From assembly GCA_902462015.1 (NCBI GenBank), contig CABPZV010000002.1, forward strand, positions 1-45,745: a stretch of 45,745 nucleotides of DNA, written 5' to 3'. The first letter of the stretch is position 1; each line of letters starts with the position of its first letter. A model generated the notes under the pieces. It did not search any database. It was not told the origin of the DNA and saw only the letters and a program-made list of their open reading frames with translations. This stretch comes from an uncultured Eubacteriales bacterium. Lineage in GTDB: Bacteria; Bacillota; Clostridia; Oscillospirales; CAG-272. Below, piece after piece: positions 1-45,745 of the stretch. Position numbers and translations under genes: made by a program.

Positions 1-714
1 CCTTATTACACAAACAGCTCTCATCTTCCAGTCGGATATACCGAAGATATTTTTGATGCACTGGATATTCAGGATGAGCTTCAGACTCTATACACATCCG
101 GAACAGTATTTCACGCATTCCTCGGTGAAAAGCTTCCGTCATGGAAGTCAGCAGCAAATCTTGTGCGCAAGATTGCAGAAAATTACAAGCTGCCGTATTA
201 CACTCTCAGTCCTACATATTCCATTTGCAAGAATCATGGATATATGACGGGAGAACATTATACATGCGGATGCTGCGGAGAAAAAACAGAGGTTTACAGC
301 AGAATAACAGGTTACTACCGTCCTGTACAGAACTGGAATGACGGCAAGCTTCAGGAATTTAAAGAGAGAAAAACTTATGATATCAACAATTCCCATCTGA
401 AGCATGCTGGGATTTCAGGAGACCAATTTACAGATGACGGCGAATGCAGCTGCGAAGAATGCGGCGGAGGTGAAACAGAAATTCTTCTTTTCGCCTCAAA
501 AACCTGTCCGAACTGCAAAAGAGCAGCCGAGCATCTTGACAGAGCAGGCATCACATACAGAAAAATAATCTGTGAAGAAAATGAGAAAGAAGCTATTCGA
601 TATGGCGTTCGTCTTGCACCAACTCTCATCGTCCTCCGCGGAGGAACATTCGATAAATATGCAAATGCTTCTAATATCATCAAATATATTGACGAAGCGA
701 CAGTTAAAGCATAA
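1..714 (+). CDS. nrdD: anaerobic ribonucleoside-triphosphate reductase (class III RNR), 5'-truncated by the window edge, with a fused C-terminal thioredoxin/glutaredoxin-fold domain
   Basis: Frame 1 is open from nt 1 (PYYTNSSHLPVGYTEDIFDALDIQDELQTLYTSGTVFHAFLGEK...). A Cys-rich ribbon (CKNHGY..CGCCGEK) precedes the glycyl-radical motif SRITGYYRPVQNWNDGK (Gly codon 310-312). About 110 extra aa follow, with ILLFASKTCPNCK...APTLIV (CPNC codons 505-516). Confidence 0.85.
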   Translation, partial: PYYTNSSHLPVGYTEDIFDALDIQDELQTLYTSGTVFHAFLGEKLPSWKSAANLVRKIAENYKLPYYTLSPTYSICKNHGYMTGEHYTCGCCGEKTEVYSRITGYYRPVQNWNDGKLQEFKERKTYDINNSHLKHAGISGDQFTDDGECSCEECGGGETEILLFASKTCPNCKRAAEHLDRAGITYRKIICEENEKEAIRYGVRLAPTLIVLRGGTFDKYANASNIIKYIDEATVKA

Positions 715-721
715 AATATCC

Positions 722-760
722 AAAGTCACAGCCAATTAAAAATGGCTGTGACTTTATTTA
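722..760 (+). terminator. rho-independent terminator after nrdD
   Basis: 12-bp perfect stem AAAGTCACAGCC (722-733) / GGCTGTGACTTT (744-755), 10-nt loop, then a T-rich tail. Confidence 0.7.
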
Positions 761-821
761 GATTATGTTTCCTTGTATTTCTACATTATAATCAAAATTT
801 ACCAAATCATCTTTCTATGTA

Positions 822-849
822 TTGACATCAAAAAAAAATTATATATAAT
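822..849 (+). promoter_or_regulatory. candidate sigma-A promoter for the dfx gene
   Basis: TTGACA (822-827), 16-nt spacer, TATAAT (844-849), about 85 nt upstream of the dfx start. Confidence 0.45.
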
Positions 850-933
850 ATGTAGTTAAGGATAGTATTTTATATCGATCCTAACTGTTCAATATTAAAA
901 GCACATTTTTTTAAAGAAAGAAGGAGTTTTGAA

Positions 934-1308
934 ATGGAACAGAAATTTTATATCTGCGAGCATTGCGGCAACATAATCGCAATGGTAAAGAACAAGGGAG
1001 TTCCGGTAATGTGCTGCGGTCAAAAAATGACAGAAATAATTCCCGGGACATCTGACGCTTCTCAGGAAAAACATGTCCCGGTATATACCGTAGACGGTAA
1101 CCTGGTTAATGTAAAAGTTGGAGCTGTCGAACATCCAATGCTTCCCGAGCACTACATTGAATGGGTATCTCTGCAGACAAAGTGCGGCAATCAAAGAAAA
1201 GTACTAAAGCCCGGTGACAAACCAGAAGTATGCTTTGCAATTTGTGACGGCGATGAAGTTGAGGCCGTTTACGCATATTGCAGCACACACAGTCTTTGGA
1301 AAGCATAA
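934..1308 (+). CDS. dfx: desulfoferrodoxin (2Fe superoxide reductase)
   Basis: 124 aa. N-terminal desulforedoxin-like CxxC...CC (CEHCGN...MCCGQKM). C-terminal SOR domain with EKHVP, HPM..EHYIEW and C-x-x-H (CSTHSLWKA). RBS GAAGGAG lies upstream. Confidence 0.85.
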   Translation: MEQKFYICEHCGNIIAMVKNKGVPVMCCGQKMTEIIPGTSDASQEKHVPVYTVDGNLVNVKVGAVEHPMLPEHYIEWVSLQTKCGNQRKVLKPGDKPEVCFAICDGDEVEAVYAYCSTHSLWKA

Positions 1309-1451
1309 ACATTTTCTTTTTAAAATAAAAATCTGAACTACAAACTCAGATATTGTTTTATAAATCGACGATATAATAATAATTTATACAAAATTGATGT
1401 AATACTTCACCCAGAAATTACTGTCAGACAGAAAGGAAAGAGGTAGTATAA

Positions 1452-1961
1452 ATGACTGACAAAGTAGCAAAACTTATAAATACGCAGATAAATAAGGAGT
1501 TCTATTCCGCATATCTTTATCTTGAATTTTCAAACTATTATGCAGCAGAAGGACTTGATGGTTTTGAAAACTGGTACAAAGTCCAAGCACAGGAAGAACG
1601 TGATCATGCACTGCTGTTTTATCAGTATCTCCAAAACAACGGTATCAAGGTTACGTTCGAAGCTATTGCCAAGCCGGAATGTAATCTTAAAGAACATATT
1701 GATCCGCTTAAGGCTGCGCTCGCTCACGAAAAATATGTCACCGAACTGATTAATGCTATCTATGCTGCGGCTCTTGATGACCACGATTACCGTACAATGC
1801 AGCTTCTTGACTGGTTCGTTAAAGAACAGGGAGAAGAAGAGAAAAATGCTGCTGATATGGTTACAAAAATGGAGCTCTTCGGAAGCGACATGAAGAGTCT
1901 ATACATGCTCAACAACGAATTAAAATCCCGTGTGTATACGGCTCCGTCTTTGGTTCTCTAA
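1452..1961 (+). CDS. ftnA: non-heme ferritin
   Basis: 169 aa. Ferritin ferroxidase-site pattern LNTQINKEFYSAYLYLEFS...QAQEERDHALLFYQYL...HEKYVTELI. RBS GGAAAGAGG. Confidence 0.85.
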   Translation: MTDKVAKLINTQINKEFYSAYLYLEFSNYYAAEGLDGFENWYKVQAQEERDHALLFYQYLQNNGIKVTFEAIAKPECNLKEHIDPLKAALAHEKYVTELINAIYAAALDDHDYRTMQLLDWFVKEQGEEEKNAADMVTKMELFGSDMKSLYMLNNELKSRVYTAPSLVL

Positions 1962-2067
1962 TATTAACAGACACTTTTTTAACCAAAGCTTAGCCGGCTG
2001 AAAGCCACAATTATAACAAAGCTGAAAACAGTACAACATAATTTTATATGGAAGGAAAAAGATAAAA

Positions 2068-2223
2068 ATGAAATATGTATGTGATGTATGTGGATATGTC
2101 TATGACGAAGAGACCGGAGATCCTGATAACGGTATTGCACCTGGCACTAAGTGGGAAGATATTCCTGAAGATTGGACTTGCCCTCTCTGCGGTGTAGGCA
2201 AGGATAATTTTTCAAAAGAATGA
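2068..2223 (+). CDS. rubredoxin (51 aa, below the ORF-track length cutoff)
   Basis: Hand translation: [51 protein letters not shown]. Two CxxCG knuckles and the classic GxxPGTxWEDxPxDWxCPxCG motif. RBS GGAAGGAAAAAG upstream; TGA at 2221-2223. Confidence 0.9.
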
Positions 2224-2229
2224 CAAAAA

Positions 2230-2270
2230 GCGGAAAAGCCGTTTGCAGGCTTCTCCGCTTTCTTTATTTT
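2230..2270 (+). terminator. rho-independent terminator after rubredoxin
   Basis: Stem GCGGAAAAGCC (2230-2240) / GGCTTCTCCGC (2248-2258) with 1 mismatch, 7-nt loop, T-run TTTCTTTATTTT. Confidence 0.75.
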
Positions 2271-2501
2271 CAGTATAGAGGTTTTATAATTCTACGGTTT
2301 GACAGCAATTATAGAAAATATAAAAGGATCTGTAATATTACAGATTTATTCTTTTAGTAAAGGTTTTGTCATAATTAAAGAATATAATATATACTTGAAA
2401 ATGCTTCAAGCATCGGTAAAATAGTCCATTTTTTATTTATCCAAATGCAGCGAGTACGAGTGTAAAGCATAATAATATCAAAAGAAAGGCTTGGTTATTC
2501 A

Positions 2502-4151
2502 ATGAAACTAACAAAATCAGATAAATTCGCAGGTATAAAGGGGCCCCTTCTTACAATTGTCATGGACGGTGTGGGATTAAATGCACCGGGAAACGGAAAT
2601 GCAGTTGAAGCCGCATATACTCCAACGCTCGATATGCTTATGAAAAAATATCCAATGGTAACTCTCAAGGCACACGGAACGGCAGTAGGACTTCCCTCCG
2701 ATGATGATATGGGTAATTCCGAGGTCGGTCATAACGCACTTGGATCGGGACAAGTTTTTGCACAAGGTGCACTGCTTGTTTCAAATTCAATTTCTTCCGG
2801 TAAAATGTTTGAGTCGGAAACATGGAAAGCGGCGGTTAAAAACGTACTTGACAATGATAGCACTATGCATTTTCTCGGACTTTTCTCGGACGGAAACGTT
2901 CATTCTAATATTGAGCACCTCCGGAGTATGATTGAACATGCAAAAAAAGACGGTATAAAGCGCGTTCGAATTCACATCCTGCTGGACGGCCGGGACGTCG
3001 GTGAAACTACAGCTCTTGAATATATTGATCCGTTTGAAAATTTTCTGACAAGTCTCCGAAGCGATAACTTCGATATCTGCATTGCTTCCGGCGGAGGAAG
3101 AATGAAAATAACAATGGATCGTTATGAAGCTGACTGGTCAATGGTAGAACGCGGCTGGCATACTCACGTACTCGGTGATGCACGGATGTTTGAATCGGCA
3201 TCCGACGCTGTAAAAACCCTGCGCGATGAGACCAACGCAATAGATCAGGACATAGACCCCTTCGTTATTGTAAAAGACGGCAAGCCAGTTGGTACAATTG
3301 AGGACGGCGACACTGTAATCTTCTATAATTTCCGCGGAGACCGTTCTCTTGAAATCTCAAGAGCATTTGAAGGTGGACAGGATTTTGATAAATTTGACAG
3401 AGTACGCGTTCCGAACGTCTATTATGCCGGAATGCTTGAATATGACGGCGATCTGCATATTCCAGCTCATTATCTTGTAAATCCTCCCGAAATTACAAAT
3501 ACACTCGGTGAATATCTTGCCGGTACCGGAATCAGCCAGCTTGCGATATCAGAAACACAGAAATATGGACATGTCACATATTTTTGGAACGGAAATAAAT
3601 CCGGTAAGTTCTCCGAGGAGCTTGAAACATACATCGAAATTCCAAGCGATATAATTCCGTTTGAACAGCGTCCATGGATGAAATGTGCAGAAATCACAGA
3701 CAAGCTTATCGAAATGCTTCTCTGCGGAAAATATAAATATCTGCGCTGCAATTATCCTAACGGTGATATGGTAGGGCATACCGGAAACTATCAGGCGACA
3801 ATCATCAGTATAGAGGCGCTTGACCTTCAGCTCGCACGCATTCTTCCGGTAATTGACAAACTGCAGGGCGCAGTTATTATAACGGCTGACCACGGTAATG
3901 CCGACGAGATGTATGAAATTGACAAAAAAACAAAATCACCGAAGATAGGCGCTCAGGGAAATCCAAAAGCAAAGACAAGTCACACTTTAAACCCTGTTCC
4001 ATGCATATTCTATGACAATTTCAACAATGATAAATATAATGTTAAAACAAATGATGCATATGGATTATCAAACATTGCGGCAACAACAGTAAATCTTCTC
4101 GGTTATGAAGCGCCAGATATGTGGGACAAGTCAATTATAGAATCCAAATAA
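2502..4151 (+). CDS. gpmI: 2,3-bisphosphoglycerate-independent phosphoglycerate mutase
   Basis: 549 aa. Motifs VMDGVGL, MGNSEVGHNALGSGQV, HFLGLFSDGNVHS, ADHGNADEM are typical of iPGAM. Confidence 0.9.
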   Translation: MKLTKSDKFAGIKGPLLTIVMDGVGLNAPGNGNAVEAAYTPTLDMLMKKYPMVTLKAHGTAVGLPSDDDMGNSEVGHNALGSGQVFAQGALLVSNSISSGKMFESETWKAAVKNVLDNDSTMHFLGLFSDGNVHSNIEHLRSMIEHAKKDGIKRVRIHILLDGRDVGETTALEYIDPFENFLTSLRSDNFDICIASGGGRMKITMDRYEADWSMVERGWHTHVLGDARMFESASDAVKTLRDETNAIDQDIDPFVIVKDGKPVGTIEDGDTVIFYNFRGDRSLEISRAFEGGQDFDKFDRVRVPNVYYAGMLEYDGDLHIPAHYLVNPPEITNTLGEYLAGTGISQLAISETQKYGHVTYFWNGNKSGKFSEELETYIEIPSDIIPFEQRPWMKCAEITDKLIEMLLCGKYKYLRCNYPNGDMVGHTGNYQATIISIEALDLQLARILPVIDKLQGAVIITADHGNADEMYEIDKKTKSPKIGAQGNPKAKTSHTLNPVPCIFYDNFNNDKYNVKTNDAYGLSNIAATTVNLLGYEAPDMWDKSIIESK

Positions 4152-4193
4152 GTAGCTATAACCATGTTTTTTACAATCTCTTTATTTGTAGAT

Positions 4194-4236
4194 AAAAAAC
4201 GCGCCTGCGATTATATAAACCGCAGACGCGTTTTTC
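4194..4236. terminator. bidirectional terminator between convergent gpmI and the SPFH gene
   Basis: Stem ACGCGCCTGCG (4199-4209) / CGCAGACGCGT (4221-4231) with 1 mismatch, flanked by an A-run (4194-4199) and a T-run (4231-4235). Confidence 0.7.
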
Positions 4237-4258
4237 ATAATTAAGTAATAATTTGTAA

Positions 4259-5155
4259 TTACCCTTGCGCGTTGTTATCTCCCTGCATGTTCAAAATCGG
4301 AACAGTTCCATCCGATGCATAAACCTGCGGAAGTTCGCCGTTCCATCTGGAAACTTCATTGTACTGAATAAGTTCGTTTGTCAGGGAATCCGCAATCTTT
4401 TGGTTTGCTTCGGCTTCAGCCTCGGCCGCGACCTTAACGGCATAAGCTTCAGCATCTGCGTTTATCTTTGCCACCTCCGCATTGGCATTAGCCTGAATCT
4501 GTGCACGCTCCGCCTCCTGCTGTGCAATCATTGTTTTTTGAGCCTCCTCGATTTCCGCCTGAAGTTTTGACTGCTCCGCAACCTGCTTTGCCTCTACTGC
4601 GTCGGTAAAAACATCCGTAAAATCAATATCTTCAATTGAAACAGAAATTATCTCTATACCGTATTCCTTCATTTCAGGCGAAAGAATCGACTCAACCTCC
4701 GTTGAAAGGTCTTCGCGGCTTGCAACAAGATTTTCCGCCGTACATTTTGAAAATACGGCCTTAACATCCTCCATAATTCTCGGATTCATCACAGTATCAT
4801 AATAATACTGTCCTACGTTTCTGTAAAGTTCCTGGGAAGTCTCTCTGTCAACGCTGTAGTTCACAGAAACATTGACCTCTACCTGCTGAATATCACTTGA
4901 AAATGCGCTGAGCGTTATTGATTCCTTTTGAGCGCGGTTATCCATCTTAATTACATTCTGCCAGGGAAGTACAAAATGAAGCCCCTCGGACAAAACATAG
5001 CTTTCCGTACGGCCGAAAGTCACAACAACTCCGGTGTGTCCGGTCGGAACCTGAACAGTACACATAGCGCTCAGTATAATCAATACTACTACAGCTGCAA
5101 TCACAAGAATCAGCTTTATACTGATCTTTTTTCCGTTCGTTTTAAATTTAGTCAT
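4259..5155 (-). CDS. SPFH/band-7 (prohibitin/HflC-like) membrane protein
   Basis: 298 aa. N-terminal TM anchor (LILVIAAVVVLIILSA), SPFH core (VPTGHTGVVVTFGR...GLHFVLPW...), Ala/Glu-rich coiled-coil tail. RBS GAAGGAG. Confidence 0.8.
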   Translation of the reverse strand: MTKFKTNGKKISIKLILVIAAVVVLIILSAMCTVQVPTGHTGVVVTFGRTESYVLSEGLHFVLPWQNVIKMDNRAQKESITLSAFSSDIQQVEVNVSVNYSVDRETSQELYRNVGQYYYDTVMNPRIMEDVKAVFSKCTAENLVASREDLSTEVESILSPEMKEYGIEIISVSIEDIDFTDVFTDAVEAKQVAEQSKLQAEIEEAQKTMIAQQEAERAQIQANANAEVAKINADAEAYAVKVAAEAEAEANQKIADSLTNELIQYNEVSRWNGELPQVYASDGTVPILNMQGDNNAQG

Positions 5156-5506
5156 TTAATTTTACTCCTTCATAAATATGTATTTTGGTAATTTCAGTAC
5201 TACTGTTTTCCATTGGGATGATTATATCACATAATCACATGATTGTCAATAGCAATCTGATAATTTTTTCAAAGAATTTTATACTATTACTTTTCGTATA
5301 GTATATACAGAGAATTAACAAAATGAATACACATTTTATTCTAAGTTATGATATAATTGCCTGCGAAATATATAAAATTACGATAATTCTAAATATTTTG
5401 ATATATAAGTAAAACATAAATTGTTTTTTATATTATAGGGTTTCATGTCAAACTGTTATTTCTGATCTATTCAAACCCTATTAGTCTTATGAAAGGGCAA
5501 AAATAT

Positions 5507-6763
5507 ATGTCAGAACAAAATTCCGTTATATCTGCGGAAGACAAGGCGCAGGATATTTTATCTCTTGAAAAAGCCTCTATCATGCGTGAAAAGAATTCTT
5601 CTGTAAAACATAAAAAGACGGATAACAAAAAAGCAGCACAGAATGGTACTGCAAAAACAAATCCAAAAAGACGCAGACGCAGAATTTTGATAACTCTCTC
5701 TTCGGTTATCGGAGCAGTTGTGTGCCTGTATCTTGTCGTCGTATTTTCAAACATTCCGTTTATTGCATATTGGCGCGGTATATGGATAGAAACAGCAATG
5801 ACAACAGGAAAACATCACTGGCTTGCTACTGCCTTCTTTCCGAAAAATACAATTGACGAGGTAATGAAAAACTACACAACAAATTCAGGCATAGTCGGCG
5901 GAAATGATTTGTTAATCATGAATGACGAGACAAAAGACACAAGAGACACAGACAACGAAAAAGATGAGCCGGTAAAGGAACAGCGTCCCGAGGATATTCT
6001 CGGACAAAAAGAGCTCAGTGTCGGAGACAAAGATTATGCAGGCAACACAATTCTTGTAAACGACATAGAAGAAGGCCTTATAATATCTGAAATTGTCAGG
6101 GGCAGCTTCAGAGGTCAGATTATGCTTATTGATGACCCGTCAAGAGTGTTTGTCGGACAAACACAGTATCAAAATAACACTGGAATGAGAATTCTTGACA
6201 TGATGGAGGTTTACGGCGCAGTCGCCGGAATCAACGCAAGCGGCTTCAACGACCCGGCAGGAAACGGAAACGGGGGAACAATCGTCGGTCTTTCATGTTC
6301 GGAAGGAAACTATTGGGGAAATTATCTGTCAGGCTACAGCAGTATAGTTCTGACAACAGACGATAAACTTGTCGTAGGAGATATCGGAAGCTGGGATCAG
6401 TATAATATACGCGACGGTATTCAATTTTATCCTGTTTTAATTGCGGACGGAGTACAGCAGGTTACCGGATCAGCCGGTTACGGATTACAGCCGAGAACTG
6501 CAGTCGGTCAGAGAGAGGACGGAGTAATTGCTTTTCTCATTATTGATGGGCGTGACGTAACCTGGTCTGTAGGCTGCACTGTAGGTGATTTGGCCGAAAT
6601 ACTGATGGACTATGACATCGTTAACGCATCCTGCTGTGACGGGGGCGCAAGCTCATGTCTTGCCTATAACGGGAAAATAACTACAAAAAACTGTTCATGG
6701 AATCCGTCCATTGGTCGGATTCTTCCGAACGCTTTCATGGTAAAAAGCAAAAAAGCCGGATAG
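5507..6763 (+). CDS. membrane-anchored phosphodiester glycosidase family (DUF2233/NAGPA-like) protein
   Basis: Basic stretch plus TM (KRRRRRILITLSSVIGAVVCLYLVVVF). C-terminal motifs GINASGF, PRTAVGQREDG..FLIIDGR, CDGGASS. The ATG at 5507 has a better RBS (AAAGGG, 9-nt spacing) than the in-frame ATG at 5489. Confidence 0.65.
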   Translation: MSEQNSVISAEDKAQDILSLEKASIMREKNSSVKHKKTDNKKAAQNGTAKTNPKRRRRRILITLSSVIGAVVCLYLVVVFSNIPFIAYWRGIWIETAMTTGKHHWLATAFFPKNTIDEVMKNYTTNSGIVGGNDLLIMNDETKDTRDTDNEKDEPVKEQRPEDILGQKELSVGDKDYAGNTILVNDIEEGLIISEIVRGSFRGQIMLIDDPSRVFVGQTQYQNNTGMRILDMMEVYGAVAGINASGFNDPAGNGNGGTIVGLSCSEGNYWGNYLSGYSSIVLTTDDKLVVGDIGSWDQYNIRDGIQFYPVLIADGVQQVTGSAGYGLQPRTAVGQREDGVIAFLIIDGRDVTWSVGCTVGDLAEILMDYDIVNASCCDGGASSCLAYNGKITTKNCSWNPSIGRILPNAFMVKSKKAG

Positions 6764-6778
6764 GAATAAAATATTCTA

Positions 6779-6945
6779 TTATAACTTAGGCAAGCTGTCC
6801 TTGCCATTAAGGCTGCAGTCTTAATGGCGGTCGCCTCTTAAGGCGGCGGCCTCTTAAGCCGGGGGCTGCGTTTCACCATTCTGTGGGAGATACAATCTCC
6901 TGCTGGAATAGTTGCCACGCCATTTGACGGGGCCCCCCTTATTGA
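6779..6945 (+). repeat. structured GC-rich intergenic repeat, copy A
   Basis: Aligns by eye to the reverse complement of 16345-16526. The ends (TTATAAyTTAGGCAAG..., ...GTTGCCACGCCATTTGACGGGG..CCCTTATTGA) and a ~60-nt core (TTTCACCATTC..GGGAGATACAATCTCCT...) are near-identical. Confidence 0.8.
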
Positions 6946-7036
6946 ATTTTACATATCCTTCAATTAATAAACTTAATAAACTCAGGAATTGACTCTTAAA
7001 AAATTTTTAATTCTCCGGCCAGGAGCAATTTTTTAC

Positions 7037-7065
7037 TTGACACAATATCATCTTTGTGATATACT
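7037..7065 (+). promoter_or_regulatory. sigma-A promoter of the pyr operon
   Basis: TTGACA (7037-7042), 17-nt spacer ending in TGA (extended -10), TATACT (7060-7065). Confidence 0.7.
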
Positions 7066-7089
7066 GTCATAGACAGCAATTTTTAAGTT

Positions 7090-7216
7090 GGTACAGAGAT
7101 GCCGGCAAGATTGGTAATTAATGATAAAGTGTAAAGAGGATAAGATTTTTCTTTTACTGTATCTTTATTTTAAAGCATATTTATCAAATCTTGCTGAAAA
7201 GCAAGATTTTTTGTTT
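7090..7216 (+). promoter_or_regulatory. pyr leader attenuator (terminator/antiterminator; possible PyrR-type binding loop)
   Basis: GGTACAGAGATGCC (7090-7103) resembles the PyrR loop core UCCAGAGAGG. GCAAGATT (7105-7112) can pair with AATCTTGC (7187-7194). That pairing competes with the terminator AAATCTTGC-TGAAAA-GCAAGATTT (7186-7209) plus its T-run to 7216. Confidence 0.5.
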
Positions 7217-7306
7217 ATTACCGGTTTATTTTCAGTCTTATAATAAAATTAGAAAATACGCCGATACCGGCGCTGCCGATGATATGTTTGATTCAGGAGA
7301 GGTTAT

Positions 7307-8503
7307 ATGAAAACAATAGACAATGCATATAAAAATGAAATTCAGTCTTTTGCATTCGGCTTTCTGACCGATATCGGCCTTGCATCCTATTTTTCAGAAA
7401 ATTATATTATTGTTCCCGGTCTTTGTGATGTGCATGTGCATTTCAGAGAGCCGGGTTTTTTATATAAAGAAACAATAAAAAGCGGCTGTGCAGCAGCAGT
7501 TCACGGAGGATACACGGCAGTATGTACGATGCCGAATCTGAATCCCGTTCCGGATTCTCCTGAAACACTGAAGCCGCAGCTTAATGCAATTCAAAAATCG
7601 GCTGATATCAAAGTAATTCCGTACGGAGCGGTTACGGTCGGAGAAAGCGGGGCTGAGCTTTCCGACATGGATGGTATGGCAAAATATGTCTGCGCTTTTT
7701 CTGATGACGGCAAAGGAGTTCAGAAAGAAGATATTATGAAGCAGGCTATGATAAAAGCCCGAGCGCTCGATAAAATTATAGCAGCCCACTGCGAGGATAA
7801 TGCCCTTCTTCACGGCGGATACATTCACGACGGAGAATACGCACGTCAGCATGGACATCGGGGAATCTGCAGCGAGAGCGAGTTTGGACAGATTGAACGG
7901 GATATCCGGCTGGCAAAGGAAACGGGCTGTGCGTATCATGTCTGCCACATTTCAACAAAAGAAAGCGTAGAGCTTATAAGACGCGCTAAAGCTGACGGCG
8001 TCAATATAACATGTGAAACTGCTCCGCACTATCTTGTGCTATGCGACGACGATCTTGAAGAGGACGGCCGCTTCAAGATGAACCCTCCTCTCCGCGGAAA
8101 AGCCGACAGAGAAGCTCTGCTTCGCGGAATTGCAGACGGTACAATTGATATGATCGCGACCGACCATGCACCTCACAGCGCCGATGAAAAGTCTCGCGGA
8201 CTCGAGGGAAGCCTAATGGGGATCGTAGGACTTGAAACGGCTTTTCCGGTTCTTTATACAGAACTTGTAATGAAAGGCTTCTGCAGTCTGAACAAGCTTA
8301 TCGAGCTGATGTGTACAAATCCCCGAAGACGATTCGGAATAGACGGCGGATACGATTTTGCAGTTTTTGATATTTCGAAGCCCTACCGTATAAATCCGGA
8401 TAATTTTTATTCTCATGGCAGATCTACTCCGTTTGCCGGTAAAGAGGTTTTCGGGCGATGTGTTCTCACGGTTTCTAATGGGAAAACAGTATACAGAGAG
8501 TAA
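7307..8503 (+). CDS. pyrC: dihydroorotase
   Basis: 398 aa. DVHVHFREPG metal-binding motif, ATDHAPH, amidohydrolase fold. RBS CAGGAGAGG. Confidence 0.9.
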   Translation: MKTIDNAYKNEIQSFAFGFLTDIGLASYFSENYIIVPGLCDVHVHFREPGFLYKETIKSGCAAAVHGGYTAVCTMPNLNPVPDSPETLKPQLNAIQKSADIKVIPYGAVTVGESGAELSDMDGMAKYVCAFSDDGKGVQKEDIMKQAMIKARALDKIIAAHCEDNALLHGGYIHDGEYARQHGHRGICSESEFGQIERDIRLAKETGCAYHVCHISTKESVELIRRAKADGVNITCETAPHYLVLCDDDLEEDGRFKMNPPLRGKADREALLRGIADGTIDMIATDHAPHSADEKSRGLEGSLMGIVGLETAFPVLYTELVMKGFCSLNKLIELMCTNPRRRFGIDGGYDFAVFDISKPYRINPDNFYSHGRSTPFAGKEVFGRCVLTVSNGKTVYRE

Positions 8504-8703
8504 GACAGGTTTTTACAGCCTTGAGAGAACAGATAATTTGCAGCTAACATCAACCTTTAATTATGATGAGCATATGAATATCTAAAACAGCACATAATCA
8601 AAAATACGAAAGTTTTACTTATGTTATATGGCAAGACTTTTTAAAGAAAAATTAAGAATACAAAAATTTCTAAACAGAATTACACACTGGAGGCAGAAAG
8701 AGA

Positions 8704-11700
8704 ATGTCAAAACGCACGGATATTAAGAAAATTATGATAATCGGTTCAGGACCTATAGTTATCGGACAAGCTGCTGAATTTGACTATGCTGGAACACAGG
8801 CATGTCTTGCTCTTAAAGAGGAAGGATATGAGGTGGTTCTTTGCAATTCAAACCCTGCGACAATAATGACGGATACGTCAATTGCCGATAAAGTATATAT
8901 GGAACCGCTGACCCTCGAATATATTGCGCGAATTCTAAGATATGAACGGCCAAATGCCATAATTCCTGGAATCGGAGGGCAAACCGGACTTAATTTAGCC
9001 ATGCAGCTTGAAAAAAAAGGTATACTTAAAGAATGTTCGGTAGAGCTTCTCGGCACGAGCAGCAGGAGTATTGAACAGGCGGAAGACCGCGAGCTTTTTA
9101 AAGAGCTTTGCCAATCAATCGGTGAACCTACAATTCCGTCTGAAATCACCTACTCCCTTGAAGAGGCAAAAAAGGCAGCGGCCAGCATCGGATATCCTGT
9201 TGTTCTTCGTCCTGCCTTTACTTTAGGAGGTACCGGAGGCGGATTTGCCAACAACGAAGAAGAGCTTACGGAAATCGGAGCAAACGCTTTTAAGCTTTCT
9301 CCTGTCCATCAGGTTCTGATAGAAAAAAGCGTAAAGGGTTTTAAAGAAATTGAGTTTGAAATGATGCGCGACAAAAACGACAACGTAATCACTGTCTGCG
9401 GAATGGAAAATATAGACCCGGTCGGAGTTCACACCGGAGATTCTATAGTCGTCGCTCCGATTATGACTTTAAATGACCATGACCTTAAAATGCTAAGCGA
9501 CAGCGCGGTAAAACTTATCAAGGCACTGAAAATCGAAGGCGGATGCAATATACAGTTTGCACTCAGTCCCGATTCAAGCGAATATTATCTTATAGAGGTA
9601 AACCCCAGAGTTTCCCGTTCCTCGGCGCTTGCATCCAAAGCAAGCGGTTACCCTATCGCCAAGGTTTCCGCAAAAGTTGCGGTCGGTATGTCTCTTGATG
9701 AAATTGTTATTGCGAACACAACAGCCGCCACAGCTCCGGTTCTCGATTATGTCGTTGCAAAGCTTCCGCGTTTTCCCTTCGACAAATTTGCCGCCGCTTC
9801 AAATGTTCTCGGTACCCAGATGAAAGCTACCGGAGAGGTTATGGGAATCGGCTCGTCACTTGAGGAATGTCTGCTCAAATCAGTAAGATGCCTTGAGACC
9901 GGCGCTTCTCATTTCTGGCTTTCAAAATTCGCAGACAAAAGAGAACAGGAGCTGATTGATTACCTTTCCGACTATAAAGATGACAGTATTTTTGCAATAG
10001 CTCAGCTGCTCCGGCTTGGCGCTCCGGTTTCAAAACTTCATGAAGTTACAAAAATCACCTCCTTTTTCCTTGAAGCACTGAAAAAAATTGTCGATACGGA
10101 GAAATATATCGCTCTCCACAAGGGAGACAGCACAGCACTTAAGAACGCAAAGAAAATGGGATTTTCCGATAAGACCATTGCTGGACTTTGGGAAACTGAT
10201 GAGATCAAAGTTTATGAAATGCGCCGCAGGGAAAATATCAGACCGGTATTTCGGATGGCGGATACGCTTCATACCGGAGCATACATTCCTTATTTCTACT
10301 CATCATATTCTGATGAGAACAAATCCGTTGTCACGGATAAAAAGAAAATTGTTGTACTTGGAGCAGGCCCGATTCGTATAGGACAGGGCGTTGAGTTTGA
10401 TTATTCTACTGTACATGCTGTCAAAACCATAAAGAAATGCGGATACGAAGCAATAATTATAAACAACAATCCTGAAACCGTTTCAACGGATTACACTACC
10501 GCCGATAAGCTGTATTTTGAACCTCTTACACCTGAGGATGTAATGAATATCGTCGAATTTGAAAATCCGGAGGGTGTAATTGCTTCCCTCGGCGGTCAGA
10601 CCGCTATAAATCTTGCAAGTCCGCTTCGTCAGCGGGGAGTTAAAATTATCGGCACCGGATGCGATGCAATAGACAAGGCAGAAGACCGCGATATGTTTGA
10701 AAAACTTCTTCTTTCGCTTAATATTCCGCGGCCTCAGGGCAAAGCCGTTACAAACATTGAGGACGGAGTCAGAGCTGCCGATGAAATCGGATATCCGGTT
10801 CTTGTCAGACCTTCGTTTGTTCTCGGCGGAAGAGCAATGCAGATTGTTTCCAACGAAGAACAGCTTCGTCATTACCTGAAAACAGCAGTTGAAATTGACG
10901 AAGATAAGCCGGTTCTTGTTGATAAATATATTGTCGGCAAAGAGGTTGAGGTCGATGCCATATGCGACGGTAGAGACGTTTTTGTCCCGGGAATTATGGA
11001 GCTTGTCGAACGGACCGGAGTTCACAGCGGAGATTCTATCAGCGTGTATCCCCCATTCAGCATTTCACCGAAAGTTAAAGGAACTATTCTGCAGTATGCT
11101 AAAAGACTTGGTCTCGGTATAGGAATTGAAGGACTTTTTAATGTGCAGTTTATTGTTGACAAGGATGAAAACGTCTATATTATAGAAGTAAATCCCCGTT
11201 CCTCCCGTACCGTACCGTTTCTTTCAAAGGCGACCGGATTCAGCCTTGCAGATATTGCAACAGAAGTTATTCTCGGAAAAAGCCTTAAGGAGCAGGGCAT
11301 ATTTGATATCTATCCTGAGGAAAAGAAAAGATGGTATGTTAAAGTTCCGGTATTTTCTTTCAGCAAAATACGCGGTCTTGACGCATACCTGTCCCCCGAA
11401 ATGAAATCTACAGGAGAAGCTATCGGATATGACAATAAACTGAACAGGGCTCTTTACAAAGCACTTCAGGCATCCGGAATGCATCTGCAAAATTACGGGA
11501 CAGTCTTTGCAACCATTTCTGACAGAGACAAAGAAGAAGCGCTGCCGCTTATCCGCCGGTTTTATAATCTCGGTTTCAATATTGAAGCCACAAACGGAAC
11601 TGCTGAATACCTAAAAAAGAATGGTATACGTACAAGAATTCTGCATAAAATCGGAGAGGGAAGCGACGATATTCCGACGGCTATCAGACAGGGACACATA

Positions 11701-11877
11701 GCGTATGTGATTAATACAAGCGACGTTGCGTCGCTGGGACAGCTTACAGACGGTTACAAAATCCGCACTCTGGCTACGGAAAACAATATTACAATGTTTA
11801 CAGCCCTTGACACGGTAAGAGTACTTCTGGATGTGCTTGAAGAGACAACGCTCTGCGTATCTACGATAGATTCTTAA
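8704..11877 (+). CDS. carB: carbamoyl-phosphate synthase large subunit
   Basis: 1057 aa. Duplicated ATP-grasp halves (IMIIGSGPIVIGQAAEFDYAGTQA ... IVVLGAGPIRIGQGVEFDY) and a C-terminal MGS-like domain. RBS GGAGGCAGAAAG. Confidence 0.95.
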   Translation: MSKRTDIKKIMIIGSGPIVIGQAAEFDYAGTQACLALKEEGYEVVLCNSNPATIMTDTSIADKVYMEPLTLEYIARILRYERPNAIIPGIGGQTGLNLAMQLEKKGILKECSVELLGTSSRSIEQAEDRELFKELCQSIGEPTIPSEITYSLEEAKKAAASIGYPVVLRPAFTLGGTGGGFANNEEELTEIGANAFKLSPVHQVLIEKSVKGFKEIEFEMMRDKNDNVITVCGMENIDPVGVHTGDSIVVAPIMTLNDHDLKMLSDSAVKLIKALKIEGGCNIQFALSPDSSEYYLIEVNPRVSRSSALASKASGYPIAKVSAKVAVGMSLDEIVIANTTAATAPVLDYVVAKLPRFPFDKFAAASNVLGTQMKATGEVMGIGSSLEECLLKSVRCLETGASHFWLSKFADKREQELIDYLSDYKDDSIFAIAQLLRLGAPVSKLHEVTKITSFFLEALKKIVDTEKYIALHKGDSTALKNAKKMGFSDKTIAGLWETDEIKVYEMRRRENIRPVFRMADTLHTGAYIPYFYSSYSDENKSVVTDKKKIVVLGAGPIRIGQGVEFDYSTVHAVKTIKKCGYEAIIINNNPETVSTDYTTADKLYFEPLTPEDVMNIVEFENPEGVIASLGGQTAINLASPLRQRGVKIIGTGCDAIDKAEDRDMFEKLLLSLNIPRPQGKAVTNIEDGVRAADEIGYPVLVRPSFVLGGRAMQIVSNEEQLRHYLKTAVEIDEDKPVLVDKYIVGKEVEVDAICDGRDVFVPGIMELVERTGVHSGDSISVYPPFSISPKVKGTILQYAKRLGLGIGIEGLFNVQFIVDKDENVYIIEVNPRSSRTVPFLSKATGFSLADIATEVILGKSLKEQGIFDIYPEEKKRWYVKVPVFSFSKIRGLDAYLSPEMKSTGEAIGYDNKLNRALYKALQASGMHLQNYGTVFATISDRDKEEALPLIRRFYNLGFNIEATNGTAEYLKKNGIRTRILHKIGEGSDDIPTAIRQGHIAYVINTSDVASLGQLTDGYKIRTLATENNITMFTALDTVRVLLDVLEETTLCVSTIDS

Positions 11878-11921
11878 AGAATACCGGGAATCACCACTGA
11901 AAACAGAAAGGAACTCTGAAA

Positions 11922-12659
11922 TTGAATCAGGTTATTTATACAGTTACAGAAAATATTTGTATTGCAAAAAAAACATATAAGATAATTCTCAGCGGAGATA
12001 CATCGGAAATTAAAGCACCAGGCCAGTTTGTTAACATAAAGCTTGACGGCTTTTTTCTCCGCCGACCGATATCGGTTTGCGATGCTGAAAACAATAACCT
12101 TACTCTGATCTTCAAAGCCGTCGGCGAAGGCACCGGGCAAATGAGCCGGATACAGCCAGGAGAAAAGCTTGATGTGCTTACAGGTCTTGGAAACGGATAC
12201 GATATTGAACCATCCGGTGACAGTCCGCTGCTTATCGGAGGAGGAGTTGGGATTCCTCCGCTCTATATGCTTTGTAAAAGACTGCTTGAAAAAGGAGTAA
12301 AGCCGTCTGTAATTCTCGGTTTCGGTACTGACGAAGAAGTGTTTTACGAGAATGAATTTAAAAAGCTCGGAGCGTCAGTATATTTGACAACAGCTGACGG
12401 AAGCCGCGGACAAAAGGGTTTTGTCACCGACGTTATGAAAAATCTGCATTATACCTATTTTTATGCGTGCGGACCTGAACCCATGTTCCGTGCAATCGAC
12501 AGAATTGCAGTAAGCGGAGGTCAATACAGCTTTGAAGAACGGATGGGCTGCGGTTTTGGAGCATGTATGGGCTGTTCCTGCAAAACGCTTGCCGGTAACA
12601 AGCGGATATGCAGAGAAGGGCCTGTTATGAGAAGAGAGGAGATTATATGGGAGCATTAA
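11922..12659 (+). CDS. pyrK: dihydroorotate dehydrogenase electron-transfer subunit (FAD/2Fe-2S)
   Basis: 245 aa, TTG start with RBS GAAAGGAA. RPISV FAD motif and C-terminal cluster CGFGACMGCSC...C. Confidence 0.85.
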   Translation: MNQVIYTVTENICIAKKTYKIILSGDTSEIKAPGQFVNIKLDGFFLRRPISVCDAENNNLTLIFKAVGEGTGQMSRIQPGEKLDVLTGLGNGYDIEPSGDSPLLIGGGVGIPPLYMLCKRLLEKGVKPSVILGFGTDEEVFYENEFKKLGASVYLTTADGSRGQKGFVTDVMKNLHYTYFYACGPEPMFRAIDRIAVSGGQYSFEERMGCGFGACMGCSCKTLAGNKRICREGPVMRREEIIWEH

Positions 12660-13582
12660 GTGTGAATCTGTGCGGCATAGAGCTTGACAATCCTGTTATT
12701 CCTGCCAGCGGTACGTTTGGTTACGGCCTGGAATTTTCTGAGCTTTATGATATAAATATACTCGGAACTTTCTCCTTTAAAGGAACGACTAAGGAACCTC
12801 GCTTTGGAAATCCCACTCCCCGTATCGCCGAATGCCCCTCAGGAATGCTCAACGCAGTAGGTCTTCAGAATCCCGGTGTCTGCGAGGTAAAAAAAGATAT
12901 TCTTCCAAAGCTTTCAGAGATATTTCATAAGAAAGTTATGGCCAATATCGGAGGTTTTTCGGAAAGCGAATATGTATATGTCTGCGAAATGCTTGACGAC
13001 TGTGAGCAGATCGGATGGTTTGAAGTAAATATAAGCTGTCCTAATGTTCACGGAGGCGGAATGAGCTTCGGAACTAACCCGGAAGCAGCAGCAAGAGTTA
13101 CCGCTGCGGTTAAGCGTGCTGTTAAAAAACCGGTAATTATTAAACTATCTCCGAACGTCACTGATATCGCGGAGCTTGCAAGAGCGTGTGAAGCTGCCGG
13201 TGCCGACGGTATAAGTCTTATAAATACTCTGCTCGGAATGAGAATTAATCTTAAAACGGGAAAACCGCTGCTTGCAAATAAAACCGGCGGCTTTTCGGGA
13301 AGCGCTTTATTCCCGGTCGCAGTGCGTATGGTATGGCAGGCTGCATCTGCTGTTAAAATTCCGGTCATAGGAATAGGGGGCGTGTCCTCCGCTGAGGACG
13401 TGCTTGAAATGATGTATGCCGGAGCTACCGCAGTTGAAGTAGGCGCTGCCAATCTTGTAAATCCCTTCGCATGCAGGGATATTATTCAGAATTTACCGGA
13501 AGTGATGAAAAAATATCGTATAGACAGACTTTCGGATATAGTAGGAGCGGCAACAGAAAGAAAAATTTCACAGTCTGTTTGA
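12647..13582 (+). CDS. pyrD: dihydroorotate dehydrogenase catalytic subunit (class 1B)
   Basis: MGALSVNLCGIELDNPVIPASGTFGYG..., NISCPNV, GIGGV motifs. The ATG at 12647 follows RBS GAGAGGAG and overlaps the pyrK stop. The track ORF start at 12608 is an upstream extension inside pyrK. Confidence 0.9.
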   Translation: MGALSVNLCGIELDNPVIPASGTFGYGLEFSELYDINILGTFSFKGTTKEPRFGNPTPRIAECPSGMLNAVGLQNPGVCEVKKDILPKLSEIFHKKVMANIGGFSESEYVYVCEMLDDCEQIGWFEVNISCPNVHGGGMSFGTNPEAAARVTAAVKRAVKKPVIIKLSPNVTDIAELARACEAAGADGISLINTLLGMRINLKTGKPLLANKTGGFSGSALFPVAVRMVWQAASAVKIPVIGIGGVSSAEDVLEMMYAGATAVEVGAANLVNPFACRDIIQNLPEVMKKYRIDRLSDIVGAATERKISQSV

Positions 13583-13706
13583 ACCGCCGGTGATACGCGA
13601 TATTTTCAAAGTATAGCGCCACGCTCAAAGTTCAGATGTAAATTTCAAAAAACGTAAAAATGGCAAAAAAATCAGTACGGACGGGAAAGAGAAGGATTGA
13701 ATTATA

Positions 13707-14405
13707 ATGGGTAAAGATGTAATTATAGCTTGTGATTTTTCCGATAAACACTCTGTAAAAGAGTTTCTTGACAAATTTAAAGAAAGAAAGCCGTATGTGA
13801 AGATCGGCATGGAGCTTTTCTATGCAGAAGGTCCGCAGATTGTAAAAGAGATAAAAGAAAGAGGACACAAAATCTTTTTGGACCTTAAGCTTCACGATAT
13901 TCCTAATACTGTAAAAAAAGCAATGCATGTTCTCTCTTCTCTTGAGGTCGATATGTGTAACCTTCACGCCGGCGGCACCTGCCGTATGATGGAAGCGGCA
14001 GTTGAAGGACTCACCCGTGATGATGGGACAAGACCGCTTCTGATTGCGGTTACCCAGCTTACTTCTACAGATCAGAGCAGCATGGAAACGGATTTGCTTA
14101 TTAAAGAGCCTGTTAACCGAGTAGTTATGCATTATGCTATAAATGCTAAGAAATCAGGCCTTGACGGCGTCGTATGCTCTCCGATGGAGGCAGAAAAGGT
14201 TCATTCCGTCTGTGGCTCAGATTTTCTTACGGTTACTCCCGGAGTACGGTTTGCCGACAGTGACAAAGGTGATCAACGCAGAGTTATGACTCCATCTGAA
14301 GCAAAAAAAATCGGCTCAGATTACATCGTTGTAGGCAGACCAATAACAGCGTCTGCAGATCCGGTTTCAGCATATAAACGATGCATTGAAGAATTCTGCG
14401 GTTGA
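13707..14405 (+). CDS. pyrF: orotidine 5'-phosphate decarboxylase
   Basis: 232 aa. IIACDF..., FLDLKLHDIPNTV, VVGRPI motifs. RBS GAGAAGGA. Confidence 0.9.
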   Translation: MGKDVIIACDFSDKHSVKEFLDKFKERKPYVKIGMELFYAEGPQIVKEIKERGHKIFLDLKLHDIPNTVKKAMHVLSSLEVDMCNLHAGGTCRMMEAAVEGLTRDDGTRPLLIAVTQLTSTDQSSMETDLLIKEPVNRVVMHYAINAKKSGLDGVVCSPMEAEKVHSVCGSDFLTVTPGVRFADSDKGDQRRVMTPSEAKKIGSDYIVVGRPITASADPVSAYKRCIEEFCG

Positions 14406-14484
14406 GAACCGAGAACCTTCATGAAAAGATCATGAATAATTAAATTCTGCAGCATTAAGTATACACCGCAGATGTTCAGACAAC

Positions 14485-14620
14485 TGCCGTGCTGCTAAAA
14501 GAGCCTTTTAATAAGGGCTGAAAGCCCGTTAAAAGGTGTTTCGGCGGCGGATTATTCCGCCACCGAAAAATGATGTGTAGCCCCCACCTATAAAGGTTAA
14601 CACTTTGACCGTTGAGTACA
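14485..14620. repeat. GC-rich double-hairpin intergenic insert between pyrF and pyrE
   Basis: Hairpin 1: CCTTTTAA-TAA-GGGCT-GAA-AGCCC-G-TTAAAAGG (14504-14536). Hairpin 2: TTTCGGCGGCGG-ATTATT-CCGCCACCGAAA (14539-14568). The tail ...CTTTGACCGTTGAG loosely resembles the CATTTGACGGGG end of the 6779/16345 repeat. Confidence 0.5.
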
Positions 14621-14657
14621 TACCGATATAATTATCCCATGAAAGGAAAAAATAATT

Positions 14658-15305
14658 ATGACAGATACAGAAAAGAAAATTGCGAGAGGTCTTCTCAGTA
14701 TAAAAGCGGTTTTTTTACGTCCAGATGACCCGTTTACCTGGGCAAGCGGTATTAAAAGTCCTGTCTATTGCGACAATAGGCTGATACTTACCGCCCCAAA
14801 TGTGCGAGCCGACGTGGAAAACGCGCTCGCAGATGTAGTAAGAGAAAACTACCCGGAAGCAGAACTTCTAATGGGTACATCTACAGCCGGAATTGCTCAC
14901 GCTGCCATTGTTGGTCATCTCATGGATCTTCCGATGGGATATGTACGCTCCGGTGCAAAGGATCACGGCCGGCAGAATCAGATCGAAGGGAAGCTTGAGG
15001 CAGGCGACAAAGTCGTCGTGGTTGAAGATCTCATTTCGACGGGCGGCAGTGTAATCGAGGTTGTAAATGTACTGCGCGAAGCCGGAGCAGTAGTGCTCGG
15101 AATCGTAAGTATATTTACATACGGAATGAAAAAAGGGCTTGAACGTTTAGCAGCGGCCGATGTGAAAAATTACAGCCTTACAAATTTTGATGTTGTTACT
15201 GAGGTGGCGGCAAACGACGGATATATAAATTCAGATGATGTAAAACGCCTGATCGCTTTTCGGGACAACCCGTCGGATGAATCATGGATTGTAAAAGGCA
15301 AGTAG
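14658..15305 (+). CDS. pyrE: orotate phosphoribosyltransferase
   Basis: 215 aa. PRPP-binding loop VVVVEDLISTGGS and SGIKSPVYCDNR. RBS GAAAGGAAAAA. Confidence 0.9.
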   Translation: MTDTEKKIARGLLSIKAVFLRPDDPFTWASGIKSPVYCDNRLILTAPNVRADVENALADVVRENYPEAELLMGTSTAGIAHAAIVGHLMDLPMGYVRSGAKDHGRQNQIEGKLEAGDKVVVVEDLISTGGSVIEVVNVLREAGAVVLGIVSIFTYGMKKGLERLAAADVKNYSLTNFDVVTEVAANDGYINSDDVKRLIAFRDNPSDESWIVKGK

Positions 15306-15402
15306 ACTAAGACGGCAGTAGAAAAGGCCTATTCATCTGTCCCAGACCTGTTGCCGACGATACAAATACTGATATAAACCAACGGAGGGAAATATTTCTC
15401 AA

Positions 15403-16320
15403 ATGAAGAATGTAATTAATATAATGGATTTATCTGTCGAAGAAATTGATCAGCTTATACACTGCGCTGACGATATTATAGATAATCGGATAAAATATCA
15501 GGATGCATGCAGACACAAAATTCTTGCAACCCTTTTCTTTGAGCCTTCCACCAGAACACGGCTCAGCTTTGAATCTGCCATGCTCTCTCTCGGCGGCAGT
15601 GTACTCGGCTTTTCCGAAGCATCTTCAAGCTCGGCTTCTAAGGGAGAAAGCGTCGCAGATACAATTTCGGTAGTAAGCGGCTATGCGGATATAATCGCAA
15701 TGCGCCATCCGAAAGAGGGCGCTCCCCTTGTAGCTTCTATGCATTCCGCAGTTCCGGTAATCAACGCGGGAGATGGCGGACATTATCATCCTACACAGAC
15801 TCTTACCGACCTTCTGACTATCCACCATGAGAAGGGGCATTTTGATAATCTCACAATCGGCTTGTGCGGCGACCTAAAATTCGGGCGTACCGTTCACTCG
15901 CTCATAGGCGCGATGTCTCGTTATTCCGGGGTAAGGTTTGTTTTGATTTCTCCGGAGGAGCTCAAGCTTCCAAGCTTTGTAAAACAGGAATATATAAAGC
16001 CGCAGGGCATTGAATATAGTCAGAGTACATCCCTTGAAGAGGTTATCGGAGAACTTGATATACTTTACATGACAAGAGTTCAGAAGGAACGTTTTTTCAA
16101 TGAAGAGGATTATCTGAGGTTGAAAGACAGTTATATTCTTACAGAAGATAAAATGAAACTTGCAAGAAACGATATGTGCGTTCTGCATCCTCTCCCGCGC
16201 GTAAATGAAATTTCAGTTGCGATTGACAGCGACCCGAGAGCATGTTATTTCAGACAGGCGCATTACGGCAGATATATCAGAATGGCGCTTATTATGAAGC
16301 TTTTGGGCATTGACGTCTGA
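15403..16320 (+). CDS. pyrB: aspartate carbamoyltransferase catalytic subunit
   Basis: 305 aa. [22 protein letters not shown] motifs. Confidence 0.95.
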
Positions 16321-16344
16321 GATTTATGGACAAGCTCTGAACTT

Positions 16345-16526
16345 TCAATAAGGGGCTTGCCCCGTCAAATGGCGTGGCAACCATTCAGTAGGAGATTGTA
16401 TCTCCCGCTGAATGGTGAAATGTAACCCGCCGCCATTAAAGCTGCCGCTCTAATGGCGATTGCCTTAAGAGGCGACCATCATTAAGGCTGTCGCCTTAAT
16501 GATGGGACATCTTGCCTAAATTATAA
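16345..16526 (-). repeat. structured GC-rich intergenic repeat, copy B (inverted relative to copy A), inserted between pyrB and pyrI
   Basis: The reverse complement aligns with 6779-6945. The core hairpin CCATTCAG-CG-GGAGAT-ACA-ATCTCC-TA-CTGAATGG is intact. Confidence 0.8.
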
Positions 16527-16547
16527 ATATTAAAAGAAAGGAAGAAT

Positions 16548-16970
16548 TTGATCATGAATATAGACAGCATAAAAAACGGAATCGTAATTGACCATATTGC
16601 AGCCGGTCTGGGAATGAAGCTGTACTTTCTTCTTGGACTTGATTCGCTTGACTGTTCGGTTGCAATTATAAAAAATGCGCCGAGCAGCAAGATGGGTAAA
16701 AAAGATATAATAAAAATAGATTCGTGTACATCCGTAAACTTTGATGTAATAGGATATGTTGACCCGAACGCTACGGTCAACATCATTAAGGACAGCAAGC
16801 TTGCAGAGAAAAAAACAATTGCAATGCCTGAAACTCTTACCAATGTAATAAAATGCAAAAATCCGAGATGTATCACCTCTGTCGAACAGGAGCTTCCTCA
16901 CGTCTTTAAGCTTACAGACCGTCAGGAAAAAATATACCGCTGCGCTTATTGCGAAACAAAAATAAACTGA
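16548..16970 (+). CDS. pyrI: aspartate carbamoyltransferase regulatory subunit
   Basis: 140 aa. IKNGIVIDHI..., KKDIIKI, C-terminal zinc motif CKNPRCIT...YRCAYCE. RBS AAAGGAAG. Confidence 0.9.
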   Translation: MIMNIDSIKNGIVIDHIAAGLGMKLYFLLGLDSLDCSVAIIKNAPSSKMGKKDIIKIDSCTSVNFDVIGYVDPNATVNIIKDSKLAEKKTIAMPETLTNVIKCKNPRCITSVEQELPHVFKLTDRQEKIYRCAYCETKIN

Positions 16971-16988
16971 AAATCTAAGTTGTGTGTC

Positions 16989-17017
16989 TTGACTTGCGAC
17001 GAAAAATCTGATATAAT
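16989..17017 (+). promoter_or_regulatory. sigma-A promoter of the pur operon
   Basis: TTGACT (16989-16994), 17-nt spacer ending in TGA (extended -10), TATAAT (17012-17017). Confidence 0.7.
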
Positions 17018-17034
17018 AATTTTGTAATATTTTG

Positions 17035-17122
17035 TTCTCTGCAACTGACGGATTATGCGGAAAACCGCAGGGGAGCAGAGAATGTTACAGAATTTTTCTG
17101 TATTAAGCCGACCGTCTGGGCA
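17035..17122 (+). promoter_or_regulatory. ZTP riboswitch (pfl motif) aptamer
   Basis: P1 TTCTCTGC/GCAGAGAA. AACTGACGG...GCGG-AAAA-CCGC-AGGGGAGC matches the pfl core (GACUGGCG...GGGGAGC). The 3' subdomain CCGACCGTCTGGGCA matches CCGnCCGCCUGGGCA, with GACGG/CCGTC covarying for the pseudoknot. Confidence 0.85.
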
Positions 17123-17162
17123 CACTTAACTCTCTGAGGTTAGGTGTGCCCTTTTCTGTTTT
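17118..17162 (+). terminator. riboswitch expression-platform terminator
   Basis: GGGCACACTTAAC (17118-17130) / GTTAGGTGTGCCC (17139-17151) followed by TTTTCTGTTTT. The 5' arm overlaps the aptamer's CTGGGCA, so ligand binding should prevent termination (ON switch). Confidence 0.8.
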
Positions 17163-17272
17163 AACAGTTGCCTCTGCAGGCCATCACCATTACAGTCGGA
17201 AATATCTTACTTTTAGTTATAACAGTTTACCGAATATCCGGATGACTGTCACGAAGGGAATTTTATATAGAA

Positions 17273-17773
17273 ATGAAAAAGGTAGGAATTATAATGGGCA
17301 GCAAAAGCGATCTGCCTATAGCCGAAAAGGCCGTTAATGTACTAAAATCTTTTAAAATACCTTATGAGGTACATGTGTACTCTGCTCACAGAACTCCCGA
17401 ACAGGCAAAGGAGTTTGCTCAGAAAGCGAGGGAAAACGGCTTTGGCGTTATTATTGCGGCAGCAGGTATGGCGGCCCATCTTGCCGGTGCTATTGCTGCA
17501 AACACTACGCTCCCGGTTATCGGTATACCCTGCGGTTCCCAGAATCTTGGCGGCATCGACGCTCTTCTTTCAACCGTACAAATGCCCTCGGGGATTCCTG
17601 TCGCCACAGTCGCTGTAAACGGAGGAGCTAATGCGGCTTTGCTTTCCGCCCAGATTCTTGCGCTTGAAGACGGAGGACTTGCTGAAAAATTGGACACAAA
17701 AAGAAAGTTGGACTCAGAAAATGTTCTCAAAAATGACGCTGAGATTTTCTCTCAGTTTGCAGCTGATATTTAG
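17273..17773 (+). CDS. purE: phosphoribosylaminoimidazole carboxylase/mutase PurE
   Basis: 166 aa. VGIIMGSKSDLP, SAHRTP, AAAGMAAHLAG motifs. Confidence 0.9.
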   Translation: MKKVGIIMGSKSDLPIAEKAVNVLKSFKIPYEVHVYSAHRTPEQAKEFAQKARENGFGVIIAAAGMAAHLAGAIAANTTLPVIGIPCGSQNLGGIDALLSTVQMPSGIPVATVAVNGGANAALLSAQILALEDGGLAEKLDTKRKLDSENVLKNDAEIFSQFAADI

Positions 17774-17900
17774 AAAAGGACAGCTGCTCTAAGAATTATT
17801 TTCTTAAATCAGAAAAATATATTGCTTTTGATAAGCTTTTATCAATATTATCTTTTATAGAATGTAAATAAAAAAGTCAGGAAAGGTATGGAGATATAAC

Positions 17901-18611
17901 ATGGAAAAGAAAGAACTGCTTTATGAAGGTAAAGCAAAAAAAGTTTTTGCTACTGACGATTGCGAGGTATTGCTTGTATCATATAAGGATGACGCTACCG
18001 CGTTTAACGGCCTAAAAAAGGGTACCATCGGAGGAAAGGGAGCGATAAACAACCGTGTTACAAACTACATGATGCAGCTTCTTGAAAATGAAGGAGTTCC
18101 TACGCATTTTGTAAAGGAGCTTTCTCCCCGTGAAACTCTCGTAAAAAAAGTTACTATAGTTCCTCTTGAGGTAATTATCCGTAACATTTCTGCCGGTTCG
18201 TTTGCAAAGCGGTACGGTGTGGAAGAGGGCATTGTATTTTCAGAACCGACGATTGAGTTTTCCTACAAAAATGATGAGCTTGGAGATCCCCTTATCAACG
18301 ATTATCATGCAATTGCACTTGGCCTTGCAACCAAAGAGGAAATAGAAACAATTAAAAATATTGCCTTCAGGGTCAACGATGTAATGAAAAAGTTTTTTAA
18401 AGAAATTAAGGTTGATCTTGTTGACTTTAAGCTTGAGTTCGGAAAACTCAGTGACGGAACCATTGTTCTCGCAGATGAAATTTCCCCGGATACCTGCCGT
18501 TTTTGGGACAGCGATACTCACGAAAAGCTGGACAAAGACCGTTTCCGCAGGGATCTCGGAAATGTTGAGGATGCGTACAAAGAAATGATGAAACGCATTC
18601 TCGGCGAATAA
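17901..18611 (+). CDS. purC: SAICAR synthase
   Basis: 236 aa. [10 protein letters not shown]..., [26 protein letters not shown] motifs. Confidence 0.9.
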
Positions 18612-18627
18612 TCGGAGGTCGCATACA

Positions 18628-20052
18628 ATGGGGGGATTTTTTGGCGCAGCTGCAAGACACGATATTCTTTCAGATGTTTTTTTCGGAACAGATTACCATT
18701 CACATTTGGGAACCCGCAGCGGCGGACTTGCAGCATATGCTGCGGACGCCGGGCTTCAGCGTGTCATTCACAATATAGAAAACTCGCCGTTCCGAACAAA
18801 ATTTGAGCATATATTTGAACAGATGCACGGAACGTCGGCTATCGGATGTATAAACGATACTGATCCGCAGCCGCTTCTGATCCGTTCAAATCTTGGAACG
18901 TACGCTATTTGCATAATAGGAGTTATCAACAACTCCGAACAGCTTTTGAAGCAATATCTGTCCTTCAGCGGCGGTCATTTCGGCGCCATGACCGGCGGCA
19001 AAGTAAATTCAACAGAGCTCGTCGCGGCACTAATTAATCAGAAAACAAATTTTGCGGATGGAATTCGTTTTGCACAGGATGAAATTGACGGCACTGCATC
19101 AATTCTGATTCTTAAGGATGACGGCAAAATTATTGCGGCACGCGACAAACTTGGCAGACTTCCGGTGGCACTTGCCGGAAATGATGAAGGATACTGCGTT
19201 TCATTTGAGACTTTTGCATATGAAAAACTCGGATATTCTCCGATTCGGGAACTTGGTCCCGGAGAAATAATAGAGATGGACGAAGAAAAAATCAGAGTTC
19301 TTGAAGCACCTCACAAAGAGATGAGGATCTGCTCTTTTCTATGGACATATTACGGCTATCCGACATCAAGCTATGAGGGAGTCAATGTAGAAACAATGCG
19401 GTACCGGAACGGGGCTGAAATGGCAAAGAACGATGAAGAATGCGGTACACTGCCTCAGCTTGACTATGTCGGCGGCGTACCGGATTCCGGAACACCACAC
19501 GCTATAGGGTATGCAAATCACAGTCATATACCATTTGCCCGTCCATTTATAAAATACACTCCGACCTGGCCGCGCAGCTTCATGCCGGTTAGTCAGACAG
19601 AACGCAGCCGTGTTGCAAAAATGAAACAGATCCCAGTTTGCGAGCTCATAAAGGGCAAGAATCTGCTGTTTGTTGACGACTCAATTGTCAGAGGAACTCA
19701 GCTTCGTGAGACAGTAGAATTCCTTTATGAAAACGGTGCAAGCTCAGTACATATGAGATCGGCCTGCCCTCCTATTATGTATGGCTGCAAATATCTGAAT
19801 TTTTCCAGATCAACAAGCGACATGGAGCTTATCACACGTTCTACAATCGTGGAACTTGAGGGCGAAGAAGGTCTAAAACATCTTGATGAGTACAGTGATC
19901 CGCAGTCGGAGCGCGGAAAATCAATGAGAAAGGCTATATGTGAAAAGCTGCATTTTGCTTCGCTTGAGTTTCAAACAATTGAAGGACTTTGCCAGGCAAT
20001 CGGCATTGAACCGTGCAAGCTTTGTACCTATTGCTGGACAGGAAAAGAATAG
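18628..20052 (+). CDS. purF: amidophosphoribosyltransferase-like protein (PurF family, lacks the N-terminal Cys nucleophile)
   Basis: 474 aa. PRTase motif LLFVDDSIVRGTQ and a class-II GATase-like N-half. The N-terminus is MGGFFG where canonical PurF has (M)CG(I/V)xG. RBS GGAGG lies 7 nt upstream of the ATG. Confidence 0.75.
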   Translation: MGGFFGAAARHDILSDVFFGTDYHSHLGTRSGGLAAYAADAGLQRVIHNIENSPFRTKFEHIFEQMHGTSAIGCINDTDPQPLLIRSNLGTYAICIIGVINNSEQLLKQYLSFSGGHFGAMTGGKVNSTELVAALINQKTNFADGIRFAQDEIDGTASILILKDDGKIIAARDKLGRLPVALAGNDEGYCVSFETFAYEKLGYSPIRELGPGEIIEMDEEKIRVLEAPHKEMRICSFLWTYYGYPTSSYEGVNVETMRYRNGAEMAKNDEECGTLPQLDYVGGVPDSGTPHAIGYANHSHIPFARPFIKYTPTWPRSFMPVSQTERSRVAKMKQIPVCELIKGKNLLFVDDSIVRGTQLRETVEFLYENGASSVHMRSACPPIMYGCKYLNFSRSTSDMELITRSTIVELEGEEGLKHLDEYSDPQSERGKSMRKAICEKLHFASLEFQTIEGLCQAIGIEPCKLCTYCWTGKE

Positions 20053-20103
20053 TCATAACCGGACACTTAAATCAGCAGTAATACTGAAAGGAACAATAGA
20101 TAT

Positions 20104-21147
20104 ATGAATGAAATTTCAAAATCGGACAGCTACGCCGCCGCGGGAGTAGATATTACCGCCGGATACAAGGCTGTTGAGCTTATGAAAAAGCATATTGCAC
20201 GAACAATCACGGACGGAGTTTGTTCAGATGTAGGAGGTTTCGGAGGACTATTTGAGCTTGACCTCACAGGAATTGCAAAACCGATTCTCGTAAGCGGTAC
20301 AGACGGAGTTGGAACAAAGCTAAAAATCGCATTTCTTATGGATAAGCACGATTCTGTTGGAATTGACTGCGTTGCAATGTGCGTAAACGATATCATCTGC
20401 TGCGGAGCAAAGCCTCTGTTTTTCCTTGATTACATAGCTTGCGGAAAGAACATTCCAGAGAGAATTGCCGACATTGTAAAAGGCGTCTGTGAAGGCTGCG
20501 TACAGGCCGGAGCAGCACTTATTGGAGGGGAAACAGCTGAAATGCCCGGCTTTTATCCTGCCGATGAATACGACCTTGCCGGATATTGTACCGGCGTAGT
20601 CGACAAAGATAAGATTATTGATAACCGCACTATAAAAAGCGGAGATGTAATAATTGCGCTCCCCTCAAGCGGAGTTCATTCCAATGGTTTTTCTCTTGTA
20701 CGAAAGGTTTTTGACGTTGAAAACAGCGATATAAAAAAGCCGGTTGATGCTCTCTGCGGGAAATCGGTTGGAGAAACGCTTCTTACTCCAACGAAAATCT
20801 ATGTAAAAGCGGTTCTTGCCCTGCTTGAACACATAAAGATAAAAGGCATTTCCCATATCACCGGAGGCGGTTTTTACGAAAACATACCCCGAAGTATTCC
20901 TGACGGTCTGAGTGCCGAAATCGAAAGAAAATCGGTTAGAGTACTTCCGATTTTTGATCTTATCGCATCGAAGGGCAAAATAAGCGAACGAGATATGTTC
21001 AACACCTTTAATATGGGCGTAGGTATGAGTATTACCGTTTCCGCCGAAGATGCGGACAAAGCTTTGTCATTGCTCAGGTCATACGGTGAAGACGCTTATA
21101 TTATCGGTGAAATCGGAATATCCCCCGACAAAATTTCAATAAGATAA
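20104..21147 (+). CDS. purM: phosphoribosylformylglycinamidine cyclo-ligase (AIR synthase)
   Basis: 347 aa. [34 protein letters not shown] motifs. Confidence 0.95.
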
Positions 21148-21338
21148 AAATTATGCATGCGGATATAATCTGCAGCTGCCGGCAGCGCTGATACTTTAAT
21201 GACGTATTGAGACAGGAAATTAAATAAAATATGACAGTATGGTGGCTGAGATTTCTGTGACATGTGTTAAACAAACAGATATTCCGAACGCTGAGAGCAC
21301 ATATTGCCGTTTAGGAACAGAAAGGAAAGATTGTATAA

Positions 21339-21950
21339 GTGGGGAAAAAAATAAAACTTGCCGTTTTTGTTTCCGGCGGCGGAACAAATCTTCAGGCTTT
21401 AATCAACGCTCAGAAAAACGGAATCATTTCAAACGGAGAAATAAAGCTTGTAGTATCAAGCAATCCCGACGCATATGCGCTGGTCCGCGCTGAGAAGGCC
21501 AAAATAGCTACAGCCGTTGTTGAAAAAAAACTTTGCGGAACACAGAAAGAGTTTGAAAGTAGATTGTCGGAAGAACTTAATAAAAACGGTATAGAGCTTA
21601 TAGTTTTGGCCGGTTTTATGTGTATTTTAAGCGAAAACTTTACGCGGCTTTATGACCGCCGGATTATCAATATACACCCTTCTCTTATACCCTCTTTCTG
21701 CGGCAAAGGTTTCTATGGAATTCGTGTTCATCAGGCCGCGCTGGATAAGGGAGTAAAGGTAACAGGAGCTACGGTACATTTTGTCAATGAAATTCCTGAT
21801 GGCGGCGAAATAATAATGCAGAAAGCAGTTTCCGTACGCGATGGAGATACTCCGGAGATTTTGCAGAAAAGGGTTATGAGACTTGCAGAGTGGAAAATTC
21901 TCCCCGCTGCGGTAGAAAAAGTTTGTACGGAAATGAGAGAAAACAGTTAG
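21339..21950 (+). CDS. purN: phosphoribosylglycinamide formyltransferase
   Basis: 203 aa, GTG start. LAVFVSGGGTNLQALI, INIHPSLIP, GATVHFV motifs. Confidence 0.85.
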   Translation: MGKKIKLAVFVSGGGTNLQALINAQKNGIISNGEIKLVVSSNPDAYALVRAEKAKIATAVVEKKLCGTQKEFESRLSEELNKNGIELIVLAGFMCILSENFTRLYDRRIINIHPSLIPSFCGKGFYGIRVHQAALDKGVKVTGATVHFVNEIPDGGEIIMQKAVSVRDGDTPEILQKRVMRLAEWKILPAAVEKVCTEMRENS

Positions 21951-22065
21951 ATAAAAACAGCTTTGTCAGAAGAATTATTTAAAGTTTTGCTTTTACGGCT
22001 GCAATTCTGTTTTTTAAAAACAATAAAGTAAACTTTATTATCAGAATAAGAAAGGGATATTTTGT

Positions 22066-22785
22066 ATGAATATCTATAAAATTAACGATGCTGCAGAGCT
22101 TATTAAGGGTAACTCATATGTAGGGCGCGGTATCATTATAGGAAAAACAGCAAACGGAAAAAATGCATGCAGTGCGTATTTTATTATGGGAAGAAGTGCC
22201 AACAGCAGAAACCGCATTTTTACAGTACGGGACGGCGATGTCTATACAGAACCGTTTGACGCATCAAAGGTAGAGAATCCCAGCCTGATTATATATGCCG
22301 CAATCCGCAGGCTTGGCAACAAACTGATTGTAACAAACGGCGATCAGACAGATACTATATACAACGCATTAAAAAACGGCGGTAATTTTGCCGGAGCGCT
22401 GATGACAAGAGAGTTTGAACCGGATAAGCCAAATTTTACACCGAGAATCAGCGGAATTCTCACCTTTGCAGAAGGAGACTTTAACTATGACATGAGTATT
22501 CTAAAGAGTCTTGACAGCGACGGAACCGCATGCTGCAGGTACACTTTCGCTTATCCTTCGGTTTCAGGTCTCGGGCATTTTATTCATACATACGTCTGCG
22601 ACGGAAATCCTATACCCACCTTTCAGGGAGAGCCCGAACGTGTGATGATTCCGAACGATATCGATCATTTTGCAGACTCTCTCTGGAATTCTCTTGACGG
22701 CGACAACAGGATTTCCCTCTATGTAAGATATACTGATTTAAAAACAGGGGCGGAAGAAAACCGCCTGATCAATAAAAATAAATGA
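22066..22785 (+). CDS. purO: IMP cyclohydrolase, archaeal PurO-like family
   Basis: 239 aa. YVGRGIIIGKTANGK..AYFIMGRSANSRNRIF resembles the PurO N-terminal signature (Y.GR...G....Y.+.RS..NR). It lies immediately upstream of an AICARFT-only purH. Confidence 0.7.
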   Translation: MNIYKINDAAELIKGNSYVGRGIIIGKTANGKNACSAYFIMGRSANSRNRIFTVRDGDVYTEPFDASKVENPSLIIYAAIRRLGNKLIVTNGDQTDTIYNALKNGGNFAGALMTREFEPDKPNFTPRISGILTFAEGDFNYDMSILKSLDSDGTACCRYTFAYPSVSGLGHFIHTYVCDGNPIPTFQGEPERVMIPNDIDHFADSLWNSLDGDNRISLYVRYTDLKTGAEENRLINKNK

Positions 22786-22872
22786 CTATATTTATGATTA
22801 ATCAGCGGTATTCAGCCGCAATCAGCTTCAGTGTCTGTTCTAATAAATATTGAAAGGAATGGTCAAACATAA

Positions 22873-24057
22873 ATGAAAGAGTTTGAACTAAAGTACGGAT
22901 GTAATCCAAATCAAAAGCCTGCAAGAATTTTTATGGACGGTGAAGAAGATCTGCCAATTGAAATTCTTTGCGGCAAACCCGGATATATCAATTTTCTTGA
23001 CGCCTTCAACAGCTGGCAGCTTGTTAAAGAGCTGAAAGAAGCTCTTGGTCTTCCTGCCGCGACGTCCTTCAAACACGTGAGCCCGACTTCTGCTGCTATA
23101 GGAATTCCCCTTTCCAACAAGCTGAAAAGAGCTTGTTTTGCAGATGACATAGAAGGTCTCGATGAATCTCCCTTAGCTTGTGCCTATGCAAGAGCAAGAG
23201 GAACCGACCGTATGTGTTCTTTTGGCGACTGGGTAGCTCTTTCGGATGTTTGCGATGTTACAACGGCAAAAATGATAAAGCGCGAGGTTTCTGACGGAGT
23301 AATTGCGCCCGGATATGAACCGGAGGCTTTGGAAATTTTAAAATCCAAAAGAAAAGGCAATTATAATATTGTTAAAATAGATGCAGATTATATCCCTGCG
23401 GAGACTGAGCTCAAACAGGTTTTCGGAATTACATTCGAGCAAGGTCGGAACAATTTTAGAATTAATAAAGAGCTTCTCTCAAATGTTGTCACCAAAAATA
23501 AGGAAATCCCGGAAAGCGCTATACGGGATCTCATCATATCCCTTATAACGTTGAAATATACTCAGTCCAATTCGGTTTGCTTCGCGGTCGACGGCCAGGC
23601 AATCGGCGTAGGTGCAGGTCAGCAGTCAAGAATTCATTGCACCCGTCTTGCCGGCTCAAAAGCTGACACATGGTTTCTGCGTCAGCATGAAAAGGTTCTT
23701 TCGCTTCCTTTTAAGGATACTCTTGGAAGACCCGACCGTGACAATGTTATAGACGGCTATATAAACAAAAACGAAGAGGACGTCTGCGCAGACGGAAACT
23801 GGCAGAAATATTTTACACGGCAGCCTGCCCCTCTTACAGATAATGAAATAAGAGAATATTTGTCAGGCGTAGACGGTGTAGCCCTGGGATCCGACGCTTT
23901 CTTCCCGTTTGGGGACAACATAGAGAGAGCAAAACGGAGCGGTGTAAAATACATAGCGGAACCGGGCGGCTCGATTCGTGACGACCTTGTAATTGAATGC
24001 TGTGATAAGTATGGAATAGCAATGGCATTTACCGGAATGCGGTTATTCCACCATTGA
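22873..24057 (+). CDS. purH: AICAR formyltransferase (PurH AICARFT domain only, no MGS-type IMP cyclohydrolase domain)
   Basis: 394 aa. Starts directly at LKYGCNPNQKPA; contains SFKHVSP, GAGQQSRI, IAEPGGSIRD, FTGMRLFHH. Confidence 0.85.
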   Translation: MKEFELKYGCNPNQKPARIFMDGEEDLPIEILCGKPGYINFLDAFNSWQLVKELKEALGLPAATSFKHVSPTSAAIGIPLSNKLKRACFADDIEGLDESPLACAYARARGTDRMCSFGDWVALSDVCDVTTAKMIKREVSDGVIAPGYEPEALEILKSKRKGNYNIVKIDADYIPAETELKQVFGITFEQGRNNFRINKELLSNVVTKNKEIPESAIRDLIISLITLKYTQSNSVCFAVDGQAIGVGAGQQSRIHCTRLAGSKADTWFLRQHEKVLSLPFKDTLGRPDRDNVIDGYINKNEEDVCADGNWQKYFTRQPAPLTDNEIREYLSGVDGVALGSDAFFPFGDNIERAKRSGVKYIAEPGGSIRDDLVIECCDKYGIAMAFTGMRLFHH

Positions 24058-24088
24058 TTGTTAACATAAATTGTTAGGAGGATTTAAA

Positions 24089-25327
24089 ATGAACTTTTTT
24101 GACGAGCTTCAAAATTATGACGCTGCAGTAGCAGATGCATGCAGACTTGAGCTTGAAAGGCAACAGCATAACATAGAGCTTATAGCTTCTGAAAATATCG
24201 TATCAAAGGCAGTTTTGCTTGCTGCCGGTGGAGTTCTAACTAATAAGTATGCAGAGGGTTATCCTTCAAAACGTTATTACGGAGGCTGTCAGTGCGTTGA
24301 TATTGTCGAGGAAATAGCAAGAGACCGTGCTAAAAAGCTCTTCGGGGCAGATCATGCCAATGTTCAGCCGCACAGCGGAGCCAATGCAAATCTCGCGGTC
24401 TTTTTCGCCCTTTTGAACCCCGGAGATACAATTATGGGAATGAACCTTCAGCAGGGCGGCCATCTTTCACACGGCTCGCCGGTCAATATATCCGGAAAGT
24501 ATTTTCACGTTGTTCCTTACGGAGTAAATGACGAGACCGAAATGATTGATTATGACGAGATGCGGAAAATTGCGCTTGAATGTAAGCCAAAGATGATTGT
24601 TGTCGGTGCAAGTGCTTATTCCCGTATCATAGATTTCAAGAAATGCCGGGAAATTGCCGATGAGGCTGGGGCTTATCTGATGGTGGATATGGCACATATA
24701 GCAGGCCTTATCGCCGCCGGCGTTCATCCGTCACCCGTCCCATACGCTGATGTTGTAACTACTACAACTCACAAGACACTTCGCGGCCCAAGAGGCGGAA
24801 TGATTCTCTGCAAAGAAGAGTTTGCCAAGCAGATTGATAAGGCTGTATTCCCGGGAACACAGGGCGGTCCGCTTATGCATATAATCGCGTCAAAAGCGGT
24901 TGCTCTCGGAGAGGCCATGACCGAAGAGTTTAAGGAATATCAGCGGCAGATCGTAAAAAATGCGGCCGTTCTTTGCGAAGCTCTTATGGATGAAGGTATT
25001 GACATTGTCTCCGGCGGCACCGACAATCATCTTATGCTTCTCAAGCTCACCGGAACAAATCTTACCGGAAAAGATCTTGAACATTACCTTGACGAAGTTC
25101 ATATCACAGCAAACAAAAATACTATTCCCAATGACCCGCAGAGTCCGTTTGTTACAAGCGGTCTCAGAATTGGAACTCCGGCGGTTACCACACGCGGTTT
25201 TAAGGAACCCGAAATGCTTAAAATTGCAAAGTGGATCAGCGATATAATTTCCGACTTTGAGGGAAATAAAGCGCGTGTATCCGATGAAGTACAGCAGCTC
25301 TGTGCAGGATTTCCTATCTATAATTAA
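24089..25327 (+). CDS. glyA: serine hydroxymethyltransferase
   Basis: ATG at 24089 after RBS AGGAGG (the track ORF starts at an upstream TTG, 24071). Motifs [36 protein letters not shown]. Confidence 0.95.
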
Positions 25328-25481
25328 AAGTTAGATTTCCCAGGAAAACATCCTTTCCGAAGAATAGCACATGTGCGGCTGTTCCCCGGAAGGATGTCTT
25401 CTGAACAAATACTGCCCTTGTCGGCACGCAGTGTCTCTTACTGCATATGTAATAATATTGCTCAATCGAAAGAGGTTTTCC

Positions 25482-26756
25482 ATGAAGGTACTTGTTGTTG
25501 GAAGTGGCGGCAGGGAACACGCCATAATAAAAAAAATAAAGGAAAATAAAAAAATCACCCAGATTTTCGCCCTTCCCGGTAACGGGGGAATAGCAAATGA
25601 CGCGGTTTGTATAGATATAGGCGCAAAAGAGATTGACAAAATTGTTGATTTCGCAGTGAGAGAAAAAATCGGTTACGCTGTCGTCGCGCCGGACGATCCG
25701 CTTGTTCTGGGATGTGTAGACGCTCTTGAAGCCAAAGGAATTCCATGTTTCGGACCTGACTCCAAAGCCGCAATTATTGAAGGAAGTAAGGTTTTTTCTA
25801 AAAATCTAATGAAAAAATACGGTATTCCAACTGCTGAGTATGAGGTGTTCGATGACTGTAACCAAGCAATTGAATATCTTGAAACCGCTTCAATGCCAGC
25901 CGTTATTAAGGCCGACGGTCTTGCTCTTGGCAAGGGTGTTATAATCGCGGAAACAAGAGATGCTGCAAAAGCGGCGGTTCTGGATATTATGCAGGCAAAA
26001 AAATTCGGAAGCAGCGGTAATCGTATAGTTATAGAAGAATATCTTACCGGCCCTGAAATTTCAGTATTATCTTTTACTGACGGAAAAACCGTGAAACCAA
26101 TGGTTTCGTCTATGGACCACAAACGCATCGGAGAAAATGATACCGGCCTAAACACCGGAGGTATGGGAACTGTTGCTCCGAATCCGTATTATACTGAGGA
26201 AATTGCGGCAGAATGTATGGAAAAAATATTTCTTCCGACTGTTGCCGCTATGAATGCTGAGGGAAGAACCTTTAAAGGGTGCCTCTACTTCGGTTTAATG
26301 CTTACTAAAAAAGGTCCGATGGTCATTGAATACAACTGCCGTTTCGGAGACCCGGAAACCCAGGTCGTTCTCCCCCTTCTTGAAAGTGATCTCCTGACTG
26401 TTATGCAGGCCGTTACGGAAGAGAGACTTGCTGAAATCGAGGTTAAATTCAGCGAGAAAAATGCATGTTGCGTTATAATGGCATCGGACGGATATCCTCA
26501 GAGCTATAAAAAGGGGTTCGAAATCCACATTCCTGAGGATATCTCGGACAAGGTTTTTATTGCGGGAGCTGCAGAAAAGGATGGAAAACTTATAACGAGT
26601 GGCGGCCGTGTGCTTGGAGCAACTGCGGTTATGCCCACTCTCACAGATGCGGTTGATTCTGCTTACCGTATGGTAAGCAGAATCAACTTTGATGGCGCAT
26701 ATTACCGCAGAGACATCGGAAAAAAAGCTTTAAAAGCTGTGGAGGAAGTACGCTGA
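25482..26756 (+). CDS. purD: phosphoribosylamine-glycine ligase
   Basis: ATG at 25482 (MKVLVVGSGGREHAI) after RBS AAGAGG. The track ORF start at 25371 is a spurious extension. ATP-grasp motifs are present. Confidence 0.95.
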   Translation: MKVLVVGSGGREHAIIKKIKENKKITQIFALPGNGGIANDAVCIDIGAKEIDKIVDFAVREKIGYAVVAPDDPLVLGCVDALEAKGIPCFGPDSKAAIIEGSKVFSKNLMKKYGIPTAEYEVFDDCNQAIEYLETASMPAVIKADGLALGKGVIIAETRDAAKAAVLDIMQAKKFGSSGNRIVIEEYLTGPEISVLSFTDGKTVKPMVSSMDHKRIGENDTGLNTGGMGTVAPNPYYTEEIAAECMEKIFLPTVAAMNAEGRTFKGCLYFGLMLTKKGPMVIEYNCRFGDPETQVVLPLLESDLLTVMQAVTEERLAEIEVKFSEKNACCVIMASDGYPQSYKKGFEIHIPEDISDKVFIAGAAEKDGKLITSGGRVLGATAVMPTLTDAVDSAYRMVSRINFDGAYYRRDIGKKALKAVEEVR

Positions 26757-29700
26757 TGGTCTACAGAGTATTTGTTGAAAAGAAAAAAGAGCTTGCATAT
26801 GAAGCGTTGTCTCTATGCTCGGACATTCGTAATTTACTCGGAATAGAATCTTTGACTGGTGTTCGCGTTGTCAACCGTTATGACGCCGAAAATATCTCAA
26901 AAGAACTTTTTGAGTATGCCAAAAAAACTGTTTTTTCAGAGCCGCAGCTTGATATAGTCTCTGAGAAACTGGATACAGACGGAGCTATATCGTTCGCAGT
27001 GGAATATCTCCCGGGACAGTTTGATCAGCGGGCTGATTCCGCAGCGCAGTGTATTCAGATTATTTCTAAGGGAGACAGACCTCTCATACGTACTGCAAAG
27101 ATTTATGTCCTTTATGGTAATATAACTGAAAAACAGTTTGCAGATATAAAAAAATATGTAATCAATCCTGTCGAGTCAAGAGAAGCTGTTTTTGAAAAGC
27201 CTGAGACGCTTTGCGTAAAATATGATATTCCAACAGAAGTTAAAACACTTAACGGTTTTATTTCGCTTGACCGCAGCGGACTTGAGAAGTTTGTAAGAGA
27301 ATACGGTCTAGCAATGGATACAGACGATATAGCCTTTTGTCAGGACTATTTTAAATCCGAGTGCCGTGACCCTACTATTACTGAGATCAGAATGATAGAC
27401 ACATACTGGTCGGATCATTGCCGCCATACAACGTTTTTGACTGTAATCGACAGTGTTAAATTTGAAGATGAACTGCTTCAGAGCGCATATAATGACTATA
27501 TAGCTGTACGCCATGAGCTCGGAAGAACAAAGCCGGTATGCCTCATGGATCTTGCCACTATAGCGGTTAAATATCTTAAAGCACACGGAAAGCTTGACAA
27601 ATTAGATGAATCTGAAGAGATTAACGCATGCACTGTAAAGGTTGATATTCAGCTTGACGGGAAAACCGAGCCCTGGCTGCTTCTTTTTAAAAATGAAACG
27701 CATAACCATCCGACGGAGATTGAACCTTTCGGAGGAGCAGCAACATGCATCGGAGGAGCAATTCGCGATCCCCTCTCCGGCCGGGCATATGTTTACGGAG
27801 CAATGCGTGTAACCGGAGCGGCCGATCCTTTAAGACCTGTCGCGGAAACTATGAAGGGAAAGCTTCCTCAGCGTAAAATCGTAACTACAGCTGCTGCAGG
27901 CTATTCTTCGTACGGAAATCAGATTGGACTTGCTACAGGCATTGTCGATGAGATTTATCATCCGGGATATGCAGCGAAGCGAATGGAAATAGGCGCTGTT
28001 ATCGCCGCGGCTCCGGCTGAAAATGTCCGCCGCGAACGTCCGGCTCCCGGAGATGTTGTGATCCTTCTCGGCGGAAGTACCGGGCGCGACGGGTGCGGCG
28101 GAGCGACCGGATCGTCAAAGTCACATAATGCACAGTCGCTTGAAACATGCGGCGCGGAGGTGCAGAAAGGTAATGCGCCAGAGGAGAGAAAGCTTCAAAG
28201 ATTTTTCAGAAACCGCGATGTCTGCAGAATGATAAAGCGATGCAATGATTTTGGAGCAGGTGGAGTATCGGTTGCAATAGGAGAGCTTGCAGACGGACTT
28301 GATATAGATCTTAACGCTGTGCCTAAGAAATATGAGGGTCTTGACGGAACTGAGCTTGCTATCAGCGAATCTCAGGAAAGAATGGCCGTGGTTATAGAGC
28401 CCCAAAACGTAGATGCTTTTCTAAAACTGGCAGAAACAGAAAATCTGCAGGCGTGTCCGGTAGCAAAAGTTAAAGAAGAAGCACGGCTGACAATGACCTG
28501 GAATGGCAGAAAAATTGTCGATATCAGCCGCGAATTCCTAAATTCAAACGGAGCGGAAAAACATATTGATATCGTGCCTGCCGCGCCTGCCCTTACAGAA
28601 AAAAAAGCTGACGGGGGATTTGAGGAAAATTATAAAAGACTTGCGTCTGATCTTAATATCTGCTCTAAAAGAGGACTTTCTGAACGTTTTGACTCTACAA
28701 TCGGAGCAGGAACTGTTCTTATGCCCTTCGGAGGAAAAAATCAGCTGACACCTATACAGGCAATGGTTCAGAAAATCTCCGCTGAAAAGAAGCACACAGA
28801 TGACTGCTCATTAATGTCATTTGGTTATAATCCTTTTATAACCGAACAAAGTCCGTATCACGGTGCATATCTTGCGGTCGTAGAATCTGTCTGCAAACTG
28901 ATTGCCTCCGGTGCGTCATTCAAAGATGTATACCTAACTTTCCAAGAGTATTTTGAACGTCCCGGAAAAGATCCCACAAGATGGGGAAAACCGTTTGCAG
29001 CGCTTCTCGGTGCTTTTCGGGCACAAATGGAGCTTGGAATAGGCGCTATAGGGGGAAAGGACTCAATGAGCGGATCCTTTGAATCGCTTGATGTGCCTCC
29101 GACACTTGTCTCGTTTGCGGTGACAACAGAGAAAGTACATAATATTGTTTCGCCGGAATTTAAGAGGGCAGGAAACTGTGTTGTCATTATAGAACCTGAA
29201 TTTGATGAAAACAATCTTCCGAAAGCAGAATCCCTTCTTAATGTTTTTGAAAAGGTGACTTTGCTTCTTCGCTCCGGCAAGGCTGTATCGTGCTACACGC
29301 CGGGAATGGGCGGAATAGGTGAAGCAGTAATGAAAATGGCCTTCGGAAACGGTCTTGGTTTCCGCTTTTCAGACAGCGTTTCAGTTCAGGATATTTTTGG
29401 ATACAGATACGCATCGTTTATTCTCGAAATTGAAGGCGACTGCGAAGAAAAACTTCTTGGTATTATTACAGACGATGGACAGATCAGCTTAGGAACTGAA
29501 AAAATTCCGCTTTCCGGACTTCTTGCAGATTATGAAAATAAGCTTGAAGAAGTCTTCAGCTGTAATATAGAAAATGAAAAAGGAAGAATGAAAAACTTCT
29601 CCTATAAATCCGGGAAAAGATGTTCCCCTGCAATTAAGTCTGTCAAACCTAAAATTTTGATTCCTGCTTTTCCAGGGACCAACTGCGAATATGACAGTGC

Positions 29701-30442
29701 CAAAGCAGTTAGAGATGCCGGAGCAGAACCGGAAATTATAGTCATCAACAACCTCTGCGCGGACGGAATTTCCGCAAGTGTTGAAAAATTTGCCGCTGAG
29801 CTTAAAACAGCGCAGATGATTTTTATTCCGGGAGGCTTTTCAGGAGGCGACGAACCCGACGGCAGCGGAAAATTTATTACTGCATTTTTCCGTAATGCTG
29901 AAATAAAAGACGGCGTGGCCGATTTGCTGGAAAAACGAGACGGGCTGATTTGCGGTATATGCAACGGCTTTCAGGCGCTTATTAAACTCGGACTGGTTCC
30001 GTACGGAAGAATCATTGACACAGACGAGAGCTGCCCGACACTTACATACAACACAATTGCAAGACATCAATCGAGGATTGTCCGGACAAGAATTGCGTCT
30101 AACAAATCTCCGTGGCTGTCAATGACAGATGTTGGAGATGTATACAGCGTTCCTGTTTCACACGGAGAAGGACGTTTTATTGCAAGCGAAGATCTGATTT
30201 TAAAGCTTGCTGAAAATGGTCAGATAGCAACACAGTATGTTGATTTCGAAAATAATGCAACGTCAGATATTCATTTTAATCCCAACGGTTCGATGTATGC
30301 AATTGAGGGAATCACATCTCCGGATGGAAGAGTTTTCGGCAAGATGGGACATAGTGAAAGAATCGGTGACGGTTTATATAAAAATGTTCCGGGAAATTAT
30401 AATATTCACATGTTTGAGGCAGCAGTGCATTATTTTAGGTAA
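26756..30442 (+). CDS. purL: phosphoribosylformylglycinamidine synthase, single-chain large form
   Basis: 1228 aa. The ATG overlaps the purD stop (TGATG). FGAM synthetase domains plus a C-terminal glutaminase (GICNGFQAL, SHGEGRF). Confidence 0.95.
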   Translation: MVYRVFVEKKKELAYEALSLCSDIRNLLGIESLTGVRVVNRYDAENISKELFEYAKKTVFSEPQLDIVSEKLDTDGAISFAVEYLPGQFDQRADSAAQCIQIISKGDRPLIRTAKIYVLYGNITEKQFADIKKYVINPVESREAVFEKPETLCVKYDIPTEVKTLNGFISLDRSGLEKFVREYGLAMDTDDIAFCQDYFKSECRDPTITEIRMIDTYWSDHCRHTTFLTVIDSVKFEDELLQSAYNDYIAVRHELGRTKPVCLMDLATIAVKYLKAHGKLDKLDESEEINACTVKVDIQLDGKTEPWLLLFKNETHNHPTEIEPFGGAATCIGGAIRDPLSGRAYVYGAMRVTGAADPLRPVAETMKGKLPQRKIVTTAAAGYSSYGNQIGLATGIVDEIYHPGYAAKRMEIGAVIAAAPAENVRRERPAPGDVVILLGGSTGRDGCGGATGSSKSHNAQSLETCGAEVQKGNAPEERKLQRFFRNRDVCRMIKRCNDFGAGGVSVAIGELADGLDIDLNAVPKKYEGLDGTELAISESQERMAVVIEPQNVDAFLKLAETENLQACPVAKVKEEARLTMTWNGRKIVDISREFLNSNGAEKHIDIVPAAPALTEKKADGGFEENYKRLASDLNICSKRGLSERFDSTIGAGTVLMPFGGKNQLTPIQAMVQKISAEKKHTDDCSLMSFGYNPFITEQSPYHGAYLAVVESVCKLIASGASFKDVYLTFQEYFERPGKDPTRWGKPFAALLGAFRAQMELGIGAIGGKDSMSGSFESLDVPPTLVSFAVTTEKVHNIVSPEFKRAGNCVVIIEPEFDENNLPKAESLLNVFEKVTLLLRSGKAVSCYTPGMGGIGEAVMKMAFGNGLGFRFSDSVSVQDIFGYRYASFILEIEGDCEEKLLGIITDDGQISLGTEKIPLSGLLADYENKLEEVFSCNIENEKGRMKNFSYKSGKRCSPAIKSVKPKILIPAFPGTNCEYDSAKAVRDAGAEPEIIVINNLCADGISASVEKFAAELKTAQMIFIPGGFSGGDEPDGSGKFITAFFRNAEIKDGVADLLEKRDGLICGICNGFQALIKLGLVPYGRIIDTDESCPTLTYNTIARHQSRIVRTRIASNKSPWLSMTDVGDVYSVPVSHGEGRFIASEDLILKLAENGQIATQYVDFENNATSDIHFNPNGSMYAIEGITSPDGRVFGKMGHSERIGDGLYKNVPGNYNIHMFEAAVHYFR

Positions 30443-30551
30443 ATTGTTAATATACATCATGCAATTGCATATATAATAATGTTGTTATCACCCAGACGGT
30501 GAAATTTTTCACAAACTGTATAGGCCGTTTCAGACGGTGAGAGGTATTATA

Positions 30552-32228
30552 ATGTCATATAAAACCGATATAGAAATTGCTCAGGAATGTAAATTAAAAC
30601 CCATAGATGAAATTGCTGAAAAAGCACATATCCAGAAAAAATATATTGAACAGTACGGGAGATATAAGGCAAAAATCGATCCGTCTCTCATAAATGAAAC
30701 CGACCGGAAAAATGGTAAGCTGATTCTTGTAACCGCAATTACTCCAACGCCGGCAGGAGAGGGTAAAACTACTACGACAATCGGACTGGCAGATGGTCTT
30801 TCCCGAATCGGCAAGGACGTTACAGTCGCCTTGAGAGAGCCGTCGCTCGGACCTGTTTTCGGTGTGAAGGGCGGCGCGGCCGGAGGAGGATATGCTCAGG
30901 TTGTGCCGATGGAGGATATCAATCTTCACTTTACAGGAGACTTTCACGCAATCGGCGCGGCAAACAATTTACTTTCCGCTATGCTTGACAATCATATCCA
31001 GCAGGGAAACGCGTTAAACATCGACGTCCGAAAAGTAACCTGGAAACGCTGTGTGGATATGAATGATAGGCAGCTTCGGTTTATTGTTGACGGGTTAGGC
31101 GGCAAGTTTAACGGTGTTCCCCGGGAAGACGGATTTGATATCACTGTTGCAAGCGAAGTAATGGCGGTGTTTTGCCTTTCGGATTCAATCAGCGATTTAA
31201 AAAACAGACTTTCTAAAATCGTCGTAGGCTATACTTATGATGATAAACCGGTAACTGCTGGAGATCTTAAAGCAGTGGGTGCGATGACCGCTCTGCTTAA
31301 AGACGCTCTTAAGCCAAATCTTGTTCAAACACTTGAGGGAACGCCGGCTTTTGTTCATGGCGGTCCCTTTGCAAACATTGCACATGGCTGTAATTCTGTT
31401 ATGGCTACAAGGCTTGCTCTCAAGCTGGGCGATTACACAGTAACAGAAGCTGGTTTCGGAGCGGATCTCGGAGCAGAAAAATTTCTCGATATAAAATGCC
31501 GCCTTGCTGGACTTAAGCCTGACGCAGTCGTTATTGTCTCAACAGTGAGGGCGCTCAAAATGCACGGCGGACTTGCAAAGAATGAACTTTCTTCTGAGGA
31601 TATCAAAGCTCTTGAAAAGGGAATTCCGAATCTCCTCCGGCATGTTTCCAATATAAAAAATGTATATAAGCTTCCGTGTGTTGTAGCTGTCAACCGTTTT
31701 CCGACAGATACCGACCGGGAAATTGACTTTATTATTGAAAAATGCCGCGATCTCGGTGTAAATGCTGTGCTTTCGACCGTCTGGTCTGATGGCGGCCGAG
31801 GCGGAGAAACACTTGCACATGAGGTTGTAAAGTTATGCGATGAGAAAAATTCAGATTTTTCATTCGCATATAACCTTGATAATTCCATTGAAGAAAAAAT
31901 CGAAGAGGTAGTAAAGAAGATTTACGGCGGAGACGGAATCGTTGTTACGCCTGCGGCACAAAAACAGATAGAACAGCTTACTGCCCTCGGATTTGATAAA
32001 TTGCCTGTCTGTATTGCGAAAACACAGTACAGCTTTTCAGATGATCCCGCAAAACTCGGAGCTCCAAGCGGATTTAAAATAACCGTAAAATCCGTAAAGG
32101 TATCTGCAGGCGCAGGATTTATCGTCGTTCTTACAGGAGATATCCTTACGATGCCGGGACTTCCTAAGTCCCCTGCTGCAGAGCGGATCGACGTTGATGA
32201 TGACGGCAGGATTACAGGTCTCTTTTAA
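30552..32228 (+). CDS. fhs: formate-tetrahydrofolate ligase
   Basis: [12 protein letters not shown]... start at 30552. [16 protein letters not shown]-loop signature; ~558 aa. Confidence 0.95.
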
Positions 32229-32500
32229 TCCATAAAAAGCTGAACTTCAGTTTTCATATATATATTCAATCAGCTCTTTTGATTTTGCTGCGCTTTTTAA
32301 ATAAATAAAAACACATCGGCAAACTGCTTTTTGTTCTTTATCTGTCAGATAATGACCGTTATAACTGACATTGTAAAAACATATAGTTTCTACCGGTGTG
32401 TTTTATTCTCTATATACCTGAATTTATCGTTTATAATTTAAAATTTTAGCTTGCTGCTTAAACAGACGTCTCTTTAAATGAATGCTGTATCTCCTTTGAT

Positions 32501-33826
32501 TTATTTATGTCTAAATTCATTATATATTGCTTCGATTGCTGCTTCGAGGTCATTCTCTTTAACACCGAGAATAATATTAAGCTCACTCGATCCCTGATCA
32601 ATCATGACAAGGTTTATATCAGCTTTTGCAATTGCTCCAATCGTGCGAGCAGCAGTTCCCTTTGCGCTTCTCATTCCGCGTCCTACAACAGCTATAAGTG
32701 CTATTTCATCCTCTATAAAAACGCTGTCCGGATTCACGGCATCACAGAGAATACGCAGTATATTGTCGTGCCTTCCTTCAATCGCCTTTTCAGACAAAAT
32801 TATGCTGAGTGTATCAATTCCGGACGGCAGATGCTCAAATGAAATATTTTCTTGTTCCAGGGCGGACAGTACCTTGCGAGCAAATCCAACCTCGGAGTTC
32901 ATCATATCCTTTTCTATGGTAATCGAACAAAAACCCTTTTTACCTGCTATACCTGTTATAATATTATCACGCTCTGAATCATGACATGAGGCGACAATCA
33001 TGGTACCGTTATCCTGAGGACTATTTGTATTCCTTATATTAATAGGAATGCCCATCAGTCTGACCGGAAAAATCGCATCCTCATGAAGAACTGTAGCACC
33101 CATATATGAAAGTTCGCGCAATTCATTATATGTGATTACATCAATGACATCCGGATTATCTACAATGCGCGGATCCGCCATTAAAACGCCGGAAACATCC
33201 GTCCAGTTTTCGTATATAACAGAATTTGTTGACCGTGCAACAATAGCGCCGGTTATATCAGAGCCTCCCCGGGAAAAAGTACGGATAGTATCGTTGGGCA
33301 TTGATCCGTAAAAACCTGGAATTACCGCGTGCGTCACATTTTTGAGTCTTTCACCCATTATAGTATAGGTTTTGTCACAGTCAAGCTGGCCGTTTTCGTT
33401 AAAGAAGATAATTTCACGCGCATCAATAAATTCAAAATCAAGATATTTTGCAAGAATTTTTGCATTGAGATATTCTCCCCGGCTCGCCGTATAATCACGT
33501 CCTGCATTATGGATTACCGACATCTTGATTTTTTTAAATTCATCATCAAGCGCAAAATTTACGCCAAGACCGGACACAATGGCACGGTATCTTTCCTCAA
33601 GCTGCGCAAATATTTTATCTATATTATCTCCCTTTGCCGCAAGTTCGTAACATTCATATAATTTATCGGTTATTTTAAAATCGTCCGAATTACGTTTTCC
33701 CGGAGCGGAAGCAACAACATATCTTCTGTCTGAATCTGCTTTAATTATTTCTGTTACTTTTTCAAACTGTTCAGCGCTGGCCAGTGAACTTCCTCCGAAC
33801 TTAGCTGTTTTAATATTCTTGTGCAT
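32501..33826 (-). CDS. aspartate kinase
   Basis: 441 aa. KFGGSSLAS N-terminal kinase motif, SRGGSDITGA, C-terminal ACT-like repeats. RBS AGAGGGGA. Confidence 0.85.
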   Translation of the reverse strand: MHKNIKTAKFGGSSLASAEQFEKVTEIIKADSDRRYVVASAPGKRNSDDFKITDKLYECYELAAKGDNIDKIFAQLEERYRAIVSGLGVNFALDDEFKKIKMSVIHNAGRDYTASRGEYLNAKILAKYLDFEFIDAREIIFFNENGQLDCDKTYTIMGERLKNVTHAVIPGFYGSMPNDTIRTFSRGGSDITGAIVARSTNSVIYENWTDVSGVLMADPRIVDNPDVIDVITYNELRELSYMGATVLHEDAIFPVRLMGIPINIRNTNSPQDNGTMIVASCHDSERDNIITGIAGKKGFCSITIEKDMMNSEVGFARKVLSALEQENISFEHLPSGIDTLSIILSEKAIEGRHDNILRILCDAVNPDSVFIEDEIALIAVVGRGMRSAKGTAARTIGAIAKADINLVMIDQGSSELNIILGVKENDLEAAIEAIYNEFRHK

Positions 33827-33972
33827 TAGGAAAAATCCCCTCTTTTTAATATATTACATACCTTGTCAAAATTTGACTCTCCATAATATTATATTCAAAT
33901 TTTGCTGTTCTGTCAATGCTTAAAGGGAATGAAAACACGATTCACATGTTATGATTGATTATCTAAAAAATC

Positions 33973-34001
33973 TTGACTCAAAACCAAAAATATGATATAC
34001 T
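33973..34001 (+). promoter_or_regulatory. sigma-A promoter of typA
   Basis: TTGACT (33973-33978), 17-nt spacer ending in TGA, TATACT (33996-34001). Same architecture as the pyr and pur promoters. Confidence 0.65.
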
Positions 34002-34068
34002 AATCTGTATGTTTTTAGAATAAACATTAAAAAAATATTTTTATCAGACGTAAAAAGAGGGATTTAAA

Positions 34069-35907
34069 TTGCGCAGAGATGATTTGAGGAATATAGCAAT
34101 AATAGCACATGTCGACCACGGTAAAACAACACTTGTTGACGAAATGCTTAAGCAGGGCGGAATCTATCGTGAAAATCAAACTACAGCAGAACGGGTAATG
34201 GATTCAAACGATCTGGAACGTGAACGCGGAATTACAATCCTTGCAAAAAACACCGCTGTACACTATAACGACGTAAAAATAAATATAGTAGATACTCCCG
34301 GTCACGCAGATTTCGGCGGCGAGGTTGAACGTATTCTCAAAATGGTAAATGGAGTTCTGCTTCTCGTTGACGCGGCTGAAGGACCGATGCCACAAACACG
34401 ATTTGTGCTTCAAAAAGCGCTTGAATTAAATCACCGTGTAATTGTAGTAATCAATAAAATTGACAAACCGGACGCGCGGCTTGACGAGGTCGTCGATGAA
34501 GTACTTGAGCTTCTTATGGATCTAAACGCCACAGATGAGCAGCTTGATTCTCCTATGCTGTTTTGCTCAGGACGGGATGGAACAGCATCTCTTTCTCCTC
34601 TTGAAAAGGGAACCGATCTTAAACCGCTTTTCGACACTATTCTCGATTATATTCCGGCGCCCGAGGGAGATGAAAACGGTCCTCTGCAGCTGCTCGTTTC
34701 GTCAATTGATTATAACGAATACGTAGGCCGAATCGGAATCGGACGTATTGAAAGAGGTCAGATAAAGCAAAACCAGGACGCTTTGATCTGCAACTATCAT
34801 TCGGCAGGCACACCGAAGCGCACAAAAATAGTCTCAATTTACCAAATCGACGGACTGCAAAGAATTCCGGTAACAGAAGCAAAGATCGGCGATATTGTGT
34901 GCTTTTCCGGAGCCGAAAATATTACAATCGGAGATACAGTCACATCTGTTGATAATCCCGAACCTCTTGAATTCGTAAAAGTTAGCGAACCTACAATGGA
35001 GATGACATTTTCTGTAAACGATAGTCCATTTGCAGGCCGTGAAGGAAAATATGTTACTTCCAGACAGCTTCGCGAAAGATTGTATAAGGAGCTCCTGAAA
35101 GATGTTTCTCTCCGCGTCAAGGATGGGGAAACGACAGATTCGTTTAATGTTTCCGGACGCGGCGAAATGCATTTATCTATTCTTATCGAAACAATGCGCC
35201 GAGAGGGTTACGAGCTTTGCTGTTCCACTCCTCGCGTACTGTACAAAGAAATAGACGGTGTAAAAAACGAACCGATGGAGCTTGTCTTTATTGATGTTCC
35301 GTCCGATTATGTTGGAAGTGTTGTTGAAGAGCTCGGCAGACGCAAAGGTGAGCTTATTAAAATGGAACCAAATTTGACAGGAACACGTATGACAATTGAA
35401 TACTCAATTCCAGCACGCTGTCTATTCGGCTACAGAAGCATGTTTATGACTGCGACACGCGGTGAAGGTATAATTAACTCTGTGTTCGACGGATACCAGC
35501 CATATAAGGGCGATATTACGCTTCGCTGGACCGGTTCGCTTGTTGCCTCCGAGGACGGAGAAACAACGTCTTACGGTCTGTATAATACACAGGAGCGCGG
35601 CAATATGTTTATCGGCCCGGCAACTCCAGTTTACGAGGGAATGATTGTCGGTGAAAGTCCGAAAACCGGAGACATCGCTGTAAACCCATGTAAAAAGAAA
35701 CATCTTACCGCTGTACGTTCATCTGGCGCTGATGAAGCCCTCACTCTTGTTACACCAGTTGTATTCAGCCTTGAAGAGGCAATCGAATTTATTTCGGATG
35801 ATGAACTTATTGAAGTAACACCGAAAAGTATACGTCTCCGCAAGAGAATTCTAAATACCGAGCTTAGGCTTAAAGCTCAGAGCAAAAAGAATAAACAGCA
35901 AAAATAA
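34069..35907 (+). CDS. typA: translational GTPase TypA/BipA
   Basis: 612 aa, TTG start after RBS AGAGGGA. G-domain motifs [21 protein letters not shown]. Confidence 0.95.
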
Positions 35908-35965
35908 AGGGTAGATACCGTTAACGCTTTAAAACTGTCCTTTATCAAAGACTTTCAGTTCTTTT

Positions 35966-35998
35966 AAAAAATTAGCCGCGCCGCCGCGCGGCTTTTGT
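35966..35998. terminator. bidirectional terminator between typA and the island's last gene
   Basis: AGCCGCGC-CGCC-GCGCGGCT (35974-35993), flanked by an A-run (left) and TTTTGTT (right). Confidence 0.75.
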
Positions 35999-36006
35999 TA
36001 TTAAAC

Positions 36007-37137
36007 TCAGTTAAAATAAGTAATTTCAAGAATCTGCGGCTTATCATAGCAATCCCCGGTTGAAATTAAGGAATAGCTGTTTTCATCAGATTTCGGTTTT
36101 AAAACAAAGCCTAATGATTCTATAAAATTCTGTGTTTCACTGTCAACAGTAAATCCTGTAATGTCTATAATATAGTAATTGTCAGTCAATACGGCTTTTG
36201 CTGTGTTTGTTGATCTGCTGTCATTATTGTTCCACGTAGTTCCGATACTGCAAAATCTTCTCATCAAATTATACGCTGTAACCGAAGTGACGTTATTATT
36301 AAGTCTTGGAATTAATAAGCAAATAGATTTTATTCTCTTCAACAATATGTTTCTTATAATGCCATAATCTATTTTGGAAAACAGCCACTGTTCTCCAAAT
36401 TCCTTTCCGCTGCCGATAAGAGCAGATGCCCCATATAGGTTATTTTCATCCGGCCGTCTGTTTTCAACGGTTGTATCCAGCATAAGCTTCTGTTCATACA
36501 TATTACATTCAATTTCAACCGTCTTTATCCTGTCCGAACATTCTATACATATTTCATAATGCCGTTCGTCTATAGCCTTTGTATTAAGTATTATAGAACC
36601 GGGCGTAAAGTCTTCAATGCTTCTGTCCCCTATAACGGAAACTGTAAAAATCGGCGTAATGTCACCCGACATAAAAGAAAAATATTTTTCATTGTATTTA
36701 ACTCCATACGGCATTTCATTTATATCAATATATAATTTAATAAATTTTTCTTTTTCCAAAAGCTTTTTAATTCTGACTCCATTCAGCGTAGGTGTGAGGC
36801 TAACTACCGGACGTCCATTATAAACAGAGCAATTATCTTTTTTTGACATTTCAATATGTACAATACCGCAATTATTCTTTAAACAGATTACATTGCTTCG
36901 CACCAAAATATCTGCATTGCTTCCGGTATGATGTAAACATCCATTTTCCTGCCTGAAACTCAAATTCACAAGTTGACCGTCTGTGATATTAAATATCGGC
37001 ACACTGAAAACGTAGGAAGTTGTAGTTGAATCTTTATTATCTATTTCGAGCATATACCGGTTTAAGAATTTATTTTGACATATAATACTCTCCCTGCCGT
37101 TTCGTATTCGTTTGATTTCATTAATCGGCGAGTCCAT
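36007..37137 (-). CDS. hypothetical protein, leaderless, C-terminal half DNRLRE/CBM96-like
   Basis: 376 aa, strong RBS AGGAGG. No signal peptide (MDSPINEIKRIRNGRES...). DTTVENRRPDENNLYGASALIGSG...WLFSKIDY...IKSICLLIP...VTAYNL...GTTWNNN fits the DNRLRE-domain pattern (DTYV..N.G....KFDL...I.SA.L.L...V..Y....TWNN). Confidence 0.5.
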   Translation of the reverse strand: MDSPINEIKRIRNGRESIICQNKFLNRYMLEIDNKDSTTTSYVFSVPIFNITDGQLVNLSFRQENGCLHHTGSNADILVRSNVICLKNNCGIVHIEMSKKDNCSVYNGRPVVSLTPTLNGVRIKKLLEKEKFIKLYIDINEMPYGVKYNEKYFSFMSGDITPIFTVSVIGDRSIEDFTPGSIILNTKAIDERHYEICIECSDRIKTVEIECNMYEQKLMLDTTVENRRPDENNLYGASALIGSGKEFGEQWLFSKIDYGIIRNILLKRIKSICLLIPRLNNNVTSVTAYNLMRRFCSIGTTWNNNDSRSTNTAKAVLTDNYYIIDITGFTVDSETQNFIESLGFVLKPKSDENSYSLISTGDCYDKPQILEITYFN

Positions 37138-37226
37138 TTTGTACCTCCTGTTATTTACATACGATAAAACCCTATTAATATTAAGAGCTATGCGTAATTC
37201 CGCACAGCTCTTTAATAATAAATTAT

Positions 37227-39473
37227 TTAAAGTTCAGGACGCCAGTTAGCATACAAGACCATATTGTAATCGGGCACAATAGTTAATATATTAATCTTTT
37301 GTCCCTTTCCATTCGGAAGCGTATACCAGCCGTCAAAATATTTCTCTTCTTCGCAGCAGCATACCTCAGGCAAACGTCCGAAAATTTCACCGACATCACA
37401 ATAAATTAAAGAGTTTCCTATCAAACACCCTCCGCAAGGATTAAATAATACCCTTACCATCCAATGAGCATACAACACTACAGTATTCTCGGGAACAATT
37501 GAAAGTGCTTTAACAGAATACCCTTCAGAATCAGAAGAGGTATACCAACCTTTAAAGGTACATCCATCGCGAATAGGAATATTATCATTAAGAACAGAAC
37601 CATATTTTTCATTTGTAGGGCAATATACAGTTATAGCATTCCCTGAGTAATTATCGCAAAATATAACCGCTGTAACTTTTGTCCAATGCGCATAAAGAGA
37701 ATGATCTGAATTAGAACACAATGTTTCTGTTGTAACCTGATTTCCTCCTGATTGTTCAGTAAACCAGCCGTCGAAGCGATAACCACTTCTCTCCATAGAA
37801 GAAGGCAAAGCTTCTCCGTATGCTTCTCCATCATAAGCGTTAAATGTATTAAAAGTGCTTGTATCTGAATCAGAAAAATTGCGTTTCAAAGTCACCTGAA
37901 CAATGCGAGTCCAATGACCATACAATGTTAAATTTTTGACAGCAGGAACAATTGTACCATTAAAGTATCTCGTTCCTCCAACTACGGCGGTATACCATCC
38001 GTCAAACCTGTATCCATCGCAACCAGCAGGCAGCAAAGAAATTTCTCCTCCTACAGGAAATTTCAAAGTTATAGGCTCTTCATCATCAGAAGTGCTTGAA
38101 TTTTTTATATAGGTTACAGCCGCAACTCGAGTCCAATGAGCATATAAATAAAGTGTATCTTCATTTGGAACAATTGTTTCTGAAGTATATTTAGTTCCTC
38201 CACTTCTACTCGTATACCAACCCTCAAATGTATAATATGCATCTTCAGTTTCAAAATCTATATATTCGAACTTGGACATATCTCCAATTGGTTGTCCTTC
38301 ATAACATGTCGTGGTATTAAAATTTATTACATCTTCAGCTGTACGGTTTCTAACAAAGATCACATTGACCTTATGTTTCCACCGCGCATATAAAGGATGG
38401 CCATATGTCTTTATGGTTGAATCTGCCGTATGCTGTGTTCCACCTACACGGTCAGTATACCAACCGTCAAACTCATAATTGCTTCTCGTCCATTCCAAAT
38501 CGCTTGGGTTCAGTAAACTGTTTCCATATTTTTGGTTTGCATAATGCTGTACTACTTTACATGTTGTATCTTTATCTGAGTAATTTCTATAGTAAGTAAT
38601 ATTTACAACCAAAATCCATTGTGCATATAGCGGGTAATTAATTGCAGGTACAATGGTATCTAATGTATGTTGTGTTCCGCCCTCTCTGTCAGTATACCAA
38701 CCAGCAAATACAAAATCTTCTCTATCTGGAGGTATATAAAAAGTTACTCCATTATCCCTATAACTTTTGCCAGCCTCTAATTCCTTTGTATCCAACTGTT
38801 CAGTATCACTTACAGAATAATTTCTGTAAAATTTTACCGTATACTTAATTGGTACATTTCCACCTGACGAGCTTTTGGGTGCTTTGATAATATATTCTGA
38901 TGTAGTAGAAATAAGTGTTTCTTCATTAGTTATACTTCCATTGTAACCTCCCCAAGAAATCATACATCTTTTTGATACGTTTTGAGGATTCCCCCATACT
39001 TCGGCAAAAGTAACAATATTTTTTCCAGTTGTAGAATCTGTAGTTACTGTATGGACAATAGCACTATGACCATTTTTTCTAATTATATCGCCCGGTGACA
39101 AATGAATTCCAACAGCATGATTTTGCGTATAATAAATCCAACCATTTGCATCTGTATACCCATTATAATCAGCACCATAATAATAATCTTGAGGGTAAGA
39201 GTTAAAAACTCGATACGCCATATATAATGCAAAACCAGCACATTGTATACTACTTTTAAAACAATTACAGCCACATGCACCCTTTAAATAATAATTGCAA
39301 TTATCATCTGGATGATGTGTACAGGGTATATCTCTAACCGAATCAGGATGGTTAATGCCGTTATTTATATCTTCTGCCGATGCAAGATCATTTGGATCAT
39401 GATTCCAGAACTTTCCATGAGCAAAAGTGTTTTTTAATAGGTTTAGCTTTTGAGTTACTTCTATGTCAGTCAT
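37227..39473 (-). CDS. leaderless papain-fold (CHAP/NlpC-P60-like) hydrolase domain plus 7 tandem Listeria-Bacteroides (InlB B-type) repeats
   Basis: 748 aa, RBS AAGGAG. The N-terminal ~200 aa are Cys-rich, with candidate catalytic SIQC(78)AGFALY and GDIIRKNGH(136)SAIVH. Seven ~75-aa repeats cover aa 210-748 (nt 37230-38846), each ending F.GWYT...GG(T/N)....TIVP....LYA(H/Q/R)W. Confidence 0.55.
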   Translation of the reverse strand: MTDIEVTQKLNLLKNTFAHGKFWNHDPNDLASAEDINNGINHPDSVRDIPCTHHPDDNCNYYLKGACGCNCFKSSIQCAGFALYMAYRVFNSYPQDYYYGADYNGYTDANGWIYYTQNHAVGIHLSPGDIIRKNGHSAIVHTVTTDSTTGKNIVTFAEVWGNPQNVSKRCMISWGGYNGSITNEETLISTTSEYIIKAPKSSSGGNVPIKYTVKFYRNYSVSDTEQLDTKELEAGKSYRDNGVTFYIPPDREDFVFAGWYTDREGGTQHTLDTIVPAINYPLYAQWILVVNITYYRNYSDKDTTCKVVQHYANQKYGNSLLNPSDLEWTRSNYEFDGWYTDRVGGTQHTADSTIKTYGHPLYARWKHKVNVIFVRNRTAEDVINFNTTTCYEGQPIGDMSKFEYIDFETEDAYYTFEGWYTSRSGGTKYTSETIVPNEDTLYLYAHWTRVAAVTYIKNSSTSDDEEPITLKFPVGGEISLLPAGCDGYRFDGWYTAVVGGTRYFNGTIVPAVKNLTLYGHWTRIVQVTLKRNFSDSDTSTFNTFNAYDGEAYGEALPSSMERSGYRFDGWFTEQSGGNQVTTETLCSNSDHSLYAHWTKVTAVIFCDNYSGNAITVYCPTNEKYGSVLNDNIPIRDGCTFKGWYTSSDSEGYSVKALSIVPENTVVLYAHWMVRVLFNPCGGCLIGNSLIYCDVGEIFGRLPEVCCCEEEKYFDGWYTLPNGKGQKINILTIVPDYNMVLYANWRPEL

Positions 39474-39553
39474 TTTTTTCTCCTTATATTTATTTTGAAT
39501 GCATTCATAAAAATAAAGAAGAAAATAAAATGATTATTGTCAATACTATTATA

Positions 39554-40789
39554 TTATTTTGCCACTTCGTATTTTTGTGCTTGACGTGAAAGATATTCAT
39601 TAACTTCATCTTCTGACTTTAAATCAAGTAAAGAACCAATATACGTTACATCAAATCCACGCTCTTTTGCTGTTAATGACTTTACAGGATTGTATATAAT
39701 TTTCCCATCTTCTATTTTAACATAACCTTCTTCGTATGCAAACTCATCAAGCCCGGTCCAATAAGGATAAAAATCTGGTGTTCCTCCATAAGAACTATAT
39801 TTACGTGGAATACGAGTATAATTCAAAGAACCATCATCACCCTTTATAAATTTAACGACAGAATAATTATACCATTCTTCATTTTGGATTTTCCCATCGT
39901 TTGGATTCGGATCAATTATTTCAATATTTATAATACTATCTTTCGCAAAAATCCATGTGTCTCCAAAACCATAAATATTTGTATTAGAAAACACTATTCC
40001 TTCAGTAGTTTCATATGCTTCATTGCTTTTAGAGTTGTTAACACCATTAATATATGTGTCAAAATAAGGCTCATCAAAAAGCTTTTGTTGACTGTTCGCA
40101 CTGAAAGCTTTACAATACAAATAATATTTTCTTCCTAATATATCGTCTGAATTTGCATATTTTCTTTCTATTTCCGCCATCATACCGCCAGAAACGAGAT
40201 TAGCTTCTCCTTCTCCATCTATATTATCAGAAATTACGTCAAAAAAAACGTCAAACATATCATAATCATCCTTGATAATGTTTGGCATGCAAAAAAATAA
40301 AGTATCGTCACTCTTTAAAAGAACACCATCTACAAATTTGAAATATGTATTCTCTTCCGGAACTTCAATACTTTCAAGAGCACTCAAGCTTACAAAAGCC
40401 TGCGTATCAATATTTTCAACTGACTTTCCAAGTTTTATTGTTTTTATTTTGTCAGCAACTGAACTTGCTCCAAATGCGTCTGCCGAAATCGTTACCACCT
40501 CATCAGGGATTGAAACACTCTCCGCTGTTCCGTTATACGCAGTTAAAATTCTTTCATCAGATATTATAAACTCAGATAACGGTAATTCTTGCGTTTCGCT
40601 CTCAATTTCAGAAGTTTGTATACTAGTATTTACTTTAGTATCTGATGTAATGTCATCATTAAATACCGGTTTTTCAGAAGCATTACAGGACGAAAAAGTT
40701 ACACATAGCATAGCTACAAGACAACAATTGCTTATAATTTTATTTCGGTTTAATAATATAGTATTTTTTTTATTTTCATTGCCGCACAT
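39554..40789 (-). CDS. lipoprotein, paralog 1: BspA-type LRR segment plus a conserved uncharacterised C-terminal domain
   Basis: 411 aa, RBS AGGAG. Signal peptide with lipobox-like LCVTFSSC. LRR_5-like segment VSIPDEVVTISADAFG...IKTIKLGKSVENIDTQAFVSLSALESIEVP. The C-terminal ~250 aa is shared with the two upstream paralogs. Confidence 0.6.
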   Translation of the reverse strand: MCGNENKKNTILLNRNKIISNCCLVAMLCVTFSSCNASEKPVFNDDITSDTKVNTSIQTSEIESETQELPLSEFIISDERILTAYNGTAESVSIPDEVVTISADAFGASSVADKIKTIKLGKSVENIDTQAFVSLSALESIEVPEENTYFKFVDGVLLKSDDTLFFCMPNIIKDDYDMFDVFFDVISDNIDGEGEANLVSGGMMAEIERKYANSDDILGRKYYLYCKAFSANSQQKLFDEPYFDTYINGVNNSKSNEAYETTEGIVFSNTNIYGFGDTWIFAKDSIINIEIIDPNPNDGKIQNEEWYNYSVVKFIKGDDGSLNYTRIPRKYSSYGGTPDFYPYWTGLDEFAYEEGYVKIEDGKIIYNPVKSLTAKERGFDVTYIGSLLDLKSEDEVNEYLSRQAQKYEVAK

Positions 40790-41186
40790 TATCTTCTACT
40801 CCTATTCATATTTAATTATATCGGTTATATATTACCATTTATGGAAAGAAGTGTCAATACTTTCCATAGCCATTTATAAAATATTAGGTATCTTATAAAT
40901 AAAAAAAATAAAATTAAATCTACTTTTTAATATTTATATATACAAATATATTATTAATATTTTATTATTCGCAGATATTTTATGTTAATAAATCAACATT
41001 AAAACAAAATGTTGTTATCATAATATATATTAATGACAACAACATTATATGCAAGTTTATGAAGTTATGTTAAAGAACTTATGTTAAATATATAAGATAT
41101 ATTTCAAAATCACATTTTGAATGATTTTATAAATTGAACGAGCAATAAAAAACTTATACTGTACTAATAGTTAGAATAAAACACAT

Positions 41187-42440
41187 TTATTTTGCAGATT
41201 CGTATATTTCAGCATTATGAGCAAGAAAGTCATCTACTGTAGGAAAGTCATCTCTATAGAACGTATCGTAATATCCTTTAATATCTTCAATTAAATTAGG
41301 ATTACTATTAGCGGTATACCGCGATTCAGGATAATAAATTATCTGGCCGTTTTCAATTCTTACATTTCCAGTTTCACTTGCAAATTCATCAAATCCTGTA
41401 GAAAACAAAGCATATTGACAAGTACCAGGAATTCTACCATATTTTCGTGGATGCCTGTAATACTTGAGATCTCCATTATCACTACAGAAAAATCTTATAA
41501 TAGAATAATTATACCATTCTACATCTCCTATCTTCCCGTCTTGCGGTAATGGATCAATAATTTCTATTTCCACAATTTGTTCATTTGTTATTACCCATGT
41601 TTTACCAAATCCATATCTGCTAGTATTAGCAAATACTACACCTGCTGATGTATCATAAATTTTATTTCTTTTATACCAATAATGATTATCATTTTTATAT
41701 TTATATGTATCACATACAGGTTCATCAAATAATAGTTCTTGCCCATTTGCATAGATAGAATTACAATAAAGATTATACTTTCTTTCTAAAATATCATCAG
41801 ATTGTGCATACTCATATTTAATATTAGCTATAATATCTCCTGATACTAACTGAGCTATCCCCGTTCCATCTATTTTATAAGATATAATGTCATCGAAAAC
41901 ATCAAACATATCGTAATCATCTCTAATAATATTTGGTACACAAAAAAATATCGAAAAATCATTCTTTATAAGAACCCCATCTGATGATTGAAAATAAGGA
42001 TTATTTCTTGAAACTTTAATATCTTCCAAAGCCGTTAAACTTAGAAATGCTTGCGCATCAACATTTTGAACTGATTTTCCAAGTATAACTTTCTTAATAT
42101 TATTGGCCTCGGGACTTACTCCGAAAGCATCAGCCCCAATTGAGGTCACAACATCGGGAATTTCCACTATTGTATCTGTACCCATATATTTAGTTAAAAT
42201 TCCAGCTTCTGATATATCAAAATCAGGATTTTGATTATCAATAACCAAGGCTGCCTCATTGTTTATTATAGTATCACTATTATTCCCAGTTATATCATTT
42301 ACTCCAGGCAAATACGAGTTTTGAGAATCACTTTTATGGGTTAATAACAATGTAATTCCAATAATAAGAAATACAATTACTATACATAAAGTTATTATAA
42401 CATTACGGGTTTTAACTATTCTTTTATCATTATAATCCAT
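41187..42440 (-). CDS. membrane-anchored paralog 2 (LRR segment plus conserved uncharacterised domain)
   Basis: The likely start ATG at 42440 (MDYNDKR...) follows RBS GGAAAGG; the track ORF starts at an upstream TTG (42458). N-terminal TM VIITLCIVIVFLIIGITLLL. Same architecture as 39554-40789. Confidence 0.6.
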   Translation of the reverse strand: MDYNDKRIVKTRNVIITLCIVIVFLIIGITLLLTHKSDSQNSYLPGVNDITGNNSDTIINNEAALVIDNQNPDFDISEAGILTKYMGTDTIVEIPDVVTSIGADAFGVSPEANNIKKVILGKSVQNVDAQAFLSLTALEDIKVSRNNPYFQSSDGVLIKNDFSIFFCVPNIIRDDYDMFDVFDDIISYKIDGTGIAQLVSGDIIANIKYEYAQSDDILERKYNLYCNSIYANGQELLFDEPVCDTYKYKNDNHYWYKRNKIYDTSAGVVFANTSRYGFGKTWVITNEQIVEIEIIDPLPQDGKIGDVEWYNYSIIRFFCSDNGDLKYYRHPRKYGRIPGTCQYALFSTGFDEFASETGNVRIENGQIIYYPESRYTANSNPNLIEDIKGYYDTFYRDDFPTVDDFLAHNAEIYESAK

Positions 42441-42508
42441 ATCATATTTCCTTTCCAAATTTTATGATAAATTTTTTTACTTATAGCAAAAAATATTTAT
42501 CATATTAG

Positions 42509-43789
42509 TCATTTTGCAGACTCGTATATTTCAGCATTATGAGCAAGAAACTCTTCAAGCGTTTTTTCACCGAATCCCTGAGCATCATTATAATTATATA
42601 AATAGAAAACATCTTGCAAATATCCGCTAATAGGATCTTCTTTTACAGTCCAAACTCTATTAGGAGAATAAATAATTTCTCCATTTTCAATTTTTACATT
42701 ACCCGTTTCACCTGCAAATTCATCGAATCCAGTACAACGATAAGGATTAACAATAGTTCCCCCCGTAATCGTAAATTTATATGGCCTACGTAAATATTTC
42801 AGAGAGCCATCTTTTCCACGACGAAAATTTATTACTGAATAATTATAATCAGCATCGCTCATATTAGTAAAATAATTCTCTACTTCAATTTTTGCATGAG
42901 CAATTGAATCTTCTGTTAATATCCACACATCTCCGAACCCTTCATAAACCGTGTTAGAAAGAACAACTCCTTGATTTGTTTCAAAAACCCGACAAGATTT
43001 AGAATTATTAACACCATATATATATGCTAATGGTTCATTAAAATCAAGTTTTTGACCATTGGCATAAAAGGAGTTGCAAAAAATGTTATATTTCATGTCA
43101 AGTGAATCTTTTATTTCCTTTTCTGCTTCTAATACATTTACATTAGCAATCATTCCGCCTAATATAATTTGTTTTGTTCCATAAGCATCTTCATTATCTG
43201 AAATTGCATCATAAAATACATCGAACATATCATAATCATAACTATATTTGATAATACTCGGCATACAGAAAAATACTGAATTATCTGTTTTAATCAGTAC
43301 ACCGTCTCCAGATGTATAAGTACTATTTTCTTCAGGTACTTCCACATTTTCAAGCTTAGTAAGACTAACAAACGCCTGTACATCAATGTCTTCAACCGAT
43401 TTTCCAAGCTTTACAGTTTTAATTTCATCCGCATATGGACTTGTGCCGAATGCATCCTCACCAATAGAAATTACATTGTCAGGAATTACGACGGTTTCGT
43501 CGTCTCCATTGTATGCTGTCAAAACACCAGCTTCTGATATTTCAAATTCGGGTTTCGGAGCTTCGGTTTCTGCTTCCGTCTCATTGTCTTGTGACTGATC
43601 CGAATTGCTTTCCGACTCCGTTGTATCGGTACCGGTAATAGCAGCCCCGTCAGAATTCCGAAAATGCATTACTAATACAGTCGCCACAACGATACAAATA
43701 GCTGCCACTATACAGCAACATACGGCGATTCTGCCGTTTTTCTTAGGATTATTTTCCTTTGCTTGCATTTCTACACTGTTGTTATCCAT
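42509..43789 (-). CDS. membrane-anchored paralog 3 (LRR segment plus conserved uncharacterised domain)
   Basis: The likely start ATG at 43789 (MDNNSVE...) follows RBS GAGAAAGGA; the track ORF begins 18 nt upstream (43807) with no RBS. N-terminal TM IAVCCCIVAAICIVVATVLV, then an acidic Ser/Thr/Glu linker. Same architecture. Confidence 0.6.
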   Translation of the reverse strand: MDNNSVEMQAKENNPKKNGRIAVCCCIVAAICIVVATVLVMHFRNSDGAAITGTDTTESESNSDQSQDNETEAETEAPKPEFEISEAGVLTAYNGDDETVVIPDNVISIGEDAFGTSPYADEIKTVKLGKSVEDIDVQAFVSLTKLENVEVPEENSTYTSGDGVLIKTDNSVFFCMPSIIKYSYDYDMFDVFYDAISDNEDAYGTKQIILGGMIANVNVLEAEKEIKDSLDMKYNIFCNSFYANGQKLDFNEPLAYIYGVNNSKSCRVFETNQGVVLSNTVYEGFGDVWILTEDSIAHAKIEVENYFTNMSDADYNYSVINFRRGKDGSLKYLRRPYKFTITGGTIVNPYRCTGFDEFAGETGNVKIENGEIIYSPNRVWTVKEDPISGYLQDVFYLYNYNDAQGFGEKTLEEFLAHNAEIYESAK

Positions 43790-44004
43790 AATATTTTCCT
43801 TTCTCATATAAATAATTTAGCAGATTTTTTCTGTAAATTTATTTTATCACATTATTTAATAAATTTCAATAGATTTTTATAAAAAAGTAAAAACAAGTAT
43901 ATTTTTGTAAAATCAAATCAAAGTTAGTAAATAAATACTGAATCAGTAAATAGTTTTTAAACAGCAAGCGAGCAATAACAACGAGATGCCGAGTGAAAGA
44001 AATA

Positions 44005-44046
44005 TAAATTCAGTTCAAAATCCGGAGCTGTATAAAAATCATACAG
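44005..44046 (-). terminator. rho-independent terminator of the ABC transporter operon
   Basis: 15-bp perfect stem AATCCGGAGCTGTAT (44009-44023) / ATACAGCTCCGGATT (44031-44045). On the minus strand it is followed by TTTTG. Confidence 0.8.
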
Positions 44047-44064
44047 CTCCGGATTATTTAAATA

Positions 44065-44841
44065 TTAAATTGAATAACCGCGTAAAAACGACTTTAGTCT
44101 GGGACCTGAATTACCAAAAACCTCCTCAGGAGTTCCCGATTCAGAGATAACTCCTCCATCCATAAACAAAACTCTGCTTGCAATCTCGCGCGCAAAAGCC
44201 ATTTCATGAGTGACAATAATCATAGTCATATTATCTTCCGCAAGCGACCTCATAACTGACAAAACTTCTCCTGTAAGCTCAGGGTCAAGCGCAGACGTCG
44301 GTTCGTCAAAGAGAATTATTTCCGGATTCATCATCATGGCTCTTGCAATGGCGACCCTTTGTTTCTGTCCTCCGGAAAGTGACATGGGCAGAGCATCGAG
44401 TTTATCAGACAATCCGACTCTGTCAAGAAGATATTTTGCCTTTTCAACCGCTTCCTCTTTAGAATACAATTTTGCGAGAACGGGAGGCATTGTCAGATTT
44501 TTCCGTACAGACATATGCGAAAAAAGATTAAACTGCTGAAAAACCATTCCCATTCTGCGGCAAATCTCTTTTTCCTGTTTTTCACGAACGTAGACTCCGT
44601 TTTTCACGAAAGCTCTACCGTCGATATAGATACTCCCGGCAGATATTCTTTCAAGTCCGATCAGACATCGCAGCATTGTACTTTTCCCGGAGCCGGATGG
44701 ACCTATAACGGCTATAACCTCCCCAGGAATAACATCGAGATCAATACCTTTTAAAACTTCGTTATCGCCGAATCTTTTCTGAATTCCGTCCGCGTGAATC
44801 ATAATATTATCATAAGAATTATTTTCTGTTATCCCATCCAT
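44065..44841 (-). CDS. polar amino-acid ABC transporter ATP-binding protein
   Basis: 258 aa. Walker [10 protein letters not shown], signature [14 protein letters not shown], Walker [13 protein letters not shown]-loop VTHEM. Confidence 0.9.
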
Positions 44842-45037
44842 AAAATATGCTTGTTCCTTTCCTGCGCCACCGCAAACAGCCCGTTTAAAATCCTAAAGCT
44901 TGTTTTCAATATTTCGGTTTTGCGCATTGCGACCTTCCCGAAAAATTAACCGGACACATTAAAAGTCACAATAAATTTGCGTGGCAGCCTAAATTTAGTT
45001 TTATCTTTGTCAATATAAGACACAAACGACTTTACCG

Positions 45038-45688
45038 TCAAAACATAAAACGCCGTTCAAGATATGCAAAAAATTTAGTTAGGCCGTATGTCATTAAGAG
45101 ATATATAACCGCTGCAATTATGTAAGGAGTTACATCTACGTAATGATTTACCATAGACTTAGTATAATGAAGAAGATCCGCTATACCGATCGATGTGACA
45201 AGCGCAGTATCCTTTATAAGTGTAATCGCCTCATTACTAACAGACGGAAGCACAACCTTAAACATTTGCGGCATTACAACGTGAATACGCGTCTGAAACC
45301 TTGAAAAGCCTAAAACAGAAGCTGCTTCATACTGGCCTATGTCAATTGAAAGCAAACCACCGCGGAATATCTCTGCAAGGTATGCCGAGTAATTGAGAAT
45401 AAAGGTTAGCACCGCCGCACTAAATCTTCCCAATACAAGGTATTTTCCTACTACAGGAATTGAAGGAAGCCCATAGTAAAAGAAAAACAGCTGAAGCATA
45501 AGCGGGGTACCCCGCATAACAAATACAAAGCCGCGCATAATGGCACGCATGATACGGTTTTTTCCTGTTATTATAAAACTTATTATAAGTCCCAGCGGCA
45601 CAGCAGCTATAATCGTTATAAAAAATAGCGAAACTGTACAGCCAAGACCCTTGCACAATACCTTCGTTACAGATAGAATAAACTCCAT
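45038..45688 (-). CDS. amino-acid ABC transporter permease (HisM/GlnP family)
   Basis: 216 aa, multi-TM, with the EAA-type loop EAASVLGFSRFQTRIHVVMPQ typical of polar amino-acid permeases. Confidence 0.85.
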   Translation of the reverse strand: MEFILSVTKVLCKGLGCTVSLFFITIIAAVPLGLIISFIITGKNRIMRAIMRGFVFVMRGTPLMLQLFFFYYGLPSIPVVGKYLVLGRFSAAVLTFILNYSAYLAEIFRGGLLSIDIGQYEAASVLGFSRFQTRIHVVMPQMFKVVLPSVSNEAITLIKDTALVTSIGIADLLHYTKSMVNHYVDVTPYIIAAVIYLLMTYGLTKFFAYLERRFMF

Positions 45689-45745
45689 AAATTACCCCAC
45701 GCCGCGAACGGTCAAAAGAAAATATGAATTTTTAATTCAGATTAC

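Follow-up and report, generated by a model that had tools for sequence, protein, structure and literature searches.

The five minus-strand genes described here (g1 to g5) form a fast-evolving cluster on a gut Clostridia chromosome, within a window of 45,745 nucleotides (the whole stretch of DNA that was analyzed). Our preferred reading, held tentatively and at somewhat less than even confidence, is that the cluster encodes a polymorphic, strain-specific wall-hydrolase effector (the leaderless, CHAP-like protein g2) together with a surface-anchored immunity array (the LRR paralogs g3 to g5). Judging from sequence comparison, such a module would most likely be used in strain-against-strain competition. 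Antagonism is favored for the following reasons: (i) the LRR/CHAP-like pair recurs in three unrelated contexts; (ii) g2 and the paralogs are extremely diverged against nearly identical flanks; (iii) the g2 head and part of the paralog swap like a cassette; (iv) the partners form mosaic tandem arrays, as immunity strings of type VII secretion systems (T7SS) do; (v) catalytic-type Cys and His residues are kept in the diversifying head; (vi) the head family is extracellular in affinity; (vii) anchored immunity to wall-acting toxins has precedents; and (viii) genes of the g1 family often adjoin leaderless RHS toxin genes, and some of these loci also have holin and amidase genes.

The open reading frames lie at 36007-37137 (g1, 376 aa), 37227-39473 (g2, 748 aa), 39554-40789 (g3, 411 aa), 41187-42458 (g4), and 42509-43807 (g5). 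A first-pass annotation made from the letters alone had described five minus-strand genes, two bounding terminators, a 397-nt A+T spacer, and a drop in composition, and the ORF, hairpin, and composition analyses agree with it on each of these points (Table 1). The lower boundary is a terminator common to typA (plus strand) and g1 (minus strand), and the upper one is a 14-bp stem followed by a T-run at ~44016-44055, which the terminator scan missed and which was found by eye. The comparison with the flanks that the annotation had proposed gave clearly lower values in the cluster, both for GC (0.30-0.36 in the cluster genes versus 0.437±0.019 in 27 flank genes) and for GC3 (0.16-0.33 versus 0.394±0.024 in the same 27); in GC3, g2 and the paralogs lie 6-9 sd low and g1 ~2.6 sd low. 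The longest-ORF starts of g4 and g5 have no ribosome-binding site, and GGAAAGGA/GAAAGGAA ribosome-binding sites are placed instead at ATG starts 18 nt further in. The N-termini of homologues (MDYNDKR... and MDNNSVEMQ...) coincide with these inward starts, and one protein 100% identical to g4 (P0050) begins at MDYNDKR. Because both lines of sequence evidence converge there, ATG 42440 and ATG 43789 are most likely the true starts of g4 and g5. An ORF scan found no plausible ORF in the spacer, which carries promoter-like sites at 41073-41044 (TTAACA-18-TATAAT) and 40857-40829 (TTGACA-17-TAATAT with TG) and is a probable separate promoter region for g3-g2-g1. A gap of 300-450 nt likewise precedes the last paralog in the related loci L001-L004 and L176.

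Table 1. Features of the cluster and its boundaries (positions in the window)
Feature	Position	Strand	Description
Bidirectional intrinsic terminator	35974..35993	.	GC-rich hairpin, 8-bp stem, 7 G-C pairs, T-runs on both strands
g1	36007..37137	-	Leaderless 376-aa all-beta two-domain protein
g2 stalk, aa ~205-748	37227..38861	-	Seven Listeria-Bacteroides (Flg_new) repeats
g2 head, aa 1-204	38862..39473	-	Leaderless, Cys-rich, putative divergent CHAP-type (papain-fold) domain
g3	39554..40789	-	Lipoprotein-type paralog (lipobox-like FSSC), 411 aa, directly upstream of g2
Spacer	40790..41186	-	397 nt, 18% GC, two promoter-like sites
g4	41187..42440	-	TM-anchored paralog, probable start ATG 42440, 417 aa
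g5	42509..43789	-	TM-anchored paralog, probable start ATG 43789, 426 aa
Promoter-like site	43841..43869	-	TTGAAA-17-TAAAAT with TG, upstream of g5
Terminator hairpin of the upstream amino-acid ABC operon	44016..44055	-	AATCCGGAGCTGTA...TACAGCTCCGGATT then TTTG, read by eye

The repeats of the g2 stalk score above cut-off against PF09479 (174 bits, seven stretches) and TIGR02543 (128.8 bits, NCBIfam), and the stalk matches the InlB B-repeat in the PDB. The head scores 15 bits (E 0.037) against the Pfam CHAP model (PF05257), under the gathering threshold of 26 bits, and CHAP matches are found at E<=1 in 6 of 12 close head homologues (best 2.3e-5) and at E<=0.001 in 8 of 87 wider relatives (best 1.4e-9). 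Its conserved residues are C51, H53, H54, C59, C67, C69, C78 (IQCxGFA), H136 (GHSAIV), and C170. Both C78 and H136 are invariant or nearly so in three alignments (A2, A5, and A6), and the catalytic-type Cys and His are thus nearly invariant although the head has diversified. The head resembles CHAP domains in its Cys...His motif pair, in the weak Pfam matches of several members, and in its wall-binding partner domains; two of its elements, an additional helix at the N-terminus (KFPxGKYWNH) and a CxHH...C...CGC cluster, have no counterpart in the Pfam CHAP model. It is probably a divergent CHAP-like domain with a presumed papain-like fold, and its family, which numbers at least 1055 representatives, is best described, at the level of sequence, as a CHAP-related subfamily that lacks a model of its own. 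A signal peptide directly precedes the domain in 99 of the best 146 representatives, Flg_new, RicinB, dockerin, SLH, SH3_3, and choline-binding modules occur as its partners, and the majority of the relatives carry signal peptides and wall-binding modules, a pattern that points to an extracellular family. In g2 itself, there is no N-terminal hydrophobic segment, an upstream in-frame extension is impossible, and profile scans detected neither a signal peptide nor any N-terminal trafficking domain such as LXG. Pfam/NCBIfam scans, relatives, and ORF inspection thus uphold the first description of this protein, which had noted the Cys-rich CHAP-like N-domain, the seven repeats, and the missing signal peptide.

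The three paralogs had been described as diverged, anchored or lipobox-bearing proteins with a low-complexity linker and a BspA-type LRR segment, and the profile matches, structure matches, and anchor scan bear this out. The TM anchors of g4 and g5 are strong (KD19 3.1-3.3), and in g3 the lipobox-like motif is followed by a disordered linker, the LRR segment, and a variable C-domain. All three proteins score under the 27.7-bit gathering threshold of LRR_5 (PF13306; 19.7-26.6 bits). However, the family profile finds LRR structures in the PDB (4gt6, 1.6e-19; 4fs7, 6e-11), and the AF2 model of a paralog (g5 and g1 being the two proteins modelled) matches 4h09, 4fs7, and 6mlx with prob 0.97-1.0 over 76-96 columns, predicting a BspA-type LRR solenoid that is only a short segment of ~100 aa. 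The C-domain has no known fold, and no Pfam, PADLOC, or PDB relative was found that ties it to immunity families. It had been taken for a conserved domain of ~250 aa; in fact, it is the hypervariable, recombining part of the paralogs (mean pairwise identity 47%), and the LRR segment is the conserved one (71%). The number of paralogs per tandem array ranges from 3 to 7-8, and their N- and C-halves are mosaic: the N-half of P0007, for instance, is 99% identical to P0009 and 50% to P0046, whereas its C-half is 99% identical to P0046 and 41% to P0009.

For g1, the DNRLRE/CBM96-like character suggested earlier is confirmed by fold, though both profile scores fall under the curated cut-offs (DNRLRE, NF033679, 27.5 bits versus 34; CBM96, PF24517, 18.8 bits versus 26). 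Its AF2 model (pLDDT 88, pTM 0.90) matches the CBM96 structure 8wab (prob 1.0, TM [target] 0.55-0.60, 170-176 columns), the C-domain (~aa 215-376) having the CBM96/DNRLRE fold. On the strength of this modelled fold, we propose that g1 is a glycan-binding protein. The same fold is found in the modules of Gram-positive WapA/Rhs toxins and polysaccharide lyases, and in Streptococcus suis WapA, DNRLRE domains occupy the N-terminal wall-binding part (PMC12704120). Unlike these modules, g1 is free-standing, without a toxin, a lyase, or a signal peptide; it has no N-terminal hydrophobic segment, and an upstream in-frame extension is impossible. It is a diverged member (~35% identity) of a Clostridia family of constant length (~375 aa) with at least 141 clusters, which is separate from and much wider than the pairing of g2 with the paralogs. 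At 80 loci from species-representative genomes and five more from other contigs, genes of this family were never found beside g2 or the paralogs but in quite different contexts: usually last in an 8-gene enzyme operon, and often directly upstream of leaderless RHS toxin genes, some of these loci also carrying holin and amidase genes. The RHS proteins encoded beside g1 homologues likewise have DNRLRE domains in their N-terminal wall-binding part; a profile-profile comparison of g1 with these N-termini gave a collinear similarity that falls short of significance (E 0.11).

In related genomes, an anchored LRR gene stands directly upstream of a leaderless CHAP-like gene in three unrelated chromosomal contexts, namely the lineage of the window, L092, and L093/L094. 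The partners in L092 and L093 are full-length, distant g3 homologues (E 1e-14 to 4e-23) that adjoin leaderless CHAP-RicinB genes; in L093 the two genes overlap (ATGA). Within the window lineage, a g3-type gene of the same type keeps the same position in L001-L004 and L176. The first-pass annotation had linked the whole gene set; this linkage holds for the LRR/CHAP-like pair across the three contexts, whereas the five genes occur together only in one narrow lineage. Among the close relatives, flanking genes are nearly identical (typA 98%, aspartokinase 94-97%, permease 96-97%), and the cluster genes are not (g2 34-62%, paralogs 44-78%, g1 80%). In L176, the g2 head is 34-45% identical and the stalk 62-64%. 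L004 and L002 share 100% DNA identity from the start of the g2 repeats through the end of g1, but over the g2 head and the 3' end of the paralog next to it they match at only 54-82%, and the recombination breakpoint sits at the head/stalk junction. Since identity falls across both, these sequences indicate that the head and the paralog 3' end are exchanged as one cassette. Over 10 genome pairs drawn from five related, non-independent alleles, identities of the g2 head and of the adjacent paralog C-domain rise and fall together, with the LRR part at 76-99%. Replacement of the enzymatic module with a constant remainder (g2) and an adjacent, co-varying partner gene (the paralog) are both features by which polymorphic toxin-immunity systems are recognized. 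Of the possibilities first raised for a dedicated envelope module, an effector with cognate surface proteins is thus the one supported by the three-context adjacency, the co-variation, and the cassette exchange.

These patterns also bear on two other explanations. It is unlikely, though worth serious attention, that g2 is the producer's own autolysin or surface enzyme, which the LRR proteins would dock, position, or regulate on the producer's own wall (in separation, turnover, or glycan foraging), with phage or host-antibody (IgA) pressure rather than toxin-immunity co-evolution behind the hypervariation. A housekeeping autolysin head is not expected at 34% identity between strains whose typA is 98% identical, nor is exchange of head plus partner with a sharp junction; 3 to 7-8 mosaic partners per enzyme are hard to explain as docks, and the export problem is unchanged. 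Yet LRRs are a classic protein-docking surface and form the conserved part of the paralogs, the operon coupling is tight, and hypervariable surface proteins are common among gut bacteria. Moreover, g2 has no anchor of its own, and its relatives have SLH, dockerin, choline-binding, or SH3 anchors, which suggests that a leaderless version might depend on another protein for anchoring. Kin recognition or lock-and-key adhesion, with the g2 head and the paralog C-domain as matching ligand and receptor for same-strain recognition and catalysis secondary, is improbable. By analogy with polymorphic recognition systems of other bacteria, such a system could account for the co-variation, the cassette exchange, the several receptor paralogs, and a repeat stalk long enough to bridge neighboring cells, but the strict retention of the catalytic-type Cys, His, and Cys cluster argues for an active enzyme, we know of no precedent for CHAP domains as pure recognition modules, and export is no better explained.

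Under the antagonism reading, we infer a mechanism in which g2 would be the effector, a putative CHAP-type peptidoglycan amidase or peptidase head on a seven-repeat Flg_new stalk. Because g2 has no signal peptide, its exit from the producer would have to bypass Sec; clostridia usually release leaderless proteins through lysis or a holin-type mechanism. The anchored g3 to g5 would sit at the outside of the cell membrane, where a wall-acting enzyme would act, and the variable paralog C-domain would bind and neutralize the cognate g2 head. In this scheme, g3 would be the cognate immunity protein, g4 and g5 may be extra or orphan immunities against the heads of other strains, and g1 could be a targeting or release accessory, like its relatives that accompany leaderless RHS toxins.

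Leaderless clostridial exotoxins and bacteriocins are released by holin-like proteins, as in TcdA/B-TcdE and BCN5-UviB. Like TcdA/B, BCN5, and endolysins, g2 is a large leaderless protein with extracellular-type domains, and like phage endolysins it has its putative catalytic domain at the N-terminus and its binding domain at the C-terminus. Unlike TcdA/B-TcdE and BCN5-UviB, the cluster lacks holin and endolysin genes, both inside it and alongside, and has no phage relatives; a holin link is seen only in the loci of distant g1 homologues. The T7SS pairs EsaD/EsaG, TspA/TsaI, and TelC/TipC resemble the cluster in that the variable enzymatic module is swapped along with a variable partner encoded next to it. 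Tandem strings of diverged T7SS immunity paralogs that recombine with one another (PMC9484751) resemble g3 to g5, as does TipC, a partner reported to be anchored at the surface or membrane where the toxin TelC acts in the wall zone (PMC6193138). Among type VI pairs, Tse1/Tsi1 joins a papain-fold peptidoglycan hydrolase to an all-beta immunity protein in the compartment of enzyme action (PMC3391265), and both Tse1/Tsi1 and Tae/Tai are like the cluster in pairing a papain-fold (NlpC/P60 or CHAP-like) hydrolase with a compartment-matched partner. In contrast to these pairs, the cluster has a Gram-positive host and no T6SS, its partner has no sequence or fold relationship to theirs, and g2 differs from type VI amidase effectors in its long repeat stalk.

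Several observations count against antagonism: (i) neither the cluster nor its immediate surroundings contain a secretion system, a holin, or a trafficking domain, the cluster, unlike T7SS loci, having no T7SS genes and no LXG or WXG domain, and no secretion, holin, or lysis genes were found in the rest of the window; (ii) the polarity is reversed relative to classical polymorphic toxins, g2 having its variable enzymatic domain N-terminal (C-terminal in T7SS toxins) and the putative immunity gene lying upstream, with toxicity and protection roles proposed here from sequence; (iii) the putative immunity proteins are large (~410 aa), with an LRR module superfluous for immunity; (iv) the C-domain has no tie to any immunity family; (v) co-exchange of head and C-domain could stem merely from physical contiguity, the co-variation coming from related alleles; and (vi) the CHAP membership of the g2 head lies under threshold and is by sequence profile only. 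In addition, the g1-g2 link may be incidental, as g1 is absent from the two other contexts of the LRR/CHAP-like pair (L092 and L093/L094) and its usual home is an enzyme operon.

Antagonism between bacteria is poorly mapped in the gut Clostridia (Oscillospiraceae and relatives), a dominant group of which most members are uncultured, and to our knowledge, the known Gram-positive antagonism systems rely on T7SS/LXG or Sec-exported toxins. The locus is a tractable candidate with a clear genetic signature, namely cassette swaps of head and anchored partner between near-identical strains, mosaic partner arrays, and no recognizable secretion signal. We regard as possible but rather doubtful a previously undescribed antagonism system that would combine a leaderless hydrolase with an N-terminal exchangeable head, a recombining anchored-LRR immunity array with a new-fold C-domain, a free CBM96-fold targeting or release protein, and Sec-independent export not encoded at the locus. 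If the antagonism reading is true, both the effector-immunity architecture and the immunity fold would be new, and the concrete question would arise of how leaderless wall-active proteins exit clostridial cells. Models of three families that have no annotation so far could be used to search metagenomes, and the families are possible strain-level markers: the C-domain of the paralogs, the g1 family of ~375 aa, and the 'KFPxGKYWNH...CGCN...IQCxGFA' CHAP-related domain.

In Bacillus subtilis, CwlC, CwlJ, SleL, and Tgl are mother-cell products that act on the mother-cell wall or are laid on the spore surface. A similar sporulation role, with g1 and g2 made in the mother cell and the paralogs as membrane partners, could by this analogy be envisaged, since mother-cell products typically include leaderless proteins that carry wall-binding domains, and SpoIIE is encoded ~8 kb from the cluster in one relative. 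We consider it quite improbable: exported lipid-anchored hypervariable partners, strain-level cassette exchange, and lineage restriction fit poorly with conserved machinery, no sporulation-type regulator or promoter was identified, and the locus is missing from relatives with typA at 76-90% identity. Very improbable is a decayed prophage, with g2 as an endolysin-like enzyme and g1 as a tail-fibre or receptor-binding fragment. In its favor, the g2 architecture is endolysin-like, the composition is A+T-rich, and the g1 model matches a 1379-aa siphovirus protein over its whole length (E 7e-11, TMq 0.61) as well as phage tail proteins in their CBM96 parts (prob 1.0). Against it, searches of IMG/VR with g1, the g2 head, and the paralog family turned up one LRR-only paralog match and nothing else, and GenBank phages gave no g2-head relatives. 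PHROGs yielded no significant match, with nothing for g1 and only short or weak matches for the other proteins (best E 6.8e-5, over 13 residues). Holin and integrase genes, att repeats, and tRNAs are all absent, and every gene is intact, with order and position conserved across relatives.

In line with the first-pass annotation, which saw no resemblance to known defence or mobile-element cores, profile and database searches found no defence, phage, plasmid, or mobility core, PADLOC-DB yielding only E 0.006-0.019 matches to low-complexity N-termini. The earlier suggestion of horizontal acquisition stands in part. The composition deviates strongly from that of the host, as in islands, and the pair lies in unrelated contexts, but every close relative has the cluster at the same ABC-typA site. 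A search for a clean empty ABC-typA site came up with none, since the relatives that have no cluster, those whose typA is <=90% identical, have lost the whole flanking synteny as well. No tRNA, integrase, transposase, flanking repeat, or att repeat was found at the cluster. In L001 only, a DDE transposase is encoded ~5 kb beyond the ABC genes.

All five minus-strand genes proposed in the first-pass annotation (g1 to g5, transcribed from g5 to g1) are present at 36007-43807. Among close relatives (typA 98% identical; Oscillospiraceae MAGs and gut metagenomes), the order is ABC operon, 3 to 7-8 anchored LRR paralogs (g3-g5 in the window), a 730-808-aa g2, a 376-aa g1 and typA, with an HTH/TPR gene inserted ahead of typA in some of them. 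Outside this lineage, leaderless fusions of the g2-type head domain to RicinB (319-331 aa) occur in two more, unrelated chromosomal contexts, each directly preceded by the gene of a lipoprotein that is a full-length g3 homologue (24-28% identity, E 1e-14 to 4e-23). In one context (L092), a second g3-type lipoprotein gene also lies 3' of the fusion gene, and in the other (L093) the lipoprotein and fusion genes overlap by ATGA. The recurring pair, an anchored LRR protein plus a leaderless CHAP-like protein, therefore makes up a two-gene conserved core. The suggested co-occurrence is thus borne out for the paralog/CHAP-like pair, but the five-gene set is not the conserved unit. We rate the cluster as a variant of a polymorphic effector-immunity-like locus type, for which the support is real, though purely computational. 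A limited full-text literature search, which is not proof of absence, found no description of these families or of their arrangement, and such names as the three core families carry in annotations are "hypothetical protein" or "RICIN domain-containing protein".

The 748-aa g2 carries seven Flg_new repeats (174 bits) C-terminal to a 204-aa head that is covered by no curated model; the Pfam CHAP score is only 15 bits, and CHAP matches were obtained for 6 of the 12 close relatives of the head and for 8 of the 87 wider ones. The head keeps an IQC78xGFA...GH136SAIV pair as well as a C51xHH...C59...C67GC69 cluster. The domain has at least 1055 representatives by an exhaustive profile search. Among the 146 best, 99 have a classical signal peptide directly ahead of the domain and 24 have no leader, the domain starting at residue 1; an "MT" start (typically "MTNxEV") is found in 15 of these 24. 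Partner domains in the family include Flg_new, RicinB, dockerin, SLH, Big_2, fn3, SH3_3 and choline-binding repeats. Given the signal peptides and wall-type partners, the head is probably an extracellular, wall-associated, CHAP-related domain, with g2 in its leaderless minority. An in-frame upstream extension of g2 is impossible because the g3-g2 gap is only 80 nt, and Tat hitch-hiking on a lipoprotein partner was rejected, as no partner N-terminus has a twin-arginine motif.

The closest signal-peptide-bearing relative of the head (P0265) reads "...INA" followed at once by "MTNSEV...", a leaderless N-terminus placed right after a signal peptide; its gene adjoins an ECF sigma factor, a DUF4367 protein and an LRR_5+SLH protein, and the locus contains no paralog-family gene (n=1). 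One g2 allele (L178) is called as a 211-aa head-only protein and a separate 269-aa ORF, both spanned by a 530-aa tblastn alignment of g2; either this g2 is frameshifted (pseudogenised) or the sequence contains an error. In another close relative (L004), a 579-aa Phage_lysozyme2, Flg_new, Big_2 and dockerin protein lies ~6 kb beyond the ABC operon, a second wall hydrolase with a Flg_new stalk in the neighbourhood; the window stops short of the equivalent position.

The paralogs have an N-terminal anchor (TM in g4 and g5, a lipobox-like FSSC in g3), a disordered linker, a short BspA-type LRR solenoid and a ~230-aa C-domain of six beta-hairpins and two terminal helices. No convincing relative of the C-domain was found by fold or sequence: against the PDB, there were weak propeller-like fold matches only (E about 1e-2, TM at most 0.21) and no relative by sequence profile. 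Across 50 family members, the closest relative of the N-half (anchor and LRR) differs from that of the C-half, one paralog being 99%/41% (N/C halves) identical to one partner and 50%/99% to another, so the paralogs evidently recombine at the LRR/C-domain boundary, with the conserved C-terminal tail and LRR segment presumably supplying the homology. DNA repeats at the paralog 3' ends (tail and last beta-hairpin; 66-93% identity to the reference copy) are likely anchors of inter-paralog recombination; other C-domain DNA gave no repeat match at the settings used. One array (MAG GCA_003343545.1) holds two identical 412-aa copies as well as a 129-aa fragment call with an uncalled ~2.2-kb gap after it. 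Recent duplication or faulty assembly of the repeat array could account for this, and the copy number of 7-8 is accordingly uncertain.

Between the window and its relatives, identity is 98% for typA, 96-97% for the ABC permease, 94-97% for aspartokinase, 90-92% for the ABC ATPase, 80% for g1, 44-78% for the paralogs and 34-62% for g2. Flank DNA is already only ~84% identical among relatives, and synonymous sites are therefore saturated. Between the close relatives L004 and L002, DNA identity is 100% over the stretch that runs from the first g2 repeat through the end of g1 and only 54-82% over the g2 head and adjacent paralog 3' end, with a sharp junction at the head/stalk boundary. Over ten genome pairs, head identity (43-74%) covaries with that of the adjacent-paralog C-domain (39-73%), while the LRR part holds at 76-99%.

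We tentatively read the cluster as a polymorphic wall-hydrolase effector with surface-anchored immunity proteins, a reading held with rather less than even confidence, in which g2 would be the effector, g3 its cognate immunity protein, and g4 and g5 orphan immunities. This reading is based on the following: (i) the adjacency of the pair looks obligate; (ii) the variable modules are exchanged together; (iii) predicted catalytic residues are kept despite diversification; (iv) the partner array is tandem and recombining, like T7SS immunity strings (PMC9484751); and (v) the anchored partner sits where a wall-active enzyme would act, a likeness to TelC/TipC (PMC6193138) and Tse1/Tsi1 (PMC3391265). 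Its main gaps concern how g2 would be exported, why the polarity is reversed, and why the partners are so large and carry LRRs; no signal, holin or secretion system for g2 was found in the window. A self-directed docking/autolysin module under phage or antibody pressure is unlikely, though it fares best among the alternatives, and a lock-and-key recognition system is distinctly improbable. That these are sporulation proteins seems more doubtful still. A prophage remnant is the least credible. Phage or plasmid origin was rejected: PHROGs matches were short or weak (best E 6.8e-5 over 13 residues of g2), IMG/VR profile scans with g1, the g2 head and the paralogs gave nothing beyond one LRR-only match, and tblastn gave no match for the g2 head in phages or for the g2 head and g1 in plasmids.

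The effector-immunity reading aside, the A+T-rich composition first noticed by eye is confirmed by gene GC (0.30-0.36 in the cluster versus 0.437±0.019 in 27 flank genes) and by GC3 (0.16-0.33 versus 0.394±0.024), and points to an origin that is foreign or, at the least, atypical. Horizontal acquisition, as had been proposed, is favoured by this composition and by the two-gene core in unrelated contexts, but every close relative has the cluster at this one site. Mobility genes, tRNAs and flanking repeats are all absent. In a metagenome scan, relatives with typA 90% and 56-81% identical had entirely different typA neighbourhoods, and since the whole neighbourhood is lost at or below 90% identity, no empty site is demonstrable. 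A defence system was also rejected, PADLOC matches being at chance level only.

AGGAGG-type ribosome-binding sites precede g1, g2 and g3; for g4 and g5, ribosome-binding sites and homologue N-termini indicate the starts. With promoter-like sites 5' of g5 (one) and within the spacer 5' of g3 (others), two transcription units, g5-g4 and g3-g2-g1, are likely. No regulatory RNA or tRNA was found within the cluster, and a small holin-like ORF looked for inside the spacer was not present. In L002 and L003, a gene for a 370-aa HTH_3/TPR regulator separates g1 from typA; the window and the close relatives L004 and L176 lack it, and its product might regulate the cluster in a strain-specific way.

Coordinates of features in the window and in related loci (L numbers)
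Feature	Location	Remarks
Lower-boundary terminator	window 35974-35993	bidirectional; GC-rich hairpin
Upper-boundary terminator	window ~44016-44055	hairpin and T-run, behind ABC ATPase gene
Spacer	window 40790-41186	397 nt, 18% GC
g4 start; g5 start	window 42440; 43789	18 nt inside longest ORFs
Paralog 3'-end repeats, conserved tail	window 39556-39601, 41189-41234, 42511-42556	
Paralog 3'-end repeats, last beta-hairpin	window 39686-39761, 41328-41403, 42662-42737	
Paralog array, GCA_003343545.1	L001:11287-13911 / L002:7377-9953	
HTH_3/TPR regulator gene	L002:18286-19398, L003:17228-18340	
P0265 locus	L182:3016-8700	
Split g2 allele	L178:1010-2521	
579-aa protein	L004:2085-3824	
g1-homologue operon, examples	L015:4671-11131, L073:5117-11125	
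RHS/YD toxins with acidic N-terminal motif	L008:11171-17194, L010:11508-18059, L013, L026, L030, L033, L034, L046, L047, L065, L071, L073, L082	
Holin/endolysin-like gene set	L015:14354-16123, L008:19442-20031, L047, L048, L057	other phage genes absent

The leaderless, 376-aa g1 is all-beta (AF2 pLDDT 88, pTM 0.90). Its C-domain matches CBM96 structure 8wab (prob 1.0; AF2 model) and the CBM96 parts of phage tail proteins, and its whole fold matches part of a 1379-aa siphovirus protein. The family comprises at least 141 clusters, all ~375 aa, from gut Clostridia and unannotated. Distant homologues were examined at 85 loci (80 from species-representative genomes, five from contigs), none of which encodes a g2 relative or a full-length relative of the paralogs; the single match is weak and probably LRR-only (L080). 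In 47-54 of the 85, the homologue closes an operon of fixed spacing, ordered HTH_11, NTP_transf_5 (PF14907), thymidylate-kinase-like, 81-aa carrier-protein-like, 352-aa, AMP-binding enzyme, CYTH and g1. In the window lineage, an orphan g1 has thus come to accompany the two-gene module, and no part of any model is weaker than what it would do there (glycan targeting, release, or nothing specific).

These eight genes are tightly packed in many Clostridia species (L013-L090), and the 81-aa protein has an LLDSLS motif; the operon, which appears uncharacterised, resembles a pathway for modification or biosynthesis that depends on a carrier protein. A baseplate reading of the recurrent ~340/457/190-aa genes 5' of g1 homologues was dropped, since Pfam gave AMP-binding, CYTH and other enzymes. 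A ~2000-aa RHS/YD toxin lies at or near the downstream side of the g1 homologue in roughly 25-30 of the 85 loci (28 large RHS/YD ORFs). Most of these toxins are leaderless, and small genes often come after them (Imm11 in one locus). The adjacency of g1 to RHS genes persists without the operon in L008, L026, L056 and L086. That g1 might be homologous to the N-terminal module of the neighbouring RHS toxins is no more than a lead: BLASTP was not significant, and hhalign aligned the two collinearly over 331 columns at E 0.11 and a probability below 1%.

Leaderless toxins 3' of g1 homologues share an acidic motif, "EE[IL]YLAPE", in their first ~30 residues, which could be an unrecognised trafficking signal. 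An internal DNRLRE domain scores above cut-off in at least one toxin (L010), while the L008 N-terminus gave no match; 3' of the toxins lie small genes that may confer immunity (Imm11 in L010), together with orphan RHS fragments. A Phage_holin_5_2 or Amidase_2/SH3_3 gene is also present in 11-14 of the 85 loci. Within a few kb of g1 homologues and their toxin cassettes lie genes for a 96-128-aa coiled-coil protein that ends in a TM segment, for a Phage_holin_5_2 holin and for an endolysin-like Amidase_2+SH3_3 protein, a set that could serve the leaderless toxins as a release module of holin/endolysin type.
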